A stretch of DNA of 64,000 nucleotides from Bacteroidota bacterium (GTDB taxonomy: Bacteria > Bacteroidota > Bacteroidia > UKL13-3). The stretch covers positions 1,129-65,128 of the forward strand of contig JAWXAU010000091.1 in the NCBI GenBank assembly GCA_034439655.1. The letters run 5' to 3'. Positions 1 to 64,000 of this stretch are shown piece by piece. Position 1 is the first letter of the stretch. Every line of letters starts with the position of its first letter. The translations under genes were made by a program, and so were the position numbers. The notes beneath the pieces were generated by a model. It saw nothing but the letters and a program-made list of their open reading frames with translations. It was not told where the DNA came from and did not search any database.

Positions 1-503
1 CCAAAGCCGTTTGTGAAGCACTTAAAGATTTTCCTTCAGTTAATGCCTCGATTGATGGGGAGGAAATTATATATCATCAATATTGTGATATTTCTATAGC
101 GGTATCAGCCCCAAAAGGATTGGTGGTACCCGTAGTTCGTAATGCCGAAAGTATGACGTTGGCTGATATTGAACGCAGCATCGCCGACCTTGCTGGGAAA
201 GCTAGAGAAAATCGTTTAAGCTTGGAAGAAATGACGGGCGGCACATTCACTATTACAAATGGTGGTGTATTCGGCAGCTTGATGTCGACACCCATTATTA
301 ATGCTCCGCAAAGTGCAATATTGGGCATGCACAATATTATAGAAAGACCTGTTGCCATTAGCGGCCAAGTAGTAATCAGACCCATGATGTATGTGGCTTT
401 GAGTTACGACCACCGCATTATTGACGGGCGTGAATCTGTTGGTTTTTTGGTTCGCGTAAAACAATTATTAGAAGATCCTGCAAGAATGTTATTGGGAGTA
501 TAA
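1..503 (+). CDS. sucB: 2-oxoglutarate dehydrogenase E2 component (dihydrolipoyllysine-residue succinyltransferase), 5'-truncated by the window edge
   Basis: The reading frame is open from position 3. The C-terminus ...[35 protein letters not shown] closely matches the E. coli SucB catalytic-domain C-terminus (DHR..DG active-site motif). lpdA is nearby. Confidence 0.75.
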
Positions 504-509
504 TAGTAC

Positions 510-1763
510 ATGAGAAAAATACTATTATATATATTTATATTCCTATCCCATTATATAAGTGCACAAGTTACAATATACTATGGAGCTACTATCCATGTGG
601 GCAATGGGCAGCTGATTTCAAAAGGGGTGATGGTTGTGAAAGGCCAGCAAGTGGTTGATATAGCAAGAGATTTAACACAAATGGAAATTAAATGGGCTGC
701 AGATAAGCCTGTAAAAGTAAGCTTGCAAAGTACCCAAGAAATATATCCAGGTTTTATTGCCCCAAATTGCTATCCCGGCCTTAACGAAATTGACGCTGCA
801 CGAGCTACGAAAGATTTTATTGAAGTTGGGAGCTACAATCCAAATATTAGGACGCTCACAGCCTTTAATACTGATAGCAAAATACTTCCCACACTTGCTT
901 TCAATGGCGTGCTTGCAGTGCAGGCATCTCCTTTTGGAGGAACAATTTGCGGCACTTCCTCAATTATGGCTACAAGTGCTGATAATTGGGAGGATGCAGC
1001 ATTATATAGTGACGATGGAATATATATAAACTGGCAAGAAATTTCACAGCCTGCAAACGAAGACCAAAATAAATACCATATAGCATTTTTGGAAGGTTTG
1101 GGCAAGTTTTTCGAGGAAGCAAAAGCATATAATAATTTATCGGAGATTACTGAAAAAAACCTCAAATATGAAAGTACACGTGGATTGTGGCAAGCTGAAA
1201 AAAGATTATATATACGTGTGAATTCTGCCTATGGAATTTTGGAAGCTATAGATTTTGCCAAACAGAAAAATATAAAAAATCTTGTCATTGTGGGTGGTAC
1301 GGAATCATATAAAGTTTGTGCCTCTTTAAAACAAAACCAGGTACCTATTATATTAATGAACCTTCACCGACTTCCAACTAGAACAGATGAAGATGTATTA
1401 TTGCCCTTCAAACTCCCAAAAATGTTGCTCGACTCAGGGATAGATTTTTGTGTGGGAGTTGGGGGTTCGTGGGAAGTACGGAACCTGGCGTTCCAAGCTG
1501 GAACGGCTGCCGCATATGGACTTACAAAAGAACAAGCACTTTCAGCAATTACTTATAATACAGCAAAAATTTTGGGTTGTGATAGTCAATTGGGAAGTTT
1601 GGAAATTGGCAAACAAGCCACTTTCTTTATCAGTAACGGAGATGCACTTGATATGAAAGGCAATGTATTATATAAAGCTTTTATAAAAGGTATTGAAATT
1701 AATTTGCAAGGACAGCAACAAGATTTATATAAAAAGTATAATAAGAAATATTTCGGAGAGTAA
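510..1763 (+). CDS. Amidohydrolase-family protein with an N-terminal signal peptide
   Basis: 417 aa. N-terminus MRKILLYIFIFLSHYISAQ. The C-terminal block GSLEIGKQATFFISNGDALD... is typical of Amidohydro_3-type proteins. Canonical HxH metal ligands are not obvious. Confidence 0.5.
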   Translation: MRKILLYIFIFLSHYISAQVTIYYGATIHVGNGQLISKGVMVVKGQQVVDIARDLTQMEIKWAADKPVKVSLQSTQEIYPGFIAPNCYPGLNEIDAARATKDFIEVGSYNPNIRTLTAFNTDSKILPTLAFNGVLAVQASPFGGTICGTSSIMATSADNWEDAALYSDDGIYINWQEISQPANEDQNKYHIAFLEGLGKFFEEAKAYNNLSEITEKNLKYESTRGLWQAEKRLYIRVNSAYGILEAIDFAKQKNIKNLVIVGGTESYKVCASLKQNQVPIILMNLHRLPTRTDEDVLLPFKLPKMLLDSGIDFCVGVGGSWEVRNLAFQAGTAAAYGLTKEQALSAITYNTAKILGCDSQLGSLEIGKQATFFISNGDALDMKGNVLYKAFIKGIEINLQGQQQDLYKKYNKKYFGE

Positions 1764-1840
1764 GGGTGTTAATAGTAAGAGGGAAGTAGTTGGGGAATAT
1801 TTTTTGCATCACAAAAGTTAAAAAGCTGTACACAGTATGT

Positions 1841-4018
1841 TTATTCCACAACCAATTCTACTGCACCCTTTCTACAATCTGTGAAATTACTTTTATATAG
1901 CAGAGCTTCTTTTTTCCACCTATCAATATAATAATTCGAATTGCTGAGGTCTGCTATATAATGCCGGGCTTTCACCTTGCCAGCCAAGTCTTCCCAATGT
2001 TTCATAGGTTTGTGGCTTATGATTGCAATATCTACTGAATCCTTAAATGCTGTAGTTGGGGTTTGGTCAATAATTAAAATCTTTTTGCCATTAAAAATAT
2101 ATAGGTTCTTATAATTTTGTAAGCGATTAGTTGTATGTTTTTGTGTGTCATTCAACGCATACAAGTTCTTTTCGGTGGCACCCATATCAACCCAGTGTTT
2201 TTGAAATTTAAACTTGAGAGTGGCTTTATTATATAATATATTGGTATCGCCCACTGCGGTTAAATTGTGTGAATCGAAGAAACCCACGACAGTCTTGCCC
2301 TGTATGGCATAAACAAATATTTTCTTTTGTTGTTGCCATTGGTAGTTTTCTATCATTTTTGTGCACAGAAAAACAACCATAAAAAGGGATGCGGTATAAA
2401 AAGTATACTTATTTTTATGGGTAAAAAATTGGGTAACGAAAAAGAAAATTATCAATAATAAAAGTGTTTGCCAAAAACCGATACTCACCCCTTCGAAAGT
2501 AGCATAGGGAATTTGACCAATAAATTTAACTGTATCATCTGTCCATTTGATTAAATAGTCCAAAGCAATGCCCATACTGCTTGCCAGCAAGGGAATGAAA
2601 GAAAACGCTACCAATAATAATCCGATATAAGTTATAATAGTTGAAAGCGGAATAATGAGCAAATTGGAGATGAGAAAATAATTAGGAAATTGTCCGAAAT
2701 AGTAAAAACCTAGAGGTGAGGTGGCCAATTGTGCAGCAATAGATACCGCGGTAATATTCCATACTTGGTTCGTAAACCAATTATTAAAAGTAAACCAGCT
2801 ATAGATACGTGGATGTAAAAATACAATACCCAATACCGCCAAGTATGAAAGCTGGAAACCCACGTCGTACAATGAGTAGGGATTGATGAGCAATAATATA
2901 AAAGCTGAGGCTGCAATAGAATTATATATGTTCGTATTGCGGTGGAATGTCTCCGCTATGATAATAATCGTAAACATCAATGCTGCCCTATTTACTGATG
3001 GAGATAGACCCGTAATTAAAGCATAAAACCATAGCGTAACTACTATAATACAAAACCTCAAAATACGCAATGATTTCTTGCGGGTGAGAAAACCCAATAA
3101 AGCTTTTAATACAAAGTACAATATGCCTACATGCAAGCCCGAAACTGCCAATACGTGCAGGGTGCCCGTATCTGCATACGCCTCCACCAAATCCTGCGAC
3201 AGGTCTTCTCGATAACCAAAAATTAATGCAGCGGCCACACCCTTTTGTTCATCGCCTGGAATATAGTTTTTATAGAGTCCTACTATATACTTTTTGATGG
3301 AATAGAATAAATTATCTAATACATGTGATGAATCTTTTCCCACCATTTCCCATTCCCCATCTCGAGCAAAAACTTGATAACTATAACTATTTATTTTCAT
3401 ATACCTGTTATAGTCAAACTCGCCCGGGTTCAATGGTTTGGGGATTTCAATCGGTTTGCCACTAAGCAATAAAATAGAGCCATGCTCAAGCTGTATAGCA
3501 TCACTATCTTTGGGCAAGTATAATAATATATTACCACTGGCATAGGTGTAATTACTATCATTTAATACTGCCAAAACTTTCGCTTTTGCCCGCACTGATT
3601 TTTCTCGTGGTACTGCATTTTCTACCAGCTCAACTTTTATATATTTTTCATCCTTTTGAAGTCTAACAAAATGATCATTTTTATAACTATCAGCTTGTGT
3701 AATGGGCAATAATAACCCCAAAATAATGAATGCTAAATTTAAGCAAACAGTATATATTACTTTTAGCTTTCTTACGAATTTGCTTTGATAAAAAACTAAT
3801 ATAAACAATATACAAACCAAGCCTACAAATACATATTGTAAATAATCGAAAGCCCAAGTAAAGTAAGTAGATAAGGCAATTCCCAATACCAAGGGCAGCA
3901 CCATACGCACAAAAGGCACTTGATGCCAAGGGTTTATATGTTGCGTTTGTATAATACGTTCTTTATTATACTGACGAACTCTAAAAAATTGTTGTATAAA
4001 GTTAATGAGCCACTTCAT
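1841..4018 (-). CDS. comEC: DNA internalisation competence protein ComEC/Rec2
   Basis: 725 aa polytopic membrane protein carrying the ComEC motif ADTGTLHVLAVSGLHVGIL. Confidence 0.8.
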   Translation of the reverse strand: MKWLINFIQQFFRVRQYNKERIIQTQHINPWHQVPFVRMVLPLVLGIALSTYFTWAFDYLQYVFVGLVCILFILVFYQSKFVRKLKVIYTVCLNLAFIILGLLLPITQADSYKNDHFVRLQKDEKYIKVELVENAVPREKSVRAKAKVLAVLNDSNYTYASGNILLYLPKDSDAIQLEHGSILLLSGKPIEIPKPLNPGEFDYNRYMKINSYSYQVFARDGEWEMVGKDSSHVLDNLFYSIKKYIVGLYKNYIPGDEQKGVAAALIFGYREDLSQDLVEAYADTGTLHVLAVSGLHVGILYFVLKALLGFLTRKKSLRILRFCIIVVTLWFYALITGLSPSVNRAALMFTIIIIAETFHRNTNIYNSIAASAFILLLINPYSLYDVGFQLSYLAVLGIVFLHPRIYSWFTFNNWFTNQVWNITAVSIAAQLATSPLGFYYFGQFPNYFLISNLLIIPLSTIITYIGLLLVAFSFIPLLASSMGIALDYLIKWTDDTVKFIGQIPYATFEGVSIGFWQTLLLLIIFFFVTQFFTHKNKYTFYTASLFMVVFLCTKMIENYQWQQQKKIFVYAIQGKTVVGFFDSHNLTAVGDTNILYNKATLKFKFQKHWVDMGATEKNLYALNDTQKHTTNRLQNYKNLYIFNGKKILIIDQTPTTAFKDSVDIAIISHKPMKHWEDLAGKVKARHYIADLSNSNYYIDRWKKEALLYKSNFTDCRKGAVELVVE

Positions 4019-4053
4019 TTAGTGGCCAAAAGTAAATGAGAAAAATCATAATC

Positions 4054-4199
4054 CGTCATTCTGAGTCTCGTCACACAATAATCTTGATAATAATCATGAG
4101 TTTTTAAGTCGAGGCGAAGAATCTGTTCAACGTATGTAGGTACTACAATTGTCCTCCCATCCCAAAAGATTCTTCGCGGGAAGCCCGCTCAGAATGACG
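4054..4199. repeat. MITE-like palindromic intergenic element, CGTCATTCTGA family
   Basis: Termini cgtcattctgagtc ... gctcagaatgacg are inverted. Internal inverted arms cgaagaatctg / agattcttcgc. Sits between comEC and lpdA. Related copies occur at 41379, 52393, 55044, 55807 and 59222. Confidence 0.7.
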
Positions 4200-4208
4200 T
4201 TAGGGCTT

Positions 4209-5597
4209 CTACAAATGAATACATTCTCCATACGCATCGGCAGTAGCTTCCATAATAGCCTCGCTCATAGTAGGATGTGGATGTATCGATTTTAAAATTT
4301 CGTGTCCTGTGGTTTCAAGACGGCGAGCGACAACGGCTTCGGCAATCATTTCGGTAACGTTTGCACCCACCATGTGGCAACCTAACCATTCACCATATTT
4401 GGCATCGAATATTACTTTTACCATACCATCTTTTGCTCCCGAAGCACTTGCTTTTCCGCTTGCACTAAATGGGAAACGACCTACTTTAATATCATAACCC
4501 AATTCACGGGCTTTCTTTTCAGTAAGACCCACACTGGCTACTTCAGGCCAGCAATAAGTGCATCCTGGTATATTTTCATAATTGAGTGGTTCTGGATTGT
4601 GACCCGCAATTTTTTCTACACATATAATACCTTCTGCACTGGCTACGTGGGCAAGGGCTGGACCTTTCACTATATCACCAATAGCATATATACCATCAAT
4701 ATTTGTTTTATAAAAATCATCAACCAATACTTTTCCCTTATCGGTTTTTATACCTAATGTTTCCAGTCCAATATTTTCTAAATTTGTTTGTATTCCTACT
4801 GCTGATAAAACAATATCACATTCTACAACTTCTTCTCCTGTTTTGGTTTTTATTTTTACTTTACAACCTGTACCACTTGTATCAACTGAAAGCACCTCCG
4901 ATTCGGTCATAATGCTTATTCCTGATTTTTTATAAGTGCGTGCAAGTGCTTTTGATATTTCTTCATCTTCCAGCGGTAATATACTTGGTAGAAATTCTAC
5001 AATGGTAACTTTGGTTCCTATACTATTATAGAAATACGCAAACTCAGCACCTATTGCTCCTGAGCCTACTACTACCATACTTTTGGGTTGGACAGGCAGT
5101 ACCATTGCATCAGTATAACCTACTACTTTTTTGCCATCCATCTTTATATTTGGTAATTCTCGACTACGAGCACCTGTGGCAAGTATAATACTTTTTGCTT
5201 CGTAGTTTGTTTTTTTACCATCGGCTCCAGTTACCTCAAGTTTGCCTGTGCCAACTAGTTTTCCATAGCCTACGATTACTTCAATTTTATTTTTCTTCAT
5301 CAAAAAAGAAATGCCTTTGCTCATTCCATTTGCCACATCGCGGCTACGTTTTATAATATTGGCAAATTCTGGTTTCGATTCGCCGACTGTGATTCCATAG
5401 TCGGCAGCATGTTTTATATATTCAAATACCTGTGCCGATTTAAGCAAAGCTTTGGTAGGAATACAGCCCCAATTGAGGCACACACCGCCCAATTCAGATT
5501 TTTCGACGATGCCTACTTTCAAACCTAGTTGGCTAGCTCTAATGGCTGCTACATAACCGCCCGGGCCACTGCCCACTACTAAAATATCAAAATTCAT
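4209..5597 (-). CDS. lpdA: Dihydrolipoyl dehydrogenase (E3)
   Basis: 462 aa. FAD motif ILVVGSGPGGYVAAIRASQLG and redox-active disulfide GGVCLNWGCIPTK. Confidence 0.9.
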   Translation of the reverse strand: MNFDILVVGSGPGGYVAAIRASQLGLKVGIVEKSELGGVCLNWGCIPTKALLKSAQVFEYIKHAADYGITVGESKPEFANIIKRSRDVANGMSKGISFLMKKNKIEVIVGYGKLVGTGKLEVTGADGKKTNYEAKSIILATGARSRELPNIKMDGKKVVGYTDAMVLPVQPKSMVVVGSGAIGAEFAYFYNSIGTKVTIVEFLPSILPLEDEEISKALARTYKKSGISIMTESEVLSVDTSGTGCKVKIKTKTGEEVVECDIVLSAVGIQTNLENIGLETLGIKTDKGKVLVDDFYKTNIDGIYAIGDIVKGPALAHVASAEGIICVEKIAGHNPEPLNYENIPGCTYCWPEVASVGLTEKKARELGYDIKVGRFPFSASGKASASGAKDGMVKVIFDAKYGEWLGCHMVGANVTEMIAEAVVARRLETTGHEILKSIHPHPTMSEAIMEATADAYGECIHL

Positions 5598-5743
5598 ACT
5601 GCTTGTTTATTAATTAATTTGGGCTGCAAATTTAACTCAAATCACGCTATAGAAAACCTATCGCATCTAACTATTTCATTTTCTATAACTTATATTTGTT
5701 TCTGAGGTATTTATGCCGAGAAAAAAAATATCCCAAAATAATA

Positions 5744-6388
5744 TTATGGTGCTTTAATTTTCCTTTTTTCTTTAATATAAGTACGAATCACGGTACCCAT
5801 AGCCACCACTATCATACCTAAGGTGATAAGCCCAATATGGTCGCCCACCCACGGGAATTTTTTGGCCAGCCAATATCCGCTGCCCACCATGGTAATAGTC
5901 CACATCAAACTTCCTACAATATTATATAATAGAAATTTGCGTGGATTTATTTTGGCTACGCCCGCAATAATGGGTGCAAAGGTGCGAATAATGGGTAAAA
6001 AGCGGCCTAGTATTAATGCCAATCCGCCATGTTTATCATAAAAGCTTTTGGAAAGAGCCACATAACTTTTTTTGAATATCAAAGAATTTTCACGGACAAA
6101 AAGCTTTTCTCCTACCCGTTTACCAAATTCATAGCCTACTGTATTTCCCAATATGGCTGCTCCATTAATAGATAATAAAACTGTCCAAAAACTATAATCC
6201 AATTTGCCGTTGGCACAAAGCAGTCCTGCCGCAAAAAGCAAGGCATCGCCTGGCAAAAAGAAGCCGATAAGTAAACCAGTTTCGGCAAATACAATCAATA
6301 GCAATACCCAAAACCCGCCATAGGTAATCAACTGCTGTGGGTCGAATACATTGGGTACTTCTTCAGATATTACTTGTAGTAGTTCCAT
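5744..6388 (-). CDS. DedA / SNARE-associated family membrane protein
   Basis: 214 aa with multiple TM helices. Contains the DedA-type motif FLPGDALLFAAGLL. Confidence 0.7.
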   Translation of the reverse strand: MELLQVISEEVPNVFDPQQLITYGGFWVLLLIVFAETGLLIGFFLPGDALLFAAGLLCANGKLDYSFWTVLLSINGAAILGNTVGYEFGKRVGEKLFVRENSLIFKKSYVALSKSFYDKHGGLALILGRFLPIIRTFAPIIAGVAKINPRKFLLYNIVGSLMWTITMVGSGYWLAKKFPWVGDHIGLITLGMIVVAMGTVIRTYIKEKRKIKAP

Positions 6389-6539
6389 GCGGAATTTGTT
6401 GCCACAATTTTAGGTGAAGGCAAGCAATAAAACGAGTGAAATATTTGAAACGTGGAAAACTGGGTTTGAAATCTATATGCAATTTATATTTTCTGTATAG
6501 GTGCTTTGTCGGTACACAATATTAATAATATTTGTAATT

Positions 6540-6660
6540 CTGAAGCACGAGGCAGGCCGACGGCGGGCACTATGGCTGGTCTTGTTACTATGTGTGCTAA
6601 GCAGCAGATGTCTCAGCCGCGAGTTGCAGGACGACATAACAAACCTGTTTATGTTCTGAC
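6540..6660. ncRNA. GC-rich island, candidate structured small RNA (unassigned)
   Basis: About 110 nt at >60% GC inside an AT-rich spacer between dtd and the dedA-like gene. Open on both strands (ORFs 6473..6673 and 6506..6733) with no coding signal. Contains short complementary segments such as gcugag/cuuagc. Confidence 0.3.
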
Positions 6661-6679
6661 CACATATAACCAATTTTTT

Positions 6680-7132
6680 CTATTCTCTATTCTTGCTATC
6701 TATTATAATAGTAACGGGCCCATCATTAATTAAACTCACTTTCATATCGGCACCAAACTGCCCTTTGGCTATGGGCTTGCCCAATTCTGCATTTAATAAT
6801 TCTATAAACTTTTCATATAAGGGAATCGCAGTTTCGGGCCTCGCTGCGTCTATGAAACTAGGTCTGTTCCCTTTCTTTGTGGAGGCATGTAATGTAAACT
6901 GACTCACCAATAAAATATCGCCGTGTATATCTTTTACGCTCAAATTCATAAGACCCGCAACGTCAGAAAATATACGCAAATTGCCCACTTTATTTGCAAG
7001 CCATTGTATATCTTCTATATCATCTTCCACACAAATTCCTACTAGTACCATCAGCCCTTGTGCAATTTTACCAACTTCATTTCCTTGAATGGAAACTTGT
7101 GCCTCAGAAACCCTTTGTATTACTAAACGCAA
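6680..7132 (-). CDS. dtd: D-aminoacyl-tRNA deacylase
   Basis: 150 aa. MRLVIQRVSEAQVSI...MVLVGI...SQFTL is the Dtd signature. Confidence 0.85.
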   Translation of the reverse strand: MRLVIQRVSEAQVSIQGNEVGKIAQGLMVLVGICVEDDIEDIQWLANKVGNLRIFSDVAGLMNLSVKDIHGDILLVSQFTLHASTKKGNRPSFIDAARPETAIPLYEKFIELLNAELGKPIAKGQFGADMKVSLINDGPVTIIIDSKNRE

Positions 7133-7141
7133 ACCTACAAT

Positions 7142-8077
7142 TTAGTTAAGTGCCTTATTGATATAATACAGAAAGAAATCTTTCTCATATTCGAGCATAT
7201 TTTTCATTGCTTTATTCCAATCAAGCCATCCCAGTCCCACTTGCTGCTTTCCACAACATATAGTAGGCAAAAACGAATGTATAACAGGGTACTTATTTGT
7301 AATAAATTTATGATAATACAATATCATATATGTATCACTATTACAGTTTTTTTGGGTATTGTAAAACCACATACATTCACCGCTGTCATAGCGGAGGTTC
7401 ACAGTTTCCGACGTATTACCTATCTCTAGCAGAGAATCTGAATACACATCAACCAAATCATTAAATATATAATTTCGGAATTTAATGTTGGTAGACAATA
7501 TCAAATTGTATGAAAAATCAAAAAAATCTTCTCCCTTCAAAGTCATAGGTGATGCTTTAATATCTTTGTCGCTTATTACATGATAATTAATACAAGCAGA
7601 AATCACTTCTTTTTCATCATCATTCAACATGGGCAAAAACAAATTAGCTGGCAATTCTATCAGATCAACCACTGAGTCACCCTCCAGTTCGGGTTCATTA
7701 AAGCGATACAAGATTTTTATGCGGGTTATTTGGGTTAAGGATTTACTAATATGCTGGTCCCAAAAATTAAATTTAATTCCTGCTATATTATTCTTAGTAA
7801 GCAGGAACTCACTGTTTCGCTTAGCAGCTTTCAACAGATATCTGCCTATATATACTCCTGCAATTCCACCTACTTTTTCACTTTCATAGGTGTTAAATTG
7901 ATCAGAAAAACATTTGAAAGTGGGCGAATTGATGGAATCGAAAAGTTTGTCGATATATTTATTGTACACATGCTGCGTATAGCTTCCCATAGTATTTGCC
8001 GATAAAATTTTGTGCTGCCCACACAGATGGGTACAAAAAAATATATTGATTGTACAAAAAAATAAATACTTTCGCAT
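7142..8077 (-). CDS. Hypothetical secreted protein
   Basis: 311 aa with an N-terminal signal peptide. No recognisable domain. Confidence 0.5.
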   Translation of the reverse strand: MRKYLFFCTINIFFCTHLCGQHKILSANTMGSYTQHVYNKYIDKLFDSINSPTFKCFSDQFNTYESEKVGGIAGVYIGRYLLKAAKRNSEFLLTKNNIAGIKFNFWDQHISKSLTQITRIKILYRFNEPELEGDSVVDLIELPANLFLPMLNDDEKEVISACINYHVISDKDIKASPMTLKGEDFFDFSYNLILSTNIKFRNYIFNDLVDVYSDSLLEIGNTSETVNLRYDSGECMWFYNTQKNCNSDTYMILYYHKFITNKYPVIHSFLPTICCGKQQVGLGWLDWNKAMKNMLEYEKDFFLYYINKALN

Positions 8078-8113
8078 CTTATTAAAAAATTAACGCAAAC
8101 ATACATCAAAAAG

Positions 8114-8887
8114 TTGCATACCCTTCAAACTCCCATAAGTGCTGTTATAATAGCCAACAATGCGTCCCGCTCCATCGGTCATACCATTGCCGCCATGCTG
8201 TGGTGTAACGAGGTATTGGTAGTAGACTCAGGCTCAACCGACAATACTGTCGAGATATGCAAAGCTTTAGGTTGCACCGTGATGCATCACAACTTTGAAA
8301 GTTATGGGAAACAAAAACATTTTGCCGTGTCGCAGGCTAAAAACGATTGGGTCTGGGTAATTGATGCTGACGAAATTGCCACGCCTGAAATTGTAGCAGA
8401 AGCATGCAAAAAAATAGATTCGGGAGAATATGTGGGTTATATGGTTCCCATTTCACTGGTCTTTATGGGGAAATTATTGCGATTTGGGAATGAATATAAA
8501 AAACCACATTTACGATTGTTCAACAAAAAGCATGGAAACTATAATGAAAGTTTGGTACACGAAGATGTGTTATTAACAGGAAAAATCGGGAAGTTGCAAC
8601 ACCATGTTTTGCATGATAGTTATTATAATATAGATGACTATTTTAAAAAGTTCAATAATTATACAACCCGTGCCGCCGAGCAATTGCATGCACAGAACAA
8701 AAATATAAATATCCTTTCACCTATTATAAAACTACCTTTCCACTTTATTATATTATATATATTTAAGGGTTTGATTTTTGATGGTATAGCTGGATTATTG
8801 TGGGCCACATTTTCGAGCTGGTATTCTTTTGTAAAATATATAAAACTATGGGAAATGAATAAACTAAAATCCACCAAACTTCAATGA
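8114..8887 (+). CDS. Family 2 glycosyltransferase
   Basis: TTG start reported as M. GT-A fold motifs ISAVIIANN...VVDSGSTD...DADE. Stop overlaps the ruvX start (ATGA). Confidence 0.7.
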   Translation: MHTLQTPISAVIIANNASRSIGHTIAAMLWCNEVLVVDSGSTDNTVEICKALGCTVMHHNFESYGKQKHFAVSQAKNDWVWVIDADEIATPEIVAEACKKIDSGEYVGYMVPISLVFMGKLLRFGNEYKKPHLRLFNKKHGNYNESLVHEDVLLTGKIGKLQHHVLHDSYYNIDDYFKKFNNYTTRAAEQLHAQNKNINILSPIIKLPFHFIILYIFKGLIFDGIAGLLWATFSSWYSFVKYIKLWEMNKLKSTKLQ

Positions 8888-9291
8888 GAGTAATGGCTTT
8901 CGATATTGGACTGAAGAGAATTGGCGTAGCTGTTACAGATCCACTGCAAATTATTGCTACCTCGGTAGGAACTTATTCACCCAATGATATCGCAAATTAT
9001 TTGAATGAATATATAAAAACCGAACCCTTGGAACTTTTTGTATTGGGTAAACCTTTGCAAATGGATGGCAGCAATTCGGAATCTTATCATTTGGTTGAAC
9101 AATTTTCGGCATGGCTGCAAACTACTTTCCCTGATATTCCGCAAAAATGGATTGATGAAAGACTCACGTCCAAAATGGCTTCACAGGCTTTGTTCGATAG
9201 TGGACTGAAAAAAAAACAGCGACAAGATAAAAAGTTATTGGACGCAGTATCGGCTACCTTAATTTTGCAAACTTATTTACAGTCCAAATAA
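8884..9291 (+). CDS. ruvX: Holliday junction resolvase-like protein RuvX/YqgF
   Basis: 135 aa. AFDIGLKRIGVAVTD is the RNase H-like YqgF N-terminal motif. Confidence 0.85.
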   Translation: MRVMAFDIGLKRIGVAVTDPLQIIATSVGTYSPNDIANYLNEYIKTEPLELFVLGKPLQMDGSNSESYHLVEQFSAWLQTTFPDIPQKWIDERLTSKMASQALFDSGLKKKQRQDKKLLDAVSATLILQTYLQSK

Positions 9292-9854
9292 TGATTCTTC
9301 CTATATATGCATACGGTGAGCCCGCCCTTCGCAGCGAGACTATTGAAATACAGCGTTCATTTCCACACCTCGAAGATATTATAAAAAATATGTGGGATAC
9401 CATGTACCATACCAATGGCGTGGGTCTTGCCGCCCCGCAGGTTGGTATTTCCATTCGTTTATTTGTTGTTGACTCCACAGAGATGTACAAAGAGGAGGAC
9501 GAAGACCCCAGCAAAGGAATCAAAAAAGTATTTATCAATCCCAGTATCATAAATGAATCGGGGCAGGAATGGGAGTATGAAGAAGGCTGTTTAAGTATAC
9601 CTGGCATCCGAGAATTTGTAAGCCGCAAATCCAATATCAAAATTAGATATTATGATGAGCACTTTGATACCCATACCGATGAATATGATGGCTTAACTGC
9701 CCGCGTTATTCAACACGAATTTGACCATCTAGAAGCTATATTGTTTGTAGACAAAATATCATCCCTCAAACGCCAATTGAACCGTAATAAACTTTTGCAA
9801 ATAAGCCGTGGTTTTGTGGATGTGAAATATAGGATGAAATTTGCGAGAAGGTAG
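9291..9854 (+). CDS. def: Peptide deformylase
   Basis: 187 aa. Carries the three PDF motifs GVGLAAPQVG, EGCLSIPG and HEFDHL. The start overlaps the ruvX stop (TAATG). Confidence 0.9.
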   Translation: MILPIYAYGEPALRSETIEIQRSFPHLEDIIKNMWDTMYHTNGVGLAAPQVGISIRLFVVDSTEMYKEEDEDPSKGIKKVFINPSIINESGQEWEYEEGCLSIPGIREFVSRKSNIKIRYYDEHFDTHTDEYDGLTARVIQHEFDHLEAILFVDKISSLKRQLNRNKLLQISRGFVDVKYRMKFARR

Positions 9855-9934
9855 TTCTTGTCATCCTGTCCGCCGCGGCAGATATCGAAGGATAAGCATT
9901 TTTCGACAAAAAAAAATGTACAAAAAAAATTATA

Positions 9935-12532
9935 TTAAATCCCTAATTGAAACCCTATAGTAGGCGACCCCAATCCTGGACCCATGCTAATATGTTCTAC
10001 ATCTGCGGCAGTCAAAGTTTTCACCATTTCGGGAGTTCGATCCTCTGCTTTCATTGCAGCCAATCGTAAGTTCTGCTGTTTTACTGCATCATCCATTAGT
10101 TTCCTTACCGCACGTGCATTGCCAAAGAATTTATCGCGTTGTGTCCACAAGTTTTCTAATAGTTTTTCTAGCATCGTTTTCGCATCTGCATCGGGCGTGA
10201 TGCCACGTTCGGTTAGCATTTTGGAAGCTATTAATTTCAATTGTTCCAAATCGTAATCTTCAAAAACCATCATACGGTCGAAACGAGATTTAAGTCCAGG
10301 GTTGGATTCTATAAATCGTGTCATCGGTTCTGTATAACCTGCAACAATTACAATAAATTCGCCGCGGTTATCTTCCATCCGTTTTAATATAGTTTCTACG
10401 GCTTCTTTTCCAAAATCATTATCGCTGCCATGCAGTGCATAAGCTTCGTCAATAAACAAAACTCCGCCCATTGCTTTGTCAATCATTTCTTTAGTTTTCA
10501 AAGCTGTTGAACCTATATGGTTTCCTACCAATGCTTGTCTATCACACTCCACCAAATGTCCGCGTTCCAATATTCCCAAAGCTTTATATATTTGTGCGAG
10601 GATACGTGCCACCGTGGTTTTCCCTGTACCAGGATTGCCTGTAAATACAGCATGTAGGTTGAGCAAACTGCGTAAATCTTTTCCTGTTTCTCTATAATAC
10701 CTAACGAGTTTTACAAGTTCATCAATTTCTGTTTTTGTTTTGTTAAGGCCTACCATATTACTAAGTTGTAATAATGAATCACGCAACAAGTCTTCATCAA
10801 CAGGTATGCTTGCAATCTCACGATTTTTCTTTTCGAAGATGGGCACCAAATCGGCCACTTCAAGAGCCATCAAATTTTCTTTCGATAATTCTTCGGGGTT
10901 GGGCATTTGCATAATACGCAATCCCAAATTCATTTTTGCCTCATCCAATATATTATTGACTAGTCGTGCATTTCCAAAATTTTGGTTACGGGCACGGTAA
11001 GCCTCTACCAATTTTTTATACATAAAAACTTGTGCATCGGGACTAAACTCCACCATGCGTTTTTGAGCAGCATATAAAGCTATTTTTTCAAGCTCGTCGG
11101 GTTTATAATCGGGGTATTCAAAAGTCATTTGAAAACGCGATTTGAGACCCGGGTTCGAGTCTAAAAAATTATTCATTTGTTCAGGATAACCCGCCACCAC
11201 AATAGCTAAATCGCCTTCGCCATCACTCATTTCACGAACCAATACTTCTATTGCTTCTTTACCAAAATCTTTGCTGTCGTCGTCTTTTCGTGAAAGACTA
11301 TAGGCTTCGTCAATAAATAAAATGCCACCTCTGGCTTTTTTAATAGCTTCTTTAGTTTTAGGTGCTGTTTGCCCAATAAATTCCGCCACCAATTCACTAC
11401 GGTCGGCTTCATATACATGGCCTTTACTCAACAAGCCTAAGTTATGATATATTTTGCCGAGCATGCGTGCCACAGTTGTTTTTCCTGTTCCTGGATTTCC
11501 TGTAAATACTGCATGTAAATTAATTTTATCGGTATCCGTAAATCCTTTTTTGCGGCGAAGTTTTATAAAGTTAAGATAGCTTGTATAGTCGTGTACTTTC
11601 TTTTTGATACCGTTTAAACCAATGAGTCCGTTCATCTCACTCATCAATTCCTCGAACGATCGTCCGCCACTTACTGCAGGCAAAGATTTATCTTGTAATT
11701 TATTCCTGCTAGGTGTAAAATATATTTGTTCGTCGTCAATTATTTCTACTTCTTCAATTCCAATCTCAAAAGGAATTACTGCCACAATTTGATTCATAAA
11801 AACCAATTCCACAGTATAGATATCGGTGCTCCAACTTCCCTTAATATCACTTCCCCAACCGACAGTGCAGTTTATTTCCTCATCGCCGGGGTATATAAAT
11901 AATAGTTTATCGACCGAGCCTTTAAGTTGGCCACTCACTGTTTTGAAATTGAATATCATTTCACAAGCCCAGTAATCGTGCTCTTTCAATAAGTTTTTGG
12001 CATTGAGCTCTACCCATACATAACGGGTATCAACACTATTAAAAGTTTTAAGATACGTGCGTTCATGCTCGGGCACATTGGCATCGGGGCCTTCATATAT
12101 CTTAATCTCATTGATATCGAAATAAGGATTAACATGGGCATTGGCAAGGCCATTATGCTCTACATAAAAACTACGCTCGGCAGCCATTTTATTTTCTATC
12201 CATGCCTCCCAACGGTAGGAGCCACGTTTCCAATAATTGCCTTTGTTTTTAACGCCCCAGCCTTCTCTCACAAATACCACACTGTCTTCCTTTTTCACGG
12301 TACGGTCGCAGTTCAAACTACAAATTTCTGCACCATCGGGACCAAAACATTTGAGACGAATATGCACGTCCCAATCTTGTTCGTCGAACAATTTATTAAA
12401 GAACGAAAATTCACAATATATATAGGACAACTCGCTCTCATCATATACCAAACGGTAGTTCTTCTCATTATTTGCCAACCACTCGGTGCTGGCAAAAATC
12501 CGCAAATCCTTAAACTTGTGTTTCATATCCAT
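9935..12532 (-). CDS. Large AAA+ ATPase with two tandem CbxX/CfxQ(SpoVK)-type modules and an unassigned ~330-aa N-terminal domain
   Basis: 865 aa. The block AVFTGNPGTGKTTVAR...LFIDEAY...GYxExM...NPGLKSRF occurs twice (aa ~340-590 and ~610-860). The N-terminal third has no match I can name. Confidence 0.7.
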   Translation of the reverse strand: MDMKHKFKDLRIFASTEWLANNEKNYRLVYDESELSYIYCEFSFFNKLFDEQDWDVHIRLKCFGPDGAEICSLNCDRTVKKEDSVVFVREGWGVKNKGNYWKRGSYRWEAWIENKMAAERSFYVEHNGLANAHVNPYFDINEIKIYEGPDANVPEHERTYLKTFNSVDTRYVWVELNAKNLLKEHDYWACEMIFNFKTVSGQLKGSVDKLLFIYPGDEEINCTVGWGSDIKGSWSTDIYTVELVFMNQIVAVIPFEIGIEEVEIIDDEQIYFTPSRNKLQDKSLPAVSGGRSFEELMSEMNGLIGLNGIKKKVHDYTSYLNFIKLRRKKGFTDTDKINLHAVFTGNPGTGKTTVARMLGKIYHNLGLLSKGHVYEADRSELVAEFIGQTAPKTKEAIKKARGGILFIDEAYSLSRKDDDSKDFGKEAIEVLVREMSDGEGDLAIVVAGYPEQMNNFLDSNPGLKSRFQMTFEYPDYKPDELEKIALYAAQKRMVEFSPDAQVFMYKKLVEAYRARNQNFGNARLVNNILDEAKMNLGLRIMQMPNPEELSKENLMALEVADLVPIFEKKNREIASIPVDEDLLRDSLLQLSNMVGLNKTKTEIDELVKLVRYYRETGKDLRSLLNLHAVFTGNPGTGKTTVARILAQIYKALGILERGHLVECDRQALVGNHIGSTALKTKEMIDKAMGGVLFIDEAYALHGSDNDFGKEAVETILKRMEDNRGEFIVIVAGYTEPMTRFIESNPGLKSRFDRMMVFEDYDLEQLKLIASKMLTERGITPDADAKTMLEKLLENLWTQRDKFFGNARAVRKLMDDAVKQQNLRLAAMKAEDRTPEMVKTLTAADVEHISMGPGLGSPTIGFQLGI

Positions 12533-12631
12533 AAGAACAAAATTAAGGATAAATGGTTGCTTATTCCCAACTTTTGCAAAGTTTTTTAACTTTACGAAAG
12601 TTGGGCGTACTTTTGCGGCAAATTTTAAAAC

Positions 12632-13687
12632 ATGAATATTAATAATATTACCGAGCTTCTTGGCAATCAGGCCAATAGCCTACTTGGTCATAAGGCCATC
12701 ATTAGCAAAGACCTCTTGCACCAGCCAGGTCCCGATTTTGTGGATCGTGTTTTTGCTCAAACCAACCGTAATACTCAGGTATTGCGTAGTATCCAAAGCA
12801 TTTACGACCATGGCCGTTTGGGCCGTACAGGTTATGTGTCAATCCTTCCTGTAGATCAAGGAATAGAACATTCAGGTGGTGCTTCATTTGCACCCAACCC
12901 CATTTATTTCGACCCTGAAAATATTATTAAACTTGCTATCGAAGGCGGTTGCAATGCTGTTGCTTCTACCTACGGAGTATTGGCTGCATGCTCACGTAAG
13001 TATGCTCATAAAATCCCTTTCATCGTAAAAATCAACCACAACGAAATTCTCACTTACCCCAATAAATTTGACCAGGTAATGTATGGCTCTGTTGAAGAAG
13101 CTTGGAATCTTGGAGCTGCTGCGGTAGGTGCTACTATATATTTCGGTAGCGAAGAATCGACCAGGCAAATACAGGAAGTGGCGGCGGCTTTTGAGCGTGC
13201 CCACGAGCTTGGAATGGCTACGGTGTTGTGGTGCTATTTACGTAATAATGGTTTCAAAAAAGAGGGTGTCGATTACTCTGCCGCTGCCGATTTAACAGGA
13301 CAAGCCAACCATTTGGGTGTAACTATTCAAGCAGATATTATCAAACAAAAATTACCTACAAACAATGGTGGTTATAATGCCATTAACTTTGGCAAAACAC
13401 ATCCAAAAGTATATAGTGAACTATGTACCGATAATCCGATTGACTTATGCCGTTATCAAGTAGCAAACTGTTATATGGGCCGTATGGGTTTAATAAACAG
13501 CGGCGGCGAAAGCAAAGGTGCTAGCGATATGGCTGAAGCAGTAATGACAGCGGTGGTTAACAAACGTGCGGGTGGTTGTGGTTTGATATCGGGTCGCAAA
13601 GCTTTCCAAAAACCCATGACTGAAGGTGTTACTTTATTGAACGCTATTCAGGATGTGTATTTGGAGAAGGGGATTACTTTGGCGTAA
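12632..13687 (+). CDS. fbaB: Class I fructose-bisphosphate aldolase (DhnA/FbaB type)
   Basis: 351 aa, collinear with E. coli FbaB: [24 protein letters not shown]...[12 protein letters not shown]...KQKLP...INSGG...[16 protein letters not shown]. Confidence 0.9.
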
Positions 13688-13713
13688 GGATAATTAAGAA
13701 AATTATATGGATA

Positions 13714-13744
13714 AAAGCCGTTTCTCTGAGACGGCTTTTTTACT
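13714..13744 (+). terminator. Rho-independent terminator after fbaB
   Basis: aagccgtttctctgagacggctttttta: a GC stem (agccgtttc / gagacggct) followed by a T-run. Confidence 0.6.
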
Positions 13745-13871
13745 AAAAAAGCATCATTGATATTAGGTTTTTTCGACGGGCATCTTTATGTTTTTGTAGC
13801 AACTTCAAACTTATAAAAAATATTGTTGTATAATTATTTCGCTACTTTAACATTAATTTATAATATACTAA

Positions 13872-15023
13872 ATGTGCGAAAACAAACTAATTGACATATC
13901 TAGTTGGCAAAGTGGTAGTAATGATTTCGTTCCAATAGGTAAACGTATAAAGCGAGTTGTATTTGAACCTGAGACAGAAAAATTATACTATTTTAAGGTA
14001 CCTAAAGATAAATATCCTTGGGAGTTTTGGACAGAAGTTATATCATACCAAATTGGACAAAGCTTAGGTTTTAATACCAATTCTTAAACTATAATAGTTC
14101 TCCGCCTGTGGCGGATTAGTTTGTAGAATGGTAATACCGAACTACAATACATTTAGTCCCTTTCTTTTGGACTATTATATATTGAGTTTCGGTATAATGT
14201 ATTGAAATATGAGCCTGCAATTTCTAAAGATTCTGTCGGGTGTTTATCTCCTTCTATGGTAGGAGAGCATGAAGAATTAATACACGGGCAGCAGTTCCTT
14301 ACACAAATATTGCCAACTTTTGAAACTAAAAAAGGGATAGATCATAACTTTCAGTTGATAGAATCTTTCTTTAGAGATAGTGAACATGAAGTTTCTTTCG
14401 AAGAATTTATACACATGTTAGTCTTTGATGCGATAATAGGTAACAGGGATAGGCATCAACAGAATTGGGCTATGATAAGAGGGGTTGAAATAGATGTGAA
14501 AAATCTAAAGTTAAATGCAAAAATATTTAGTCAAGATGCATCAGTATTAAAGATAATATGGCGATTAATAGGATTGGGGCTGTCGAGAAAAACGAATAAG
14601 TCAATTGCAAATATGGAAATAGAAATAAACGAACATTACAGATTTTCTCCCTTTTTTGACAATGGAAATTGTTTGGCATATAATATCATTGAATCCAAAA
14701 TTGGTGATATGGTTAAAAACGAAAAGCAGCTTGAAAATTATCTTTTCGGCAATAAAGCAGTAAGTCATGTTAAGTGGGATGGTGCATCAATTCCACATAT
14801 TGATTTACTTAAAAATGTTTCTCGCCATCATAGGGAAGCTGTTTTGACTGGCATTGAAAAGGTTAATCGAAACTTAAATGCTATATCATTTGAAGATATA
14901 GTAACAAACATTGATAATGGATTGGATGTTGTACAAAAGGATTACGTTCTATCTTTGCAGCGGAAAGAATTAATCTGCAAATTATTGAATGCAAGAGTAG
15001 CTAGGCTTTTAAGCAGTTTTTAA
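13872..15023 (+). pseudogene. HipA-like Ser/Thr kinase gene (HipA_C-type) interrupted by a 114-bp in-frame repeat insertion carrying stop codons
   Basis: ORFs 13872..14087 and 14202..15023 are in the same frame. The downstream part has the HipA catalytic motif (IIGNRDRHQQNWAMI; F.PFFDNGNCL). The upstream part carries the nucleotide-binding lysine region (KRVVFEP...YYFKVP...EVISYQIGQSLG). The 114-nt segment between them (14088..14201) opens with an 85-bp repeat copy (14088..14172) that carries TAG stops. Confidence 0.6.
14088..14172. mobile_element. 85-bp MITE-like element, copy A, inserted in the hipA-like gene
   Basis: aactataatagttctccgcctgtggcggattagtttgtagaatggtaataccgaactacaatacatttagtccctttcttttggac. 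About 90% identical to the reverse complement of 46669..46753. The core is palindromic (ccgcctgtggcgg). Confidence 0.75.
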
Positions 15024-15683
15024 ATGGTATTAAACAATATATATATTAGTTGGCGGAAAGGTAAGGGTGGGAACCGTTATCTTATAGGTTTGCTCGAGAG
15101 GCTAACTAGTGGATTTGCCTTTTCTTATATAAAAGAAGAAGTTATTAAGGCGAGAAATGATGGGTTCAAAAATTATCCCGATTTTTCTACTGTGAATTTT
15201 GACCATAAATATACCGGTGATTTAGAAAGAGTTTTTTCACTTAGACTAATGCCCGAGGGGCGACCCGATCGTGAACAGTATCTTTCTTTTTGGGATGCAA
15301 ATAATCCAAAATATGATTGGTTTGACGAATTGGGATTTACCCAAGGGAGATTAGCCACTGATAATTTTGAATTTCTTGCTAAGCTTCCATATTATGATAA
15401 TAATCTAGGGTTCGTAACCGATATAGCCTCACTAACTCATAATCCACTACCTATTGACAAGGTAAAGCAAGGAGACAAGTTAAGATTTGAACTGGACACA
15501 AACCATCTTACAGACCCTAGTGCTGTTAAGGTATATAAAGACTCCGAATTTATTGGTTACATTAAAAGAGGGCATTCATTTTTCTTTAAAGATGCAAACA
15601 GAAACAGATTGAGATTAACGGTTAAGCACATTGAAAAAAATGGAATGGTTAATCAATTATATATTTCTGTAATAAAGGAATAA
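15024..15683 (+). CDS. Hypothetical protein with a C-terminal HIRAN-like domain, translationally coupled to the hipA-like gene
   Basis: 219 aa. The start ATG overlaps the upstream stop (TAAATG). The C-terminal segment GDKLRFELDTNHLTDPSAVKVYKDSEFIGYIKRG matches the HIRAN consensus (G..v.L.rEpdNpyDpnAikV...g..iGYvpr). The N-terminal ~140 aa are unassigned. Confidence 0.55.
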   Translation: MVLNNIYISWRKGKGGNRYLIGLLERLTSGFAFSYIKEEVIKARNDGFKNYPDFSTVNFDHKYTGDLERVFSLRLMPEGRPDREQYLSFWDANNPKYDWFDELGFTQGRLATDNFEFLAKLPYYDNNLGFVTDIASLTHNPLPIDKVKQGDKLRFELDTNHLTDPSAVKVYKDSEFIGYIKRGHSFFFKDANRNRLRLTVKHIEKNGMVNQLYISVIKE

Positions 15684-15728
15684 GAAATATTATAGGACTA
15701 GATTATATAGCCGAAATAACTTTTTATA

Positions 15729-16505
15729 TCAAGGCTTCTCAAACTCACCATAACCATCTGTCAAAATATCAGGTATGGTGTCGGTAATCAAAATTGTATG
15801 CTCAAATTGAGCAGATAATTTTCCGTCAATGGTGCGGGCGGTCCAACCATCTTTGCGGTCTACTTTACTGCGGGCCTTACCTGCATTTATCATGGGCTCG
15901 ATGGTGAAAATCATTCCTGGTTGTAATACAGGGCCTTTATTGCGTTCATGCTCAGCATGATTCACTTCAGGGTCTTCGTGGTATTTTACGCCTACCCCAT
16001 GTCCGCAAAATTCATATACTACCGAGCAACCCTGTGAAGTGGCATAACGGTTTATTTCAAATCCAATATTGCTAAGTCGGTTGCCGGGCTTGCATTGCAT
16101 AATGCCAATGCTCAAACATTCTTTGGCAACTGCTATTAGTCTTTTTGCATAATCGCTACAGGGTCCTACTTCATACATGCGGCATGAATCACCATAATAT
16201 CCTTCAACAATTAAGGCCACATCAATATTTAATATATCTCCGTCTCTTAATTGGTAAGGACCCGGAACGCCGTGACAAATCACATCATTAACTGAAGTGC
16301 AGCATGATGCTGGAAAACCACGGTAGCCTAGGGATGCAGATTTTGCTCCATGGTCATTCACATACTCACGGCATTTTTTATCGATATCGGCTGTGGTAGT
16401 TCCGGGCTGTGCGTACTGCCCCAAATATTTAATGGTTTCGTAAGTAAGAATGCTGGCCTTGCGGATGCCTTCTATTTGTTCAGGAGTTTTGATGAGGATT
16501 GCCAA
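15729..16505 (-). CDS. map: Type I methionine aminopeptidase
   Basis: 258 aa. Pita-bread fold with metal-ligand residues in DGDILNIDV...HGVG...EHTILIT. Confidence 0.9.
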   Translation of the reverse strand: MAILIKTPEQIEGIRKASILTYETIKYLGQYAQPGTTTADIDKKCREYVNDHGAKSASLGYRGFPASCCTSVNDVICHGVPGPYQLRDGDILNIDVALIVEGYYGDSCRMYEVGPCSDYAKRLIAVAKECLSIGIMQCKPGNRLSNIGFEINRYATSQGCSVVYEFCGHGVGVKYHEDPEVNHAEHERNKGPVLQPGMIFTIEPMINAGKARSKVDRKDGWTARTIDGKLSAQFEHTILITDTIPDILTDGYGEFEKP

Positions 16506-16514
16506 GGGATTGAT

Positions 16515-16652
16515 GAATTACGAATCACGAATTTTAAATTACGAATTGCAATCCCTAGCTATCGTGCTCGTGGTTTGGTGTTATCACCAGCCACATCGCA
16601 TTTATCATCCAACAGCCTGAATTCGTAATTCGTAATTCGACACCCGTAATTA
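16515..16652. repeat. Palindromic element built from ATTCGTAATT repeats
   Basis: Left arm gaattacgaatcacgaattttaaattacgaattg (16515-16548). Right arm gaattcgtaattcgtaattcgacacccgtaatta (16619-16652). The arms are inverted and separated by ~70 bp. It sits in the divergent map/rpmH spacer. Confidence 0.6.
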
Positions 16653-16702
16653 TGTTTGTGGCGGCAAATTTACAGCCCCTTTCATCTAAATTTGAAAAAT
16701 AT

Positions 16703-16733
16703 TTGCGAGGTAGAAAAAATCTGCCTACTTTTG
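16703..16733 (+). promoter_or_regulatory. Bacteroidetes sigma-A type promoter for rpmH
   Basis: -33 TTG at 16703-05. Twenty nt downstream lies the -7 box TACTTTTG (TAnnTTTG consensus) at 16726-33, 29 nt upstream of the rpmH ATG. Confidence 0.45.
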
Positions 16734-16761
16734 CACTCCTTTAAAAATTAAGCATAGCAAA

Positions 16762-16920
16762 ATGAAACGTACATTCCAACCATCGCAACGTAAAAGAAAG
16801 AATAAACACGGATTTATGGAACGCATGTCCACCAAAAACGGACGTAGAGTATTGGCAGCCCGCAGAGCTAAAGGCCGTCATAAACTTACTGTGAGCGACG
16901 AGCCACGCCATAAACGTTAA
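16762..16920 (+). CDS. rpmH: 50S ribosomal protein L34
   Basis: Not in the ORF track (52 aa). Translation [52 protein letters not shown] is the canonical L34 sequence. Followed by rnpA. Confidence 0.9.
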
Positions 16921-16942
16921 TAGAAAATATTTTTTAATGAGT

Positions 16943-16977
16943 AAAGCCGGCTTCAAGTCGGCTTTTTCTTTTTTCAG
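16943..16977 (+). terminator. Rho-independent terminator after rpmH
   Basis: aaagccggcttcaagtcggctttttcttttttc: a stem (aagccggc / gtcggctt) followed by a T-run. Confidence 0.6.
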
Positions 16978-17144
16978 CCCACATGATTTTATACCGATTT
17001 AACATTCAAAATAGTCCAATTTACGCAAGTTTCATTGTGCTATTTTTATGCATTATCAGCATTACCATTGTAAATTTATAAATCAGTTTGGGCTGTTTTA
17101 TAAAAACAATGGGTATTATTGCATCTTTGCTTAAAGAAATATAA

Positions 17145-17558
17145 ATGGATACCATCCGTTACACCTTCAAAAAAAATGAAAGGCTTTGCCGCGAAAGCCA
17201 TGTAAAGAAGCTGTTCACGGGTCGCAATGATTATAGTGATAAATTATTTCCCTTTCGTATCTCCATCAATTTTGTTCCTGCCGAAAATGTACCTTGCAGC
17301 AAATTTTTGCCAGTAGTTCCCAAAAGAAATATTAAAAAAGCAGTACATCGCAACCGTAAAAAACGTTTGATGAAGGAAGCTTGGCGATTGAGCAAACACT
17401 TATTGCTTCCAATTCTTAACGAAACAAAAACAGATGCACATATTGCTTTGTTCTACAATAGCAAAGAGCCCATCACCTTTGTGGAAGTGCAAGAAAAACT
17501 AAATATATTGCTCGAGCAACTCCTCAAGAATTATAAACCTACTACCGAAAGTATATAA
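17145..17558 (+). CDS. rnpA: Ribonuclease P protein component
   Basis: 137 aa basic protein. The ...RL.....F..... pattern typical of RnpA. Canonical rpmH-rnpA-yidD order. Confidence 0.8.
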
Positions 17559-17559
17559 T

Positions 17560-17784
17560 ATGCCCAACCCATTATCATTACTTTTTATTGGGCTGATAAA
17601 AATATATCAGTATACTATTTCGCCTTTGTTGCCTAGTGCCTGTAGATATACTCCAACTTGTTCGCAGTATGGTGTGGAAGCTATCAAAAAATATGGCCCC
17701 TTAAAAGGTGGATGGTTGACACTAAAAAGAATATGGCGGTGCAACCCTTGGTGGGGTAGTGATGGGCACGATCCAGTGCCGTAG
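17560..17784 (+). CDS. yidD: Membrane protein insertion efficiency factor YidD
   Basis: 74 aa. [47 protein letters not shown] is the DUF37/YidD signature. Confidence 0.85.
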
Positions 17785-17785
17785 A

Positions 17786-17866
17786 GATTTGACAACCCAG
17801 CCACGCCTGTGTGTATGCAGATTTGTCAAATCTGCTTAGGCCCCAGTCATGCAGAGTTGTCAAATC
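17786..17866. repeat. GATTTGACAA / TTGTCAAATC motif cluster A
   Basis: gatttgacaac (17786), gatttgtcaaatc (17820, near-palindrome) and ttgtcaaatc (17857), about 35 bp apart. Lies just upstream of the arginase-family gene. Related clusters at 50858, 51214 and 51873, plus a single copy at 30381. Confidence 0.65.
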
Positions 17867-17891
17867 CCCCAAATCCCTTAATTTTGCAACG

Positions 17892-18803
17892 ATGAAATAT
17901 TTGAAAACCAAAGACAACTTTTTGGCCATTGAGGATGAGAAACTATATAGTTATGAAAATAGCAAAGTGGTGATACAGCAAGTTCCGTATGAATATACCA
18001 GCAGCTATTTAAGTGGTTCTCACAAAGGCCCAGCGGCAATGGTAAAAGCATCGCAGTTTGTGGAATTGTATGATGAAGAATTAGAACAAGAAAACTATAT
18101 AAAGATTGGTGGAATTTGCACCGTAAAAACTTTGGACTTTAAAAACAAAACCAATAAGAAAGCAGTTGATTATATAGAAGCAGAAACTACTAAATTATTA
18201 AACGATAATAAATATATAGTTTCTTTGGGTGCTGAGCATACTGTTACTTTAGGTTTTGTGAAAGCATTTTTAAAAAAATTTCCAAAACTCACTGTAGTGC
18301 AAATCGATGCCCACAGCGACTTACGTGACAGCTACGGTAATAATAAATTCTCGCATGCATCGGTAATGGCAAGAGTACATGAATTGGGTGTTAATTTGGT
18401 TCAAATTGGAATCCGGGCACAGTGCGTTGAAGAAGCTAACTTGATTAAAAATTCAAAAAATATTAGTACTTTTTATGCCCATCAAATTAGAAATAATATA
18501 AATTGGCAAGCAGATGTTTTGAAAGAAATTAAAGGCCCTGTATATTTAACGATAGATGCAGACGGCTTTGACCCGAGCATCGTGCCAGCAGTTGGCACTG
18601 CCGAACCTAACGGATTGTTATGGAACGAGACTATTATATTTTTGAAAGAATTATTTGCACAAAATGAGGTTGTAGGATTTGATGTAGTAGAAATTGCACC
18701 TACAAAAGCAAATATATTAACTGAGTATACGATGGCGAAACTTATATATAAATTGATAGGTTATCAGTCGTTAAAAACTCCCAATAAAAAATCAAAAAAA
18801 TGA
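17892..18803 (+). CDS. Arginase-family hydrolase (agmatinase or formimidoylglutamase-like)
   Basis: The start is probably the ATG at 17892, because the annotated upstream extension lies over the repeat cluster. Mn-binding motifs QIDAHSDLRD, DADGFDP and SHAS. Confidence 0.75.
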   Translation: MKYLKTKDNFLAIEDEKLYSYENSKVVIQQVPYEYTSSYLSGSHKGPAAMVKASQFVELYDEELEQENYIKIGGICTVKTLDFKNKTNKKAVDYIEAETTKLLNDNKYIVSLGAEHTVTLGFVKAFLKKFPKLTVVQIDAHSDLRDSYGNNKFSHASVMARVHELGVNLVQIGIRAQCVEEANLIKNSKNISTFYAHQIRNNINWQADVLKEIKGPVYLTIDADGFDPSIVPAVGTAEPNGLLWNETIIFLKELFAQNEVVGFDVVEIAPTKANILTEYTMAKLIYKLIGYQSLKTPNKKSKK

Positions 18804-19927
18804 ACCGTATTTATTTTGACAACGCCGCCACAACCCCTATCCATCCTGAGGTAGTGAAAGTAATGGCAGCAGCCATGACAGAACATTTTGGTAATCCTTC
18901 ATCCACCCATGCACATGGCAGGCAGGTGAAAACTTTATTGGAAGAAGCACGCAAAAAAGTAGCAACTATTTTGCATGTTACTCCAGGTGAAATATTTTTC
19001 ACATCAGGTGGTACCGAAGCTGATAATATGGCTTTGCGATGTTGCGTAGAAGACCTTGGTGTGAAGCATGCCATCAGCAGTAAAATAGAACATCACGCAG
19101 TATTACATACATTAGAAGAACTTGATAAAAAAGGAAAGATACAATTACATTTTGTGAATCTTTTGCCTAACGGACATATTGATATTGATCATTTAGAAGA
19201 ACTACTAAAGCAATATCCGGGTGCATTGGTGTCGTTGATGCATGCCAACAACGAATTGGGAAATATGATAGACTTGGATAAAGTATCACAATTGTGCACA
19301 GAAAATAATGCATACTTTCATTGCGATACCGTTCAAACCATTGGTCATTTTCCTTTAGATTTAAGTGTGACAAAAATTGATTTTATCGCATGTGCTGCCC
19401 ATAAATTTAATGGCCCCAAGGGAGTTGGATTTATATATATAAATAACCGTCTCAAAATTAATCCGCTAATAACAGGAGGCTCCCAAGAACGCAATATGCG
19501 AGGCGGTACCGAGAATGTATATGGTATCGTTGGATTGGCAAAAGCTTTGGAGATTGCTTATAACGAATTGGAACACGAAAAAGTACAAATTCTTGAAGTG
19601 AAAAACTATATGATGAAACGTATAAAGGAAGAAATTCCTAGTGTGCGTTTCAATGGTGACCCTGATGGTAGAAGTTTATATACTGTTTTAAATGTTTGTT
19701 TCCCTCCGAGTCCTGTGAGTGAAATGATGCTTTTTAAATTAGATATTGAAGGCATTTCGTGCAGTGGTGGCAGTGCTTGCAGCAGTGGTAGCAATGTAGG
19801 TTCGCACGTACTTGCAGCCATTGGTGTACCTGAGGATTGTAGCTCCGTTCGTTTTTCTTTTGGCAGACAAAACACGAAAGAAGAAGTTGATATTGTAGTT
19901 GGGAAATTGAAAGAGATGTTGGTGTGA
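18800..19927 (+). CDS. Cysteine desulfurase (class V aminotransferase, IscS/NifS family)
   Basis: 375 aa. YFDNAATTP...SGGTEADN...HKFNGPKGVGFIY (PLP lysine). Contains the active-site Cys loop (SGGSACSSG). The start overlaps the previous stop (ATGA). Confidence 0.85.
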   Translation: MNRIYFDNAATTPIHPEVVKVMAAAMTEHFGNPSSTHAHGRQVKTLLEEARKKVATILHVTPGEIFFTSGGTEADNMALRCCVEDLGVKHAISSKIEHHAVLHTLEELDKKGKIQLHFVNLLPNGHIDIDHLEELLKQYPGALVSLMHANNELGNMIDLDKVSQLCTENNAYFHCDTVQTIGHFPLDLSVTKIDFIACAAHKFNGPKGVGFIYINNRLKINPLITGGSQERNMRGGTENVYGIVGLAKALEIAYNELEHEKVQILEVKNYMMKRIKEEIPSVRFNGDPDGRSLYTVLNVCFPPSPVSEMMLFKLDIEGISCSGGSACSSGSNVGSHVLAAIGVPEDCSSVRFSFGRQNTKEEVDIVVGKLKEMLV

Positions 19928-20066
19928 GAGGAAGGAGGAGTAAGGAGTAAGTGGCTAAGGCGAAATAGGATTCGGGATTCAGTTCGCCGCCGACGAATGG
20001 GGGCTTCGCGAATAAATTAAAACAATGTACATTTTATAATAAGAAGTGTAAAAAAACATTAATGTA

Positions 20067-20411
20067 ATGAAGCAAGCAAAGCAAATTATTGTTGAAACAT
20101 TCTTATCTATACTTGTGTTTTTTTCTGTTTTTTTCTTAACAATATTATATCAAATAAATCCTCTCCACTATTTCAATAGTGGAGAAACCTATAGTCTTAA
20201 CCTTGGTTTTCCCTTTAAATATTATGAACAATTTTGGTTAACAGGAAGCAAAATACCGAACTCTAGTTGGTTTATTCAAAATTTAATTTATGACTGCTTG
20301 CTAACATTGATATTTGTTACTGGACTATATTTTTTAAAACCGAAAGTAAACACTCAAAAAAAAATGAAATTTTCGAAAATATTTCAAAAGTGGATCTTCC
20401 CCAATATATAA
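20067..20411 (+). CDS. Small hypothetical membrane protein (2 predicted TM helices)
   Basis: 114 aa. Flanked by imperfect inverted purine-rich repeats (19950-19985 versus 20440-20475). Confidence 0.4.
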   Translation: MKQAKQIIVETFLSILVFFSVFFLTILYQINPLHYFNSGETYSLNLGFPFKYYEQFWLTGSKIPNSSWFIQNLIYDCLLTLIFVTGLYFLKPKVNTQKKMKFSKIFQKWIFPNI

Positions 20412-20447
20412 GCTAAATCGATTCCAAAATTCCAATTCCAATATCCT

Positions 20448-20990
20448 ATGACTCCACGAATCCCGACTCCTGAATCCCATATCCCGTATTCGATTATTTC
20501 TGTCTTCAAGCAATACAAAGCCTTGGCAGAAAAAGCCATAGCCCAATTAGATGAAAAAGAATTGTTTTACTTGCCCGATCCTGAATCGAATTCGATAGCG
20601 ATAATTATGCGTCACTTGGCAGGAAATATGATAAGCCGCTGGACTGATTTTTTAACTACCGACGGGGAAAAACCAGATAGAAATCGTGATGCTGAGTTTG
20701 AGCAAGATGATTTAACAGAGGGAAAATTAATATTGTATTGGGAACAAGGATGGAAAGTTTTTTTGGACACGCTGCATAGCTTGCAACCTGATGATTTGCA
20801 AAAAACTATATATATTAGAAAAGAGCCATATACGGTGATGGAGGCTATTGCTAGACAATTGGCACATTATTCTTACCATATTGGGCAAATAGTTTTTATA
20901 GCTAAACACTTAAAAAATACAGATTGGAAAACCCTGAGTATAGCTAAAGGAAAATCTCAAGATTTTAACAATGAACTCATGGGAAAATGA
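20448..20990 (+). CDS. DinB/YfiT-like (DUF1572-like) protein
   Basis: 180 aa. The pattern ...YKALAEKAIAQLDEKELFY.PDPESNSIAIIMRHLAGNMISRWTDFLTTDGEK resembles the DinB_2/DUF1572 four-helix-bundle family. Exact start uncertain. Confidence 0.45.
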   Translation: MTPRIPTPESHIPYSIISVFKQYKALAEKAIAQLDEKELFYLPDPESNSIAIIMRHLAGNMISRWTDFLTTDGEKPDRNRDAEFEQDDLTEGKLILYWEQGWKVFLDTLHSLQPDDLQKTIYIRKEPYTVMEAIARQLAHYSYHIGQIVFIAKHLKNTDWKTLSIAKGKSQDFNNELMGK

Positions 20991-22051
20991 AGCTCCAAAT
21001 ATTTTCATACAAGCTACAATTTATACAAGCTGCTACTACCAGTCGCGGTAGTATGGATTTTCACCAAGTATATTATATACAAATTTCTGATGGTATAAAA
21101 AAAGGAATTGGTGAAGCTGGTCCACTCAAGGGTTTGAGTACAGACTATAATACTATTAAAGATGGCTTAAAACTACTTGCGGAGTATTATAATGATGGAG
21201 CTCCAGTTCAAGATATTCTTATATTATTAAATGATTTTCCTTCTGCAAAATTTGCTTTTGAAACCGCATTGTATGATTATAATAGCGGAGGAAGATATAT
21301 TATTTATGATACACCTTTTACTTCTGCAAATACACCCATAGAAACAAATGGACTTGTTTGGATGGCAGATAGCAAAACCATGTTGGACGAGGCTTTTAAG
21401 AAAGCTGAAGCTGGCTTTACAACTATAAAGTTTAAAGTAGGGTCTTTAGATTTTGACGAAGAGTGTAGAATGATTGAGCAACTCAGAAGGTATTATAATA
21501 GTTGGAAAATTACAATAAGATTAGATGCCAATGGAGCGTTTGCAAACAATGACGCATTAGAAAAGTTAAAAGAATTAAAACGTTTCGATATACATAGTAT
21601 CGAGCAACCTATTAAAGCAGGGCATTGGGATTTGATGGAAGAGCTTGTGAGCAAAACGCCCATAGATATTGCCTTAGACGAGGAGCTAATTGGCGTGAAT
21701 GTATATAATGATGCAGAGCCAATCCTGAAAAAAATTAAGCCACATTATATTATATTAAAACCAACTTTATTGGGTGGATTTACGAATTGCGAAGCATGGG
21801 TAAAGCTTGCAGAAAAATATTCTAAGGGTTGGTGGTCAACCTCAGCGTTAGAATCAAATATTGGATTGAACGCTATTGCCCAATGGGCTAGTAAATACAA
21901 AAGCCCTATGCCACAAGGATTGGGCACAGGGCTTTTATATAATAATAATCTTTTATCACCGCTTCTGTTGCACGATGGACATTTATTATATAATCCAGCA
22001 GGCAAATGGGGTGATTTAGAAACGCTCGAAGCTATTGAAAAAGAAGCTTGA
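20987..22051 (+). CDS. Enolase-superfamily enzyme, o-succinylbenzoate synthase / dipeptide epimerase (MR/MLE) type
   Basis: 354 aa. KFKVG...RLDANGAF...SIEQP...DEE metal-ligand pattern. Stop overlaps the convergent ndk by ~36 nt. Confidence 0.65.
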
Positions 22052-22435
22052 TTCGATGGCGGCATTTTCGTCGCTATCGCTACCATGCACCGCATTTGCC
22101 TCAATCGATTTTGCATATAATTGACGGATAGTTCCAGCATCTGCTTTTTGAGGATCAGTAGCACCAATTACGATACGAAAATCAGCAACTGCACTTGATT
22201 TTTCTAATACTGCAGCCACTATGGGGCCGCTGCTCATAAAGCTAACAAGGTCATTGTAAAAAGGACGCTCACTATGCACTGCATAGAATTGGCCAGCTTG
22301 CTCTTTAGTTAACCAAAGATATTTCATTGCATTGATTTTGTAACCAGCATTGATAATGTGGTCAATAATTTTTCCTGTGTACCCATTGCTCACTGCATCG
22401 GGTTTAATCATGGTAAATGTGATGTTATCGCTCAT
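22016..22435 (-). CDS. ndk: Nucleoside diphosphate kinase
   Basis: 139 aa. [10 protein letters not shown]...NAVHGSDS (active-site His). Confidence 0.9.
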
Positions 22436-22511
22436 TGTATATTATAGTTTTTCGGGGTGCAAAAGTAGTTAAAATCAAGGAGAATGCCTTGCATTATCCC
22501 AAAAATTTGTT

Positions 22512-23300
22512 TTAGAGTTTGCCGTATTTGATTTTTCTTTTAAAGGCCAAAAAGCTCTCATCTCCTCTAATATCAAGGCGTTTTATCAAGTATTTGGGTT
22601 TCGGTTTTAGCTTGTTTATTTTGTTACCGATACGAAAAGCCGCTTTTATTTGTCGGTATTTCATGATGCTCTTCAATAGTCCAAAAGTTTTTTTCCTTCG
22701 GGGAAAGGCACCATAAGGATAAGCCCAAAAGGGTATATATTTTATTTCTAAATTATCAAGTGTTCTTTGGGCCGAAGCCATATCATCCTCCACCAGATTA
22801 ATCATCGAATTTCCATAATTTATATGTTTGTAGCAATGGATTGCAAGGTCAATATTACTAGGCAAAGATTTGAGTTGGTCGGCACCCATTATGGGCTCTT
22901 GTCCTTGATCCCATTCGTTTACACCCCCTATATATGCTGTAGGAACGAACACCATCGCTGGCATTTTATGATGGTTCAAAATTGGCAAAGCTTGTTCTAC
23001 AAAATTTTGATAAGCATCGTCGAAAGTAATCAAGACGCTGCGTTCGGGTAATTTGCTTTTGTCTTTGAGGCAAGTAAACAAATCGCCACCCGAAATAATA
23101 TGATAATTACATTGCCTAAGGTACGCCAAATGCTGCTCGAATATTTTTGTCGAAACACATAGTCCATCGTTTTGATCGGGTTTGATATGGTGGTACATCA
23201 AAACCCTAAAACCCTTGTGGGCCGGCATTAACGCAAAATAATAACAAAGTAAGATTATTATAATGGTGAGGAGAATAATGGGTAGGATATACGCTTCCAT
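22512..23300 (-). CDS. Polysaccharide deacetylase family protein (NodB-like) with an N-terminal TM anchor
   Basis: 262 aa. ITFDDAYQNF is the NodB catalytic motif. Confidence 0.65.
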   Translation of the reverse strand: MEAYILPIILLTIIIILLCYYFALMPAHKGFRVLMYHHIKPDQNDGLCVSTKIFEQHLAYLRQCNYHIISGGDLFTCLKDKSKLPERSVLITFDDAYQNFVEQALPILNHHKMPAMVFVPTAYIGGVNEWDQGQEPIMGADQLKSLPSNIDLAIHCYKHINYGNSMINLVEDDMASAQRTLDNLEIKYIPFWAYPYGAFPRRKKTFGLLKSIMKYRQIKAAFRIGNKINKLKPKPKYLIKRLDIRGDESFLAFKRKIKYGKL

Positions 23301-23347
23301 GGTCTAGTTTTGAGACACAAATAACAATGATTTTTGTGAACTATTTG

Positions 23348-23944
23348 TTACTTGCACCTTGCCGTATTGTCTGGGTCACGCTCGGTCCCAAACCATACAA
23401 CCGCATAGTTATCATATATGGAAATGCCTATTGCACGCCACTTCATAGTTTTCCAAATCCCTTTGTTTACGATTACCTCGTTATGTCCTTTGCTCTTTTG
23501 CCATGCCTCCAATGCTTTTTTGGGAGTCATCCCTGCCGAGTAATACGTCGCAATTTCAAAACCATCTCCTCGGTAGCTTGTCATCTCTCGTGGCTTGCCC
23601 CACATGCAACTTGCTTTTAAATGGTCGGGGGTGTAACAGCAACTTGACCAAATGCCATTATTGCTCCAGCTATGTAAGTTGCAAGGAGGTTTATTGGGAT
23701 TGAACATTTTCAAATCTAAAGTATGACTTAAGGCAACATAACAAAGAGAATTTGATAAAGATATCGTGTCTAGATCCAAGCTGTCGCGGTATTTCATAAT
23801 CATTTTGTACAATACTGTATCGGCTGCCGAGGGACAATAGCTTGTTGTTGGCGGGTTTGCTTTCTTCATTTTGAAATTGGCAAAAAGCAGCACCAAGCCT
23901 AGTAAAATAACAAAAGAAGTTATATATTTTATGGATGTTTTCAA
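23348..23944 (-). CDS. Hypothetical secreted protein (possibly CAP/SCP-like)
   Basis: 198 aa with a signal peptide. Weak GH..VIV..W resemblance to CAP domains. Confidence 0.35.
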   Translation of the reverse strand: MKTSIKYITSFVILLGLVLLFANFKMKKANPPTTSYCPSAADTVLYKMIMKYRDSLDLDTISLSNSLCYVALSHTLDLKMFNPNKPPCNLHSWSNNGIWSSCCYTPDHLKASCMWGKPREMTSYRGDGFEIATYYSAGMTPKKALEAWQKSKGHNEVIVNKGIWKTMKWRAIGISIYDNYAVVWFGTERDPDNTARCK

Positions 23945-25710
23945 AATTTCAAATTCTTATATTGATCAAATACGGCTTTATAATTTTCAGCAGAAAATAT
24001 AATTTCTGCTATGCTTGTTTTTTTGAATTTACGGTATAAATGTGTTTCCAGTTCGGTGTGATTATTAAGTTGAACATAGTCAAGGCCAAAATGTTTTGCA
24101 AGGTATTCAAAAGTCAGGCCATGTTTGTTTGCAAAATATTTTTCGAGGGGCATAATTGCTGTCGGCCCATCAATTAACTTAAAAATATTTCCACCATTAT
24201 TGTTTAAAATAAGTATAGCTAAATTAGGAGGAATATCATTGTTGAAAAATGCATTACTATCGTATTGAAAAGCCATATCGCCAGTAATCAAAAAATGTTG
24301 TTTATGTGGCTGTGCCATGGCCATACCCAAGGCAGTAGAATTACAACCATCAATTCCGCTAGTGCCGCGGTTACAGTATATTTCAAATTTTTGTGGGTTA
24401 CCTATAATATTTGCCCACCGCACGGCCATGCTATTTGCCAAATGAACAACGGCACCAACAGGAATATTTTCCATGATATTTTTGACCACGACCAATTCGT
24501 GCCATGATATATTTTTAATAAATGTATTAAAAGCCTCTTTGCCTTTATTAGAATGTTCTTGCCAAACATTATAATAATCCTGTTGTGATACGTTAATTTC
24601 AAAGGCTTCTTTAACTAAAAAATTTGTGCATATAGTATTTTCGATTGGCTTTTCAAAAAAGTCATACTCTGTTGCAAACGGACTTATATGCCAATGGTGA
24701 AAATAGTTCGTAGTTTGTATATAATTTTTTAGAACCTTTGAAGTATGGTTTCCACCTATAGTAATCACCAAGTCAGGAGCAAATAAATCTATGTCTTGTA
24801 TATTTCTGATGAGTAAATCAGTATGATACAAATCTGTTACTATATTACTTGTTACATCAGCAATAACTGGTATTTTGTGGTGTTTGGCAAAGTCGTAAAT
24901 TTGCTTTTTATCATAATTGTTATCCGACCCAAAGCCACACACCAAAAGTTTTTTTTGTGTATAGTCCCAGATAGGTTGTAACTCATCAATAACACTATTG
25001 GTAGTGCTATAAGGTGGTTCGGTTATTTTATATAACTTTGGCACTATAAAATTATCATATACAAATGGATAATCTGCAGGATAGAATGGCTCAATGAAAG
25101 GGAAATTGATATGCACCGGTCCAGGTTTTCCATCATATAGTAATTCAAATGCGGCAAGCATATTGGTGTTAAATAAATTGGAGTCGGTTATATTCACCGG
25201 CATTTGAAAAAAACCTTTTACCTGTTTCCCAAATATATTTTCCTGATTTATCGCTTGTCCGTCGAAATGCAGTGCAGCATTTGGTTCACGGTCGGCAGTA
25301 AATATTAGTAAAGGAATATTCTGATAGAATGCTTCTGCTGCTGCTGGGTATAAATTTGCCACGGCAGTGCCTGAAGTCGTAACAATCACGACTGGTTTTT
25401 TTGAAGCCTTAGCGAGACCCAACGCTATAAAACCGGCTGATCGTTCATCGTTGGCAGCAATACATCGTATCTCATTGTATCCCCCAAAGCTTAATGTAAG
25501 CGGGGCCGAGCGTGAACCTCCACACAAAATGGCAAATTCGACGCCCTGGCTTTTACACCATACAGGAAGTTTGTTTAATATATCATAATCCATCGGCGTG
25601 CAAAAATAATACTTCAAGTTGCAGAATATTTTTTTATCTTTCAAAACATTTTGTGCAATTTTGTAGTTGAAGTTATATGGAAGAAGAAACACCCTTGCCC
25701 AATCAATCAT
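23941..25710 (-). CDS. menD: 2-succinyl-5-enolpyruvyl-6-hydroxy-3-cyclohexene-1-carboxylate synthase (ThDP-dependent)
   Basis: 589 aa. ThDP-binding GDMAFQYDSNAF...NN and the length/architecture typical of MenD. Confidence 0.7.
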   Translation of the reverse strand: MIDWARVFLLPYNFNYKIAQNVLKDKKIFCNLKYYFCTPMDYDILNKLPVWCKSQGVEFAILCGGSRSAPLTLSFGGYNEIRCIAANDERSAGFIALGLAKASKKPVVIVTTSGTAVANLYPAAAEAFYQNIPLLIFTADREPNAALHFDGQAINQENIFGKQVKGFFQMPVNITDSNLFNTNMLAAFELLYDGKPGPVHINFPFIEPFYPADYPFVYDNFIVPKLYKITEPPYSTTNSVIDELQPIWDYTQKKLLVCGFGSDNNYDKKQIYDFAKHHKIPVIADVTSNIVTDLYHTDLLIRNIQDIDLFAPDLVITIGGNHTSKVLKNYIQTTNYFHHWHISPFATEYDFFEKPIENTICTNFLVKEAFEINVSQQDYYNVWQEHSNKGKEAFNTFIKNISWHELVVVKNIMENIPVGAVVHLANSMAVRWANIIGNPQKFEIYCNRGTSGIDGCNSTALGMAMAQPHKQHFLITGDMAFQYDSNAFFNNDIPPNLAILILNNNGGNIFKLIDGPTAIMPLEKYFANKHGLTFEYLAKHFGLDYVQLNNHTELETHLYRKFKKTSIAEIIFSAENYKAVFDQYKNLKF

Positions 25711-26087
25711 TGTCGCCTATCCCAATCCATGTGGGCTCAGCACTGATAAGGCCTGAAGACAAAGGCAAAATCACCTCGGTGGCTGTAGAGGCCATGAGTC
25801 ATTATGCGAACCAAGAAATTGATTTGCTGAGGCAGCAAGCGGAGCTCATTATGAAGCAAGTGCGTGAAATTGAAGAACGGGTAGGAGTTTCGCATCAAAT
25901 TTATCAAGCTGAAATGCGTTTCACTCCGAAAATTATGGGCGTTTATCATCTTTATGAAAAAAACGATGGCGTAAAATTATTAAGCTTGGTGGGCCCAAAT
26001 GAATGGGGCCGGTCGTTCCCCTACAAAAACCACGTAGCGAAGGTGAAATTATTGGGGGACCATACTTGGGAAGTAATTAGCAGTTAG
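25677..26087 (+). CDS. Conserved hypothetical protein (DUF2452-like)
   Basis: 136 aa. Its first codons overlap the divergent menD start. The true start may be the internal Met at ~25794. Confidence 0.4.
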   Translation: MEEETPLPNQSLSPIPIHVGSALIRPEDKGKITSVAVEAMSHYANQEIDLLRQQAELIMKQVREIEERVGVSHQIYQAEMRFTPKIMGVYHLYEKNDGVKLLSLVGPNEWGRSFPYKNHVAKVKLLGDHTWEVISS

Positions 26088-26159
26088 TGCTGCAATTTAT
26101 TTAATGGGATTTTATCGGTCTCTTTTTTGTACATTTGACTTTAAATTTGTAGTTAGGAT

Positions 26160-26900
26160 ATGAGACAATGTATATATATATATTTATTTTGTTTATTAAT
26201 TGGTTCGGCCGCAAAAGCTGAGTTGACAAGGTTTCCGTGCGAGGCTCAAGATTTGGATCAACTCAATTCTATCTTTTTTTTGAAACAAGGAACAGCTATT
26301 GAAACATCGCCAAATACGATCAAAAAGAAAATAAAAATTCGTGTACGTGCTTGGTTTGCCGATAGCATGGCCAATGATGAAACAATTAAGTCCCAAGCAA
26401 AATTTTACGATAGTTTGGGAAATGAAATTGGTAAAACGCTGCAAATTATTTCGCCCGAAAGATTTACCCGCAGCGATAATAATGGCAGGATAATGATAGA
26501 GCTTTTTGGCTTTATTAATGATTTTGTAGTGCTCACCGAAAGTAATATCGAATTCAAACTTAATACTTTTCTGAACAAACAAAAAAAAGAATATATATAT
26601 AATGATTTGAAAAAACATATTATAGAGAACAATTACTATAGATGGAATGTAGACAGTAATTTTGCGTCCTACGCAATTGATGAATACCCTGTGGATATAA
26701 TACATCCAGGTAAAAGAATCGTTTTAATTTTTGCCAAAGATGAACTCGTTGCTATTATATATTCGCGAAATTTAAAAATAAAATATTACGAATCGCAGGC
26801 CGAATCGAAACCCTATAAAATATATTATCTCAAAAAAATGCGGGATGATGACAAACGAAAAATTGCTGGGGTGTTTTTCAAACAAGTGCGAAGCAAATAG
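26160..26900 (+). CDS. Hypothetical secreted protein
   Basis: 246 aa with a signal peptide (LFCLLIGSAAKA). No recognisable domain. Confidence 0.5.
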   Translation: MRQCIYIYLFCLLIGSAAKAELTRFPCEAQDLDQLNSIFFLKQGTAIETSPNTIKKKIKIRVRAWFADSMANDETIKSQAKFYDSLGNEIGKTLQIISPERFTRSDNNGRIMIELFGFINDFVVLTESNIEFKLNTFLNKQKKEYIYNDLKKHIIENNYYRWNVDSNFASYAIDEYPVDIIHPGKRIVLIFAKDELVAIIYSRNLKIKYYESQAESKPYKIYYLKKMRDDDKRKIAGVFFKQVRSK

Positions 26901-26911
26901 TCTAGTGATTG

Positions 26912-26942
26912 TTGGACACTCGGTTTTTAAATCGTAAATTTG
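26912..26942 (+). promoter_or_regulatory. Bacteroidetes sigma-A type promoter for prfA
   Basis: TTG at 26912-14. Twenty nt downstream lies TAAATTTG (TAnnTTTG) at 26935-42, 27 nt upstream of the ATG. Confidence 0.4.
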
Positions 26943-26968
26943 CACCTTTATTTTTATAAAAAATCATT

Positions 26969-28042
26969 ATGCTCGAAAAACTGGAAGCCATTGCACAACG
27001 TCGCCAAGAGGTAGAAAACCTTTTGGGAGCAACGGATGTAATGCAAGATATGAAGCGTTTTGCCCAGTTGAATAAGGAATACCGCAGCTTGGAAAAATTT
27101 GTAATTATCTATCATGAATATAAGAATTTGATGGATAATATCGACAGCAGTAGGATGCTTTTAACCACAGAAAAAGACGCTGATTTCCGAGATATGGCCA
27201 AGGCCGAACTGGAAGAACTCGAAGAAAAGCGAGGGCCGATGGAAGATAAAATTCGTGATATGCTGATTCCCGAAGACCCTACCGATGAAAAGAATGCAAT
27301 CTTTGAAATACGTGCAGGAACAGGTGGTGACGAGGCATGTATATTTGTGGGAGATTTATTGCGTATGTATTTAAGATATTGCGATACTGCTGGTTTGAAA
27401 GCCGAAGTAATGGATACCAACTATGGTAGTGCTGGCGGTTATAGTAAAGTAACTTTTGAGGTAAATGGCGACCATGCTTATGGTATTCTAAAATATGAAT
27501 CGGGAGTGCATCGTGTGCAGCGTGTTCCCGCCACCGAAACACAAGGCCGCATACACACCTCTGCGGTGAGTGTGGTGGTATTGCCGCAGGTAGATGAAAT
27601 AGATGTGGATGTGAAAGAATCGGATATTCGTAAAGATACATTTTGCTCATCTGGCCCTGGCGGACAAAGCGTGAACACGACCTATTCAGCTATTAGATTA
27701 ACACATATTCCAAGTGGAATTGTAGCTCAGTGTCAGGATGAAAAATCGCAGATAAAAAACTATGAAAAAGCTTTGAAAGTTTTGCGTGCAAGAATATATG
27801 AAGTAGAGTATCAAAAATGGTTGGACGAAATTTCTAAAAAGCGTAAAACGATGGTATCTACAGGCGATCGCAGTGCAAAAATTAGAACCTATAACTATCC
27901 GCAAGGCCGTGTAACCGATCATAGAATAGGTTATACCATGTATAATCTTCCTTCATTTGTTGATGGAAATATTAATGAAGTATTGGACCAATTGCAGGTG
28001 CATGAAAATGCAGAAAAACTGAAAGAAGGTGTGGTTGCGTAA
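26969..28042 (+). CDS. prfA: Peptide chain release factor 1
   Basis: 357 aa. GGQ motif (SGPGGQSVNTT) and the RF1-type P(A)T tripeptide (RVPATETQGR). Confidence 0.9.
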   Translation: MLEKLEAIAQRRQEVENLLGATDVMQDMKRFAQLNKEYRSLEKFVIIYHEYKNLMDNIDSSRMLLTTEKDADFRDMAKAELEELEEKRGPMEDKIRDMLIPEDPTDEKNAIFEIRAGTGGDEACIFVGDLLRMYLRYCDTAGLKAEVMDTNYGSAGGYSKVTFEVNGDHAYGILKYESGVHRVQRVPATETQGRIHTSAVSVVVLPQVDEIDVDVKESDIRKDTFCSSGPGGQSVNTTYSAIRLTHIPSGIVAQCQDEKSQIKNYEKALKVLRARIYEVEYQKWLDEISKKRKTMVSTGDRSAKIRTYNYPQGRVTDHRIGYTMYNLPSFVDGNINEVLDQLQVHENAEKLKEGVVA

Positions 28043-28085
28043 TTGAATTTATTAATCATAAAAAACATTATAATATAATACAAAA

Positions 28086-28850
28086 ATGAGAACTAAAATT
28101 GTAGCAGGTAACTGGAAAATGAACAAGAATTTTCATGAAGGTTTGGAACTCACCAGCGAAATAAATGGTATGGTGAACGATGAAATTAATGGCAATGTAG
28201 AAGTAGTTTTAATCCCTACTTTTATACATTTGAACGCCATCAGTCAGCTTACCCAGGCAAGTAGCAAAGTAAGTACTGGAGCTCAAAATTGTCATACTGA
28301 AACATCGGGTGCTTATACAGGAGAAATTTCAGCTGCTATGATAGCTGCCGCTGGTTGTAAATATTGTTTGGCCGGGCATAGCGAACGTCGGTTATATAAT
28401 AATGAAACCAATGCGATACTTGCTAAGAAAGTAGATGCAATTTTAGCTAATAATTTGATGCCGATATATTGTTGTGGTGAAACTTTGGAAGAACGCAATG
28501 CAGGAAAACATTTCGATATTATAGGTTCTCAAGTAAAAGAAGGATTGTTTCATTTATCTAATGAGCAAATACTAAAATGTGTAATTGCATACGAACCTGT
28601 TTGGGCCATTGGTACAGGTGTTACCGCTTCAACCGCACAAGCACAAGAAGTGCATGCCTTTATCAGAAACTTATTGGTAGAAAAATATGGCAATGATATA
28701 GCATCACAAATCAGAATATTATATGGTGGCAGTGTGAAACCTGATAATGCCACAGAACTTTTCTCACAACCCGATATTGATGGCGGACTTGTAGGCGGTG
28801 CAGCACTGCAGTCACGCAGCTTTGTGGATATTGTGAAAGGTGCTTGTTAA
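28086..28850 (+). CDS. tpiA: Triosephosphate isomerase
   Basis: 254 aa. VAGNWKMN, GHSERR and AYEPVWAIGTG. Confidence 0.9.
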   Translation: MRTKIVAGNWKMNKNFHEGLELTSEINGMVNDEINGNVEVVLIPTFIHLNAISQLTQASSKVSTGAQNCHTETSGAYTGEISAAMIAAAGCKYCLAGHSERRLYNNETNAILAKKVDAILANNLMPIYCCGETLEERNAGKHFDIIGSQVKEGLFHLSNEQILKCVIAYEPVWAIGTGVTASTAQAQEVHAFIRNLLVEKYGNDIASQIRILYGGSVKPDNATELFSQPDIDGGLVGGAALQSRSFVDIVKGAC

Positions 28851-29013
28851 TTTACGTTGATACGTTTTTACTTGTCAATAGAAATTTGTTTTCAAATAAT
28901 AATATTTTCCCCGAAGTTTGTGATAATTAGTTGCGAGTTGTATGTTGAGAGATGTCATCATGATAGCTATCGGAACTCATAACTAAATGAATAATAATTT
29001 AAAATAACAAATA

Positions 29014-30318
29014 ATGAAATACCAACATCTACCCCAGGAGTTCTATATAGAAAACCGTATAAAGTTTTGTGCCAAAATGCAACCTGGCTCCATCGCTATT
29101 TTTACCAGTAACGACGAGATGCCACGCAATGCAGATGCCTTTCACAATTGGAGGCAGAACAGTGATATCCTTTGGTTAACAGGTATCGACCAAGAACATA
29201 CCATGCTCATTTTATTTCCCGATTCTCCCAATCCTGATTTCAAGGAAGTATTATACTTGCGTGAAACCAATGAGACCATCGAAACTTGGGAAGGACATAA
29301 GTATAGCAAAGACGAGGCACATGAAACATCGGGTATTCATACTATTCATTGGAACCATGTTTTCAAACAACAATTGCATCCTGCCATTGTGCTGGCCGAA
29401 AATGTATACATGAATTTGAACGAACACGATCGTGCTGCGATACAGGTGCCCAATCAGGAACAGCGTTTGGCTAAAGACATTAGAGATCAATATCCTTTGC
29501 ACCGATACCATCGTGCGGCCCCTATTTTACATCGCTTGCGTGCAGTGAAATCTGCTATTGAAATAGAACAATTAAAACATGCTATAGAAATTGCCAACAA
29601 AGCATTTCGCAGGTTACTTAATTTTGTAAAACCTGGTGTGATGGAATATGAAGTAGAGGCAGAATTAATACATGAATATATCCGCAATGCTGGAACTGGT
29701 CATGCCTTTCAACCAATTGTAGCTTCGGGCAGCAGTGCTTGTATATTGCATTATGTAGAAAATAACAGACCTTGCAAGGATGGCGATTTATTATTAGTGG
29801 ACACTGGTTGTGAGTACGCTAACTATAATAGTGATTTAACACGTTGCATACCTGTAAATGGCAAATTTAGTAAGCGTCAAAAAGAAGTGTATGAAGCAGT
29901 ATTACGCTTGCAAGAAACTGCCATGAAATTATATTTGAAACCTGGAACTGTGTTACAGCAATATCATATAGAGTTTGGCCGACATATATCTGAAGAATGT
30001 ATTAAACTTGGCCTCTTAAAAAATGAAGAAGTGATGCGAAATCCCTTGGCGTATAAGAAATATTGTGTACATGGTATCTCCCATCATTTAGGTTTGGATG
30101 TGCATGATTCAGGGTTGCGTTGGGAAAAAATGGAACCTGGAATGGTGTTCACCGTAGAGCCCGGAATATATATAGCTGAAGAAGGAATCGGGGTACGTAT
30201 TGAAAACAATGTTTTGATAAGTGAAACAGGATGTGTAGATTTGATGCCTCAAATTCCCAAACAAATAGACGAAATAGAAAAACTGATGGCTAACAGAAAA
30301 ACAGAAATGGCCCATTAA
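29014..30318 (+). CDS. Xaa-Pro aminopeptidase (M24 family)
   Basis: 434 aa. The N-terminal creatinase-like domain is followed by the pita-bread domain with metal ligands (DTGCEY..., HGISHHLGLDVHD, EPGIYI). Confidence 0.8.
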   Translation: MKYQHLPQEFYIENRIKFCAKMQPGSIAIFTSNDEMPRNADAFHNWRQNSDILWLTGIDQEHTMLILFPDSPNPDFKEVLYLRETNETIETWEGHKYSKDEAHETSGIHTIHWNHVFKQQLHPAIVLAENVYMNLNEHDRAAIQVPNQEQRLAKDIRDQYPLHRYHRAAPILHRLRAVKSAIEIEQLKHAIEIANKAFRRLLNFVKPGVMEYEVEAELIHEYIRNAGTGHAFQPIVASGSSACILHYVENNRPCKDGDLLLVDTGCEYANYNSDLTRCIPVNGKFSKRQKEVYEAVLRLQETAMKLYLKPGTVLQQYHIEFGRHISEECIKLGLLKNEEVMRNPLAYKKYCVHGISHHLGLDVHDSGLRWEKMEPGMVFTVEPGIYIAEEGIGVRIENNVLISETGCVDLMPQIPKQIDEIEKLMANRKTEMAH

Positions 30319-30404
30319 AATAAATTACAAACGATGAATTTCGAATATTGCTTCCGCAGTTACAAAATAATTTAGCAAAGTTGTCAAACCTAGCTGCTAC
30401 CGAA

Positions 30405-30435
30405 TGGTGTAATTCGTAATTTGTCGTTCGTAATC
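30405..30435. repeat. TTCGTAAT direct repeats (same family as 16515..16652), preceded by a TTGTCAAACC box at 30381
   Basis: gtaattcgtaatttgtcgttcgtaatc. agttgtcaaacc (30379-30390) resembles the TTGTCAAATC motif. Confidence 0.5.
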
Positions 30436-30447
30436 TTTACAAATATT

Positions 30448-31137
30448 ATGAAAAAGTATATATTAATTCTGGCTGCAAACTTGTTTATATATGGTAATTT
30501 ATTTGCACAACACAAGGGCTATAAATCTGCAATCGGTATCACTTTTTCTCCCGATTATGCTTACCGCTCATTACTCACTACCGACTCGGCAAGTAAGATA
30601 ATCAAAGAAATTCAAAGAAACCCCCAAAACGGGATTATGGGTTTCACTTCGGGGCTTGATTATCGTTTCAAATTATTTGGTTTAGTCAATATAGAAACAG
30701 GCTTGAACTATACCAGAAAAGGATGGTCGAGCGATTCGGTGAATAGCAAATTTGTAATTACAAATTTGTTCAATTATAACTATGTAGTGGTTCCTGTGAA
30801 AATTAGAATTAATTTACCGGCTGGCCGCCGTAGGTTGTTTTATATTAATGCGGGTGTATCGGGAGGTGTATTGCTTGGGGCCGCCAAAACTGTAACAACT
30901 TCTTATTTTACAGGCACCTTTAAAACAGATAAAACAGCTATTAAATCTGATGTGAGTAATAAAATATATTATAGCATGGTGTTTGGATTTGGTTTAGATT
31001 ATCGTATGGTAAGTAATCTATATTTCAAGATTGAACCTAATTTTCAAAGAACAATGAGTGAGTACTCTAAAGAAACTTTGAGCTCGTTCTTAAACTCAGG
31101 AGGCGTGAATTTGGGGCTACTTTGGGGACTTAAATAA
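30448..31137 (+). CDS. Outer-membrane beta-barrel (porin-family) protein
   Basis: Start is probably the ATG at 30448 (MKKYILILAANLFIYGNLFAQ signal). Alternating amphipathic strands and a C-terminal aromatic-rich end. Confidence 0.55.
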   Translation: MKKYILILAANLFIYGNLFAQHKGYKSAIGITFSPDYAYRSLLTTDSASKIIKEIQRNPQNGIMGFTSGLDYRFKLFGLVNIETGLNYTRKGWSSDSVNSKFVITNLFNYNYVVVPVKIRINLPAGRRRLFYINAGVSGGVLLGAAKTVTTSYFTGTFKTDKTAIKSDVSNKIYYSMVFGFGLDYRMVSNLYFKIEPNFQRTMSEYSKETLSSFLNSGGVNLGLLWGLK

Positions 31138-31227
31138 TTAATGATTTAAAGATTAGTTGTGAGTAGCGTGTTGTGAGACCAACTGCTCGAAAGAACCCTT
31201 ACAACCCACAACCCGCAACAATTAAAT

Positions 31228-32166
31228 ATGAAATTAATCTCTATAGTAATTCCTTCTTATAATGAACAGGACAATGTAGTGCTACTTGCCAATAAGGTAG
31301 TGGAGCAATTAGAGGGAAAATATAATTATGAATTAATTTTTGTGGATGATGGAAGTAGTGATGGAACCTTAGAAAATTTAAAGAAATTAAATCAGCAAAA
31401 CAGTAAAATACATTACCTTAGTTTTTCTCGTAATTTTGGTCATCAAAAAGCATTGCGATGCGGCTTGGCATACTCACAAGGCGATGCGGTAATATCAATG
31501 GATGCAGATATGCAACATCCTCCCTACATGATACCACAACTAATAGAAAAATGGGAAGCGGGTTATGATATTGTGTACACCCAAAGACTCGACACGCAAG
31601 ATGTGAGTATATTCAAACGCACAACCTCCTCTTTTTTTTATAAAATGACAAGTCGTTTGGCAGATATCGAAATGGAAGAAGGCACTGCCGATTTTAGATT
31701 ATTGGACCGCAAAGTAGCCAATATTATAAACCGAACAGGAGAGAGTAATTTATTTATTCGTGGGTTTATTGTGTGGATGGGATTTAAGAAATACAAAATT
31801 GCTTATAAGCCAGAGCCTCGTCATTCGGGTGTTACCAAATATACATTTAAAAAAATGTTTTTATTTGCACTTAATGGCATCACTTCCTTTAGTGTAAAAC
31901 CATTATATATTTCTACGGTTCTTGGTGTTATTATTTCCTTCTTTAGTTTTTTATATGCACTGTATGCGATATATAATTATTTTTTCAAAAACGGTGTGGT
32001 GGACGGATGGACATCCATACTTGTAAGCGTATTGTTTATTGGTGGTTTGCAATTAATTATTCTGGGAATTATAGGGGAATATTTAGGCAAATTATTTATG
32101 CAAACTAAAAATAGACCCGATTATATTGTAAGCGAAAGTAGCATGAAAGAAGTAGCTAGTAGCTAG
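31228..32166 (+). CDS. Family 2 glycosyltransferase, polyprenyl-phosphate sugar transferase type (DPM1/ArnC-like) with C-terminal TM helices
   Basis: 312 aa. SIVIPSYNEQDNV...FVDDGSSDGT...DADMQHPP. Confidence 0.75.
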   Translation: MKLISIVIPSYNEQDNVVLLANKVVEQLEGKYNYELIFVDDGSSDGTLENLKKLNQQNSKIHYLSFSRNFGHQKALRCGLAYSQGDAVISMDADMQHPPYMIPQLIEKWEAGYDIVYTQRLDTQDVSIFKRTTSSFFYKMTSRLADIEMEEGTADFRLLDRKVANIINRTGESNLFIRGFIVWMGFKKYKIAYKPEPRHSGVTKYTFKKMFLFALNGITSFSVKPLYISTVLGVIISFFSFLYALYAIYNYFFKNGVVDGWTSILVSVLFIGGLQLIILGIIGEYLGKLFMQTKNRPDYIVSESSMKEVASS

Positions 32167-32356
32167 CCCGCCGCGGCTGTAAGTATAAAGACTTAGCTAC
32201 CATTCAACACTGTTTTGTCTTTATACTATTAGCAAAAATGAGAAAAATGAATATCAGAATAGAAGGGAGTTAGTATTTGTACTTTGTTGCTATTCAATGT
32301 TTTTTATCTTTATACTATATACTTTGTACCTTATACTATATACTTTATACTAAAAA

Positions 32357-33085
32357 ATGGCGAGCGAAAAATCAAGAGGTATCATTATCAACCACGTAAA
32401 TTATAGTGAGACGAGCGTGGTATGCAATATTTTTACCCGCGAACATGGATTGCTAGGATTTATGATGAAAGGTTTGCGTAGAGGTAAAGGAGCCATCAAA
32501 AGCAGTCATATTATGTCGCTCAATCTTGTAGATATTATATTCGACAAAAAACCCAGTCAGCAATTACTCACACTCAAAGAACTGCACTGCAATCCTTTGT
32601 TGATGGGTATTCACGGAGAAATAAATAAGAACGCCTTATCAATTTTTATCAGTGAAGTATTACAGAAAAATTTATATAAAGAACATATAGACCAAAGTTT
32701 GTTCGATTATTTAGAAAGCAGTATTATATATATCAACCGTACAAAAAATATAGCCAACCTGCCATGTTATTTTTTGATAAAATTAGCTGTGTTTATGGGT
32801 TTCAAGCCCAAGGGTGCTTGGCAGCCTGATGAGTTATTGATGCTAGATATTTTTGATGGAATATTTACCAATTTGGTTAAAAAGGACCACCCACAACTGT
32901 CAGTAAATGCCAGTAGGTATATATATAATTTGCTAAACAGCACTATTGAGCAACAAGAGGACTTGACTGAGTCTTATCAAACAAGAATAGAAGCTTTGGA
33001 TGGCTTGGTAGATTATTTTCAATTCCATATACTTAACCAACGAAAATTGATTTCTCACCAAATTTTACATGATATTTTAAGATGA
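32357..33085 (+). CDS. recO: DNA repair protein RecO
   Basis: 242 aa. The N-terminal OB fold is followed by the RecO C-terminal region. Conserved in position. Confidence 0.7.
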   Translation: MASEKSRGIIINHVNYSETSVVCNIFTREHGLLGFMMKGLRRGKGAIKSSHIMSLNLVDIIFDKKPSQQLLTLKELHCNPLLMGIHGEINKNALSIFISEVLQKNLYKEHIDQSLFDYLESSIIYINRTKNIANLPCYFLIKLAVFMGFKPKGAWQPDELLMLDIFDGIFTNLVKKDHPQLSVNASRYIYNLLNSTIEQQEDLTESYQTRIEALDGLVDYFQFHILNQRKLISHQILHDILR

Positions 33086-33546
33086 CCAAATTGTTATTTG
33101 TTTGCTTAGGCAATATTTGCCGATCGCCCATGGCTGAAGCAATAATGAACCACTATATTAAAGAGCTCGATCTGGATGTAAGCTGCGACAGTGCGGGAAC
33201 TTCCAGCAACCATGTAGGCGAAAGACTCGACAAAAGAGCACTCAAAAAATTGAACGAACATGGTATCGAAGCACCTCATCGGGCACGACAATTTTCTAGT
33301 GCTGATTTTAAGGAATTTGATTTTATCTTTGCCATGGATAAACAGAACCTACAAGACATTTTGAGATTATCGAACCATAGCCATAATGCCCAAATCAAGC
33401 TGATGCGAGCTTACGATCCAACTCCTGAAAACTGCGAAGTTCCAGACCCTTGGTTTGGCGACTTCCAAGGTTTTGAGCCAGTGTATCAAATGCTTGACAG
33501 AACAGTTCTAAATTTTCTGAAAGCGGAAAACTTTATTTATAAATAA
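33082..33546 (+). CDS. Low-molecular-weight protein-tyrosine phosphatase
   Basis: 154 aa. P-loop LFVCLGNICRSPMAEA plus DP aspartate (DPWFGD). Confidence 0.9.
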   Translation: MTKLLFVCLGNICRSPMAEAIMNHYIKELDLDVSCDSAGTSSNHVGERLDKRALKKLNEHGIEAPHRARQFSSADFKEFDFIFAMDKQNLQDILRLSNHSHNAQIKLMRAYDPTPENCEVPDPWFGDFQGFEPVYQMLDRTVLNFLKAENFIYK

Positions 33547-33571
33547 TTTTAAAAACCTATCCAATTTAATA

Positions 33572-34087
33572 ATGATACACGAAGAACCTACGAGACATAG
33601 TCCTGACAACACAAAGTCAGATGAGAAAAAAAACGAACAAAATCTGCCTGTGGTATTGTTTGTTGACGATGATGAAAATAATCTTACCAGTTATGTGAGC
33701 AATTACCGAAACGTTTTTAAAGTATACACAGCCAATAACGGTATTGAAGCAATGCTTAAAATGGAATGGCAAAAGTTTGATGTAGTAGTTTGCGACCAAA
33801 GAATGGAAGGAATGACTGGCATAGAGTTTTTAAAAAATGTAGCTAAATTATATCCCGGTACTATTAGAATATTCGCCACAGGATATACTGATTATGAACA
33901 TCTGATGGATGCCATAAATGAAGCAGGTGTATATAAGTGTGTGTTTAAACCCATTGATCACGATAAGCTTTTAAGTTACTTATACTCTGGTGCCAACCTT
34001 GCAAAAGCATACCACGATGGAAAGTATCTATTGGAGAACTTAAGAGAGAAGCATAAAAAAATGTATAAGGAAGATATAAAGGAGTAA
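33572..34087 (+). CDS. Stand-alone response-regulator receiver domain protein
   Basis: 171 aa. VLFVDDDE...VVVCDQRMEGMTG...K (phospho-acceptor Asp in VVVCD). No output domain and no adjacent kinase. Confidence 0.7.
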   Translation: MIHEEPTRHSPDNTKSDEKKNEQNLPVVLFVDDDENNLTSYVSNYRNVFKVYTANNGIEAMLKMEWQKFDVVVCDQRMEGMTGIEFLKNVAKLYPGTIRIFATGYTDYEHLMDAINEAGVYKCVFKPIDHDKLLSYLYSGANLAKAYHDGKYLLENLREKHKKMYKEDIKE

Positions 34088-34162
34088 TGCCTTTTTTGAA
34101 CCTGTATGAATATTATTAACTTACGTCGCCTAAGGATGATTATTATAAGATAAGTTTACCTT

Positions 34163-35950
34163 TTGCGACATCTTATGCAAAAACTAATTTTATGTTCCTT
34201 TTGTATTGTCATTCTTTTAGGTATCGTACCCATACAATCTCGGGCACAAGCACTAAACAATGATTTTCGTATTGGGGTTTTCGGTACCAGCTTAGGGTGG
34301 TATTATAGCGATTCACTCGGCTATGTTCCCTACCACGAACCTTATATGAACGACAGCTATTATTCCAGCGTCCTCAATGTGCTTGCCGCGGATGGTTTCA
34401 ATACCTATGTTAGATACGAAGCTTGTTCGTCGGGAATGCGGGAAAATTACCTGAAACAAGAATTATTATTGGCCAAAAAAGTTGGGATGAAAATGCATGT
34501 GGGATTGGGGTATTATTTTAAGCCCACACTTATAAAAGATACATTTTATGGAAGTGGTGATAATATATATGATGCCTGTGGAGTGAAAATATTGCCACAA
34601 GAAAGTGCCGAAGAAAAGGGATTATATAGAATAGATTATAGTCATTATTTTAACAGTATATTTTCAAAGGCACCCTACAAAGATGCTATATGGGGATACC
34701 ACTTGGCAGAGGAAGCAGAATATTGCCACCTACAGCACAGGGGCAGTGATTGCAAGGGTTTTGCGGGATGGGGTGAGTTTGAAGCAAGCAGTACAAGCTG
34801 CAATGGCTACAATTCTAAATTTCCTTACTATTGTAAATGTGAAACACCGCCAGAAAATATAGAATCAGCAAAAAACTATTTCAAAGATATATTAAATTCC
34901 AATGGAGTTTATAATCATCATTTTATTACTATGCCCGCTAACCATGGCAAATCTATCAATAAAAATTCATACGATGATAATAATAGTATCTATGATTCAG
35001 TAACACAGAAATGGTCGGGATTCAATTCGCCAGATTATATAAAGATAATGACCCAAAAACAGGATGTGGTTTTTGAAGGTTCCTATACCACCGTAGGAAG
35101 TAGAACAAAACATACCAAAGAAAAATACAAGAATATATACTCCAATAAATATCATTATTTGGGACAATATAAATCGATTGATTTCATAAAAAAATATTGT
35201 AGCAATATACAAAAAGTAGTTGCGGTGGGAAATACTTGGTATGCTGATGGTGGTGGATATTTGAACAATTATCATTTAGATACCAATATAAAAAATGCAA
35301 ATTGGTTGTGGTTTCAGGCATATACTTCTATCATACACGGAGCAAATGGAATATGGTTTTGGTGGCTGCACGATATGTGGCAAATGGACGAAAACCCCAA
35401 TGTGTGGGACAATACTAAAGACACCGATAGATATGCCCGCGAGAATTTCCCCAAACTATATAAAAATTATGTGTCTTATTTAACAAGAGAAGTGCGATAT
35501 CTCGTCAATTTAAATTTAATTTCTACTGAACCCAATACTATATTAATGGGTAAAACAGATCATACTGATACAAACCATATCATTCCTCCTTCAAAAGAAT
35601 ATATAAAGCATATCAAAAAAGAATACAGGAATGAAAATTATGGCCTTCGATATACTATAAGAACAAATGGGGAGAATATTATAATGATTATTTCAAACCC
35701 ATGCTATAAAGCAGTTTCAACCACTTTAGATTTTTCTAAAATTAAAAATGATATGATACAAAAATCTGATAGCGTAACGGTATTGTTTGAGGACGGTACA
35801 AAGATTTCCAAACCCTCATATAAAGTTGATCGGAACTCGCATCAATCTGCTCATTATAATATAGCATTGAAGAAACACAAGTTAAAAATTGAAATGGGGC
35901 CTTTGGATGTGAAGATACTTTTGTTCGGGCCTAAGCTTGTAAGTCAGTAG
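34163..35950 (+). CDS. Hypothetical secreted protein (possible glycoside-hydrolase-like fold)
   Basis: 595 aa with a signal peptide. Trp/Tyr-rich. No firm domain assignment. Confidence 0.45.
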   Translation: MRHLMQKLILCSFCIVILLGIVPIQSRAQALNNDFRIGVFGTSLGWYYSDSLGYVPYHEPYMNDSYYSSVLNVLAADGFNTYVRYEACSSGMRENYLKQELLLAKKVGMKMHVGLGYYFKPTLIKDTFYGSGDNIYDACGVKILPQESAEEKGLYRIDYSHYFNSIFSKAPYKDAIWGYHLAEEAEYCHLQHRGSDCKGFAGWGEFEASSTSCNGYNSKFPYYCKCETPPENIESAKNYFKDILNSNGVYNHHFITMPANHGKSINKNSYDDNNSIYDSVTQKWSGFNSPDYIKIMTQKQDVVFEGSYTTVGSRTKHTKEKYKNIYSNKYHYLGQYKSIDFIKKYCSNIQKVVAVGNTWYADGGGYLNNYHLDTNIKNANWLWFQAYTSIIHGANGIWFWWLHDMWQMDENPNVWDNTKDTDRYARENFPKLYKNYVSYLTREVRYLVNLNLISTEPNTILMGKTDHTDTNHIIPPSKEYIKHIKKEYRNENYGLRYTIRTNGENIIMIISNPCYKAVSTTLDFSKIKNDMIQKSDSVTVLFEDGTKISKPSYKVDRNSHQSAHYNIALKKHKLKIEMGPLDVKILLFGPKLVSQ

Positions 35951-36101
35951 TATATATCTTGATGAGCTTTTACAAATTTCTGTGCGATTGAATTCCCGTC
36001 TTTATAGTTTGCTTCTAAGTAGAAATAGATCGTCAGTATTATGCCGTATTATTCATATAATATAGCACAAGGAAGTGAGAATGCTTTTTGAATTTGATAT
36101 A

Positions 36102-36989
36102 TCAATTTGCTTTTACGAACCGTTGTACTGAGTTTCTTCCATCTTTATAATTTACCTGCAAAAGATATACTCCAGTTGGATACGAAGCTATATTAATTTC
36201 CCTGTTATAATCTTTTGTTAGATACAATTCCCTGCCTGAAACATCCAATATTTTAATATTGAGAACTTCGGGTGCTATATCTCCAAAATTTAACTTTAAA
36301 TTATCAGAAACCGGATTTGGGATAATTGTAAAGCCTATGTTTCTAGGGGTAACTCCTTCATTAGCACTAAGGCCTCTTGTTAGTTCATGAACAATCCAAC
36401 TTATTAATATGCGATTGGGTGCCACCAACTGAATAGAAACAGGATAATCATTGCCCAATCAACCGACAGGCTTTAATAGAAACAATTTTTTATAACCTGT
36501 TTTTGTGAATATTATATCGTAGTCATTGCTGGTATAGTTACCAATGCCCCAATTTGATGGTGCCGTACCGTTAAAAGAGAATATATTATAAACAATGTTT
36601 GTAGTATAGTCGGTATCATTATTATTACTCCCTTCTTGGATGCTAGTATCGGAAGAATATAATATATCAAAATTATGGTTCATCAATAATACATAGTCAT
36701 TACCTACCTTTGATCGGACATCAAACTTTTTTCCTTGAAACACCACATAATCATTATTAATAGCGGAATCCCTATATACAAAAAGATAAGTCCTAAAAAC
36801 GCTGTCGTTTATTCTTTCAAACTTGTGAACGGTTGACTGTGGGTATGTGCCTGCTATTACCTGTTTGATAACATTTCCGCTGGTATCTAACATAGCAATA
36901 CCAAAACCTTTAATATCGGCATATGATTGTGCTTGAATAGTTATATAACTTATTGCACAAAAAGTGATGGTCAAAATTAGTTTTTTCAT
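36102..36989 (-). pseudogene. T9SS cargo protein gene interrupted by an in-frame TGA (signal peptide + body, then C-terminal sorting domain)
   Basis: ORFs 36459..36989 and 36102..36458 are contiguous and in the same frame, separated only by TGA (36459-36461). The downstream part ends with the T9SS type-A sorting domain (...NPVSDNLKLNF...ILDVSGRELY...GVYLLQV...). Confidence 0.45.
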
Positions 36990-36997
36990 AACGTTAT

Positions 36998-37672
36998 TTA
37001 ATTAAGATAATATGATATAAAGATGTTTGGTACAGCAAAACTAAAAGAGTTTACATAGTTATTACCTGCAGGTTTTGTCAAATCAATATAATATTGGAAT
37101 CCACACTCCATTTTTTTGCCGCTATAGGTAAAACCCCACAAAAAGCCTGCATCAAATCGTGTCCAATTCAATTTATTTGAAGTATAGTCAGCAAAACCTC
37201 GACCTTTAGTACTATAGGCATTATCGAGATTGTTATAAACAGTTCCATTAAATCCAATTCCATAATTTAAATTGATATGCTTACCAAGAGTTGACGAGAG
37301 GGAGAAATTCAGGTTTATAAGAAATTGATTTACATGCAAGTCTAACTCTTTCAATCTTGATGTCCTACGTGCTGCTATGTCTCGTAGGGTGTCTGTTACA
37401 AAATAAAATCTTCTTAAGCCCATATTTGCTGAAATATTTCCTGCCAAACGCTTTCTTATATGTTTTTTTACTCCATACCCACCTGTAAAATATCCACCCG
37501 CAAGGCTGCGGCCATATCTTCTTTGCCCTGGATACACATACGGAACGCTAACAGGACCACTATAGCTGGTAAAGGCTGTCCCAATATTTGTTGAAAGAAA
37601 ATGCCTGTTTTCTTGAGCGTTGCAAATGCATATTGAAAAAAATATAATCAATATCAATAATCTTTTTATCAT
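36998..37672 (-). CDS. Outer-membrane beta-barrel protein
   Basis: 224 aa with a signal peptide. Gly/Tyr-rich alternating strands. Confidence 0.5.
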   Translation of the reverse strand: MIKRLLILIIFFSICICNAQENRHFLSTNIGTAFTSYSGPVSVPYVYPGQRRYGRSLAGGYFTGGYGVKKHIRKRLAGNISANMGLRRFYFVTDTLRDIAARRTSRLKELDLHVNQFLINLNFSLSSTLGKHINLNYGIGFNGTVYNNLDNAYSTKGRGFADYTSNKLNWTRFDAGFLWGFTYSGKKMECGFQYYIDLTKPAGNNYVNSFSFAVPNIFISYYLN

Positions 37673-38119
37673 GTTATTTACTAATGGATACTGGCACTGT
37701 TAAGCGGTTTGGGAAATAACCCGCCTCCCATTTTGTACAAACTTTAGAGAAAAAAAGAGTGTCGTCCTTATATAAATAGGTTTTCATGGCGATTGCAGGA
37801 TTTGTATTAGATACACGCAATTTCAATAATTCATACTTGTCCCAATCGCCCATAAAACATGACATTTCATCATCAACAATGAACTGAGATGTTTGTGAAA
37901 AAGAATCAGTAACAGTTAAAAAGGTTAAGAATAAAATATAAAAATAATGTTTTTTCGTATATATATAATAGTTTATTTATTCAATTATATTATTTATAAT
38001 TTCACAACTCATTAAAAAAACATAGCTTGTGGTTGGTGAGGACACACAACCAAGGACATCTATGGTTCTATTATGCTCAGAGCACATATATGCCACAATT
38101 AATTATTCATCATTAACCA

Positions 38120-39892
38120 TTATAATATCTCTGCTCCCACAAATTGCATCTGGTACAAATTATAATACGCTCCATGCTGTTTTAATAAATCTTCATGGGT
38201 GCCACGCTCTATAATACGTCCCTGGTCCATCACCATTATTTCTTGTGCTTTGCGAATCGTACTCAGTCGATGTGCAATCACTATACTGGTGCGGCCTTCC
38301 ATTAATACTGCAATAGCTTTTTGAATCATTTGTTCAGCCACACTATCTATGGAAGAAGTTGCTTCATCCAATATTAATATATCTGGATTGGCAAGCATCG
38401 TGCGTACAAATGCGATGAGCTGTCTTTGACCTGTGCTTAGTGTTGCACCACGCTCGTGCACATGTTCCAAATATCCATTTTGCAAACCTTTAATAAACTC
38501 ATGTATACCTGCAAGTTTGCATGCCTCTTCTACTTTTGCTTGTGATATATTGGTATCAAACAATGTGAGATTATCTAATATAGTTCCTGAAAAAAGATAT
38601 ACATCTTGCATCACCACACTAATGCGTGAACGCAAACATTGTATATCATATTCCTCCACGGGTATATCATCTATGTATATACGGCCTGTATATCCTGTAT
38701 AAAATCGGTTCACCAATCCTATCACCGAAGATTTGCCGGCACCTGTAGCCCCAACTATAGCAAGTGTTCTGCCTGGCAATACTTCAAAACTTATATCATT
38801 CAAAACCGGTTGTCCTTCGTTATAAGAAAACCGCACATTTTCAAATTTTACATGGCCTTCCAATTTATCTTTTATAATAGTTCCTCCTGTTTCAACTACA
38901 TCTTCTTCTTCCAATAATTTGAATATGCGGTCGCCAGCCACCATGCCCATTTGCAAAGTATTAAACCTATCGGCCAACTGACGAATGGGTCTGAAAAATT
39001 GGTTAATGAGCATAATAAAACCTGTAAGCAAGCCTAGTGTAGCATCGTGCGTAGCAAGTGTATTAAACTTTAAACCATACCATACAATTAATGCAGTAGA
39101 AAGTGCGGTGATAATTTCGACCACAGGAAAAAATACCGCATAAGCAAATACGCCTCGATTTTGGGCTGTTCGATGTGCATCATTTATTTTTTCAAATTTT
39201 TGATATTCATTTTTTTGCTGCCCAAATATTTGCACAATCTGCATGCCTTGTATATGTTCTTGCACAAAAGTATTCAGTTGCGTAACTCTAGTTCTTATCT
39301 CATTGAACGAAGCATTGACGGCATTTTTAAATATATAGCCTGCATAAAATAAAAAAGGCAAAACTGTCAAACAAACCAAAGTGAGTTTCCAATCTTTATA
39401 AAACATCAAAGCTAATATAAAAACTATTTGCAACAAGTCGCCCAAAATACTAACGGCACCTTCTGCAAAAACATCGGCCAAAGTCTCAAGGTCACTAATG
39501 GAGCGTGTTACAAGTGTTCCGACTGGAGTTTGATCGAGTTTGGAAAGTTTATAATTGCTGATAAAATTAAATACCCGCACTCTTAAAGTTTTGATCACAT
39601 CTTGTCCCACCACTGCCGTAAAATATCCCTGAATAAATTGCACCGCAGTTTGAAATATCAACAAACCAATCATGAGCATTGTGAGCTGCCAAAGACCTAC
39701 GGAATCTTTTTTTACCACATAATCATCAATTGCAATTTGGGTAAGATGTGCCCGCAACGGATTAAGCATCGACATCAAAATGGTAGCTATAATAGCCGTG
39801 AAAAACAGGCCCCTGTACGGCAAGGCAAGTTTATATATTTTACCGAGCAAGCTCAGGTCGAAGGCTTTTTTATTTTTTTCGAGGGTGGCCAA
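38120..39892 (-). CDS. ABC transporter, fused permease/ATP-binding protein (MsbA-like exporter)
   Basis: 590 aa. Six TM helices, then Walker A GATGAGKSS, the signature LSTGQRQ and Walker B ILILDEATS. Confidence 0.85.
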   Translation of the reverse strand: MATLEKNKKAFDLSLLGKIYKLALPYRGLFFTAIIATILMSMLNPLRAHLTQIAIDDYVVKKDSVGLWQLTMLMIGLLIFQTAVQFIQGYFTAVVGQDVIKTLRVRVFNFISNYKLSKLDQTPVGTLVTRSISDLETLADVFAEGAVSILGDLLQIVFILALMFYKDWKLTLVCLTVLPFLFYAGYIFKNAVNASFNEIRTRVTQLNTFVQEHIQGMQIVQIFGQQKNEYQKFEKINDAHRTAQNRGVFAYAVFFPVVEIITALSTALIVWYGLKFNTLATHDATLGLLTGFIMLINQFFRPIRQLADRFNTLQMGMVAGDRIFKLLEEEDVVETGGTIIKDKLEGHVKFENVRFSYNEGQPVLNDISFEVLPGRTLAIVGATGAGKSSVIGLVNRFYTGYTGRIYIDDIPVEEYDIQCLRSRISVVMQDVYLFSGTILDNLTLFDTNISQAKVEEACKLAGIHEFIKGLQNGYLEHVHERGATLSTGQRQLIAFVRTMLANPDILILDEATSSIDSVAEQMIQKAIAVLMEGRTSIVIAHRLSTIRKAQEIMVMDQGRIIERGTHEDLLKQHGAYYNLYQMQFVGAEIL

Positions 39893-39955
39893 TGCTCTTA
39901 ATGATGTTTGGTTTTGGAATAAAATTAAAAACTTTGCAAAAATCGGTAATTAGAG

Positions 39956-39987
39956 TTGTTTTGGTTTTAGAAAATTGCATATTTTTG
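39956..39987 (+). promoter_or_regulatory. Bacteroidetes sigma-A type promoter for gcvH
   Basis: TTG at 39956-58. Twenty-one nt downstream lies TATTTTTG (TAnnTTTG) at 39980-87, 20 nt upstream of the ATG. Confidence 0.4.
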
Positions 39988-40006
39988 CGGCAAATAATTT
40001 TATATC

Positions 40007-40387
40007 ATGAATTTTCCAGAAAACCTCCGCTATACCACCGACCATGAATGGGTTCTTGTATCTGGCGACATTGCTACTGTAGGCGTTACCGATTTTGCTC
40101 AGCGTGAGTTGGGTGATATTGTGTTTGTCGAAATTGAATCGGCAGGCAAAACTTTGAACCAACATGAAATATTTGGAACCGTAGAAGCGGTGAAAACTGT
40201 TTCGGATTTGTTCATGCCTTTATCAGGCGATGTGATTGAGGTGAACAAAGGTCTTGATACCAATCCTGAATCTATCAATAGCGACCCTTACGGTGCAGGA
40301 TGGATGGTAAAAATAAAAATGAGCAATCCTGCTGAATACGATTCTTTACTTAGCTCAGAGGCATACGCTTCTGCGGTGGGCGTTTAA
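40007..40387 (+). CDS. gcvH: Glycine cleavage system H protein
   Basis: 126 aa. YTTDHEW...VGVTDFAQ...VEAVKTVSD (lipoyl-lysine). Confidence 0.9.
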   Translation: MNFPENLRYTTDHEWVLVSGDIATVGVTDFAQRELGDIVFVEIESAGKTLNQHEIFGTVEAVKTVSDLFMPLSGDVIEVNKGLDTNPESINSDPYGAGWMVKIKMSNPAEYDSLLSSEAYASAVGV

Positions 40388-40414
40388 TAGTATTCAGATT
40401 TATAAAACTGTTTC

Positions 40415-40843
40415 TTGCAAAAAAGAGGCAGCATGAATGCTTATATATTTACTATGAGCAAAACCATGCAATATACAAAAGCTAAACTCTCCATCGTATA
40501 CGTATCGTTGTGGTTTGTGTTCGTATTTGCACTATGCAGTTTTCCGGGCAATCAAATTCCAAATTTCGAATTCCTGAACCAAATCAGTTTTGATAAAATT
40601 ATTCATCTCGGTATGTTTGCTGTGCAAATGGTTTTGGTGCAAAGGGCATTGTATTTAAATAACTTTTCTATAAATATATATATAATACCTATTGCAGAGC
40701 TGCTGATAGTTTGGGGTATCACTTTAGAATACATGCAAACAGTCTTCTTCATCAATCGTTTTGGGGAATGGGTGGATGCAATAGCCAATAGTTTGGGCGT
40801 AATAATTGGCGGATTTATAGCTCATAAATTATATACCAAATGA
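40415..40843 (+). CDS. VanZ-family membrane protein
   Basis: 142 aa. FDKIIHLGMFAV motif and three to four TM helices. Confidence 0.55.
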   Translation: MQKRGSMNAYIFTMSKTMQYTKAKLSIVYVSLWFVFVFALCSFPGNQIPNFEFLNQISFDKIIHLGMFAVQMVLVQRALYLNNFSINIYIIPIAELLIVWGITLEYMQTVFFINRFGEWVDAIANSLGVIIGGFIAHKLYTK

Positions 40844-41358
40844 AATTTACTGAACGCGTTGCCATTGTTTTATTCGTGATTGGATTCATTCTTAAGAGCA
40901 GTCAAGTGCAAGGTGGAGATATCATATTGGTTACCTCCTTGGCAAGTTTGTGCTTACTATATTTCCCTTTGGGCTTTTATAGTTTGAAAAAACCAAACCT
41001 CTCTGTTAAATTTATTTTTCCTTCTATCATATATGGTTTTATTTTATCGACAATGCTAGTGGGTTTGTTTTTTAAACTAATGATATTACCTGGTGGAGAA
41101 GCTTGGCAGGTCATCTGTTCCCCGTTTTGGTTTTTGGCAATTGCTACTATTATATATAAATATTTGAAAGCTACCGATGCCAAACTATATTATAGGAGTA
41201 TCCTGATAAAAAGTATTTTCTTATTGGTACTCAATATCATATTTTATATAGTTCCAGCCGAAAGTATGATAGATTTATTTAATGGAAAAGGAACTCCAGC
41301 AAGCGAGCAAATGAAAGATTACTATCATAGGCTGAAGGATAAGGAAGGGGTTTATTAG
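40840..41358 (+). CDS. Hypothetical polytopic membrane protein
   Basis: 172 aa with ~5 TM helices. Start overlaps the previous stop. Confidence 0.45.
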   Translation: MKFTERVAIVLFVIGFILKSSQVQGGDIILVTSLASLCLLYFPLGFYSLKKPNLSVKFIFPSIIYGFILSTMLVGLFFKLMILPGGEAWQVICSPFWFLAIATIIYKYLKATDAKLYYRSILIKSIFLLVLNIIFYIVPAESMIDLFNGKGTPASEQMKDYYHRLKDKEGVY

Positions 41359-41378
41359 TATCAAGTATCTAGCTCTAT

Positions 41379-41510
41379 CGTCATTCTGATCCCGACTTAT
41401 CGGGATTCAATGCAAAGAATCTCATAAATTTAGATTCGAAAAACAACTATATACTATCGACAGATTCTTCGCCCGAAGCGGGTTCGATAGCAATCGGACT
41501 CAGAATGACG
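41379..41510. repeat. MITE-like element, CGTCATTCTGA family (complete copy)
   Basis: cgtcattctga + hairpin tcccgacttatcgggat ... agattcttcgcccgaagcgggttcgatagc ... ggactcagaatgacg. Perfect 11-bp terminal inverted repeats. Confidence 0.8.
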
Positions 41511-42275
41511 TTACCCCAAAAGCACGCCTGTGGGGCAATGGTCGCTATGCCTTGCATTGGGGTCAATCCATGATTGTTTTATTTTACTTTTTAAACCATC
41601 GCTCACTGCACAATAATCAATACGCCAACCCTTGTTATTGTTTCGGGCATTGGCTCTGAAGCTCCACCAAGTATAGGCATGGGGTTGTGGGTTCAAATGT
41701 CGAAATGAGTCAGTCCATCCGCTGTTAAAATATTGTTCCATCCATTCTCTTTCCTCAGGCAAAAAACCACTGCTCTGTGCATTCCCCTTTGGGTCGTGGA
41801 TGTCGATTGCTCGGTGGCATATATTATAATCGCCGCATACAACCAAATTAGGAATCTGGGTTTTCAAATCTTTTATATATGCTTCAAAAAAGGCCAACCA
41901 TTCCATTTTGAAAGCTTGTCTTTCTTCACTGCTACTGCCTGATGGCATGTACACGCTCATCACCGAAAGATTGTCATAGTCGGCACGGATTACACGGCCT
42001 TCTCGGTCGTACAAAGGATTACCACAACCTATCTCTATATGTTTGGGTTTGTCTTTGCACAATAAAGCTACGCCACTATATCCTTTCTTTTCAGCAGAAT
42101 GAAAGTAGCAGTTATTATAGCCCGCCACCGCAAACAAACTGGTATCTATTTGGTCGGGTTGTGCCTTAGTTTCCTGCAGGCAATATATATCAGCCTGTTC
42201 ACTTTGTATATAATTTGCCAAGCCTTTGCTCACAGCCGAGCGGATGCCGTTTACGTTATAGGTGATGATTTTCAT
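41511..42275 (-). CDS. xth: Exodeoxyribonuclease III
   Basis: 254 aa. MKIITYNVNGIRSA...QETK...D...SDHCP is the EEP nuclease signature. Confidence 0.9.
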   Translation of the reverse strand: MKIITYNVNGIRSAVSKGLANYIQSEQADIYCLQETKAQPDQIDTSLFAVAGYNNCYFHSAEKKGYSGVALLCKDKPKHIEIGCGNPLYDREGRVIRADYDNLSVMSVYMPSGSSSEERQAFKMEWLAFFEAYIKDLKTQIPNLVVCGDYNICHRAIDIHDPKGNAQSSGFLPEEREWMEQYFNSGWTDSFRHLNPQPHAYTWWSFRANARNNNKGWRIDYCAVSDGLKSKIKQSWIDPNARHSDHCPTGVLLG

Positions 42276-42383
42276 TTAATGAATTTATTTGCTGCAAATG
42301 TATAGGTCTTGATTCAAAAATGGGCAGCTCATAAAACAAAGAATTAAAAAATATCGTTAATATTAAAAGTATTATATATAATT

Positions 42384-43487
42384 TTGCAACGCATGCTTTT
42401 AAATATTTTAGAGAAACAAATCTGGGGTAATTCTGTGGAGTCCTACTTGTGGATGTGGGGTATTTTGCTTACTGGTTTCATATTTAAAAAATATTGTGCG
42501 GGTTTTTTGAGTAGGCAGCTTTACCGAACATTTAAAAAGAAAGTTGGAAACAAGCAATACCCTACGGAGTTTGTTAACTTATTGCGTTCGCCCTTCGAAT
42601 TATTACTGCTCGTTATCATTATCATGCTCGCATTCGACCGCATCGATTTACCTGTGGACTGGACTCTCAAGTTTGGTAAAAGCACTTATATCATTGAGCA
42701 GGTTATTGTATCGATAGGGAAATTTATTTTGATTATTGCAATTACGTGGATTGTGCTGCGGAGTGCTGATTTTACCGCGTTTGTATTGCTCGAAGCCGCA
42801 AAATTGCACCACGACTATAATGGGGAGCAAGTGGTGAAGTTTTTCAAGGATATTATTAAAGTTTTTATCGGAATATTCTCGATACTGGTTATTCTGGGCA
42901 GTGTGCTGGGCATGGACATTACTTCCCTCATTACAGGTCTTGGTATAAGCGGTTTGGCTATTGCACTTGCGGCACAAGACACTATAGCAAACTTGATTGG
43001 CTCGATCGTAATATTTCTCGACAAACCCTTTACCGTGGGCGATTTGATTGAGTCAGACAAAATAAAAGGAGTAGTGGAAGAAGTTGGTTTCCGTTCCACC
43101 AAAATTAGGACTATGGAGAAAACATTGCTCACCGTCCCCAATAAAAAATTAGTTGATACCGCTCTCAACAATATTAGCCGAGCAGGCATCAGAAGGGTGA
43201 AAACAATTTTGAACATTGAGGCAAATACTAAACACGATGTTGTAAAACAGCTCATCGATGAAATTAAAAATAAGATTGATCAAAACGGTGAAACCAGCGA
43301 AAACCACCAAGTAACTTTCTCCGATATCATAGATAATAACATACAAATAACCATCGTGTATTTCGTGCTCACCGCCGACCTCGATACCGCCGCCCATGTA
43401 AAGGAGGAGCTCAATTATAAGTTTTTGCATATCATTGAAAAGCTCGGTGTAGTATTGTCAGGAAATATTATAACGACAAAGGAGTGA
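42384..43487 (+). CDS. Mechanosensitive ion channel (MscS family)
   Basis: 367 aa. TM helices, then the MscS beta-domain (PFTVGDLIE...G.VEEVGFRSTKIRT...VPN). Confidence 0.8.
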   Translation: MQRMLLNILEKQIWGNSVESYLWMWGILLTGFIFKKYCAGFLSRQLYRTFKKKVGNKQYPTEFVNLLRSPFELLLLVIIIMLAFDRIDLPVDWTLKFGKSTYIIEQVIVSIGKFILIIAITWIVLRSADFTAFVLLEAAKLHHDYNGEQVVKFFKDIIKVFIGIFSILVILGSVLGMDITSLITGLGISGLAIALAAQDTIANLIGSIVIFLDKPFTVGDLIESDKIKGVVEEVGFRSTKIRTMEKTLLTVPNKKLVDTALNNISRAGIRRVKTILNIEANTKHDVVKQLIDEIKNKIDQNGETSENHQVTFSDIIDNNIQITIVYFVLTADLDTAAHVKEELNYKFLHIIEKLGVVLSGNIITTKE

Positions 43488-43601
43488 AATAATAGCTATT
43501 TTTAGGTTATATTTGTATTGAGCTAACATTAAAATCATTTATTTTTCAGGATTCCTTTGTAAATAGCTGAAATTGTGGTAATTTTGCGGCCTTTTTTATA
43601 T

Positions 43602-45419
43602 ATGTTACAACTCAGAAATATAGCAATAATTGCTCACGTTGACCACGGTAAAACTACTTTGGTTGACAAAATTTTGCATCAGTCTAAATTGTTTCGCGAC
43701 AATCAGGAAACAGGTGATCTTATACTTGATAACAACGATTTGGAGCGTGAACGAGGAATTACCATCTTGGCAAAAAATGTATCGGTACGTTATAAGGACG
43801 TAAAGATAAATATTATTGACACCCCTGGTCACGCCGACTTTGGCGGCGAAGTGGAACGTGTGCTAAACATGGCCGATGGCGTGGTATTATTGGTAGATGC
43901 ATTTGAAGGCCCCATGCCTCAAACCCGCTTCGTGCTAAAGAAAGCTTTGGAGCTCGGCAAAAAAGCCATCCTCGTTATCAATAAAGTGGACAAGCCCAAT
44001 TGCCGCCCCGATGAGGTTCACGATGCCGTCTTCGATTTGTTTTTTAACCTTGATGCCACCGAATCACAATTAGAATTTAAAACAGTTTTTGGTTCTTCAA
44101 AGCAAGGATGGATGGGTCCCGATTGGCAAAATCCTACCGAAGACATTACTTATTTGTTAGATACTATAATAGAGTATTTCCCCGCACCTCTGGTATTAGA
44201 AGGCACTTTGCAAATGCAAGTAACTTCGTTGGATTATTCTACCTATACAGGCCGCATGGCCATTGGACGTTTATTGAGAGGCGACTTGAAACTCAATCAG
44301 AATGTGAGCTTGATGAAACGTGACGGAGTGATACAAAAATCGCGGGTGAAAGAATTATATCTCTTTGAAGGTTTGGGAAAATTGAAGGTGGAAGAAGTAC
44401 AACCCGGTGATATATGTGCAATTTTTGGAATCGAAGGTTTTGAAATTGGTGATACCATTGCCGATTTTGAAAATCCCGAAGCATTGCCACCCATTAAGAT
44501 TGAAGAACCAACAATGAATATGCTCTTCACTATTAACAACTCTCCTTTTTTCGGCAAAGAAGGTAAATTTGTAACATCACGCCACTTACGTGACAGGTTG
44601 GATAAAGAACTTGAAAAAAATCTAGCAATGAGATTGGAAGACACTGGTTCGCCAGACAGCATTCTGGTATTTGGCCGTGGTATTCTCCATTTATCCGTTC
44701 TTATAGAAACTATGCGTCGCGAAGGCTACGAATTGCAGGTAGGGCAACCACAGGTTATTATTAAAGAAATTGACGGTGTGAAATGCGAACCTATCGAAAT
44801 ACTAACTGTAGATGTTCCATTAGAAACCTCGGGCAAAGTAATTGAATTGGTGAGCCAACGTAGAGGCGAAATGAAAATAATGGAACCCAAAGGTGACCTT
44901 ATTCATTTGGAATTTTCTATTCCTTCTCGTGGACTTATAGGTTTGCGAAATATAGTATTAACCGTTACAGCGGGCGAAGCAATTATGGCACACAGACTAG
45001 AAGGTTTCGAGCCTTGGAAGGGTAATATTCCTGGCCGAATAAACGGTGTATTAATTGCCAAAGAAAAAGGAACTGTTACCGCCTATGCCCTGGATAGGCT
45101 TCAAGACCGTGGCGAATTTTTTGTGGGGCCCGGCGATGAAGTATACATGGGAATGATTATCGGCGAACATATCAGACCAAACGACTTGGTCATAAATTTA
45201 ACGGAAGCCAAAAAACAAAGTAATGTGCGTGCATCTGGCAGCGATGATGCTGTTCGCATTGTGCCGAAAACGGTATTCTCTTTGGAAGAATCGATGGAAT
45301 ATATACAAGGCGACGAGTATGTGGAAGTAACTCCAGGTTCGATGAGAATACGTAAAATTTTATTGGACGAAAACGAGCGAAAGCGTGCAAGCAATCAAAA
45401 ACTTGCTGTTACAGTTTAA
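43602..45419 (+). CDS. typA: Translational GTPase TypA/BipA
   Basis: Start is probably the ATG at 43602 (MLQLRNIAIIAHVDHGKTTL). G1-G4 motifs and an EF-G-like domain organisation, with a BipA-type C-terminus. Confidence 0.9.
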   Translation: MLQLRNIAIIAHVDHGKTTLVDKILHQSKLFRDNQETGDLILDNNDLERERGITILAKNVSVRYKDVKINIIDTPGHADFGGEVERVLNMADGVVLLVDAFEGPMPQTRFVLKKALELGKKAILVINKVDKPNCRPDEVHDAVFDLFFNLDATESQLEFKTVFGSSKQGWMGPDWQNPTEDITYLLDTIIEYFPAPLVLEGTLQMQVTSLDYSTYTGRMAIGRLLRGDLKLNQNVSLMKRDGVIQKSRVKELYLFEGLGKLKVEEVQPGDICAIFGIEGFEIGDTIADFENPEALPPIKIEEPTMNMLFTINNSPFFGKEGKFVTSRHLRDRLDKELEKNLAMRLEDTGSPDSILVFGRGILHLSVLIETMRREGYELQVGQPQVIIKEIDGVKCEPIEILTVDVPLETSGKVIELVSQRRGEMKIMEPKGDLIHLEFSIPSRGLIGLRNIVLTVTAGEAIMAHRLEGFEPWKGNIPGRINGVLIAKEKGTVTAYALDRLQDRGEFFVGPGDEVYMGMIIGEHIRPNDLVINLTEAKKQSNVRASGSDDAVRIVPKTVFSLEESMEYIQGDEYVEVTPGSMRIRKILLDENERKRASNQKLAVTV

Positions 45420-45467
45420 TAATAAGTAATACATTTGCAGGCAGTATTATACCTCTTGCAAGGTTCA

Positions 45468-45542
45468 CGTCATTGCGAGGAACGAAGCAATCTCGTAAAT
45501 ATTTAGGAGATTGCTTTAGTCGTGCCTCCCTCGCAATGACGG
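45468..45542. repeat. Palindromic element, GTCATTGCGAGG variant
   Basis: cgtcattgcgaggaacgaagcaatctc ... gagattgctttagtcgtgcctccctcgcaatgacgg. Nested inverted repeats. Confidence 0.7.
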
Positions 45543-45569
45543 TGGGGCTTTGAAGAGGCCGTATCATGT

Positions 45570-46601
45570 ATGCCTCAAACTACCATTCCAAAACAACGCA
45601 TCATTTGGCCTGACAACCTCAGAGCCTTGGCTACAGTAGCTGTAGTGGTGCTTCATGTTTCCAGTTCTATATTATATGAATGGGGCAAAGTATCTTCTTC
45701 CGATTGGTGGACAGGAAATATATATGATTCTTTAGTTCGCTGGTGTGTCCCAGTTTTTTTGATGGTGACGGGTGCGTTGCTCATTCCAAAACAAGATACT
45801 TTTGCTGAAATTATAGCAAACAGAATTGGGAAACTCATCGTGCCTTTTGCCTTTTGGAGTTTGATATATTTGATTAATTCGCTCTACATACAAATAATTC
45901 AAGATAATGAGATGAGCATTTCTCAATGTTTTGTATATATCGCCAAAAGCCTTTACCATGGCACGTCTTATCACTTATGGTATATCTATGTTCTGCTGGG
46001 AATATATTTACTTTTGCCTACTATATCCAAAAATTTAAACCTTTTATCTGATAAGAATTTATTATATATTATACTTCTTTGGATGCTGATATTATGTCTG
46101 AATTATATACCAAGTTTGCATTTTAAACCCTTGGCATTTGTGGGATATGTAGGCTATGCTGTTTTTGGTTTTTATTTATTTAAAGTGTCCATCAATAATA
46201 TAATGGCTTTTCTAATGTTGGCGGCAGGTTTAGCCATCACTGCTTATGGCACGTTTTACTTATCAAATCAGCAAAAAGGTTTCAATGAAATGTTATACAA
46301 TTATAATACGCCGCATATTGCAATTATGGCAGCAGGAGTTTTCATATTGGCAAAAAATGAGACGAAAAATTATAATAATAAATGGTTTGTGAAAATCAGA
46401 AATGTTATAGCACAAAAAAGTTTGGGGGTCTATTTAATACATGTACTTATTTTAGAAATCTTAAACAAGTTCGGAATAGATTGGTTTTACCTGGAACCTT
46501 TACTGAGCATACCATTTACAGCTATGGTTTGTTTAATTATATCAACTACAATAGTATATTATGGAAGTAAATCTCAAGTTGGAAAATATATATTTGGATG
46601 A
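45570..46601 (+). CDS. Acyltransferase 3 family membrane protein
   Basis: 343 aa with ~10 TM helices. The N-terminal segment LRALATVAVVVLH..W matches the acyl_transf_3 family. Confidence 0.65.
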   Translation: MPQTTIPKQRIIWPDNLRALATVAVVVLHVSSSILYEWGKVSSSDWWTGNIYDSLVRWCVPVFLMVTGALLIPKQDTFAEIIANRIGKLIVPFAFWSLIYLINSLYIQIIQDNEMSISQCFVYIAKSLYHGTSYHLWYIYVLLGIYLLLPTISKNLNLLSDKNLLYIILLWMLILCLNYIPSLHFKPLAFVGYVGYAVFGFYLFKVSINNIMAFLMLAAGLAITAYGTFYLSNQQKGFNEMLYNYNTPHIAIMAAGVFILAKNETKNYNNKWFVKIRNVIAQKSLGVYLIHVLILEILNKFGIDWFYLEPLLSIPFTAMVCLIISTTIVYYGSKSQVGKYIFG

Positions 46602-46870
46602 ATTTTTTTCGTCATACTGTTCGCCGCGGCGAATCGTCAATAGGTAGTACCGACACTCAATATATAATAGTCCAAAAGAAAGGGACTAAATATAGTAGTT
46701 CGGCATTACCATTCTACAAACTAAATCCGCCACAGGCGGAGAACTATTATAGTTTAAGAATTGGTATAATTATTATATTACCAATAATTAAAAGACGAGG
46801 CGAAGAATCTGCTGGGGAAGTAAGCATCTTCCAACCAAAACAGATTCTTCGCAGTAAAGCAATTTTCATA
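46602..46870. repeat. Composite repeat cluster: GTCATACTG/TTCGCCGCGGCGAA unit + 85-bp element copy B (46669..46753) + CGAAGAATCTG hairpin (46796..46856)
   Basis: The 85-bp copy B is the reverse complement of 14088..14172 (~90% identity). gcgaagaatctg ... cagattcttcgc are inverted arms. The ORFs called here (46598..47002 etc.) are repeat translations. Confidence 0.7.
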
Positions 46871-46886
46871 ATGGCGGGAATATATC

Positions 46887-47468
46887 CTATTTCTGCGAAT
46901 CCATTCCCTCCAAAAAACACCTGCGGCAACGCGGTTCATATAAATCTTTTTCACCCAAAACAACAAGGCCACCTTCGTTTTTTTTTCGATACGAATGCAT
47001 AGCAATATCTCCACATTGCACACAGATGGCGTGTACCTTGGTTACATAATCGGCAATTGCCATAAGGTTGGGCATTGGGCCAAAGGGTTTTCCCAAATAG
47101 TCCATGTCGAGCCCTGCAACTATTACACGGAGACCGCTGTGGGCAAGCTGCTCACAAACTTCTACCAAACCCATATCGAAAAATTGGGCCTCATCAATTC
47201 CAACAACACTTGCTTCACGAACCAATAATAATATATTACCCGAAGCGGGCACGGGCGTAGACATAATTGCATTTGCATCGTGCGACACTACTTGCTGTTC
47301 ATCGTAACGAGTATCGATGGCTGGTTTAAATATCTCGGTTTTCTGATTGGCGATTTTTGCCCGTTTCAATCTGCGAATAAGTTCTTCGGTTTTGCCCGAG
47401 AACATACTTCCGCAAACAACTTCTATCCATCCTTTTCCGTGGTTTCCATATTTGGGTTCTATAAACAT
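46887..47468 (-). CDS. tdk: Thymidine kinase
   Basis: 193 aa. P-loop [14 protein letters not shown] and a C-terminal zinc ribbon (CxxC...C..C). Confidence 0.9.
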
Positions 47469-47488
47469 TTCGGTACAAAAGTAATGAT

Positions 47489-48388
47489 TTATTTACGTAA
47501 TAATAAATTTGAAAACAGTAAAAATGGGACTTCAACTATATCATTTTCAATATTCAAAAACAAAGACTTTTTTGCAATCAAATAATGCGTTTTATAATTA
47601 ATAATTTTACTTTGATCAATAGTCATGTGCTTGCTTTTATATAGTTTATGAGCAAAGTGGAATACCGTATCTGTTTTGTTAACAAGGGACTGTGTGGTAG
47701 TTTGATAGACACCATTGGTGTCAGAAATATAATAACCCTCCTTGCTAAAATTAATAAAATGATTGTTTTTTAAATTCAATTTCTTGAGCAAACGTCCATT
47801 CAAATCAAAATTATATATTATATTTTTTTCATCGAACATTAAAATGCTTTGACCATTATCATATAATATTTTCACTTGCAGTTTATCGCCCGTAGTTTGT
47901 TCTAGGTTATTGGTCTGTTTGATAATTTCACCCTTGCCATTAAATTTGATAATTTTTTTCAGGTTGGCATCGAACAACAAAAATTCATTGTCATAACTTT
48001 TTGCAAATGCAGAATAATTTTGCCCCAAAGTGTTCAAATCTATCTGGAACTTAAAAGTAAGGTTATTATCTGTTACCAAAACTATATTGTCATCTGCATA
48101 AAAAACACTGATATCGAAAGGATTTGAAGCATCGATAATTGATGCTGCCCCAAAACTTTTAAAATGCTGTGTGACCAATATTTTTAAACTACTGTCATAC
48201 TTTAAAATATCACTATTGGCATTTATACTATAATAGTTCCCATTTGCACCTTCCACCAATTGTTTGCAGTTTTTCAATAACACCATACTATCTAGCTGCT
48301 GAGCCGCAATAGGATTTGCAAGCACCATCGCAAAACAAAGAACCAATAAGATTTGATATTTTTGAATTATTTTCATATTTGTTTGCAA
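47489..48388 (-). CDS. Hypothetical secreted protein
   Basis: 299 aa with a signal peptide. No domain assignment. Confidence 0.45.
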
Positions 48389-48435
48389 AAATCCTTTTTG
48401 TTACGCAATTTTGACCTGATCTTAATAGAACCAAT

Positions 48436-48939
48436 ATGCAAAGTAACAACATAATACTTTTATTGCTTATCACTTTTTGTTTTTCTTGCAAAAACAATAC
48501 AGAAGAAACGTATAAACCAAAAGAAACCAATTTTAAACTCTCAACTTTTAGCTGGCTGCGTGGTACTTGGGTGGGTAACTCAGCTAAAGACTCTACCTCG
48601 TTTACCGAGTCGTGGGCTACCGACAGTAATGGGAATTGGGCTGGTAGAGGCTTAATGCTTTTTGGAAAAGATACTGTGAACGAGACCATCGGCATATACA
48701 AAGAAGAAGATCGCGTTTATTATACTGCCAAAGTGGAGGGACAAAACTATGGAGGAACTACTCGTTTTCTATTAAGTGATACAGCTAATGGGCAGTATGT
48801 GTTTAGTGACGACGAGCATGATTTTCCGCAGGTTATTATATACAAACAGACTTCGCCAAATAATTTTGAAGCTACGCTAAAAGGAATAAAGCATGGAAGA
48901 TTTCAAACAAATATATATAAGTTTGAACGGAAGAATTGA
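48436..48939 (+). CDS. Hypothetical lipoprotein
   Basis: 167 aa. Lipobox LLITFCFSC. Confidence 0.45.
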   Translation: MQSNNIILLLLITFCFSCKNNTEETYKPKETNFKLSTFSWLRGTWVGNSAKDSTSFTESWATDSNGNWAGRGLMLFGKDTVNETIGIYKEEDRVYYTAKVEGQNYGGTTRFLLSDTANGQYVFSDDEHDFPQVIIYKQTSPNNFEATLKGIKHGRFQTNIYKFERKN

Positions 48940-48957
48940 TTCCTTATCATATTTTAC

Positions 48958-50844
48958 ATGCAGCAGATTAATAACTTCGAGGCATATCTAAAAGCGTATC
49001 AAAATTCCATAAATAATCCTGAGCTATTTTGGAGTGAGGTAGCTAACGATTTTCATTGGACAAAACCATGGAAATCCACGCTGGAATGGAACTTCACCGA
49101 ACCTCATATACAATGGTTTAAAGGTGGAGAAACCAATCTCTGTTATAATTGTTTAGATCGGCATTTGCCCGAAAAAGCAAATCAAACTGCTATCATATTT
49201 GAGCCCAATAATCCTAATGATGTGGTAAGAAAGTTATCGTACCAAGAATTATATATAGAAGTTTGCAAATTTGCCAATGTATTAAAATCATTGGGCGTAA
49301 AAAAGGGGGATCGAGTATGCATATATACGCCCATGGTGCCCGAGGGAGCCATCGCCATGCTTGCTTGTGCAAGAATAGGTGCTGTTCATTCTGTTGTTTT
49401 TGCTGGGTTTTCTGCTACTTCTTTGGCTGATAGAATTAATGACAGCGAATGTAAAATATTAATTACAGCCGATGCAGTTTATCGTGGCGACAAACTTGTC
49501 GCACTCAAAAATATAGCAGATGATGCTTTGCAAAATTGCCCCTCCATCGAGCATTGTATTATATATAATAACCGCAGCGAGAATGTGAATATGGTAACTA
49601 GTCGTGATTTGTGGTGGCATGAATTGATGACTGATATAAGTGCTGAATGTCATTCAGTACCAATGGATGCAGAAGATCCCTTATTTATATTATATACTTC
49701 AGGATCTACCGGAAAACCAAAAGGCGTATTACATACTACAGGTGGCTATATGATATATGTGGGCTATACTTTTTTAAATGTATTTAATTACCAGAAAGAA
49801 GAAATATTTTGGTGTACTGCCGATATTGGTTGGGTTACAGGACACAGCTATTTGATATATGGTCCGCTATTGAATGGTGCTACTACCGTCATGTTTGAAG
49901 GTGTTCCAAATTTTCCAAATGCAGGACGATTTTGGGAAGTAGTAGACAAACACAAAGTTAATATATTTTATACAGCTCCCACGGCTATCCGTGCATTGGA
50001 AGCCCAAGGTACGCAGTGGTTTGATGGAAAAAGTTTATCAAGTTTAAGAGTATTGGGAAGTGTGGGAGAACCTATTAATGAGGAAGCTTGGCAATGGTAT
50101 CATAAAAATGTCGGTCATACAAATTGTCCGATTGTAGATACTTGGTGGCAAACAGAAACGGGTGGAATTTTAATATCGCCGATTGCTGGTATTACACCTT
50201 TAAAACCTGCCTTTGCAACCTTGCCCTTGCCCGGAATCCAACCTGTGTTAATAGACACAGAAGGAAAAGAAATTGAAGGGAATGATGTAGAAGGAAATCT
50301 ATGTATTAAGTTTCCTTGGCCTGGAATGAGTCGTACTTTATATGGGGACCACGAACGTTTCCGACAAACTTATTATAATACGTATCACAATTATTATTTT
50401 ACAGGCGATGGTGCCCGACGAGATTCAGAAGGTTATTATAGAATTACTGGAAGGGTGGATGATGTGATTAATGTGTCGGGTCATCGCATAGGAACAGGCG
50501 AGGTAGAAGATGCAATTAATAGCCATGCGTCGGTAGTAGAAAGTGCGGTAGTTGGTTACCCGCATGAAATAAAGGGACAAGGAATTTTCGCCTTTGTTAT
50601 TATAACAGAATACCAAGAAAATTTGAATGTAGAAATTAAAGAGGCCGTTTCAAAAGTTATTGGCCCCTTTGCCCGACCAGATAAAATTATTATAGTTCCA
50701 GGTTTACCAAAAACTCGTTCAGGAAAAATTATGCGTCGTATACTGCGTAAAATTGCCGAGGGTGATGTATCTAATTTGGGGGATACATCTACCTTGCTCG
50801 ACCCCGGAGTTGTGGAGCAGATAAAGGTGTTGGCGGGGGTGTAG
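48958..50844 (+). CDS. acs: Acetyl-CoA synthetase (acetate--CoA ligase)
   Basis: 628 aa. AMP-binding motif YTSGSTGKPKG. Collinear with Acs, including the C-terminal lysine region (PKTRSGKIMRR). Confidence 0.9.
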   Translation: MQQINNFEAYLKAYQNSINNPELFWSEVANDFHWTKPWKSTLEWNFTEPHIQWFKGGETNLCYNCLDRHLPEKANQTAIIFEPNNPNDVVRKLSYQELYIEVCKFANVLKSLGVKKGDRVCIYTPMVPEGAIAMLACARIGAVHSVVFAGFSATSLADRINDSECKILITADAVYRGDKLVALKNIADDALQNCPSIEHCIIYNNRSENVNMVTSRDLWWHELMTDISAECHSVPMDAEDPLFILYTSGSTGKPKGVLHTTGGYMIYVGYTFLNVFNYQKEEIFWCTADIGWVTGHSYLIYGPLLNGATTVMFEGVPNFPNAGRFWEVVDKHKVNIFYTAPTAIRALEAQGTQWFDGKSLSSLRVLGSVGEPINEEAWQWYHKNVGHTNCPIVDTWWQTETGGILISPIAGITPLKPAFATLPLPGIQPVLIDTEGKEIEGNDVEGNLCIKFPWPGMSRTLYGDHERFRQTYYNTYHNYYFTGDGARRDSEGYYRITGRVDDVINVSGHRIGTGEVEDAINSHASVVESAVVGYPHEIKGQGIFAFVIITEYQENLNVEIKEAVSKVIGPFARPDKIIIVPGLPKTRSGKIMRRILRKIAEGDVSNLGDTSTLLDPGVVEQIKVLAGV

Positions 50845-50857
50845 CGGTGTGGTTGGT

Positions 50858-50929
50858 GATTTGATAACTTTGACTGCGTCGACGATTGCAAAGTTGTCAA
50901 ATCTTCGTGTCGTGGCAAGTTGTCAAATC
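50858..50929. repeat. GATTTGACAA / TTGTCAAATC motif cluster B
   Basis: gatttgataac (50858), ttgtcaaatc (50894) and ttgtcaaatc (50920). Downstream of acs. Confidence 0.6.
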
Positions 50930-51213
50930 TGCATCGTGTACCAAATCAGCTCGTGGTTTAATACGCACCATCAAATGAAAATGATTGCCCAATAAACAAT
51001 AGGTATAAGTATCCACTAGGGGCGTTAAATATTTATCATATTGTTTTAGAAAAAAACTGTAATTCCTTTCATTACAGAACATAGATTTTTATCTATGCTT
51101 CTTTTGTATACATGATAAAATTTATCTTCTTCGAATCGGGTATAATAATGTGCGACTTTTGCCATATTTGTAGTGGGTTATAATATATTCCAGATACAAT
51201 ATTCTGCGGCAAA

Positions 51214-51262
51214 TTTGACAATTTGTGTTGCCGGGGAATTTGTGGGTCGTATATTTGACAAC
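51214..51262. repeat. GATTTGACAA motif cluster C (opposite orientation)
   Basis: atttgacaa at 51214 and 51254, 40 bp apart. Confidence 0.55.
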
Positions 51263-51346
51263 TCTGCCAAACACCATCAAAAAAGGCGGAGGAAAAATAT
51301 ATAATGATATATTCCCTCCGCCTTGCTAACGATTATAAATTATAAA

Positions 51347-51769
51347 TTAATTCCCGCACACGCAGTGGCCTGCGGCATCACATGCTGCTTTACATTCACC
51401 GCTGCAATCGCTACAGCTACAAGCATCTTCCTTGTCGCAACTGACATCGCATGATGAGCCAGCTATATTTGAAGCTACTGTTTTTGAAGTAGCTGCACCT
51501 TGAACAGTTTTACTATCACAACATTCGCTGCCAGGGGTGCATACACAGTGACCTGCTTCATCGCATTTGGCTTTGCATTCGTCTGGGCAATCTTCGCAAG
51601 TACAGGGTCCGTCACTATCGCATTTTGTATTCGTAGTTTGTGAGGTTTTGTCCTTTTTGCAACAGGCTTTTCCTTCTTCTTTGCAACATGAACCATTGAA
51701 CGCGTATACTACGCCTGCTATTCCTACTACCGCAACAATGGCGGCAATTATCCAATATGATTTTTTCAT
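51347..51769 (-). CDS. Membrane-anchored cysteine-rich protein with a tandemly repeated C.C.DC..ECKA.CD.AGHCVC module (putative metal-binding)
   Basis: 140 aa with an N-terminal TM helix. ~27 Cys. The motif CTCEDCPDECKAKCDEAGHCVC recurs as CSCSDCSGECKAACDAAGHCVC. Confidence 0.55.
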   Translation of the reverse strand: MKKSYWIIAAIVAVVGIAGVVYAFNGSCCKEEGKACCKKDKTSQTTNTKCDSDGPCTCEDCPDECKAKCDEAGHCVCTPGSECCDSKTVQGAATSKTVASNIAGSSCDVSCDKEDACSCSDCSGECKAACDAAGHCVCGN

Positions 51770-51872
51770 TTTAGTATTTTGTTTATTTTAGTATACCCTC
51801 ACGGCGATATACCATTTGTTTAATTAAGCAACCGTAATTTGCTATAATAATAGATGTTTAATTTTTGTGGTA

Positions 51873-51942
51873 GATTTGACAACGCAGCCAAAGCCTGTGC
51901 GAACACGGAGTTGTTAAAATGCGGTGGTTGATTTGTCAAATC
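51873..51942. repeat. GATTTGACAA / TTGTCAAATC motif cluster D
   Basis: gatttgacaac (51873) and gatttgtcaaatc (51930). Lies in the spacer between the two Cys-rich genes. Confidence 0.6.
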
Positions 51943-51956
51943 AGTGCTGCATAATC

Positions 51957-52343
51957 TCAGCAACTAAAACGCCCTATAAGCAAATGTTTTCGATATTTGC
52001 TAACTAAAGGCGGCCCATGCAAATTGATATAGTGAACATCGTAATTAGATGGGATACTTGCAAGATGATAAATAGGTGCAGAAGGGAGCAGAGCCATGGA
52101 ACAAGAATGATTGGGCTCAGTAATACTAGCTGCGGCTACATGGTCGGTATGAACTTTCAAATAGAAATTTTGATCATGGCAACAACCTTCTTCTTCACAT
52201 CCTTCATCGCAACCGCAATCGGCATCTGCACCACTGAAAATAACAGCACTAAGCTCCTCACCGCAGAAATGCAATCTCACTGCCACCCCAGTAATACTAA
52301 GGATATAAAGCGAAACGGCAAAGATGGCTGCGAACTTTTTCAT
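51957..52343 (-). CDS. HYC_CC_PP-like protein (signal peptide; HFC, CC and PP motifs)
   Basis: 128 aa. ...RLHFCGEE...CGCDEGCEEEGCCHD...LHGPPL. Recalls the Bacteroidetes HYC_CC_PP family that neighbours TonB-dependent receptors. Assignment is from memory of the motif order. Confidence 0.45.
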   Translation of the reverse strand: MKKFAAIFAVSLYILSITGVAVRLHFCGEELSAVIFSGADADCGCDEGCEEEGCCHDQNFYLKVHTDHVAAASITEPNHSCSMALLPSAPIYHLASIPSNYDVHYINLHGPPLVSKYRKHLLIGRFSC

Positions 52344-52392
52344 AATTCAATTACAAAGTTAGTGCATTGCAAGAGTACAGCCAAATTTATTT

Positions 52393-52537
52393 TTGGGGCA
52401 AACCGTCATTCTGATCCCGACTTATCGGGATTCAATTTGAAGAATCTCATTATAGTTTGCACTATATCAAATAGGTCTTCGAATTCATGAGATTCTTCGC
52501 CCGAAGCGGGTTCGATAGCTATCGGACTCAGAATGAC
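52393..52537. repeat. MITE-like element, CGTCATTCTGA family (complete copy)
   Basis: Near-identical architecture to 41379..41510. Immediately downstream of the TonB-dependent receptor gene. Confidence 0.8.
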
Positions 52538-52545
52538 GGTTCCAA

Positions 52546-54999
52546 TTATATCAAAGGCACTACAATCTTAAAACTAAAATTCCTACCCATATTATTTATC
52601 CCACTTCTGCCCGTATAATTTTGAGGATAATTGTCCATATACTTTAGTCGGCTCATATTGCTTTGATATACCATATTAGTTAGGTTAGTACCTATTATAT
52701 TAAAAGTGAAAAGTATATGTCCTTTTTTATTTACCACATTTGCACCAAAACCCGCATCCAACAACGTGTATCCTGCTGTAAAGGTTTCTGTGCCATAAGC
52801 TAGAAAAACTCTATTTTGTGGAGCATTATATCGAACATCAAATTTTACAAAACCTTGGGTGAAACACAGCCACTTTTTATTGAGTTCAGCACGGATTTCG
52901 TGCGATGTTCTTAAAGGTGGAATAAGAGGCAAATACTTGGTACTATCATTTAAAATTGCCCCGTTTCCTCCCAAATTTTGTGCATATACTACCGAAATTG
53001 CATTTTCAAAATGCAACCAATCATAAGGATGTGGATGGGCATCAACAGATACTTCTCCACCCCACAAACCTGCATTGGTTTGGTGAAATTTGAATACTGG
53101 ATATGCATTCCCATTTTGATTATATATTGAATCACCTCCTTGTATATTTAGTAGTTTTTGATTATATATATAATAGCTAAGTCTGTTATAAAAAACCTCA
53201 CTACTTATAGTAAAATGTTTACCATAATAAAATGCTCCAAAATCGCTCTGCAGGCTAAATTCGGGCTTGAAATTGGCATCGCCTAATTGTTGGAAACTGG
53301 TGCCGGGATGTACTCCTTTTGCAGAGATTTCTGCAATATTTGGTGAACGATAACCGCGTGCAATATTGAACTTATAACATAGTTTTTCACTTCTATTATA
53401 GGTTGCCCCGATGCTCGAGCTCATCCCCGAAAATATATGTTTGTAGTTTTCAAACTGCCATGAAATAGTACTGTCATTCATATTATAAGGTGTTTGTATA
53501 TCAAAACCATTTGTGGCATCTGTTTTTGTATATAATGCTTGGTTGCTGAACGAACGTATATCATATCTTGCTCCTACACTAAAATCAAATTTTTTTACCG
53601 ACTTTTTGATATAAAAAAATGGGCCTATGTCAAATGATTTATAGGCCGGGATAACAAAATCGGTAGCGGTTGCAGCATTTTTGTTTGACTGAACCATGCC
53701 ATTCAACCCTGCGGTAATATGGTATTCTTTATACGGTTGAAAAATATATTTTATATCATAAGTTGCAGTGTTTAAAATTAAATTTAGTCCTGCCAAATCC
53801 GCATACAATGGATGGCTATATTCCCGTCTATGACTTTGTTGCAAACCAAGCTTGACCGTGAGTCTGCTCTTGCCGATAAAAAAGTTTGTGGCAGAATATA
53901 AACGATAATGTTGCACATGCTGATGTATTACATTAATATCATAAGAATTCAAATCGCGAGCGTCAGCAATAAGGCGAATAGTATCTTCCTCACTTACTTT
54001 TTTCGTAAATTTGCGTGTTGCAGAATCACGACTGCCATCGGGGATCTCTTGTATGTTATCATATACTGAAAAATTTAAAGAACTAATTCCCCATTTTTTT
54101 GCTATCCCAATATTTGCATTTAAATCCCTTTCATGGTATTTGGTCCCGAATACTTTTCCATCGTATTTATTATAATAATTACTCGCTTGTTTTTCTGACA
54201 TTCTAAAGCCCCATATAATGCCTTTGTTATTTCCTGCAAGCCCTAAAGAAGTAGCCCATTGCTGATTATTACTTTGATAATTTCCAGTAAAATTTCCGCG
54301 TATCAGCCCCCTAGCAACTGGATTAGCAGGAATTAAATTTACTACTCCTGCCAATGCATCCGAACCATACATTAAACTGGCAGGACCTTTCACAATTTCT
54401 ATACGGTCTATTAAATATTGATCTACTTCAATGCCATGCTCATCGCCCCATTGTTGGCCGTCTTGTCGCACGCCGTCAAATAAAGTTAGAATACGGTTGT
54501 ATCCCAATCCTCTTATATAAGGTTTTGATACATTCGGTCCTGTAGTAACCGCACTCACGCCTGGAACTTTTGCAATTAAGTCTATAATATTGGCGGCTTG
54601 ATTTTGTTGTATATATCTTCTATCAATACGCACCATAGGTATTGGACTTTTTCGTTCGTCGGTGGGCGATCCTACACCTGTTACTACTGCACCATGCAGC
54701 TCAACTGCTGAGTGTGACAGTACCAAAGAAATTAAACTTTTCATGGTATTATTTATCGTGATAATTTTTTGAGAAAAACCTGTTGCGGAAATCTCTACCA
54801 AAAAATTCCCACTTGGTAAGTTTTGTATATTAAAAAAACCTAAGCTGTCTGATAATTCCGTTGTTTTTAAATCGGGAATATATATAGTTGCTGAGATTAT
54901 TGGTTTGTTGTCTTCGTCTATTACCCTACCTCGTATACCGTCTTTGGCGAGTAGTTGTAGGGGTAAAATATATATAAGTATTTGTATGATGTGTTTCAT
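52546..54999 (-). CDS. TonB-dependent outer-membrane receptor with an N-terminal carboxypeptidase-regulatory-like domain
   Basis: 817 aa. Signal peptide, CarbopepD_reg-like (GRVIDEDNKPIISATIYI), a plug (TonB-box region, ...IEIVKGPASLMYGSDALAGVVNL) and a long beta-barrel. Confidence 0.85.
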   Translation of the reverse strand: MKHIIQILIYILPLQLLAKDGIRGRVIDEDNKPIISATIYIPDLKTTELSDSLGFFNIQNLPSGNFLVEISATGFSQKIITINNTMKSLISLVLSHSAVELHGAVVTGVGSPTDERKSPIPMVRIDRRYIQQNQAANIIDLIAKVPGVSAVTTGPNVSKPYIRGLGYNRILTLFDGVRQDGQQWGDEHGIEVDQYLIDRIEIVKGPASLMYGSDALAGVVNLIPANPVARGLIRGNFTGNYQSNNQQWATSLGLAGNNKGIIWGFRMSEKQASNYYNKYDGKVFGTKYHERDLNANIGIAKKWGISSLNFSVYDNIQEIPDGSRDSATRKFTKKVSEEDTIRLIADARDLNSYDINVIHQHVQHYRLYSATNFFIGKSRLTVKLGLQQSHRREYSHPLYADLAGLNLILNTATYDIKYIFQPYKEYHITAGLNGMVQSNKNAATATDFVIPAYKSFDIGPFFYIKKSVKKFDFSVGARYDIRSFSNQALYTKTDATNGFDIQTPYNMNDSTISWQFENYKHIFSGMSSSIGATYNRSEKLCYKFNIARGYRSPNIAEISAKGVHPGTSFQQLGDANFKPEFSLQSDFGAFYYGKHFTISSEVFYNRLSYYIYNQKLLNIQGGDSIYNQNGNAYPVFKFHQTNAGLWGGEVSVDAHPHPYDWLHFENAISVVYAQNLGGNGAILNDSTKYLPLIPPLRTSHEIRAELNKKWLCFTQGFVKFDVRYNAPQNRVFLAYGTETFTAGYTLLDAGFGANVVNKKGHILFTFNIIGTNLTNMVYQSNMSRLKYMDNYPQNYTGRSGINNMGRNFSFKIVVPLI

Positions 55000-55043
55000 T
55001 GTTTTTTTTGGTTTGCAGTCATTCCTATTAAATCGCCATTGTG

Positions 55044-55206
55044 TTCGCCGCGGCGAATTGTTTCAATACGAAGAATCTGTTGGATCGTAGTCGAAACCCG
55101 CTCCCTATGAACAGATTCTTCGTCTCGTTTATAAAGTATTTCTAAATATTAGAAATTATCGTTTGACGAGACTCAGAATGACGTTGATGCTGACTCAGAA
55201 TGACGG
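55044..55206. repeat. Composite palindromic repeat (TTCGCCGCGGCGAA + CGAAGAATCTG hairpin + two ACTCAGAATGACG termini)
   Basis: ttcgccgcggcgaa at 55044. cgaagaatctg(55069)...cagattcttcg(55112). actcagaatgacg at 55171 and 55193. Confidence 0.7.
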
Positions 55207-55264
55207 TAATGAATGATGTTAAAAGAAATAAAATGGGTTAATCAATAGTAAAAAAACTATAATA

Positions 55265-55672
55265 TTAACAAAAACCAAAAACAGGTGGCCCTTTATTGGC
55301 AGCACGCAACAAAAATTCTTGGTGCGAAGCTATATATATAATTTGCTTAGGAGCAAGTAATGTTATAATATCTTTTTGAAATGGAAGTGTTGCACTTTCC
55401 AGATATTTTGCTGTTTCAAATTTGCATAATTTGCAGTGTTCTTTCTCGGTAGTAATATGCTGACTATGTCCACAGATTGATTGTGTTAGATTTCCAGGCA
55501 ATAAGGTGGCTACCATACAAGCATGCTCGGGCTCATCGTGAATATGAGTTGGGTTCACACAAACTTCAAACTCATGCTCGTGCCACAAACCTGCAGGTAT
55601 TTGGCAGAAGCTGAATACCACTAGTATGAACCAAGTTTGTAGCTGTTTGTAAAATATCATTTGCGAGGGCAA
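55265..55672 (-). CDS. His/Cys-rich putative metal-binding protein
   Basis: 135 aa with an N-terminal hydrophobic segment. HEHEFEVCVNPTHIHDEPEHACM...CGHSQH...EHCKLCKF. Confidence 0.45.
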   Translation of the reverse strand: MPSQMIFYKQLQTWFILVVFSFCQIPAGLWHEHEFEVCVNPTHIHDEPEHACMVATLLPGNLTQSICGHSQHITTEKEHCKLCKFETAKYLESATLPFQKDIITLLAPKQIIYIASHQEFLLRAANKGPPVFGFC

Positions 55673-55719
55673 AGATAGGGGAGGGATTTTGGATATAGGA
55701 CATAGGATTTTGGATATGG

Positions 55720-55851
55720 TTCGCCGCGGGGAATGGGGGTTGCTGACGCATGATTTAATTGCGATGTTTATGAACTAAGAAGTAGGATTTAGTGCTTGCT
55801 ACTATAAGATTCTTCGAATTGAATCCCGATAAGTCGGGATCAGAATGACGG
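55720..55851. repeat. Half-element of the CGTCATTCTGA family (inverse orientation) plus TTCGCCGCGGGGAA
   Basis: agattcttcgaattgaatcccgataagtcgggatcagaatgacgg is the reverse complement of the left end of 41379..41510. Confidence 0.65.
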
Positions 55852-55858
55852 CACAGGA

Positions 55859-56083
55859 CTACAAATCCCAAAGCCTATTGCGGCGGCGGCGGCGGATATA
55901 GCGTGTCATGTTTCGCCAAAAATCGACCACCATGCCAGCCACCACAAAGGGTGACCCTATAGCGATAAAACTGGTATATATAAAAAACATCCGCACCCTG
56001 CGGCTCTCAATACCCATGGTGTCGCCAAGAAAGCTAAACATTTTGAAGGCTGATTTTTCTATATAATACTTTAATTGTTCCAT
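55859..56083 (-). CDS. Small hypothetical membrane protein (PspC-like?)
   Basis: 74 aa. One TM helix and an Arg-rich C-terminus encoded by a (GCG)n run. Weak resemblance to PspC domain proteins. Confidence 0.3.
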   Translation of the reverse strand: MEQLKYYIEKSAFKMFSFLGDTMGIESRRVRMFFIYTSFIAIGSPFVVAGMVVDFWRNMTRYIRRRRRNRLWDL

Positions 56084-56181
56084 ATACTTTTATGAACCAC
56101 AAATATATTAAATTTCTTTTACAAAAAAATAATTTTATTCTGTCTTTTTTATCCCTGTTCCCATAGTACTTTTGCTTATTG

Positions 56182-58107
56182 ATGCGTTCACGTTTTTTTT
56201 ATATAGTTTTAGGAATAGGTCTCTTACTTGCGAAGCAAGCAGATGCCCAAATTTTTGAGCAAGAATCCATTGCCAAACAAGAGCTGGAATATCATCTTAA
56301 AAAACCACTTGCCAAGCCACGGTCATTTACGGCCAATTATCATGTGCATCATTACAATTTGAATTTATTATTGAATCCCGATACACAATATGTGCAGGGC
56401 AGTAATGCGGTATCTCTTAAAGTATTGAGCAATGCATCGTCCTTGGAAATTGATTTGAGCAGCAAGCTAATTGTCGACTCACTTTTCTCAAGCAAAGGCA
56501 AAGAAAAATATATTCATTTAGCTGATGTTATATATATAAATTTAGCAAGTTCATTACCGAAAGGAAGCTCAGAAACTATAACTATATACTATCATGGAAG
56601 GCCGAGTGGAACTGGATTCGGATCGTTTGGAATAGGTAAGAATAAAACAGGTAAAATGCTATGGACCCTCTCGCAACCTTATGGGGCAAGCGATTGGTGG
56701 CCTTGCAAAAACACTTTGAATGATAAAGCTGACTCCCTTGATGTATCAGTAACTACTGGCAAAACATATAATGTTGCCTCAAATGGGTTATTGGTTGATT
56801 CAAGCACACAAGATACATTTATTACAAGACATTGGCGACACCGTTATACCATTGCTGCCTATTTGGTGGCAGTTGCCGTAGGGCAATATGATATATATAG
56901 TAATTGGGCTCATTTAAAAAACGACAGTGTTGAGATATTAAATTATGTGTTTCCTGAAAGTTTGCAGAGTGCCATAACGAATACAAAGGATGTGGTAAGT
57001 TTTATAGAACTCTTTAGTAAATTATTTATTGACTATCCATTCAAAAAAGAAAAATATGGACATGCCGAGTTTGGTTGGGGCGGTGGAATGGAACACCAAA
57101 CTATGAGTTTTATGGGTAAATTTAATTGGGATTTGGAAGCCCACGAACTTGCCCACCAATGGTTTGGCGACTGGGTTACCTGCGGCAGTTGGCAGGATAT
57201 TTGGCTCAATGAAGCATTCGCTACTTACCTCAACGGACTTACCTATGAATTCTTAAAAACACAACAGGATTTTACCAATTGGAAAGCTCAGGTTTCTGAT
57301 GGTGTGATGCTGTTGCCCGATGGTTCAGTGCTATGCAAAGACACTAGCAATGCGTATAAAATATTTGATAGCCGATTGGTATATAGTAAAGGTGCGATGG
57401 TATTGCACATGTTGCGTCAAACACTGGGTGATTCCTTGTTCTTTTTGGCTTGCAGAAATCATTTGAATAACCGCGGAGGAAACTATGCAGTAACCACAAA
57501 TTTTATTGATGAATGTGAAAAAACTACAGGCAAAAAACTCGATACATTTTTCTCCGAATGGTATTATGGCGAAGGTTTTCCTATTTTCAATATCTTGTGG
57601 GAACGCCTGCCATCAGGCGAGTTGAGCATTGATATAGAACAAAATCCATCCAGTAGCACGGTTAGTTTTTTCCATATCCCTGTGGAATTACAATGCAAGA
57701 ATGGAGTTCAGTTTTATGATTTTAAATTATACCCACAACAAAATAAAGAACATTTCACCCTCAAACCTCCCTTCGATGCAGATACTATAATATATAATCC
57801 TTATTATAATTGGTTGGGTTCTGCCACATTAAAAAACACAACAAACTTAACAGGAAAAGGCGAAGTATTATTGTTATTCCCAAACCCCGCAAAAGACAAA
57901 TTACAGATCAAACTATTATATCCCAATACTATAAAAAGTATATATATAACCGACAACCATGGCAAGCTAGTCATGGATTGGAGCACCACAGGTAATCCTT
58001 CTAATTTTTATGAAGCAGATATATCAACATTTTCATCGGGAGAATATATAATAACGGCGGTAAACCAAAATGGGCAAAGGTTTAGTGAGAAATTTGTGGT
58101 TTTGTAG
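56182..58107 (+). CDS. M1-family zinc aminopeptidase with a T9SS C-terminal sorting domain
   Basis: Signal peptide. HELAHQWFGD...E (HExxH+E zincin motif). C-terminal ...LLLFPNPAKDKLQIKL...YITDNHGKLV...GEYIITAV T9SS type-A CTD. Confidence 0.8.
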   Translation: MRSRFFYIVLGIGLLLAKQADAQIFEQESIAKQELEYHLKKPLAKPRSFTANYHVHHYNLNLLLNPDTQYVQGSNAVSLKVLSNASSLEIDLSSKLIVDSLFSSKGKEKYIHLADVIYINLASSLPKGSSETITIYYHGRPSGTGFGSFGIGKNKTGKMLWTLSQPYGASDWWPCKNTLNDKADSLDVSVTTGKTYNVASNGLLVDSSTQDTFITRHWRHRYTIAAYLVAVAVGQYDIYSNWAHLKNDSVEILNYVFPESLQSAITNTKDVVSFIELFSKLFIDYPFKKEKYGHAEFGWGGGMEHQTMSFMGKFNWDLEAHELAHQWFGDWVTCGSWQDIWLNEAFATYLNGLTYEFLKTQQDFTNWKAQVSDGVMLLPDGSVLCKDTSNAYKIFDSRLVYSKGAMVLHMLRQTLGDSLFFLACRNHLNNRGGNYAVTTNFIDECEKTTGKKLDTFFSEWYYGEGFPIFNILWERLPSGELSIDIEQNPSSSTVSFFHIPVELQCKNGVQFYDFKLYPQQNKEHFTLKPPFDADTIIYNPYYNWLGSATLKNTTNLTGKGEVLLLFPNPAKDKLQIKLLYPNTIKSIYITDNHGKLVMDWSTTGNPSNFYEADISTFSSGEYIITAVNQNGQRFSEKFVVL

Positions 58108-58189
58108 GAATATTGAGCAAAAAAAATTATTTTGTTGTTTGGAATCAGCGTATTACATTTGTGAATTGACATTAAATTGTATATAGATC

Positions 58190-59134
58190 ATGAAAAATAG
58201 TACTTTATTAATAATAATATTTAGCAGCTTAACGTTTAATTCAAATGCTCAAGACACAATACCCAATGCAAATTTTGAGCAAAGCATTTATTACACTGAT
58301 GCAGGCAATATCACGCACATGCATACTAATTTTTGGAAACTTAGTGATAGTACAAATATTTGGTTAGAAAAATATAATAAAAATATTTTTTAACCTTTTG
58401 AAGGCAATTACTCTGTAGATGTAACAAAAAGTTCTTCAGGCGACCCGACTTATTTATATCAAAAATTCCCCTATACTGAGAGGCCAAAGACATTTACTAT
58501 GCAAGTTTTTTTTGATCATTATGGCAATTCTGAATACCATTATGTAGAGATTATTTTTGAAAAAAACAATAAAAAGATATCATATAATAAAACCATATCC
58601 GAGTCCATGTATTATAACACGAATAAGGATACTAATTCCTTCTGCTACCCATATTTAATGGTAGTGCCTATTGATTTCCCTACTAATGATACCCCGGACT
58701 ATTGCACCATTAAAATATGGTCTGCAAATTGTGAACCAGGTAGTTACCATTTACCAGGCGATAGAGTAATAATCGATGATTTAAAGTTCCATAAAGTGGT
58801 GGTGTTATCGTCTAAGAATGTAAATACTGGCTTAAGTGAACCGACTACAAGTAATAATTATAATAGAGCGACAGAGAAATATCCATTAAAATTGATACCT
58901 AATCCAGCTGGACAGTTTTGCATATTAAATTATTCTCTCAAAGAAGCGAAGCAAATACAGATAGCCATATATGATGCCCAAGGTAAATTAGTTAAAAATA
59001 TACTAAATCAAAAACACTCAGCAGGAGATTATAGTATTAATATTGAAACAGCTAATTTAAGCGAAGGCGTATATTTCGTAATGTTAAGCTGCGATGGGAT
59101 TTCAACTTCAGACAGATTAGTAATTATGCATTAG
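58190..59134 (+). pseudogene. T9SS cargo protein gene interrupted by an in-frame TAA
   Basis: ORFs 58190..58393 (signal peptide) and 58499..59134 (T9SS CTD: IPNPAGQFCILNY...AIYDAQGKLV...GVYFVMLS) share one frame. The intervening 58394..58498 reads through as ...KNIF*PFEGNYSVDVTK... with a single TAA at 58391-58393. Confidence 0.45.
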
Positions 59135-59170
59135 TATAATATACGAATTGCGGTATAAATAGCACCATTA

Positions 59171-59190
59171 TTTGAGTTCGGAAACTCAAA
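59171..59190 (+). terminator. Hairpin downstream of the T9SS cargo gene
   Basis: tttgagttcggaaactcaaa: a perfect 8-bp stem with a cgga loop. The trailing U-tract is weak. Confidence 0.3.
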
Positions 59191-59221
59191 ACTCCACTCG
59201 GGCGGCATGATATACTATTTC

Positions 59222-59410
59222 GTCTCCGATTCATGAGATTCTTCGCCCGAAGCGGTTCGCCAAGGCGAATCGTTGACCTGATGCGAGAATATGTCTCCGA
59301 TTCATGAGATTCTTCGTCTCGTCTTTTAAGAATTTGCACATATAATAATTATCCTCTTGACGATTCGCCGCGGCGAACAGAATGACGGTCATCTGCCGCG
59401 GCGAAGCACC
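59222..59410. repeat. Composite repeat cluster (two GATTCATGAGATTCTTCG units + TTCGCCGCGGCGAA + CAGAATGACGG)
   Basis: ccgattcatgagattcttcgcccgaagcgg (59227) is repeated at 59296. ttcgccgcggcgaa is at 59364, followed by cagaatgacgg and ctgccgcggcgaag. Confidence 0.7.
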
Positions 59411-59419
59411 GACCACATA

Positions 59420-60721
59420 CTATCCCGCGATCTCATCCAACAAATCCGCCATTTGCTGCGTAATCTTATCAGCATGATATTGTTCTATATTTTCAAATTT
59501 GAATTGATGTGAATCATTTATATAATCATCAAACATATATTTAATTGCAGCGTAGGCCTCATCCACATTGTTAAATTCTGCAGTAAGTCCAGCTTTACAT
59601 TCTGCTACAATATTTGGCACATCGGCAGTATGCGGACCTATTACCAATACAGGACGTTTACAAGCCAAATATTCAAATATTTTTGCAGGAATACGTCCAT
59701 TTACATTATCGGCTCTGTTCAAGGTTAGTAGTAATATATCAGAATTTCCCATACGTTGTAAAGCATCTTTACGGTTGAGAAATCCGAGATTGTTTAAATT
59801 ATTTTTAAGTCCATTTTTTTCAATTGCATTTACGATAGATATATCAATACTTCCAGCCAATTGTATTTCTAATTTCTTAGCGAATTCAGGGTTTTCTGCA
59901 GCAAATTTTCCCATGGCTTCCCATAATTCTGTCGGGTTACGATCGCTACCAAAAGTACCAAAATGACTCAATATAAATTTATCAGATTTATGATAGGGTT
60001 TCAAATCACTAAAATCTTGTGGATCGAAACCCCAAGGTATATATTCTACTTTTCGTTGGGCTAGCTCACCCATATCTTGGGTCCACGAGCGACTCACAAT
60101 TACCAACTTGTCGGCATGTTTCATTACCTCTGCTTCTTGCCTGTGGTGCAGGTCTTCTGCACGTTTGCCCAATTTGAATTTGTGAAAATAATCTACTTGT
60201 GTCCAAGGGTCTTGAAAATCCGCAATCCAGGGAATACCAAAATGTTTTTTCAAGGCCAATGCAATTAAGTGTGTAGAATGTGGTGGTCCATGCGAAATAA
60301 TCGCATCAATTTTATTTTCTATTATATATTTTTTTAAATATTTAATAGATGGTTTTATCCAAAATTTACGGGCATCAGGCACAAAGAAATTACCTCTTAC
60401 CCAAATTCCGAGTTGCTTTGTCCATGGCTCTTTGCCATCGCTCACTGCAAAAACATCTTTCACTACTTCTTTGCGTTTGTTGCCAGTAATCATATTAAAA
60501 AACGCATAGGGCTCAAATATATTTTTCTTGATAATTGTTATATCTTTTGGCAGCTTATGGTCCGCTTTCTCATCAAATAATGGATACGCTGCATTCTCTG
60601 GAGCATAGATAACAGGTTCCCAATTGCATTGCTTAAAGTATTTGGCAAACTTCAAACTCCGCAGTGGGCCTATGCCTCCACAAGGTTCCCAATAATAAGT
60701 AATATATAATACTTTCTTCAC
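59420..60721 (-). CDS. Glycosyltransferase (GT-B fold, family 4-like)
   Basis: 433 aa. N-terminal Rossmann-like half followed by a C-terminal E..7E-type region. Stop overlaps the neighbouring GT2 gene. Confidence 0.55.
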   Translation of the reverse strand: MKKVLYITYYWEPCGGIGPLRSLKFAKYFKQCNWEPVIYAPENAAYPLFDEKADHKLPKDITIIKKNIFEPYAFFNMITGNKRKEVVKDVFAVSDGKEPWTKQLGIWVRGNFFVPDARKFWIKPSIKYLKKYIIENKIDAIISHGPPHSTHLIALALKKHFGIPWIADFQDPWTQVDYFHKFKLGKRAEDLHHRQEAEVMKHADKLVIVSRSWTQDMGELAQRKVEYIPWGFDPQDFSDLKPYHKSDKFILSHFGTFGSDRNPTELWEAMGKFAAENPEFAKKLEIQLAGSIDISIVNAIEKNGLKNNLNNLGFLNRKDALQRMGNSDILLLTLNRADNVNGRIPAKIFEYLACKRPVLVIGPHTADVPNIVAECKAGLTAEFNNVDEAYAAIKYMFDDYINDSHQFKFENIEQYHADKITQQMADLLDEIAG

Positions 60722-61503
60722 TTGTTAAAAAATAATTTGCGGTACCAATGATATAATTTTGTTTCATTCATTTTACTCAATAGCCAAACTTTGGTCCATA
60801 AGAATGGATGGCGTATCATTCTCAATATATATATATAAGTAGGAAAATAAAATTTAGCTATTTGATTATTTTCTATCATATTTCTAAAACGCTGCTTATG
60901 GCTCATGCCAACGGTTTCATAAGATGCCACAGTTTGTGGAATATATAATGAATGGTCACAACTTTTAAAATAGTTGACAAACCATTCTTGGTCGGCGAGA
61001 ATTTTATATTCCAATCTATATAATCCCAATTTGTTAAATAATTCTTTTTTGATAAATGCTGCTTGGTGACAAAGTGCGATCGAGAAATAATAATCTGTAA
61101 AACTTACTTTTCTACCCTGCACAAAATCCACACCGCTGGGATGGTTCTTAAAAAACACATCTCCATAAATCATATCATATTTCTCTTGTTGGATATAACT
61201 GTCAATATCCGAAAGTATATTTTCGTTGAACAAACAATCGCCAGCATTTAAAAAATAGACAAACTCACCTTCGGCTCTTTCAATACCTTTATTCATTGCA
61301 TCATAAATTCCTTGGTCTTTTTCAGAAATAAATTTTACATGGGGAAATTTCTTCACCACATCCATTGTCGCATCTTTGGAACCCCCATCAATTACCCAAT
61401 GCTCAAATCCTTTGAAAGATTGGTCAGCAGCACTCTGCAGTGTTTCGACCAGTATCTTTTCAGCATTGTAGGTTACGGTGATAAGCGTGATGGATGGGTT
61501 CAT
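60718..61503 (-). CDS. Family 2 glycosyltransferase
   Basis: 261 aa. ITLITVTYNAEKIL...DGGSKD...NAGD. Confidence 0.75.
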   Translation of the reverse strand: MNPSITLITVTYNAEKILVETLQSAADQSFKGFEHWVIDGGSKDATMDVVKKFPHVKFISEKDQGIYDAMNKGIERAEGEFVYFLNAGDCLFNENILSDIDSYIQQEKYDMIYGDVFFKNHPSGVDFVQGRKVSFTDYYFSIALCHQAAFIKKELFNKLGLYRLEYKILADQEWFVNYFKSCDHSLYIPQTVASYETVGMSHKQRFRNMIENNQIAKFYFPTYIYILRMIRHPFLWTKVWLLSKMNETKLYHWYRKLFFNK

Positions 61504-61736
61504 ATATGAGCGTACAAAAATCTATGAAAAAAGGTAGAATTTATCCAAATCAAGAGATAGAAAAAAACTTATAGTATAACTAATTCATTTTCTATCTCTT
61601 ATATTTGATTCCGAATGCTTTCGTTCCGAAAGCATTTGATCTTTTTTAAATAATTATCCTCATTCGTTGCGGTGAACGTGTTTCGGCGAAAATAAAATTT
61701 CTTTTTAGGTGATTATCATAGAAATTTGCCGAACTG

Positions 61737-62753
61737 ATGGATAAAACAAATATTGCAATAATTGGCAGCGGAAGCTACAGTACTGGCATCGTGAAAATAC
61801 TGTCGGATAACAAGCAGGCGGGCATTGGCGATATTGGCAACCTGCATTGGTACGTCCGCAGGCCGCAGGTATTGGAGCATATCAGCAAGTTTAAACACAA
61901 CCCCAATTATCTAAGTTCGGTCGAGCTACACACTGACAGCCTGATACTTGATAGCGACTTAAAAGCCTGCATCGCACCATCCGATTGGGTGCTTATTGGC
62001 GTTCCTTCGGCTTTTGTAAACACCGCTTTACAGAATTTAAAGCCTGCCGACTTTGTTGGAAAAAAAATAATTACCGTGGTGAAAGGCTTGGTTCCCGAAA
62101 CAAATGAAATTATTGCCGATTATTTATTTACGAAGTTTCTGGTTCCTTACGAAAATATATGTATGATAACTGGGCCAAGTCATGCCGAGGAGATTGCTTT
62201 GGAGAAACTCACGTACCTCACTTTTGCTTCTTCGCCCATCGATTTGGCAAAGACCATGAGCCAAACATTTTCCAATCATTATATAAATACAACCATTACT
62301 AACGACTTAAAAGGTGCGGAATATGCAGCAGTGCTAAAAAATGTTTTTGCATTGGCTGCGGGTATATATCATGGCTTGGGATATGGTGATAATTTCCATG
62401 CGTTTTTTATTACCAATGCCTTAAAAGAAATGAAAAAATTTGTATCAAAAGTTTCGCCTATCGAGCGTGATATAGAAGATGCGGCATATCTGGGAGATTT
62501 ATTGGCCACGGGTTATAGCAGTTTTAGTCGTAATAGAATGTTTGGAAACTTGATTGGAAAAGGATATACAGTTACTGCGGCAAAGGCTGAAATGAATATG
62601 ATAGCCGAAGGATATTATGCCACAGGTTGTATGTTCGAAATAAACAAAATACATCAGGTAGATTTACCTATTTTGGATGCCGTTTATGAGGTATTATATA
62701 TGCACGGTGATACAGCAGACGTAATGAAAAAACTTACCGAACGCCTATACTGA
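61737..62753 (+). CDS. gpsA: NAD(P)H-dependent glycerol-3-phosphate dehydrogenase
   Basis: 338 aa. IAIIGSGSYSTG, GPSHAEEIA, AVLKNV, SRNRMFG, EGY and YEVLY are collinear with E. coli GpsA. Confidence 0.8.
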   Translation: MDKTNIAIIGSGSYSTGIVKILSDNKQAGIGDIGNLHWYVRRPQVLEHISKFKHNPNYLSSVELHTDSLILDSDLKACIAPSDWVLIGVPSAFVNTALQNLKPADFVGKKIITVVKGLVPETNEIIADYLFTKFLVPYENICMITGPSHAEEIALEKLTYLTFASSPIDLAKTMSQTFSNHYINTTITNDLKGAEYAAVLKNVFALAAGIYHGLGYGDNFHAFFITNALKEMKKFVSKVSPIERDIEDAAYLGDLLATGYSSFSRNRMFGNLIGKGYTVTAAKAEMNMIAEGYYATGCMFEINKIHQVDLPILDAVYEVLYMHGDTADVMKKLTERLY

Positions 62754-63637
62754 TGCAAGTCGAACTCAAGCAGAAATATTCAGGACATAAGCAAAATATA
62801 TATGCTTTGGAAACGCGTGGCCAACACTTTTATACAGGTGGTGGCGATGGCTATGTGGTAGCATGGGATATGGAAAAAGGCGATATGGGTGAAGTGATTG
62901 CACAAACCAATGCACCTATATATTGCATCACGATATTTGCTGAAAAGGAATTGATGTTTATTGGCACTGCCCATGGCAATATGCATGTAATTGACCTTAA
63001 AGAAAACAAAGAAATTAATTTCATTGTGCTCGAGAATAAAGGTATTTTCAGTATCAAAATTGTGGGTGAGAAATTATATATAACAGGCGGTGATGGTATA
63101 TTATATATATTGGCATTAGCCGATTATCATATTATACAAAAAATTCAGGTATCGAGTAAAAGTTTGAGAGGTATAGATATTTGGAATGAGCTACTGGCAT
63201 TGGGCACTGGTGAAGGACAGGTTAGAATTTTGGATATGAATACCGGAAAAATGGTAAGTGAATTCACTGAACAAATTCAAACAGTTTTTGCGGTGAAGTT
63301 TTCGTCTGATGGTAATTATATATATAGTGGTGGTCGCGATGCACTGTTGGTTAGTTATGATAGGATGGAACAGAAACTCATTTCAAAAATCCCTGCACAT
63401 ACTTTACATATACATTCCATAGAATTATCTCCCGATGAAAAACTTTTAGCTACTTCCTCTATGGACAAAAGTATTAAAATATGGGATAGAAATAGTATGG
63501 AGCTATTGAAAGTAATTGATGCCCCTAAATATGGATTACACCTGTCGTCGGTGAATAAAATAATATGGGTCAATCAACAACAAATTTTGAGTGTGAGCGA
63601 TGATAAAACTGCAGCATTATGGCAAATAGAAAATTAG
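62753..63637 (+). CDS. WD40-repeat beta-propeller protein
   Basis: 294 aa. Repeated GH...WD/WD-like blades (VVAWD, IKIWD, ALWQ). Start overlaps the gpsA stop (TGATG). Confidence 0.7.
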   Translation: MQVELKQKYSGHKQNIYALETRGQHFYTGGGDGYVVAWDMEKGDMGEVIAQTNAPIYCITIFAEKELMFIGTAHGNMHVIDLKENKEINFIVLENKGIFSIKIVGEKLYITGGDGILYILALADYHIIQKIQVSSKSLRGIDIWNELLALGTGEGQVRILDMNTGKMVSEFTEQIQTVFAVKFSSDGNYIYSGGRDALLVSYDRMEQKLISKIPAHTLHIHSIELSPDEKLLATSSMDKSIKIWDRNSMELLKVIDAPKYGLHLSSVNKIIWVNQQQILSVSDDKTAALWQIEN

Positions 63638-63651
63638 TTTTTATATTTTTG

Positions 63652-64000
63652 ATGTTCTTTTTGTCAGCCAAACTATATGGTCAGGATACAAGGAAGATGG
63701 CTATGGTGAATGATAAACTACAAAAAGAAAAGCTCGCTAAAGTCAAATACGCATCTGCCAAAAAAAATAAAAATCCTGTACAACTTGTTTTTTCAGGATT
63801 GTTTTTATCCTACAAGTATTTAATTTCAACGCAGGATGGGAATAAGTGTAATTTCTATCCAACCTGCTCAGAATATGGAATGATGAGCGTGAAAAAACAT
63901 TTCTTTGTGCTTGGGTTGTTGGATACTTTTGACAGGCTTACACGCTGCAATGGCAACCACGATGCCTATGAATATGATGAAGAAAATGATTGCTATATAG
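63652..64000 (+). CDS. YidD-like (DUF37) domain protein, 3'-truncated by the window edge
   Basis: Signal-like N-terminus. CNFYPTCSEYGMMSVKKHFFVLGLLDTFDRLTRCN parallels the YidD CxYxPTCSxY...R..RCxP signature. A second paralogue besides 17560..17784. Confidence 0.5.
   Translation, partial: MFFLSAKLYGQDTRKMAMVNDKLQKEKLAKVKYASAKKNKNPVQLVFSGLFLSYKYLISTQDGNKCNFYPTCSEYGMMSVKKHFFVLGLLDTFDRLTRCNGNHDAYEYDEENDCYI

Follow-up and report, generated by a model that had tools for sequence, protein, structure and literature searches.

A MITE-disrupted two-gene module, very probably of the hipIN (PDC-M03) type, in a Bacteroidota genome

A two-gene operon lying between a DeoC/FbaB-type aldolase gene and map, in the 64,000-nucleotide stretch of Bacteroidota DNA analysed here (the window), is very probably a hipIN-type module (PDC-M03 in PADLOC) that has been disrupted by a MITE. 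The operon comprises a kinase gene (13872-15023) and a second gene (15024-15683), and all elements of the kinase/HIRAN module that the earlier note described between these flanking genes are present. In the work that defined it, hipIN pairs a short HipI kinase with a downstream HipN, in which a HipS-like domain is joined to a HIRAN domain (Gerdes, Baerentsen and Brodersen, 2021, mBio, PMC8262856). The hipIN/PDC-M03 architecture had therefore already been described, and the Bacteroidota copy is an addition to a known kind rather than a new principle. The module would have been acquired by the Bacteroidota genome, with its putative toxin gene being destroyed later.

Results

Boundaries and composition of the operon

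The terminator that had been proposed to bound the module at its 5' end was borne out by RNA folding (Table 1). Its hairpin, which has a 12-bp stem and a 3-nt loop and is followed by UUUUUU, folds at -15.5 kcal/mol (z = -4.1); it is absent from the output of a simple terminator scan. The flanking genes in the window are housekeeping genes and do not form a defence island, and the module has a G+C content of 30-36%, compared to 42-44% in the aldolase and map genes. A third gene, such as the diDNase gene of actinobacterial HipA/HIRAN pairs (PMC11706625), was considered and rejected, the neighbours being the aldolase and methionine aminopeptidase genes. No HipB-like HTH gene is present, as had been noted earlier: the list of open reading frames contains none of 40 or more residues in the 184-bp leader. 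No Bacteroidetes-type promoter motif (TAnnTTTG) was seen within 13745-13871. An occurrence of this motif at 14950 was discarded as an internal hipN promoter because it is at chance level (about 0.75 expected, by a rough estimate from base composition). We also rejected a perfect sigma-70 site (TTGACA-17-TATAAT) at 14656-14684; the overall count of such sites agrees with the shuffle expectation, and this consensus is unusual for Bacteroidota.

Table 1. Features of the module and of the repeat that disrupts it, in window coordinates
Feature	Position	Strand	Remarks
Intrinsic terminator of the aldolase gene (12632-13687)	13713..13744	+	5' boundary of the module; RNA fold of 13700-13755
AT-rich operon leader	13745..13871	+	G+C about 0.30; no ORF of 40 aa or more
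hipI-like kinase, 5' part	13872..14073	+	residues 1-67 and part of codon 68; PDC-M03A, E 4.3e-12
MITE-like element, 121 bp	14074..14194	+	terminal inverted repeats ATACCAATTCTTAA ... TTGAGTTTCGGTAT; duplicated TA at 14195-14196
hipI-like kinase, 3' part	14197..15023	+	rest of codon 68 to the stop; PDC-M03A, E 3.2e-36
hipN-like gene, intact	15024..15683	+	219 aa; HipS-like N-domain about 1-120, HIRAN C-domain about 128-219
Second MITE copy	46648..46767	-	spacer between two convergent genes; 95% identical over about 121 bp (blastn, alignment)

The kinase gene

Two open reading frames that share one reading frame, 13872-14087 (71 aa) and 14202-15023 (273 aa), derive from a single kinase gene, since they match consecutive positions of a single PADLOC profile, PDC-M03A; positions 2-65 are covered by the 5' ORF and those from 66 onward by the 3' ORF. 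The 273-aa ORF, which begins at a TTG (14202), was thus dismissed as a gene in its own right, being an artefact of the split. The 5' part has the same start as the intact orthologue P0048, to which it is 85% identical, and carries the Gly-rich loop (IGKRIK, residues 22-27 of the restored protein, near its N-terminus) together with the conserved Lys42. All of the family-invariant residues W12, G23, R25, K27, K42, E51, W53, E55, and G62 are kept in this part. The 3' part contains the catalytic loop, D..GNRDRHQQNW, as well as the motif that binds Mg, FFDNGN, and both of the catalytic strings on which the kinase had originally been recognized, IIGNRDRHQQNW and FFDNGNCL, are present.

The product of gene 1 is a short Ser/Thr kinase of the HipA superfamily. 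It has no N-subdomain-1, in agreement with its earlier assignment as a HipA-type kinase lacking the HipA N-subdomain, and retains the Gly-rich loop and the conserved Lys together with the DxHxxN (catalytic loop) and DxG (metal site) motifs. In addition to the PDC-M03A matches, the kinase family profile matches CtkA at E 2e-15, and an AF2 model of the kinase orthologue (pLDDT 90) finds CtkA (TM 0.81), HipT, and HipA at a Foldseek probability of 1.0. Neither Couple_hipA nor HipA_N gave a Pfam match to the module proteins at E <= 1, and NCBIfam has no match for any of the three ORFs. It had been stated beforehand that the absence of HipA_C or HIRAN hits above threshold would speak against the module, and at the level of single sequences this is what was found, since both scores fall below the Pfam cut-offs (25.8 bits against 30.5 for HipA_C on the kinase, and 23.2 against 24.7 for HIRAN on the gene 2 product); family profiles and predicted structures, on the other hand, settle the identity of both domains.

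The hipN-like gene

A TAAATG overlap (15021-15026), which is also present in the L081 orthologue, joins the stop codon of the kinase gene to the start of gene 2, and the hipN-like gene is by its sequence translationally coupled to the kinase. The gene 2 product matches PADLOC PDC-M03B at E 2.1e-26 over positions 5-219 of 248. Its C-terminal HIRAN domain, which had been recognized before, is supported by family profiles, by its predicted structure, and by a core (D...A...G-Y-x-K) that aligns to NPYDKNAIKV...GHLKK of HLTF; HLTF and Rad5 are both among the structural matches of this domain. The N-terminal part was earlier suggested as a possible loose resemblance to HipS or HipA-N, and its predicted structure shows the fold of HipS, the trans-supplied N-subdomain-1 of HipA (chain 7ab3_B being the 103-aa Couple_hipA/HipS chain of HipBST). 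This assignment rests on the predicted structure because hhalign finds little sequence-profile similarity between the HipN family and E. coli HipS, with a probability of 14% over 21 columns. As a separate observation, which we do not take as a pointer to function, the best sequence match of the HipN profile in the PDB is the C-terminal domain of Cns1 (E 1e-5).

The operon is bicistronic, with the kinase gene first, a C-terminal HIRAN domain in the partner, and no HipB/HTH gene, as in hipIN. It differs from classical hipBA in having no upstream ORF and in the length of its restored kinase (342 aa versus about 440 aa for HipA). The earlier view that the HIRAN protein is novel, and that the gene order matches no known Hip arrangement, does not stand, since HipN was defined in PMC8262856, where kinase-then-HipN is hipIN, and the pair is PDC-M03 in PADLOC-DB.

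Disruption of the kinase gene by a MITE

The insert in the kinase gene is short and non-coding, has terminal inverted repeats (ATACC.../...GGTAT) and a target-site duplication, and occurs in dispersed copies (two of them in the window), all of which are attributes of a MITE. It is a dispersed repeat because the second copy lies outside the module; six metagenome contigs contain at least 12 further copies, most of which have matching TA or TT on either side. A TA dinucleotide flanks the element on both sides (14072-73 and 14195-96), so that 123 bp have been added in total. When 14074-14196 is excised in silico the sequence becomes GGTTTTAATGTATTG, and the intact, 85%-identical L081 orthologue reads GATTTTAATGTATTA at this place; the orthologue is an exact empty site, showing that TA is the target-site duplication. 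The element folds as DNA into two hairpins (-23.3 kcal/mol, z = -7), and a hairpin within it, at 14101-14115, is terminator-like. A search of Rfam produced no meaningful match for the module region and no family for the MITE.

The MITE splits the kinase at about codon 68 and parts the ATP-binding loop from the catalytic loop. Its in-frame stops lie at 14085, 14124, and 14154, the 5' ORF ending at 14085-14087. An intron, an intein, or programmed read-through was rejected as an explanation for the insert in view of the three stops, the inverted repeats, the duplicated TA, and the sister copies that lie between genes. Inactivation of the kinase by a repeat insertion, as put forward in the earlier note, is thereby confirmed. 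Gene 2 occurs in identical form in four other public contigs, two of which span the MITE and two of which end inside its right end; the insertion is therefore not an assembly artefact, because the same lesion is present in independent assemblies. Apart from the insert, purifying selection acts on the two genes (dN/dS 0.07 for the kinase and 0.04 for hipN), from which it follows that the insertion is recent.

We see hardly any probability that the split kinase is still functional, whether through complementation between the 71-aa and 273-aa fragments, through excision of the MITE in some members of the population, or because the insert was created by faulty assembly. The insert of exactly 123 bp does keep the frame, and the low dN/dS shows both fragments to be otherwise undamaged. 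Nevertheless, the three stops interrupt that frame, the Gly-rich loop and Lys42 are parted from the catalytic loop, the only start codon of the second piece is a TTG, and the insert is found in all four of the other public contigs with this allele, no empty-site variant having been seen among them. Because the kinase cannot be made, the module in the present genome is almost certainly dead, with hipN left as an orphan. The terminator-like hairpin of the MITE, together with the loss of coupled translation, may also lower hipN expression.

Relatives and their neighbourhoods

Matches were found in 144 species-level genomes, and the family has 577 representatives at E <= 1e-10. In a survey of loci seeded on HipN, and hence informative on HipN relatives rather than on kinases that lack a HipN, 74 of 80 genome loci with a HipN relative, mostly from Bacteroidota, carry a kinase match immediately upstream in the same orientation. 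The kinase is decayed in five of the 74 paired loci and cut by contig ends in six, and two of the six loci lacking a kinase match have no upstream DNA. The kinase and HipN are conserved as a unit across Bacteroidota, and the neighbourhood check suggested earlier for kinase and HIRAN co-occurrence has thus given a positive answer.

The distribution of the pair is patchy, mobile, and linked to restriction-modification (R-M) systems and prophages. The nearest intact pair (L081) adjoins a DUF433/DUF5615 pair as well as ResIII and N6_N4_Mtase genes. Ten of the 80 loci have an HsdM-like gene upstream, and type I methyltransferase models match 7 of 129 neighbour proteins (about 22 loci). Moreover, the pair is present on 17 IMG/VR contigs. 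At one locus (L110) the neighbours, as judged by eye, are a DNA methyltransferase, an ImmA/IrrE-type peptidase with a HELGH motif, and a cell-wall amidase. The kinase is decayed and hipN intact in the window and in L064, L057, L050, L020, and L022, which is the pattern expected if the kinase is a toxin.

Discussion

Relation to hipIN and PDC-M03

[quoted passage not shown] It differs in that its restored kinase is longer than the 279-321 aa given for the small kinases in PMC8262856, and in being a MITE-disrupted copy from Bacteroidota that is likened to hipIN by its architecture. The 14 hipIN modules of that paper come from Actinobacteria, Firmicutes, Proteobacteria, and Cyanobacteria, and Bacteroidetes go unmentioned in the portions of it on which we draw. 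The locus therefore adds a sizeable Bacteroidota branch to hipIN/PDC-M03 and, through predicted structures, confirmation of the HipS and HIRAN architecture.

PDC-M03 is a phage defence candidate of PADLOC, and the PDC candidates of Payne et al. were found lying within BREX, DISARM, and type I R-M systems (bioRxiv 10.1101/2024.01.29.577857). Both the A and B models are matched over nearly their full length, and relatives lie beside type I R-M genes, which fits the way in which the PDC candidates were found. The present copy differs from this candidate, which is not a validated system, in that two ORFs make up its broken A gene and its locus lies outside a defence system. It is a natural knockout of the putative toxin gene by a MITE, the partner gene being kept. 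Since this copy is non-functional, its value lies mainly in correcting annotation and in pointing to the intact orthologues P0048/P0002 (L081).

Proposed mechanism and alternative readings

The phosphorylation target of HipA is GltX and that of HipT is TrpS. [quoted passage not shown] The HIRAN domain would tie this inhibition to DNA, perhaps sensing free 3' DNA ends from phage infection so that the kinase is released and infection aborted; alternatively, it may stand in for HipB as the DNA-binding part. In this way the hipIN/PDC-M03 candidate would link a HipA-type kinase to DNA-end sensing. We infer such a mechanism because of the analogy with HipBST and the proposal in PMC8262856, which gives the DNA-end-sensing/abortive-infection hypothesis along with the hipIN definition. 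No experiments on any hipIN or PDC-M03 module were found in the literature searched; HipAD, a different HipA-family pair, is validated as anti-phage (PMC13092281). The toxin-antitoxin or phage-defence role proposed earlier is judged the best reading, given the R-M neighbours, the phage contigs, and the candidate status of PDC-M03, and for the toxin-antitoxin/abortive-infection mechanism of intact copies the balance tips modestly in favour. The identity of the module and this mechanism, assessed jointly, make up a likely account.

The architecture could also belong to a plain addiction or stabilization toxin-antitoxin pair with no part in phage defence, in which HIRAN is only the operator-binding or autoregulatory part, the role that HipB has in hipBA and hipBST. 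Such a pair would fit the presence of a HipS-like antitoxin domain and the position of the module among housekeeping genes in the window, and, as there is no HTH gene, autoregulation would need another DNA-binding function. According to work cited in PMC8262856, however, the DNA targets of characterized HIRAN domains are 3' ends and not specific operators; relatives occur next to or inside R-M systems and on phage contigs, and the PADLOC candidates were chosen for being embedded in defence systems (bioRxiv 10.1101/2024.01.29.577857), all of which make this an unlikely reading. We attach a very low probability to a DNA-repair regulatory module in which the kinase is a CtkA-like signalling or effector kinase and gene 2 a DNA-damage or fork adaptor, even though CtkA is the best match of the kinase in both sequence and structure and HIRAN is best known from the fork-remodelling proteins HLTF and Rad5. 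The predicted fold of the partner N-domain is that of HipS, a dedicated kinase inhibitor, and the patchy, mobile distribution with its links to R-M systems and prophages, the repeated decay of the kinase beside an intact hipN, and the departure in G+C from the flanks all argue against a role in repair.

The toxin-antitoxin/abortive-infection mechanism could be extended to the loci that have lost the kinase. In that case the repeated disappearance of the kinase where HipN is kept (in the window, L064, L057, L050, L020/L022, and L008/L026/L052) would reflect selection for an orphan HipN, either as 'anti-toxin immunity' against incoming phages or mobile elements that bear hipI or as a stand-alone DNA-end binder recruited by other defence systems (type I R-M, AAA ATPase pairs), and Bacteroidota hipIN would be a real abortive-infection system with HIRAN reading phage 3' ends. 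We regard this extension as improbable.

Other related systems

CtkA is a cell-translocating kinase, and we know of no HipS-HIRAN partner for it. It is the closest solved kinase to that of the module (JHP940 of Helicobacter pylori, PDB 3akj/3akk), yet it is secreted by H. pylori, is called a 'proinflammatory kinase' in the title of its PDB entry, and is not a toxin of a toxin-antitoxin pair. Compared to HipBST of E. coli O127 and HipST of Legionella (PDB 7ab3, 7vkb, and 8ezr), the module is without HipB, has its HipS-like gene downstream of the kinase gene rather than upstream and fused to HIRAN, and encodes a HipN with marginal sequence similarity to HipS. Single-chain HipL (PMC8262856) has the kinase, HipS, and HIRAN domains in the same order but in one polypeptide, whereas in the module the TAA stop at 15021-15023, within the overlap, parts the two ORFs. 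One relative of this HipN, P0160, has the fused form, with the kinase and HipN in a single protein of 560 aa.

Layout of the locus

The module lies between an aldolase gene of the FbaB type and the methionine aminopeptidase gene map, an observation that the earlier note had made accurately, and its open reading frames occupy 13872-15683 (see table). A clean terminator had been placed at 13714-13744, and RNA folding indeed predicts a good hairpin and then a U-run at ~13713-13744, which terminates the aldolase gene. The G+C content is 0.30-0.36 in the module compared to 0.42-0.44 in both neighbouring genes, and the module has the appearance of a short AT-rich insertion between housekeeping flanks. 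Adjoining the aldolase gene in divergent orientation is a gene (9935-12532, minus strand) encoding an 865-aa protein, in which ~300 unassigned N-terminal residues are followed by AAA and AAA_lid_6 domains, twice, as tandem AAA+ modules. A perfect sigma-70 consensus (TTGACA, 17 nt, TATAAT; 12/12) is also present within the kinase coding region at 14656-14684 (plus strand), 340 bp upstream of hipN. This match is probably fortuitous, the gene being AT-rich and the promoter consensus of Bacteroidota generally differing from that of sigma-70.

Features of the window, followed by loci elsewhere (L-numbers, in the coordinates of each locus) with an intact gene 2 and a decayed kinase gene
Feature	Position	Strand	Remarks
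DeoC/LacD-family (FbaB-type) aldolase gene	12632-13687	+	left neighbour of module
ORF, 71 aa	13872-14087	+	kinase 5' piece; ORF list
MITE copy 1	14074-14194 (121 bp)	+	terminal inverted repeats, two-hairpin fold, TA on either side
ORF, 273 aa	14202-15023	+	kinase 3' piece, TTG start; ORF list
ORF, 219 aa	15024-15683	+	gene 2; ORF list
Methionine aminopeptidase gene	15729-16505	-	right neighbour of module
MITE copy 2	46648-46767	-	95% identical to copy 1; between two convergent genes
L064	99-1429		kinase truncated; DDE transposase-like gene (by eye) upstream
L057	5477-6064		kinase truncated
L050	4926-5983		kinase frameshifted
L020	5210-5945		kinase frameshifted
L022	3764-4499		kinase frameshifted

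Knockout of the kinase gene by a MITE

The two kinase ORFs share one reading frame and match consecutive stretches of the PADLOC kinase profile PDC-M03A (positions 2-65, then 66 onward), and are therefore parts of one interrupted gene. At the insertion point the orthologous kinase gene of the closest intact pair (P0048, 343 aa, 85% identity; locus L081) reads GATTTTAATGTATTA, and the window kinase without 14074-14196 reads GGTTTTAATGTATTG; the empty site and the restored sequence thus identify a clean insertion of the MITE with a 2-bp target duplication. Because the insertion adds 123 bp the kinase frame is kept, and stops are introduced at 14085, 14124 and 14154, in agreement with the earlier reading of a kinase inactivated by a repeat. 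The kinase is broken after codon 68, with its Gly-rich loop and Lys42 split from the catalytic loop, and a terminator-like hairpin lies inside the element at 14101-14115. Four other public contigs carry an identical gene 2, two of them crossing the insert and two stopping within it, and the insertion is therefore real and, within the sampled contigs, fixed. Insert aside, dN/dS relative to the orthologue is 0.073 (kinase) and 0.039 (gene 2), so that both genes otherwise look healthy and the insertion is recent. Most likely, the module is inactive in this genome and hipN has been left an orphan, the expression of which may be lowered by lost translational coupling and the MITE hairpin.

An exact 41-mer of the MITE matches six contigs of one metagenome (Ga0163151), which hold at least 12 further copies. 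Most of these are bordered by matching TA or TT, and some represent a longer variant of ~160 bp that contains an additional segment internally. The ends of the family read ATACCAATTCTTAA ... TTGAGTTTCGGTAT and enclose two internal hairpins; an Rfam search with the element gave no match.

Domain architecture and conserved residues

The earlier note had described gene 1 as a HipA_C-type kinase lacking the HipA N-domain. The Pfam HipA_C model does match the single kinase sequence but at 25.8 bits, under the cut-off of 30.5. Invariant residues in the 41-member family alignment are G23/R25/K27, K42, D146, G150-N151-x-D153-R154-H155-x-x-N158-W159 and D223-x-G225, and the window kinase has every one that was checked directly (N-terminal set, catalytic loop and FFDNGN site). 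In addition, the family profile matches Helicobacter pylori CtkA over most of its length (E 2e-15), and the AF2 model of the orthologous kinase (pLDDT 90) has CtkA as its best Foldseek match (TM 0.81), followed by Legionella HipT and the HipA proteins of E. coli and Shewanella, all at Foldseek probability 1.0. These residues, the profile match and the fold matches together identify gene 1 as a short HipA-superfamily kinase that lacks N-subdomain-1 of HipA.

The gene 2 product is identical to NCBI "hypothetical protein SGJ10_06000 [Bacteroidota bacterium]", its only annotation, and is strongly conserved from end to end in a 27-member alignment. Foldseek comparison of its AF2 model (pLDDT 91.2) with the PDB matches the C-domain to the HIRAN domain of HLTF (E 1.9e-4), as anticipated from sequence, and the core also aligns at the sequence level with HLTF NPYDKNAIKV...GHLKK. 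D164, A167, G178 and K181 are invariant in an 18-sequence subset, G178 and K181 in all 27; in HLTF structures, the Asp aligned with D164 touches the DNA 3'-OH. The model also bears out the guess of a HipS-like N-terminus, since the N-domain is predicted to be HipS-like by its match to 7ab3_B (TM 0.72), which we checked to be the 103-aa Couple_hipA/HipS chain of HipBST. This assignment is structural because sequence similarity of the family to HipS is unconvincing (hhalign probability 14%). For HipN residues ~127-193 (window 15402-15602), the best PDB sequence match of the HipN/HIRAN profile is the C-terminal domain of Cns1 (6hfm), a yeast Hsp70/Hsp90 co-chaperone, which at E 1e-5 to 3e-4 outranks the HLTF HIRAN domain. 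Cns1 is absent from the matches of both structure searches, and the similarity may reflect a distant fold relationship or chance.

Relation to known systems

The gene order had been thought unlike known Hip arrangements, but it is already represented by hipIN, defined by Gerdes, Baerentsen and Brodersen (mBio 2021, PMC8262856), and by PDC-M03, under which PADLOC-DB 2.0 enters the kinase and HipN pair. We hold it very probable that the module is a disrupted hipIN/PDC-M03. The window pair is of the same kind as hipIN and differs in being a pseudogenised Bacteroidota copy, none of the 14 published hipIN modules being stated as Bacteroidetes (PMC8262856); the locus is thus a pseudogenised Bacteroidota newcomer to a known but uncharacterised kind of module. 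For hipIN, its authors suggested neutralisation of the kinase by the HipS-like domain, and that HIRAN may detect phage DNA ends, leading to abortive infection (PMC8262856). No hipIN experiment turned up in our literature search. The PDC entries are candidates, functionally untested, that were discovered lying within BREX, DISARM and type I R-M systems. A 2025 NAR paper, citing both the hipIN and PADLOC sources, reports HipA+HIRAN pairs adjoining diDNase genes in Gram-positives, and phage defence has been demonstrated for HipAD, a different HipA-family pair.

Distribution and proposed function

The distribution of the pair is mobile and defence-linked. In L081, the intact pair comes shortly after ResIII-helicase and N6_N4-methyltransferase genes, with a DUF433/DUF5615 pair alongside. 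Among 129 neighbour proteins from ~22 loci, models of type I methyltransferases pick up seven and specificity-subunit models four, and an HsdM-like gene is upstream in 10 of 80 loci. The pair is also present on 17 IMG/VR predicted viral contigs, in many cases close to contig ends; on one (L110, pair at 3937-5660) the products of the neighbouring genes, judged by eye, resemble a DNA methyltransferase, a nucleotide pyrophosphohydrolase, an ImmA/IrrE-type peptidase and an amidase. These observations suggest a prophage-borne "moron".

When one genome per species was scanned, 144 gene 2 relatives emerged; the best 80, which supplied the loci, belong almost entirely to Bacteroidota (Flavobacterium, Chitinophagaceae, Cytophagales, Sphingobacteriales and Bacteroidales). 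Since gene 2 served as the seed, the survey counts cover loci having gene 2 rather than kinases without a partner. Co-occurrence of kinase and HIRAN genes, raised in the earlier note, is borne out by tight genetic coupling: in 74 of the 80 loci a tblastn match to the restored kinase (342 aa) immediately precedes gene 2 in the same orientation, most of these matches being near full length, six cut by contig ends and five decayed. The five decayed kinases beside an intact gene 2 fit a toxic first gene, and suggest that in Bacteroidota-type loci, as seen in this HipN-seeded survey, the toxin gene is recurrently lost first. Among 1.84 billion cluster representatives searched, 1276 score as members of the family at E <= 1e-3 (577 at E <= 1e-10), including a 560-aa protein (P0160; E 5e-63 against the HipN profile) in which a kinase of the same family is fused to the HipS-HIRAN part. 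It resembles HipL, having kinase and HipS-HIRAN in a single polypeptide, and offers a Rosetta-stone hint of kinase-HipN interaction.

[quoted passage not shown] We give slightly better than even chances to a TA/abortive-infection mechanism for intact copies. The analysis corrects the annotation, defines a MITE family and supplies intact orthologues fit for testing.

Of the six loci without a kinase match, two have no upstream DNA and a third (L040) shows none by tblastn within its 335 bp of upstream DNA. In the other three, which may represent alternative partners for the HipS-HIRAN protein, the HipN-like gene directly follows an AAA-type ATPase gene (by eye) and a small gene (L008, 3965-6672; L026, 4158-6642) or lies after type I hsdM-hsdS on the same strand (L052, 3299-6642).

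What the first reader, a model, noticed from the sequence alone, without database searches (positions are those of the whole stretch)
14088..14201. 114-bp in-frame insertion of a small repeat element inside the hipA-like kinase gene
The two kinase ORFs (13872..14087 and 14202..15023) are in the same frame. They are separated by exactly 114 nt (38 codons) that contain TAA/TAG stops.

The first 85 nt of this segment (14088..14172) are ~90% identical to the reverse complement of 46669..46753, an intergenic site 32 kb away.

So a mobile MITE-like element has landed in a coding sequence, between the nucleotide-binding region and the catalytic loop. This pseudogenises the putative toxin while leaving the downstream HIRAN gene intact.

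A length that is a multiple of three is notable, though stops still block read-through. Translation could restart at the TTG at 14202, giving an N-truncated kinase.
Basis: seen in the sequence. Interest (0 to 1): 0.55.

Follow-up and report, generated by a model that had tools for sequence, protein, structure and literature searches.

The report
MITE insertion splitting a defence-kinase gene
A 120-base non-coding mobile repeat, present at 110 or more sites in this uncultured Bacteroidota bacterium, has jumped into and broken a HipA/CtkA-like kinase gene of a candidate two-gene anti-phage system; this is an ordinary kind of event, though the repeat family appears undescribed.

Summary
The inserted DNA is a 120-nt element (14075..14194, TACC…GGTA) plus a duplicated TAA (14072-74 and 14195-97), so 123 nt were added.

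Removing the 123 nt restores a clean 342-codon gene. It aligns without a gap across the junction (…LGFN|VLKYEPAI…) with all homologues. An 85%-identical orthologue carries the empty site with a single TAAT.

The element belongs to a family found at 110 distinct sites in two metagenomes:
- Flanks are TWA on both sides. The 3-nt flanks match in 74 of 99 TWA/TWA copies.
- The terminal inverted repeats are imperfect (16/24).
- There are four size classes.
- It is built from two hairpin modules.
- 96% of copies are intergenic.

This fits a MITE. No cognate transposase was found.

The broken gene has a HipA/CtkA-fold kinase. Together with the intact downstream HIRAN-like gene it matches PADLOC candidate defence system PDC-M03 (A and B), not a HipBA toxin–antitoxin pair.

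The insertion cuts off the strands and helix that carry the invariant Lys42 and Glu55, and it introduces three in-frame stops. The kinase is therefore almost certainly dead.

Verdict: a recent, apparently fixed pseudogenisation, and a new member of a known kind.

The parts
13872..14074 (+). 5' fragment of the HipA/CtkA-like kinase gene (PDC-M03A): codons 1-67 and the first two bases of codon 68. The annotated 71-aa ORF runs on into the element to a TAA at 14085-87.
14072..14074 (.). Left copy of the target-site duplication, TAA.
   Evidence: The empty site in orthologue L001 has a single TAAT. Family flanks are TWA.
14075..14194 (+). Copy A of the MITE (short size class), 120 nt, TACC…GGTA. 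It has stops in all six frames and matches the subfamily consensus at 115 of 121 positions.
14075..14133 (+). Hairpin module H1 (TACCAATTC…GAATGGTA). It contains a terminator-like GC hairpin at 14101..14115 followed by TTAGTTTGTA.
   Evidence: Fold of -40.8 kcal/mol, z = -6.1. Terminator scan. Solo H1 copies exist elsewhere.
14135..14194 (+). Hairpin module H2 (TACCGAACTAC…GAGTTTCGGTA). Its inner part is the variable region that defines the four size classes.
14195..14197 (.). Right copy of the target-site duplication, TAA.
14198..15023 (+). 3' fragment of the kinase gene: last base of codon 68 through the stop. It holds the catalytic loop GNRDRHQQNW and the FDNG motif. It is annotated in GenBank as the 273-aa hypothetical protein MDZ4757676 (SGJ10_05995), starting at TTG 14202.
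15024..15683 (+). Intact downstream partner gene (PDC-M03B). It has a weak HIRAN-like C-terminal region, and its ATG directly follows the kinase stop codon.
46648..46766 (-). Copy B of the same MITE, 119 nt, flanks TTA / CTA. It sits in the convergent spacer between an acyltransferase_3 gene (45570..46601, +) and thymidine kinase (46887..47468, -).

Best explanation
A non-autonomous cut-and-paste transposable element (a MITE) inserted at a TAA in codons 67-68 of a kinase gene and duplicated that trinucleotide.

Shown:
- The inserted DNA is 120 nt plus a 3-nt duplication. It has no coding capacity and places three stops in the kinase frame.
- The pre-insertion gene can be rebuilt exactly.
- Related organisms carry the uninterrupted gene.
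- The element is one of at least 110 dispersed copies with TWA flanks, imperfect terminal inverted repeats and a two-hairpin modular build.

Inferred:
- A DDE transposase that makes 3-nt staggered cuts at TWA moved it in trans. The best guess is an IS5 / PIF-Harbinger-type enzyme, but none was found.
- The kinase is inactivated. The 5' fragment carries the Lys42/Glu55 ATP-binding part of the N-lobe, and the 3' fragment carries the catalytic and metal-binding loops.
- The insertion is recent relative to the gene's history, but fixed in the populations sampled so far.
- The gene pair is a candidate anti-phage system (PADLOC PDC-M03), so the event is the loss of a dispensable accessory defence gene. 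The partner gene is still intact.
For: - Excising 14075..14197 gives an open 342-codon frame.
- The alignment with 10 homologues has no gap across …LGFN|VLKYEPAI….
- Orthologue L001 (85% aa identity) has the empty site GATTT-TAAT-GTATTA, against GGTTT-TAA[element]TAA-TGTATTG in the window.
- The same interrupted gene occurs in independent assemblies L016 and L017. Logan unitigs from two runs break 28-30 nt inside either end of the element.
- Family: 95 metagenome stretches gave 112 full copies at 110 sites.
- Flanks are TWA in 106/112 (left) and 105/112 (right). The middle base agrees in 74 of 99, Fisher p = 1.8e-6.
- The terminal inverted repeat matches at 16 of 24 positions, and there are four size classes.
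- Only 5 of 112 copies lie in a possible ORF, against 73% of random positions.
- Copies are enriched in convergent spacers and show no orientation bias.
- There are no Rfam matches.
- Kinase fold: model pLDDT 90.7, best match CtkA with TM 0.80, then HipT and HipA. The profile hit to CtkA has E = 2.6e-6.
- PDC-M03A scores E = 5e-53 and PDC-M03B scores E = 2e-26.
- dN/dS against the orthologue is 0.07, and all invariant residues are retained.
- PIF/Harbinger elements make TWA duplications (PMC4482050).
Against: - No autonomous element with matching ends, and no multi-copy DDE transposase, was found in about 0.94 Mb of DNA from this organism or community.
- 25 of 99 copies have discordant TAA/TTA flanks. 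That is more than the roughly 5% sequence divergence of the copies would predict by point mutation alone. It needs recombination between copies or another explanation.
- Loss of kinase function and effects on partner-gene expression are inferred, not measured.
- A defence role for PDC-M03 rests only on a candidate-system HMM and on the defence-island context of the orthologue.
Confidence: 0.9

Rival explanations
1. Assembly or sequencing artefact: a dispersed repeat was wrongly spliced into the kinase gene during metagenome assembly.
For: The source is a metagenome-assembled genome, and short-read assemblers do break at this repeat.
Against: The identical junctions are present in the window, in NCBI MAG GCA_964566565.1 (L016) and in a JGI contig from another sample (L017). 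Logan unitigs from two runs reach 28-30 nt into the element from both gene sides. The perfect TAA duplication and the exact restoration of the frame are signatures of transposition, not of a chimera.
Confidence: 0.02
2. The hairpin repeats are REP/BIME- or REPIN-like elements spread by a Y1 (RAYT/IS200-605-type) transposase or by a tyrosine recombinase, rather than a MITE moved by a DDE transposase.
For: The element has a modular mosaic of two palindromic units that also occur alone or in tandem. It is strongly intergenic and favours convergent spacers. No DDE transposase was found. A tyrosine-recombinase gene is flanked by two direct copies in L010/L053.
Against: A target trinucleotide is duplicated at the one site where the empty state is known. 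The left and right TWA agree far more often than chance, and single-strand Y1 transposition leaves no duplication. The recombinase association is not consistent: a second recombinase copy in L087 is not flanked in the same way, and the recombinase 3' flank looks like an insertion hot spot.
Confidence: 0.07
3. The insert is a functional in-frame module (as with Rickettsia palindromic elements), an intron or intein, or a recoding site, so a full-length or functional split kinase is still produced.
For: The added length is a multiple of three (123 nt). Both gene halves are otherwise undamaged.
Against: There are three in-frame stops and stops in all six frames. Nothing in Rfam matches. No homologue has any residues at this position. 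Family lengths follow no 3n rule beyond inherited subfamily sizes, and 96% of copies are intergenic. The split falls inside the N-lobe, between the Lys42/Glu55 elements and the next strand.
Confidence: 0.01

Closest known systems
Bacterial MITEs such as Correia elements of Neisseria (from my own knowledge)
   Same: Small (about 100-160 nt) and non-coding, with terminal inverted repeats, a short AT-rich target duplication, and tens to hundreds of dispersed copies. They are mostly intergenic, fold into stable hairpins, and occasionally disrupt genes.
   Different: There is no sequence relation and no Rfam match. The duplication is 3 nt (TWA), not TA. The build is two related hairpin modules that also exist alone. 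The family was seen only in one uncultured Bacteroidota lineage.
Tourist-type MITEs and their PIF/Harbinger (IS5-related) transposases
   Same: A 3-nt TWA target-site duplication (PMC4482050), and an AT-rich target preference.
   Different: Those are eukaryotic. Here no transposase of the DDE_Tnp_1/DDE_Tnp_4 type with matching ends was found. The one IS5-like element seen is in a related genome (L116) and has different ends.
REP / BIME / REPIN elements (from my own knowledge)
   Same: Mosaic arrays of short palindromic units, intergenic location and high copy number.
   Different: The elements here are bounded by duplicated TWA and have TACC…GGTA ends. No RAYT gene was seen (not specifically searched for).
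Rickettsia palindromic elements (from my own knowledge)
   Same: Palindromic repeats of about 100-150 nt found inside protein-coding genes, with an added length divisible by three.
   Different: RPEs stay open and are translated as part of the host protein. This copy carries three in-frame stops and breaks the gene.
PADLOC candidate defence system PDC-M03; HipA-superfamily kinases (CtkA, HipT, HipA)
   Same: Both genes hit the PDC-M03A/B models (E = 5e-53 and 2e-26). The kinase model superposes on CtkA with TM 0.80 and on HipT and HipA more weakly. It has the catalytic loop GNRDRHxxNW.
   Different: It is not a HipBA module. There is no upstream HTH antitoxin gene, the partner lies downstream and is HIRAN-like, and the Pfam HipA_C score (26.9) is below the 30.5 cut-off. 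I found no experimental report of PDC-M03 function; the only paper found merely mentions the name.

Membership tests
MITE (miniature inverted-repeat transposable element) | Small and without coding capacity | tested here: met
   120 nt with stops in all six frames. Family sizes are 116-164 nt, apart from nested or composite copies.
MITE (miniature inverted-repeat transposable element) | Terminal inverted repeats | tested here: met
   The ends TACCAATTCTTAAACTAAAATAGT and TACCGAAACTCAATATATAATAGT (reverse complement of the right end) match at 16 of 24 positions. The terminal TACC and the inner TAATAGT are conserved. The repeat is imperfect.
MITE (miniature inverted-repeat transposable element) | Target-site duplication, shown by an empty site | tested here: met
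   Orthologue L001 has one TAAT where the window has TAA-element-TAA. Across the family, flanks are TWA in about 94% of copies, and the middle base agrees in 74 of 99, p = 1.8e-6.
MITE (miniature inverted-repeat transposable element) | Many dispersed copies with high mutual identity | tested here: met
   110 distinct sites in metagenomes Ga0163151 and Ga0163149, plus 2 in the window. Copies are 87-98% identical to the subfamily consensus.
MITE (miniature inverted-repeat transposable element) | A cognate autonomous IS sharing the terminal repeats | tested here: inconclusive
   None was found in about 0.94 Mb of fetched DNA. There is no multi-copy transposase ORF. Solo ends and end pairs 0.6-3 kb apart enclose ordinary genes. 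IS elements are often missing from short-read metagenome contigs.
IS5 / PIF-Harbinger-mobilised element | 3-nt TWA duplication | tested here: met
   the family property is taken from PMC4482050.
IS5 / PIF-Harbinger-mobilised element | A DDE_Tnp_1/DDE_Tnp_4 transposase in the same genome whose IS has the same ends | tested here: not met
   The IS5-like element of the related genome L116 has ends GAACTGATTTAAAC…. Its transposase has no tblastn hit in the window or the MITE-bearing loci.
Rickettsia-palindromic-element-like in-frame coding insert | The host reading frame stays open through the insert | tested here: not met
   In-frame stops at TAA 14085, TAG 14124 and TAG 14154.
REP/BIME/REPIN | No target duplication; association with a RAYT (Y1) transposase | tested here: not met
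   A duplication is present. RAYT genes were not specifically searched for.
Self-splicing intron or other known structured RNA | A match to a curated covariance model | tested here: not met
   No Rfam hit at gathering score across the window, nor at E ≤ 1 on 14040..14230.
HipBA toxin-antitoxin module | HipA_C domain at or above Pfam's gathering score | tested here: not met
   26.9 bits against a cut-off of 30.5. The fold is nevertheless of the HipA superfamily.
HipBA toxin-antitoxin module | An adjacent upstream HipB-type HTH antitoxin gene | tested here: not met
   Upstream there is a class I aldolase gene and a 184-nt spacer with no ORF. The partner is downstream and HIRAN-like.
PADLOC PDC-M03 candidate defence system | Adjacent, co-oriented genes matching the A and B models | tested here: met
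   A scores E = 5.4e-53 (on the rebuilt protein) and B scores E = 2.1e-26. The genes abut. The orthologous pair lies beside ResIII, N6_N4_Mtase, KilA-N and PDDEXK_3 genes.
PADLOC PDC-M03 candidate defence system | Demonstrated protection against phage | not testable with these tools
   Only one paper mentions the name, and it reports no functional data that I saw.

The most novel reading that the evidence does not exclude
The most novel reading not excluded has two parts.

First, this two-module hairpin family may be moved by an enzyme other than a classical cognate IS transposase. The family has TWA duplications, modules that also occur alone or in tandem, and no cognate IS in about 0.94 Mb of surrounding DNA. 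One candidate is the tyrosine recombinase found flanked by two direct copies.

Second, insertion and precise excision at the TAA could act as a reversible off-switch for a toxic defence kinase.
Probability: 0.07. Interest if true: 0.6.

Novelty: new member of a known kind. Interest (0 to 1): 0.3.

Why it matters
For annotation, the two 'hypothetical proteins' in the GenBank record are halves of one pseudogene, and the locus should be read as a decayed PDC-M03 candidate defence system.

More generally, the finding documents an undescribed, abundant MITE family in an uncultured Bacteroidota lineage, with at least 110 sites, a clear 3-nt TWA duplication and a modular two-hairpin build. It is also a clean natural example of a mobile element knocking out a defence-type kinase while its partner survives. 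The intact orthologue offers a ready control for testing what PDC-M03 does.

None of this changes current understanding. MITE insertions into accessory genes are routine.

Tried and rejected
- A TA duplication with CC…GG ends (IS630/Tc1-like) was rejected. It predicts a pre-insertion site 5 nt longer than the orthologue's, and out of frame.
- A 4-nt TAAT duplication was rejected. Only 2 of 112 family copies share 4 flanking bases.
- Search for more copies in the window: only the two known ones turned up.
- The genome-collection scan with the GC-hairpin 20-mer gave 13 loci, but only L010 holds real copies. The other 12 match the 20-23 nt hairpin alone.
- The viral-contig scan gave nothing.
- Search for an autonomous partner, all negative:
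  - Clustering of all ORFs of 180 aa or more gave only a tyrosine recombinase as a multi-copy gene.
  - Left ends lacking a nearby right end were truncated, nested or interrupted copies.
  - End pairs 0.6-3 kb apart enclose housekeeping genes such as RsmH, a universal stress protein and an SDR.
  - The IS5-like transposase from related genome L116 has no homologue in the MITE-bearing DNA.
- Search for an empty-site allele in the same species: none. All cluster members at 90% identity or more are the truncated 273/255-aa form, and the best intact protein is 85% identical.
- An orientation-dependent terminator role for the family was rejected: 24 copies point with the genes and 22 against in tandem spacers.
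- Literature searches for bacterial TWA-type MITEs and for PDC-M03 gave nothing specific.

Full report
**Observation.**
- The ORFs 13872..14087 and 14202..15023 share a frame and lie 114 nt apart.
- In that frame there are stops at 14085 (TAA), 14124 (TAG) and 14154 (TAG).
It is only the core of a longer repeat.
- The full repeat is 14075..14194 against 46648..46766 on the minus strand, with 115 of 121 aligned columns identical.
- Sub-patterns of 20 and 35 nt each occur exactly twice in the window, against none in shuffled sequence.
- No further copy is present in the 64 kb.

**Exact anatomy of the insertion.**
- The element begins TACCAATTC… and ends …GAGTTTCGGTA. A TAA lies directly on each side (14072-74 and 14195-97).
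- Deleting the element plus one TAA, 123 nt in all, joins …GGT TTT AA|T GTA TTG AAA… and yields an uninterrupted 342-codon gene.
- The rebuilt protein aligns with ten homologues without any gap across the junction. The consensus there is LGFNVLKYEPAI, and F67 and N68 are invariant.
- The closest intact homologue, P0001 (343 aa, 85% identical), comes from ENA metagenome contigs. At the DNA level it has GATTT-TAAT-GTATTAAAATATGAG where the window has GGTTT-TAA-[120 nt]-TAA-TGTATTGAAATATGAG. This is a classical empty site against a filled site.
- The '114 nt, 38 codons' therefore describes only the gap between a chance stop and a chance TTG. The true added length, 123 nt, is also divisible by three, which is why the two halves remain in frame. 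Family lengths show no such rule beyond inherited subfamily sizes.

**Not an artefact.**
- The same interrupted arrangement (a 71-aa ORF plus a 273-aa ORF) is found in NCBI MAG GCA_964566565.1 (L016) and in a JGI contig from another sample (L017).
- Logan unitigs from SRR6448212 and SRR6448209 run 28-30 nt into the element from both sides and then stop, as expected at a multi-copy repeat.
- The window belongs to a Bacteroidota MAG. There the 3' piece is annotated as hypothetical protein MDZ4757676 (SGJ10_05995).
- No intact allele at 90% identity or more exists in the 15-billion-protein collection.

**The repeat family.**
- *Copies and distribution.*
  - An exact-match scan of metagenome contigs with the left-end 23-mer returned 95 stretches, all from Ga0163151 or Ga0163149.
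  - These gave 112 full-length copies at 110 distinct sites.
  - A scan of one genome per species found true copies only in one MAG, JAWXAZ010000106.1 (L010). Viral contigs gave none.
- *Ends and flanks.*
  - All copies begin TACC and end GGTA.
  - The three bases outside are TAA or TTA in 106/112 copies on the left and 105/112 on the right. No conservation extends further.
  - Where both flanks are TWA, the middle base agrees in 74 of 99 copies, against about 51 expected (Fisher p = 1.8e-6). With the empty site, this establishes a 3-nt TWA target-site duplication.
  - The 25 discordant pairs are more than point mutation at about 5% divergence would give. Recombination between copies is the simplest explanation, but I did not test it.
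  - The ends form an imperfect inverted repeat of 16/24.
- *Size classes and modules.*
  - There are four size classes: about 121 nt (22 copies), 133 nt (25), 145 nt (5) and 162 nt (50). They differ only in an internal GC-rich hairpin. Both window copies belong to the shortest class.
  - The element folds as two hairpins, at -40.8 kcal/mol with z = -6.1.
  - The two modules, H1 and H2, each bounded by T(A/G)CC…GGTA, also occur alone, duplicated or nested.
- *Location.*
  - Only 5 of 112 copies could lie inside a long ORF, against 73% of random positions in the same contigs.
  - Copies are enriched in convergent spacers (39% against 17%) and depleted in divergent ones. In tandem spacers there is no orientation bias, 24 against 22.
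- *No RNA family match.* Rfam has nothing similar.

All of this is the behaviour of a MITE under selection against harmful insertions. The kinase copy is one of the very few genic insertions that have survived.

**Which enzyme moves it.**
- This step is inferred. A 3-nt TWA duplication is the hallmark of PIF/Harbinger transposons (PMC4482050), whose transposases are related to the bacterial IS5 family.
- I could not find a cognate element:
  - There is no multi-copy transposase among 554 ORFs of 180 aa or more.
  - Unpaired or widely spaced ends enclose ordinary genes.
  - An IS5-like element (DUF4096/DDE_Tnp_1/DDE_Tnp_4) sits beside the aldolase gene in a related genome (L116). It has different ends and no homologue in the MITE-bearing DNA.
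- A tyrosine-recombinase gene flanked by two direct copies (L010/L053) was examined. The association is not reproducible, and the recombinase 3' flank looks like another repeat into which MITEs have inserted.

**The gene that was hit.**
- The rebuilt protein scores below threshold for Pfam HipA_C (26.9 against 30.5 bits), and the partner scores below threshold for HIRAN (23.2 against 24.7).
- Both match PADLOC's candidate system PDC-M03 strongly: A with E = 5.4e-53 and B with E = 2.1e-26.
- A profile of the family finds the *Helicobacter pylori* kinase CtkA in the PDB (E = 2.6e-6).
- An AlphaFold model of the intact orthologue (pLDDT 90.7) superposes on CtkA (TM 0.80), then on HipT and HipA.
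- Across 48 homologues the invariant residues include K42, E51, W53, E55, D146, G150, N151, D153, R154, H155, N158, W159, D223 and G225 (numbering of P0001).
- The insertion falls after the helix of residues 52-64 and before the strand of residues 73-77. The 71-aa fragment keeps the Lys42/Glu55 elements, and the 273-aa fragment keeps the catalytic and metal-binding loops. Neither piece should be an active kinase. This is an inference.
- There is no upstream antitoxin-type gene. The partner starts at the base after the kinase stop. The locus is therefore not a HipBA module.
- In the orthologous locus the pair sits next to ResIII helicase, N6_N4 methyltransferase, KilA-N and PDDEXK_3 genes. Here it lies between aldolase and methionine aminopeptidase genes, in a spot that differs among relatives. 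This fits a mobile defence cassette.

**Age.**
- Against the orthologue, dN/dS is 0.07 for the kinase (0.03 for the 5' part and 0.09 for the 3' part) and 0.04 for the partner. Synonymous sites are near saturation.
- Every invariant residue is retained in the window allele, and the duplication is perfect. The break is therefore recent relative to the gene's history.
- One other sampled allele (L017) carries F144I at an otherwise invariant position. This is a single hint of relaxed constraint.
- The element brings a terminator-like hairpin in the sense orientation at 14101..14115, so polarity on the partner gene is possible but untested.

**Verdict.**
The corrections concern the boundaries and the classification of the gene pair.
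- The event is an ordinary MITE pseudogenisation of an accessory, probably defence-related, kinase.
- What is new is the family itself, with its TWA duplication, two-module build and restriction to one uncultured lineage.
- The unresolved point is its transposase.

Noticed in passing
window 46620-46633, 55044-55057, 55720-55733 (1 mismatch), 59364-59377; also 12 sites in 10 loci (e.g. L033 4989, L097 3463 and 8596): A 14-nt GC-rich perfect palindrome, TTCGCCGCGGCGAA, recurs in intergenic DNA, against 0 expected in shuffles. One copy lies 15 nt from MITE copy B. It is probably a second small repeat or terminator family.
   Followed up: partly
L010 2984-4446 (same locus as L053); L087, L024, L045, L059, L041: A tyrosine-recombinase gene (370 aa) is flanked by two direct MITE copies just downstream of rpsB-tsf. 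A conserved stretch of up to about 100 nt following its stop codon (a 40-nt core in all of them) recurs next to MITE left ends in five other loci, sometimes with only a remnant of the gene. This looks like a second mobile unit riddled with MITE insertions.
   Followed up: partly
L027 11696, L030, L094 (…CGGAAGTTAAAACATAC…); L028, L036, L089, L090 (…TAGACCTCTTTCATAATTC…): Two other recurrent sequence ends interrupt or abut MITE copies, often at contig ends. In L090 one of them forms an insert of about 380 nt nested in a MITE. They are likely ends of further IS or non-autonomous elements.
   Followed up: no
L003-L009, L011-L015 (genome-contig hits): The 20-mer TTCTCCGCCTGTGGCGGATT matches exactly in 12 unrelated genomes (Lachnospiraceae, Ignavibacteriota, Solibacter and others). 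My own estimate is about one match expected by chance in 596 Gb. None of these carries the rest of the element. It may be a convergent terminator-type hairpin, but it remains unexplained.
   Followed up: partly
L116 5685-6588 (GCA_025363675.1) and L119 (GCA_043750035.1): In relatives whose aldolase is at least 90% identical, the DNA downstream of the aldolase gene differs from the window. L116 has a 904-bp IS5-like element (23-nt inverted repeats, 274-aa DUF4096/DDE_Tnp_1/DDE_Tnp_4 transposase). L119 has rlmN followed by HepT/MNT and ParDE toxin-antitoxin pairs. This is a variable spot.
   Followed up: partly
L017 (JGI Ga0163149_10062037), protein P0099: The interrupted kinase allele from this sample has F144I at a position invariant in the 11-sequence alignment. 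It is the only difference from the window's 3' fragment and may be early decay of the pseudogene.
   Followed up: no
window 14656-14684 (+): There is a perfect 12/12 sigma-70-type promoter match (TTGACA, 17 nt, TATAAT) inside the 3' part of the kinase gene, 340 nt upstream of the partner gene. Its relevance is doubtful, since Bacteroidota promoters differ from this consensus.
   Followed up: no
L001 1-7692: The intact orthologous kinase and partner pair lies immediately downstream of ResIII helicase, KilA-N, PDDEXK_3, N6_N4 methyltransferase and DUF6998 genes. This is a defence-island-like setting, unlike the housekeeping neighbourhood in the window.
   Followed up: no
L038 11495, L088 4502, L032 7731: Three other MITE copies may sit inside ORFs of 172-231 codons (a membrane protein, a repeat protein and a secreted protein). 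The gene identities and the reality of these disruptions were not checked.
   Followed up: partly

Follow-up and report, generated by a model that had tools for sequence, protein, structure and literature searches.

We find that the repeated palindromic elements in a 64,000-nucleotide stretch of a Bacteroidota genome (hereafter, the window) are probably head-to-head pairs of REP-type hairpins. In the reading we favor, with reasonable though not strong confidence, they represent a variant form of the CGTC-tagged REP superfamily, were inserted recently, and are recognized in trans as single-strand hairpins. Their CGTC tag, the A-T/T-A start of the stem, the arrangement in head-to-head dimers, and the absence of a neighboring transposase argue for membership in this superfamily, while tandem G·A mismatches, a GCGNAGC apex, and a CTC tail argue for a variant within it.

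An earlier note on this DNA had described an interspersed, palindromic, non-coding repeat family, which was borne out here. The sequence CGTCATTCTGA, at no more than one mismatch, matched the window 10 times against 0.64 expected, and none of 100 shuffled sequences reached 10. Nine loci, all intergenic, carry complete, partial, or variant copies (Table 1), and the unit density in this genome is approximately one per 8 kb. The seven loci listed previously were all real, but three needed new coordinates (52393-52537 became 52404-52538, 55044-55206 became 55033-55205, and 55720-55851 became 55709-55850), and two copies had been missed (46610-46851 and the solo unit at 9859-9893). The copies are modular and rearranged, as had been proposed, with composites, solo units, and nested repeats. 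The TCCCGACTTATCGGGAT hairpin, attributed to all complete copies, was found in three copies (41379, 52404, and, inverted, at 55824), and the supposedly universal core AGATTCTTCGCCCGAAGCGGGTTCGATAGC in two, with a fragment also at 59236; neither is present in the 4054-4199 copy. What every window copy shares, and nothing else, is a bipartite frame, GTCATTCTGA … CGAAGAATCT / AGATTCTTCG … TCAGAATGAC. Between the dimers at 41379 and 52404, the arms are 94% identical and the centers unrelated.

Table 1. Repeat elements of the window and their component units
Feature	Position	Strand	Description
Dimer, head-to-head	4054..4199	.	complete copy, 146 bp; between lpdA (stop 4209) and comEC start (4018)
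4054 dimer, left unit	4054-4124	+	AT-rich loop insert of 49 nt
4054 dimer, center	4125-4166		
4054 dimer, right unit	4167-4199	-	near-canonical, apex GCGGGCTTCCCGC
Solo unit	9859..9893	+	TGTC ATCCT GT CCGCCGCGGCAGATAT C GA AGGAT; stem type ATCCT/AGGAT, first G·A degenerate; begins 5 nt past stop of ORF 9291-9854; convergent with clpB
Dimer, head-to-head (flagged copy)	41379..41510	.	complete copy, 132 bp; adjoins xth stop codon (41511); 20 nt from stop of ORF 40840-41358
41379 dimer, left unit	41379-41422	+	loop insert TCCCGACTTATCGGGAT; 3'-side GA changed to AA
41379 dimer, center	41423-41461		
41379 dimer, right unit	41462-41510	-	inserts CCCGAAGCGGG and GTTCGATAGCAATCGGAC
Variant dimer	45468..45541	.	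ATTGC/GCAAT stems, GTCATTGCGAGG variant; between bipA and acyltransferase gene
45468 dimer, first unit	45468-45494	+	
45468 dimer, second unit	45507-45541	-	
Degenerate unit	46610..46851	+	CGTC ATACT GT, then TTCGCCGCGGCGAA and a long arm; closes at GGCGAAGAATCT (46800-46811); inner AGATTCTTCG at 46842-46851; no right terminus; foreign 122-bp repeat nested at 46647-46768
Dimer, head-to-head	52404..52538	.	complete copy, 135 bp; begins 7 nt past TonB-dependent receptor gene stop
Dimer	55033..55205	.	partial/composite copy; duplicated terminus CTCAGAATGACG at 55194-55205, after right unit
55033 dimer, left unit	55033-55078		degenerate; tag CGCC, insert TTCGCCGCGGCGAA
55033 dimer, right unit	55113-55183	-	49-nt AT-rich insert
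Copy with solo unit	55709..55850	-	partial/composite copy; palindrome TTCGCCGCGGGGAA at 55720-55733
55709 copy, unit	55807-55850	-	insert TCCCGACTTATCGGGA, identical to that of the left units of 41379 and 52404
Composite, two same-orientation units	59222..59410	.	partial/composite copy; inner ends 59236 and 59307; nested palindromes TTCGCCAAGGCGAA and TTCGCCGCGGCGAA; terminus ACAGAATGACG at 59377-59387, then further fragment GTCATCTGCCGCGGCGAA; convergent genes either side

The 130-146 bp copy that had been regarded as a MITE consists of two hairpin units in a head-to-head dimer. Read along one strand, each unit begins with an unpaired tag, (C/T)GTC, followed by a 5-bp stem (AT-N-C-T), tandem G·A mismatches, one or two further Watson-Crick pairs, the apex, the returning stem, and a CTC tail, giving the layout (C/T)GTC, AT-N-CT, GA, x…x', GA, AG-N'-AT, CTC. 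The stem has eight positions, of which 6 and 7 are the two conserved tandem G·A mismatches, set in a pyrimidine-GA-purine context. In the pan-bacterial form seen most often, the apex is a GCGNAGC mini-hairpin; units of this genome have 11-70 nt of nested small palindromes in its place. In the window units, larger hairpins replace the GNA apex, with a GAA-type loop on the opposite strand in two of them. As a DNA oligonucleotide, the CGTC-strand unit is d(CGTCATTCTGAGCGAAGCGAAGAATCTC).

Copies are not confined to the window, which argues against the proposal that they could serve as a signature of this lineage. Among the matches listed in a genome scan (at least 120 loci), more than 15 phyla were represented, and the unit also occurred in viral contigs. 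The genome-scan matches included Acidobacteriota, Omnitrophota, Chloroflexota, Planctomycetota, Patescibacteria, Melainabacteria, Clostridia, Helicobacter, Bacteroidota, Treponema, Elusimicrobia, KSB1, and one Euryarchaeota MAG. In IMG/VR, 16 non-coincidental loci carried the unit (20 pattern matches inside one phage gene were left out as chance), and unit-bearing plasmids were found in Calothrix, Planktothrix, Granulicella, and Hymenobacter. From CPR bacteria to Acidobacteria, Bacteroidota, and phages, the unit sequence is nearly identical over 27 nt. A structure-only scan detected 344 units in 1.26 Mb of fetched loci, compared with 8 in shuffled sequence. Lineage-specific features are the recent expansion of the unit and its particular loop inserts.

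The earlier note had also proposed a covariance model as a check for a conserved fold, and such a fold was confirmed. In an alignment of units (A2), 96.6% of cells were paired, both sides changed in six of the seven pairs (a level reached by none of 500 shuffles), and every slid register collapsed. Pair 1 was A-U in 43 of 46 sequences and pair 2 was U-A in 40 of 46; a few G·T wobbles were tolerated. Stem types include ATTCT, ATCCT, ATGCT, ATGTT, and ATACT. In an anchor-only search, 18 of 23 units without the searched stem were fully complementary over five positions, with nine stem types represented. Positions not used as search anchors were conserved as well: in 310 units, the base before GTC was C (61%) or T (32%), and the tail read C (96%), T (87%), and C (60%). 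The commonest loops, CGAAG, CGCAG, CGGAG, and CGTAG, likewise at non-anchor positions, together make up GCGNAGC; the 5-nt inner segment CGNAG was the commonest class (95 of 310 units) and pairs on into a triloop. When a covariance model was built from units of other phyla only, 10 of its top 11 matches in the window fell at element loci, the best being the unit at 4167-4199 (35.6 bits, E 4.5e-7).

Neighboring units were paired predominantly head-to-head (81 pairs, compared with 21, 8, and 3 for the other three orientations), and solo units and same-orientation arrays occurred alongside the dimers. The terminal inverted repeats reported previously are indeed perfect, over 11-12 nt, in each of the three complete window copies, but they are not what is conserved: in 64 of 84 dimers (76%), the two units have different stem types, and the outer ends would mismatch. 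Because most dimers are heterotypic and the stem nevertheless co-varies, the conserved entity is the local hairpin rather than the terminal inverted repeat. The unit folds on itself, and its stem co-variation is independent of the partner unit.

The intergenic gene-end location of the elements was confirmed by ORF coordinates. Seven of the nine have one end 0-20 nt from a stop codon; four lie in convergent spacers (9859, 41379, 46610, and 59222), four in tandem spacers (4054, 45468, 52404, and 55033), and one in a divergent spacer (55709). Around five copies, no target duplication of consistent length was found; the flanks read TC/TT, AT/TT, AC/GT, and CA/GT, with no duplication in common.

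Gain or loss of elements between close relatives was visible as empty sites in a comparison with four relatives (L160, L241, L243, and L244; 81-89% protein identity). L160 lacks the 41379 and 45468 elements, the latter as a 117-nt indel. The 52404 element is absent from L241, L243, and L244, and the 55033 element from L243 and L244, where the alignment is too diverged to judge flanking repeats. No unit motifs were present in the orthologous 55709 spacers of L243 and L244, and none at all in approximately 54 kb of compared DNA from the four relatives. An imperfect 9-bp direct repeat (AGGCAGTAT / AGGCCGTAT) lies on either side of the 45468 indel, and no comparable repeat was found at the other aligned empty sites (41379 and 52404). 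In two empty-site comparisons, extra sequence extended past the CGTC termini, by 20 nt in one case and by 28 + 14 nt in the second. Since elements are missing at four aligned orthologous sites, the window copies appear to be recent insertions. The aligned sequences point to insertion in this lineage at 0-20 nt past stop codons, where the target was not consistently duplicated, although the relatives could instead have lost the elements.

Such presence or absence between relatives would also be expected of a classical MITE, that is, an internally deleted IS in which a DDE transposase, encoded at some other genomic locus, binds the 11-bp terminal inverted repeats. The perfect repeats of the three complete copies and the direct repeat around the 45468 indel are consistent with this explanation, as is the size of the elements. 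They resemble bacterial MITEs such as Correia/NEMIS, RUP, ERIC, and Nezha in being 70-300 bp long, non-coding, intergenic, and foldable, with terminal inverted repeats in some copies. Unlike MITEs, however, they show no consistent target-site duplication, have no IS parent in the fetched DNA, and are built of autonomous hairpin modules whose ends are not conserved as a pair, as the heterotypic dimers of other genomes illustrate. Moreover, within one half the terminal motifs co-vary with the internal ones, which a transposase-binding inverted repeat does not predict, and solo units and same-orientation arrays exist. We therefore regard the MITE model, which the earlier note had adopted, as very unlikely.

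The search for a cognate transposase, also suggested previously, was negative in the window and in 2.09 Mb of fetched loci. In 2.1 Mb of related loci, we detected no IS with matching ends. When 3,754 ORFs from unit-bearing loci were clustered all against all, the families obtained were all housekeeping ones (ABC ATPases and aminotransferases, for example), and the genes lying between dimers included those for GroEL, YidC, Mur ligase, and riboflavin. A pattern search of the unit-bearing loci and the window found no Y1 or GIY-YIG motifs. Using four Y1 consensus sequences as tblastn probes (three class-2 probes were validated against Pfam PF01797, and one class-2 probe also against PDB 4ER8), we obtained no Y1 transposase match in the 2.09 Mb of loci. 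Conversely, no G·A-type units were detected near class-2 Y1 (RayT-like) genes in a small sample of five loci (~90 kb), an outcome that lends no support to a link. One of these five loci contained a classical dRS3-like CGTC unit 3.6 kb away. The unit-bearing Planktothrix plasmid AP017994.1 has no annotated Y1 transposase.

Searching the literature for the element sequences yielded only unrelated matches, such as bla and primer sequences. CGTC REPs were defined by Di Nocera, De Gregorio and Rocco (2013) as families CGTC-1 to CGTC-4, a class that takes in the Neisseria dRS3/NIME repeats and Rickettsia RPE-4 and RPE-6 (PMC3733652). According to that paper, the CGTC/TGTC tag is unpaired, the stem starts A-T/T-A, and the tail is short; the elements form mainly head-to-head dimers, frequently heterodimers, near ORF 3' ends; and they "apparently lack a dedicated transposase", no CGTC-flanked transposase being reported there. 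The present elements share the unpaired CGTC/TGTC tag (the window termini are CGTC), the A-T, T-A stem start, and, apart from its sequence, a short unpaired 3' tail. Head-to-head dimers likewise predominate, heterodimers are common, the elements are intergenic near ORF 3' ends, they occur in Bacteroidetes and several other phyla, and no transposase gene flanks them. They differ, as far as the accessible text describes the CGTC class, in having five Watson-Crick pairs, tandem G·A, and one or two further pairs instead of 8-9 fully paired positions; the authors' procedure allowed at most one stem mismatch, and TGTC or CCTC is accepted in place of the terminal CGTC. In the same text, the loop is 4-5 nt (here, a GCGNAGC apex, or inserts of 11-70 nt in window units), the tail consensus is CCA (here, a conserved 3-nt CTC tail), and the host range covers 5 phyla (here, more than 15 among the matches listed).

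The elements also resemble GTAG REPs, BIMEs, and REPINs, which are associated with RAYT (TnpA-REP, a Y1 HUH enzyme). In both, hairpins carry a conserved, unpaired tetranucleotide on the 5' side, doublets are inverted and combine different unit types, arrays are mosaic, and the elements lie at gene ends with no target duplication. However, the foot tag is CGTC or TGTC rather than GTAG (GT[AG]G), and neither the window nor the 2.09 Mb of loci yielded a RAYT gene flanked by the units. As the window dimers combine 94% identical arms with unrelated spacers, the doublet is not evidently the replicating unit, unlike in REPINs. A third resemblance is to the GCGNAGC / GCGNNAGC mini-hairpin DNA of Hirao and co-workers, which occurs at single-strand phage and plasmid origins and promoters (PMC13037366). 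The commonest pan-bacterial apex is exactly GCGNAGC, with a GNA triloop and a sheared G·A pair. There, however, the motif is a structural curiosity and not part of a dispersed repeat, and it is mostly absent from the window's own units.

Stem co-variation fits both single-stranded DNA and RNA. An alternative is a primary role in RNA, with the elements acting as 3'-UTR exonuclease barriers, processing sites, or factor-dependent termination signals selected at gene ends. Their position 0-20 nt past stop codons, mostly in convergent or tandem spacers, would suit such a role, as would a co-varying single-strand fold that tolerates a few G·T wobbles. Whole elements also fold far below shuffled controls (z from −4 to −9), and the REP literature (PMC3733652) argues for RNA functions. 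On the other hand, the units of a head-to-head dimer lie on opposite strands, so that any transcript has only one unit with G·A/GNA geometry. The apex consensus is a DNA mini-hairpin that is far less stable as RNA: d(GCGAAGC) melts at 76.5 °C, compared with 39 °C for r(GCGAAAGC), the RNA counterpart of a related mini-hairpin, GCGAAAGC (PMC13037366). The same genes lack elements in close relatives, elements also occur in phage contigs and plasmids, and the share of convergent spacers across phyla (21% vs 14% background, from rough ORF calls) is only modestly enriched. In Rfam, neither the window nor 18 unit-rich loci had a match at the gathering threshold, and the elements themselves had none even at E ≤ 1. 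We consider a primary RNA role unlikely, while effects of the hairpins on mRNA 3' ends are possible.

The terminator function suggested previously was not supported. Intrinsic terminators were rejected, as no unit is followed by a T-run and a consensus scan gave 16 terminator-like sites against 13.8 expected; one weak match lies inside a unit (52427-52448). A ribozyme or K-turn reading of CUGAG…CGAAG was dropped, since only part of the hammerhead core is present and Rfam gives no match.

The elements might instead be bound as duplex DNA by a host protein, for example a nucleoid protein, a gyrase-like enzyme, or a recombinase, and be retained to organize the chromosome, not as mobile DNA. IHF, gyrase, and Pol I are established to bind E. 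coli REP/BIME, a point also taken up in PMC3733652, and the motif is highly conserved across phyla. However, conserved G·A non-complementarity combined with compensatory stem changes suits only a folded single strand. The distribution is also patchy, with real units in 3 of 80 unselected xth loci (715 kb) and none in the four close relatives, which argues against a general host function. This is the least likely of the alternatives that we considered.

Returning to single-strand hairpins recognized in trans, the active form would be single-stranded DNA of the CGTC strand, since the mismatches and the GNA loop exist on that strand only and are DNA-stabilizing motifs. By analogy with the REP/RAYT system, we infer that the hairpin is probably recognized in trans. 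A structure-specific enzyme encoded elsewhere would bind it, as HUH/Y1 enzymes do on REP or IS200/IS605 hairpins. This putative enzyme may copy units beside existing hairpins or gene ends, and new small palindromes may land preferentially in loops, which would give rise to mosaic copies. Once inserted in 3' untranslated regions, the hairpins may secondarily stabilize or punctuate transcripts. More tentatively, the G·A/mini-hairpin CGTC unit might be the ssDNA-specific recognition module of the candidate enzyme, which would then be horizontally promiscuous or near-universal; the unit would have invaded this lineage recently.

CGTC-tagged REPs have been known since 2013, and the variant described here carries hallmarks of a folded single DNA strand, namely tandem sheared G·A pairs and a GNA mini-hairpin. 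In practical terms, the units break short-read assemblies and create spurious ORF tails in annotation; they lie in the 3' UTRs of core genes and may affect mRNA fate. If our interpretation is correct, the unit-bearing lineage and its unit-free sisters form a natural experiment, in which differential gene content could reveal the CGTC REP transposase. The question of the copying enzyme is thereby made testable by comparative genomics.

The repeat family noticed in the window proved real. The 11-mer CGTCATTCTGA, with at most one mismatch, matched 10 times where 0.64 matches were expected, and none of 100 shuffled sequences reached 10. Locus reading and sub-motif mapping placed copies at nine intergenic sites. 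All copies had a four-part frame in common, namely GTCATTCTGA … CGAAGAATCT, a centre, and AGATTCTTCG … TCAGAATGAC, and shared nothing else; the TCCCGACTTATCGGGAT hairpin and long core, described in the earlier note as features of complete copies, were found in two or three copies and missing from the remainder. The window DNA is Bacteroidota; its genes encode type IX secretion tails, and its TonB receptor carries a CarboxypepD_reg domain. Identical contigs are present in MAG GCA_964566565.1 and in JGI sample 3300020596. The repeats break assemblies, as contigs assembled from short reads of the same strain stop at an element or within ~100 nt of one (L003 at window position 41384, L246 at ~4200).

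Positions of repeat copies and neighbouring features (window coordinates unless a fetched locus, L, is named)
Feature	Position	Remark
Complete element	4054-4199	
Complete element	41379-41510	
Complete element	52404-52538	
Element	55033-55205	Degenerate left half, doubled right end
Solo half	55709-55850	
Composite	59222-59410	
GTCATTGCGAGG variant	45468-45541	
Further site	46610-46851	Missing from the earlier list
Solo unit	9859-9893	Missing from the earlier list
TTCGCCGCGGCGAA, 14-nt palindrome with SacII core	46620, 55044, 55720, 59256, 59364, 59392, 9870	Always within or beside CGTC units, as if a separate mobile mini-palindrome
122-bp repeat, two copies	14074-14194, 46647-46768	~95% identical, inverted orientation; terminator-like hairpin TCCGCCTGTGGCGGA, then T-run; one copy nested in loop of CGTC unit 46610-46811
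(GGC)5 microsatellite	55878-55895	Just past solo unit 55807-55850
MmeI-like restriction-modification gene	L245:4091-5566	Source contig, just beyond right end of window
Near-identical dimers	L140:2340-2450, 7827-7936	5.4 kb apart
~60-nt palindrome	L241:3250-3330	GATTTGACAACTTTGC…GCAAAGTTGTCAAACC, unrelated to the units
dRS3-like CGTC unit	L252:5188-5210	CGTCATTCCCGCGCAGGCGGGAATCCA

Within each half, a terminal ATTCT was complementary to an internal AGAAT, and in the 45468 variant both stem strands were altered together, to ATTGC/GCAAT. Partner halves gave the general unit form (C/T)GTC–ATNCT–GA–x…x'–GA–AGN'AT–CTC. A scan using this architecture alone detected 344 units in 1.26 Mb of fetched loci, compared with 8 in shuffled sequence. 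Positions that were not search anchors were also biased: the base preceding GTC was C in 61% and T in 32% of units, and the tail was C, T and C in 96%, 87% and 60%, respectively. When the search was anchored on non-stem parts only, 18 of the 23 units without the searched stem were fully complementary over five positions, and these represented nine different stem types. An alignment of 46 sequences had 96.6% of its cells paired and double-sided changes in six of seven pairs; no shuffle out of 500 reached these values, and all slid registers collapsed. A covariance model trained exclusively on units from other phyla gave its best window match at 4164-4201 (35.6 bits), and 10 of its 11 top matches in the window fell at element loci. 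The unit is shown to be a hairpin module that folds on itself and co-varies. Whole elements folded well below shuffled controls (z −4.2 to −9.2), but these scores do not discriminate between models, because any palindrome would give them. The CGTC units belong to no Rfam family, and intrinsic terminators were rejected for them by a terminator scan.

Near neighbours were overwhelmingly arranged head-to-head (81 pairs versus 21, 8 and 3 in the other orientations). The two halves carried different stems in 64 of 84 head-to-head dimers, so that the outer ends of most dimers mismatch and each half pairs with itself. The earlier note had described MITE-like elements with perfect 11-bp terminal inverted repeats; these are a special case, the homotypic dimer. 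A DDE-type MITE was rejected, given mostly heterotypic dimers of hairpin units and no consistent target duplication at the copies; the edges of one indel carried an imperfect 9-bp repeat. Elements 41379 and 52404 had arms that were 94% identical and centres that were unrelated, a pattern suggesting that spread in the window lineage was by units and not by whole dimers. In L140, a fetched locus, two dimers were by contrast nearly identical over their full length. Between them lie riboflavin genes, a GNAT acetyltransferase gene and an S-layer-homology gene, and their outer flanks are reverse complements (CTAACGTGCT / AGCACGTTAG), making a larger inverted duplication possible.

Two tandem G·A mismatches were conserved in a pyrimidine-GA-purine context (T-GA-G opposite C-GA-A). 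At the apex, CGNAG flanked by G and C was the most frequent sequence, giving GCGNAGC, the 'mini-hairpin DNA'. This motif is known at the single-strand origins of phages and plasmids; the melting temperature of d(GCGAAGC) is 76.5 °C as DNA, and that of the related GCGAAAGC mini-hairpin in its RNA form is 39 °C (PMC13037366). Mainly because the mismatches and the mini-hairpin apex are present on the CGTC strand only, we read the functional form as a folded single strand, probably of DNA. In window units, the apex was mostly replaced by nested small palindromes, with inserts comprising TCCCGACTTATCGGGA, CCCGAAGCGGG, GTTCGATAGCAATCGGAC, TTCGCCGCGGCGAA, a 49-nt AT-rich hairpin and, in one case, the foreign 122-bp repeat. 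Judging from these nested inserts, unit loops probably behave as landing sites, which would explain the mosaic copies that had been called chimeras.

The family had also been proposed as a signature of this lineage, a view overturned by its host range. Public collections were queried with AGATTCTTCG-N(4-34)-TCAGAATGACG. Among GTDB contigs (one genome per species), at least 120 loci matched, and the hosts among the matches listed covered at least 15 phyla, including Patescibacteria, Omnitrophota, Acidobacteriota, Chloroflexota, Planctomycetota, Clostridia, Helicobacter and Bacteroidota; one Euryarchaeota MAG came in addition. In IMG/VR, 36 loci matched; 20 of these (among L005-L039) were rejected as units, being chance matches to AGATTCTTCGTGTAAATGGCGCTCCTCAGAATGACG, which lies in frame within one conserved structural gene of phages. 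Unselected loci around xth homologues (715 kb) held real units in only 3 of 80 cases. The distribution is pan-bacterial but patchy. Convergent spacers were only modestly preferred across phyla (21% versus 14% background, from rough ORF calls).

Relatives of the window lineage were fetched through the xth gene (L160, 89% protein identity) and the TonB receptor gene (L241, L243 and L244, 81-83% identity). Synteny was retained and the elements were absent. At the xth site, the convergent stop codons overlap in L160, whereas the window has a 132-bp dimer plus 20 nt. The bipA/acyltransferase spacer has a 117-nt insertion in the window that contains the 74-bp variant. A 135-bp dimer lies 7 nt past the receptor stop codon, with the rest of the spacer alignable, and a 173-bp element is extra on the 5' side of the gene. 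No unit motifs were detected in ~54 kb from these four relatives. The earlier placement of copies between gene ends held, and the alignments point to recent insertion directly after stop codons. Syntenic genes were ~81% identical at the nucleotide level, and the comparison points to a gain of units, roughly one per 8 kb, after the split from these relatives. Given the empty sites and the 3 of 80 xth loci, we regard the family as patchy and recently gained in the window lineage. At the spot 3' of the receptor gene occupied by 52404-52538 in the window, L241 carries its unrelated palindrome; hairpin insertions seem to be drawn to this gene end.

Of the known classes, the CGTC-tagged REP superfamily comes closest; it takes in Neisseria dRS3 and Rickettsia RPE-4 and RPE-6. 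The window repeat shares with it the tag, a stem starting A-T/T-A, dimers that are head-to-head and heterotypic, a position at gene ends and the lack of a flanking transposase; the superfamily's stem of 8-9 bp paired throughout, its loop of 4-5 nt and its CCA tail are absent or only partly present here. On this basis, the window repeat is a variant of the superfamily, set apart from its text description, although the paper's consensus figure may list a similar subtype. In its way of working the repeat resembles REP/BIME/REPIN elements, but it has neither their GTAG tag nor a flanking RAYT gene.

ORF comparison near ~130 unit-bearing loci revealed no recurrent gene family beyond housekeeping; genes flanked by dimers included groEL, yidC, mur and rib. 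Motif searches and validated probes detected no Y1/HUH transposase in the window or in the 2.09 Mb fetched, G·A-type units were absent from five genomic loci around RayT-like class-2 Y1 genes, and a unit-bearing cyanobacterial plasmid had no annotated Y1 gene. A survey of Y1 enzymes linked no subclass to CGTC repeats (PMC6006769). In L252, a Binatia MAG, the classical dRS3-like unit and a Y1 transposase gene are 3.6 kb apart. Many RayT-like Y1 proteins in a large protein collection (matches P0121-P0240) were encoded on ~1-kb contigs, which suggests that these genes too are bounded by assembly-breaking repeats. A structure-specific enzyme acting in trans may recognise the folded CGTC strand, and the inserted hairpins may secondarily affect mRNA 3' ends. 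Beyond the routine, the finding is of a hairpin conserved across phyla in a form seemingly built for single-stranded DNA, and comparison of filled and empty sister genomes could expose the missing mobilising enzyme.
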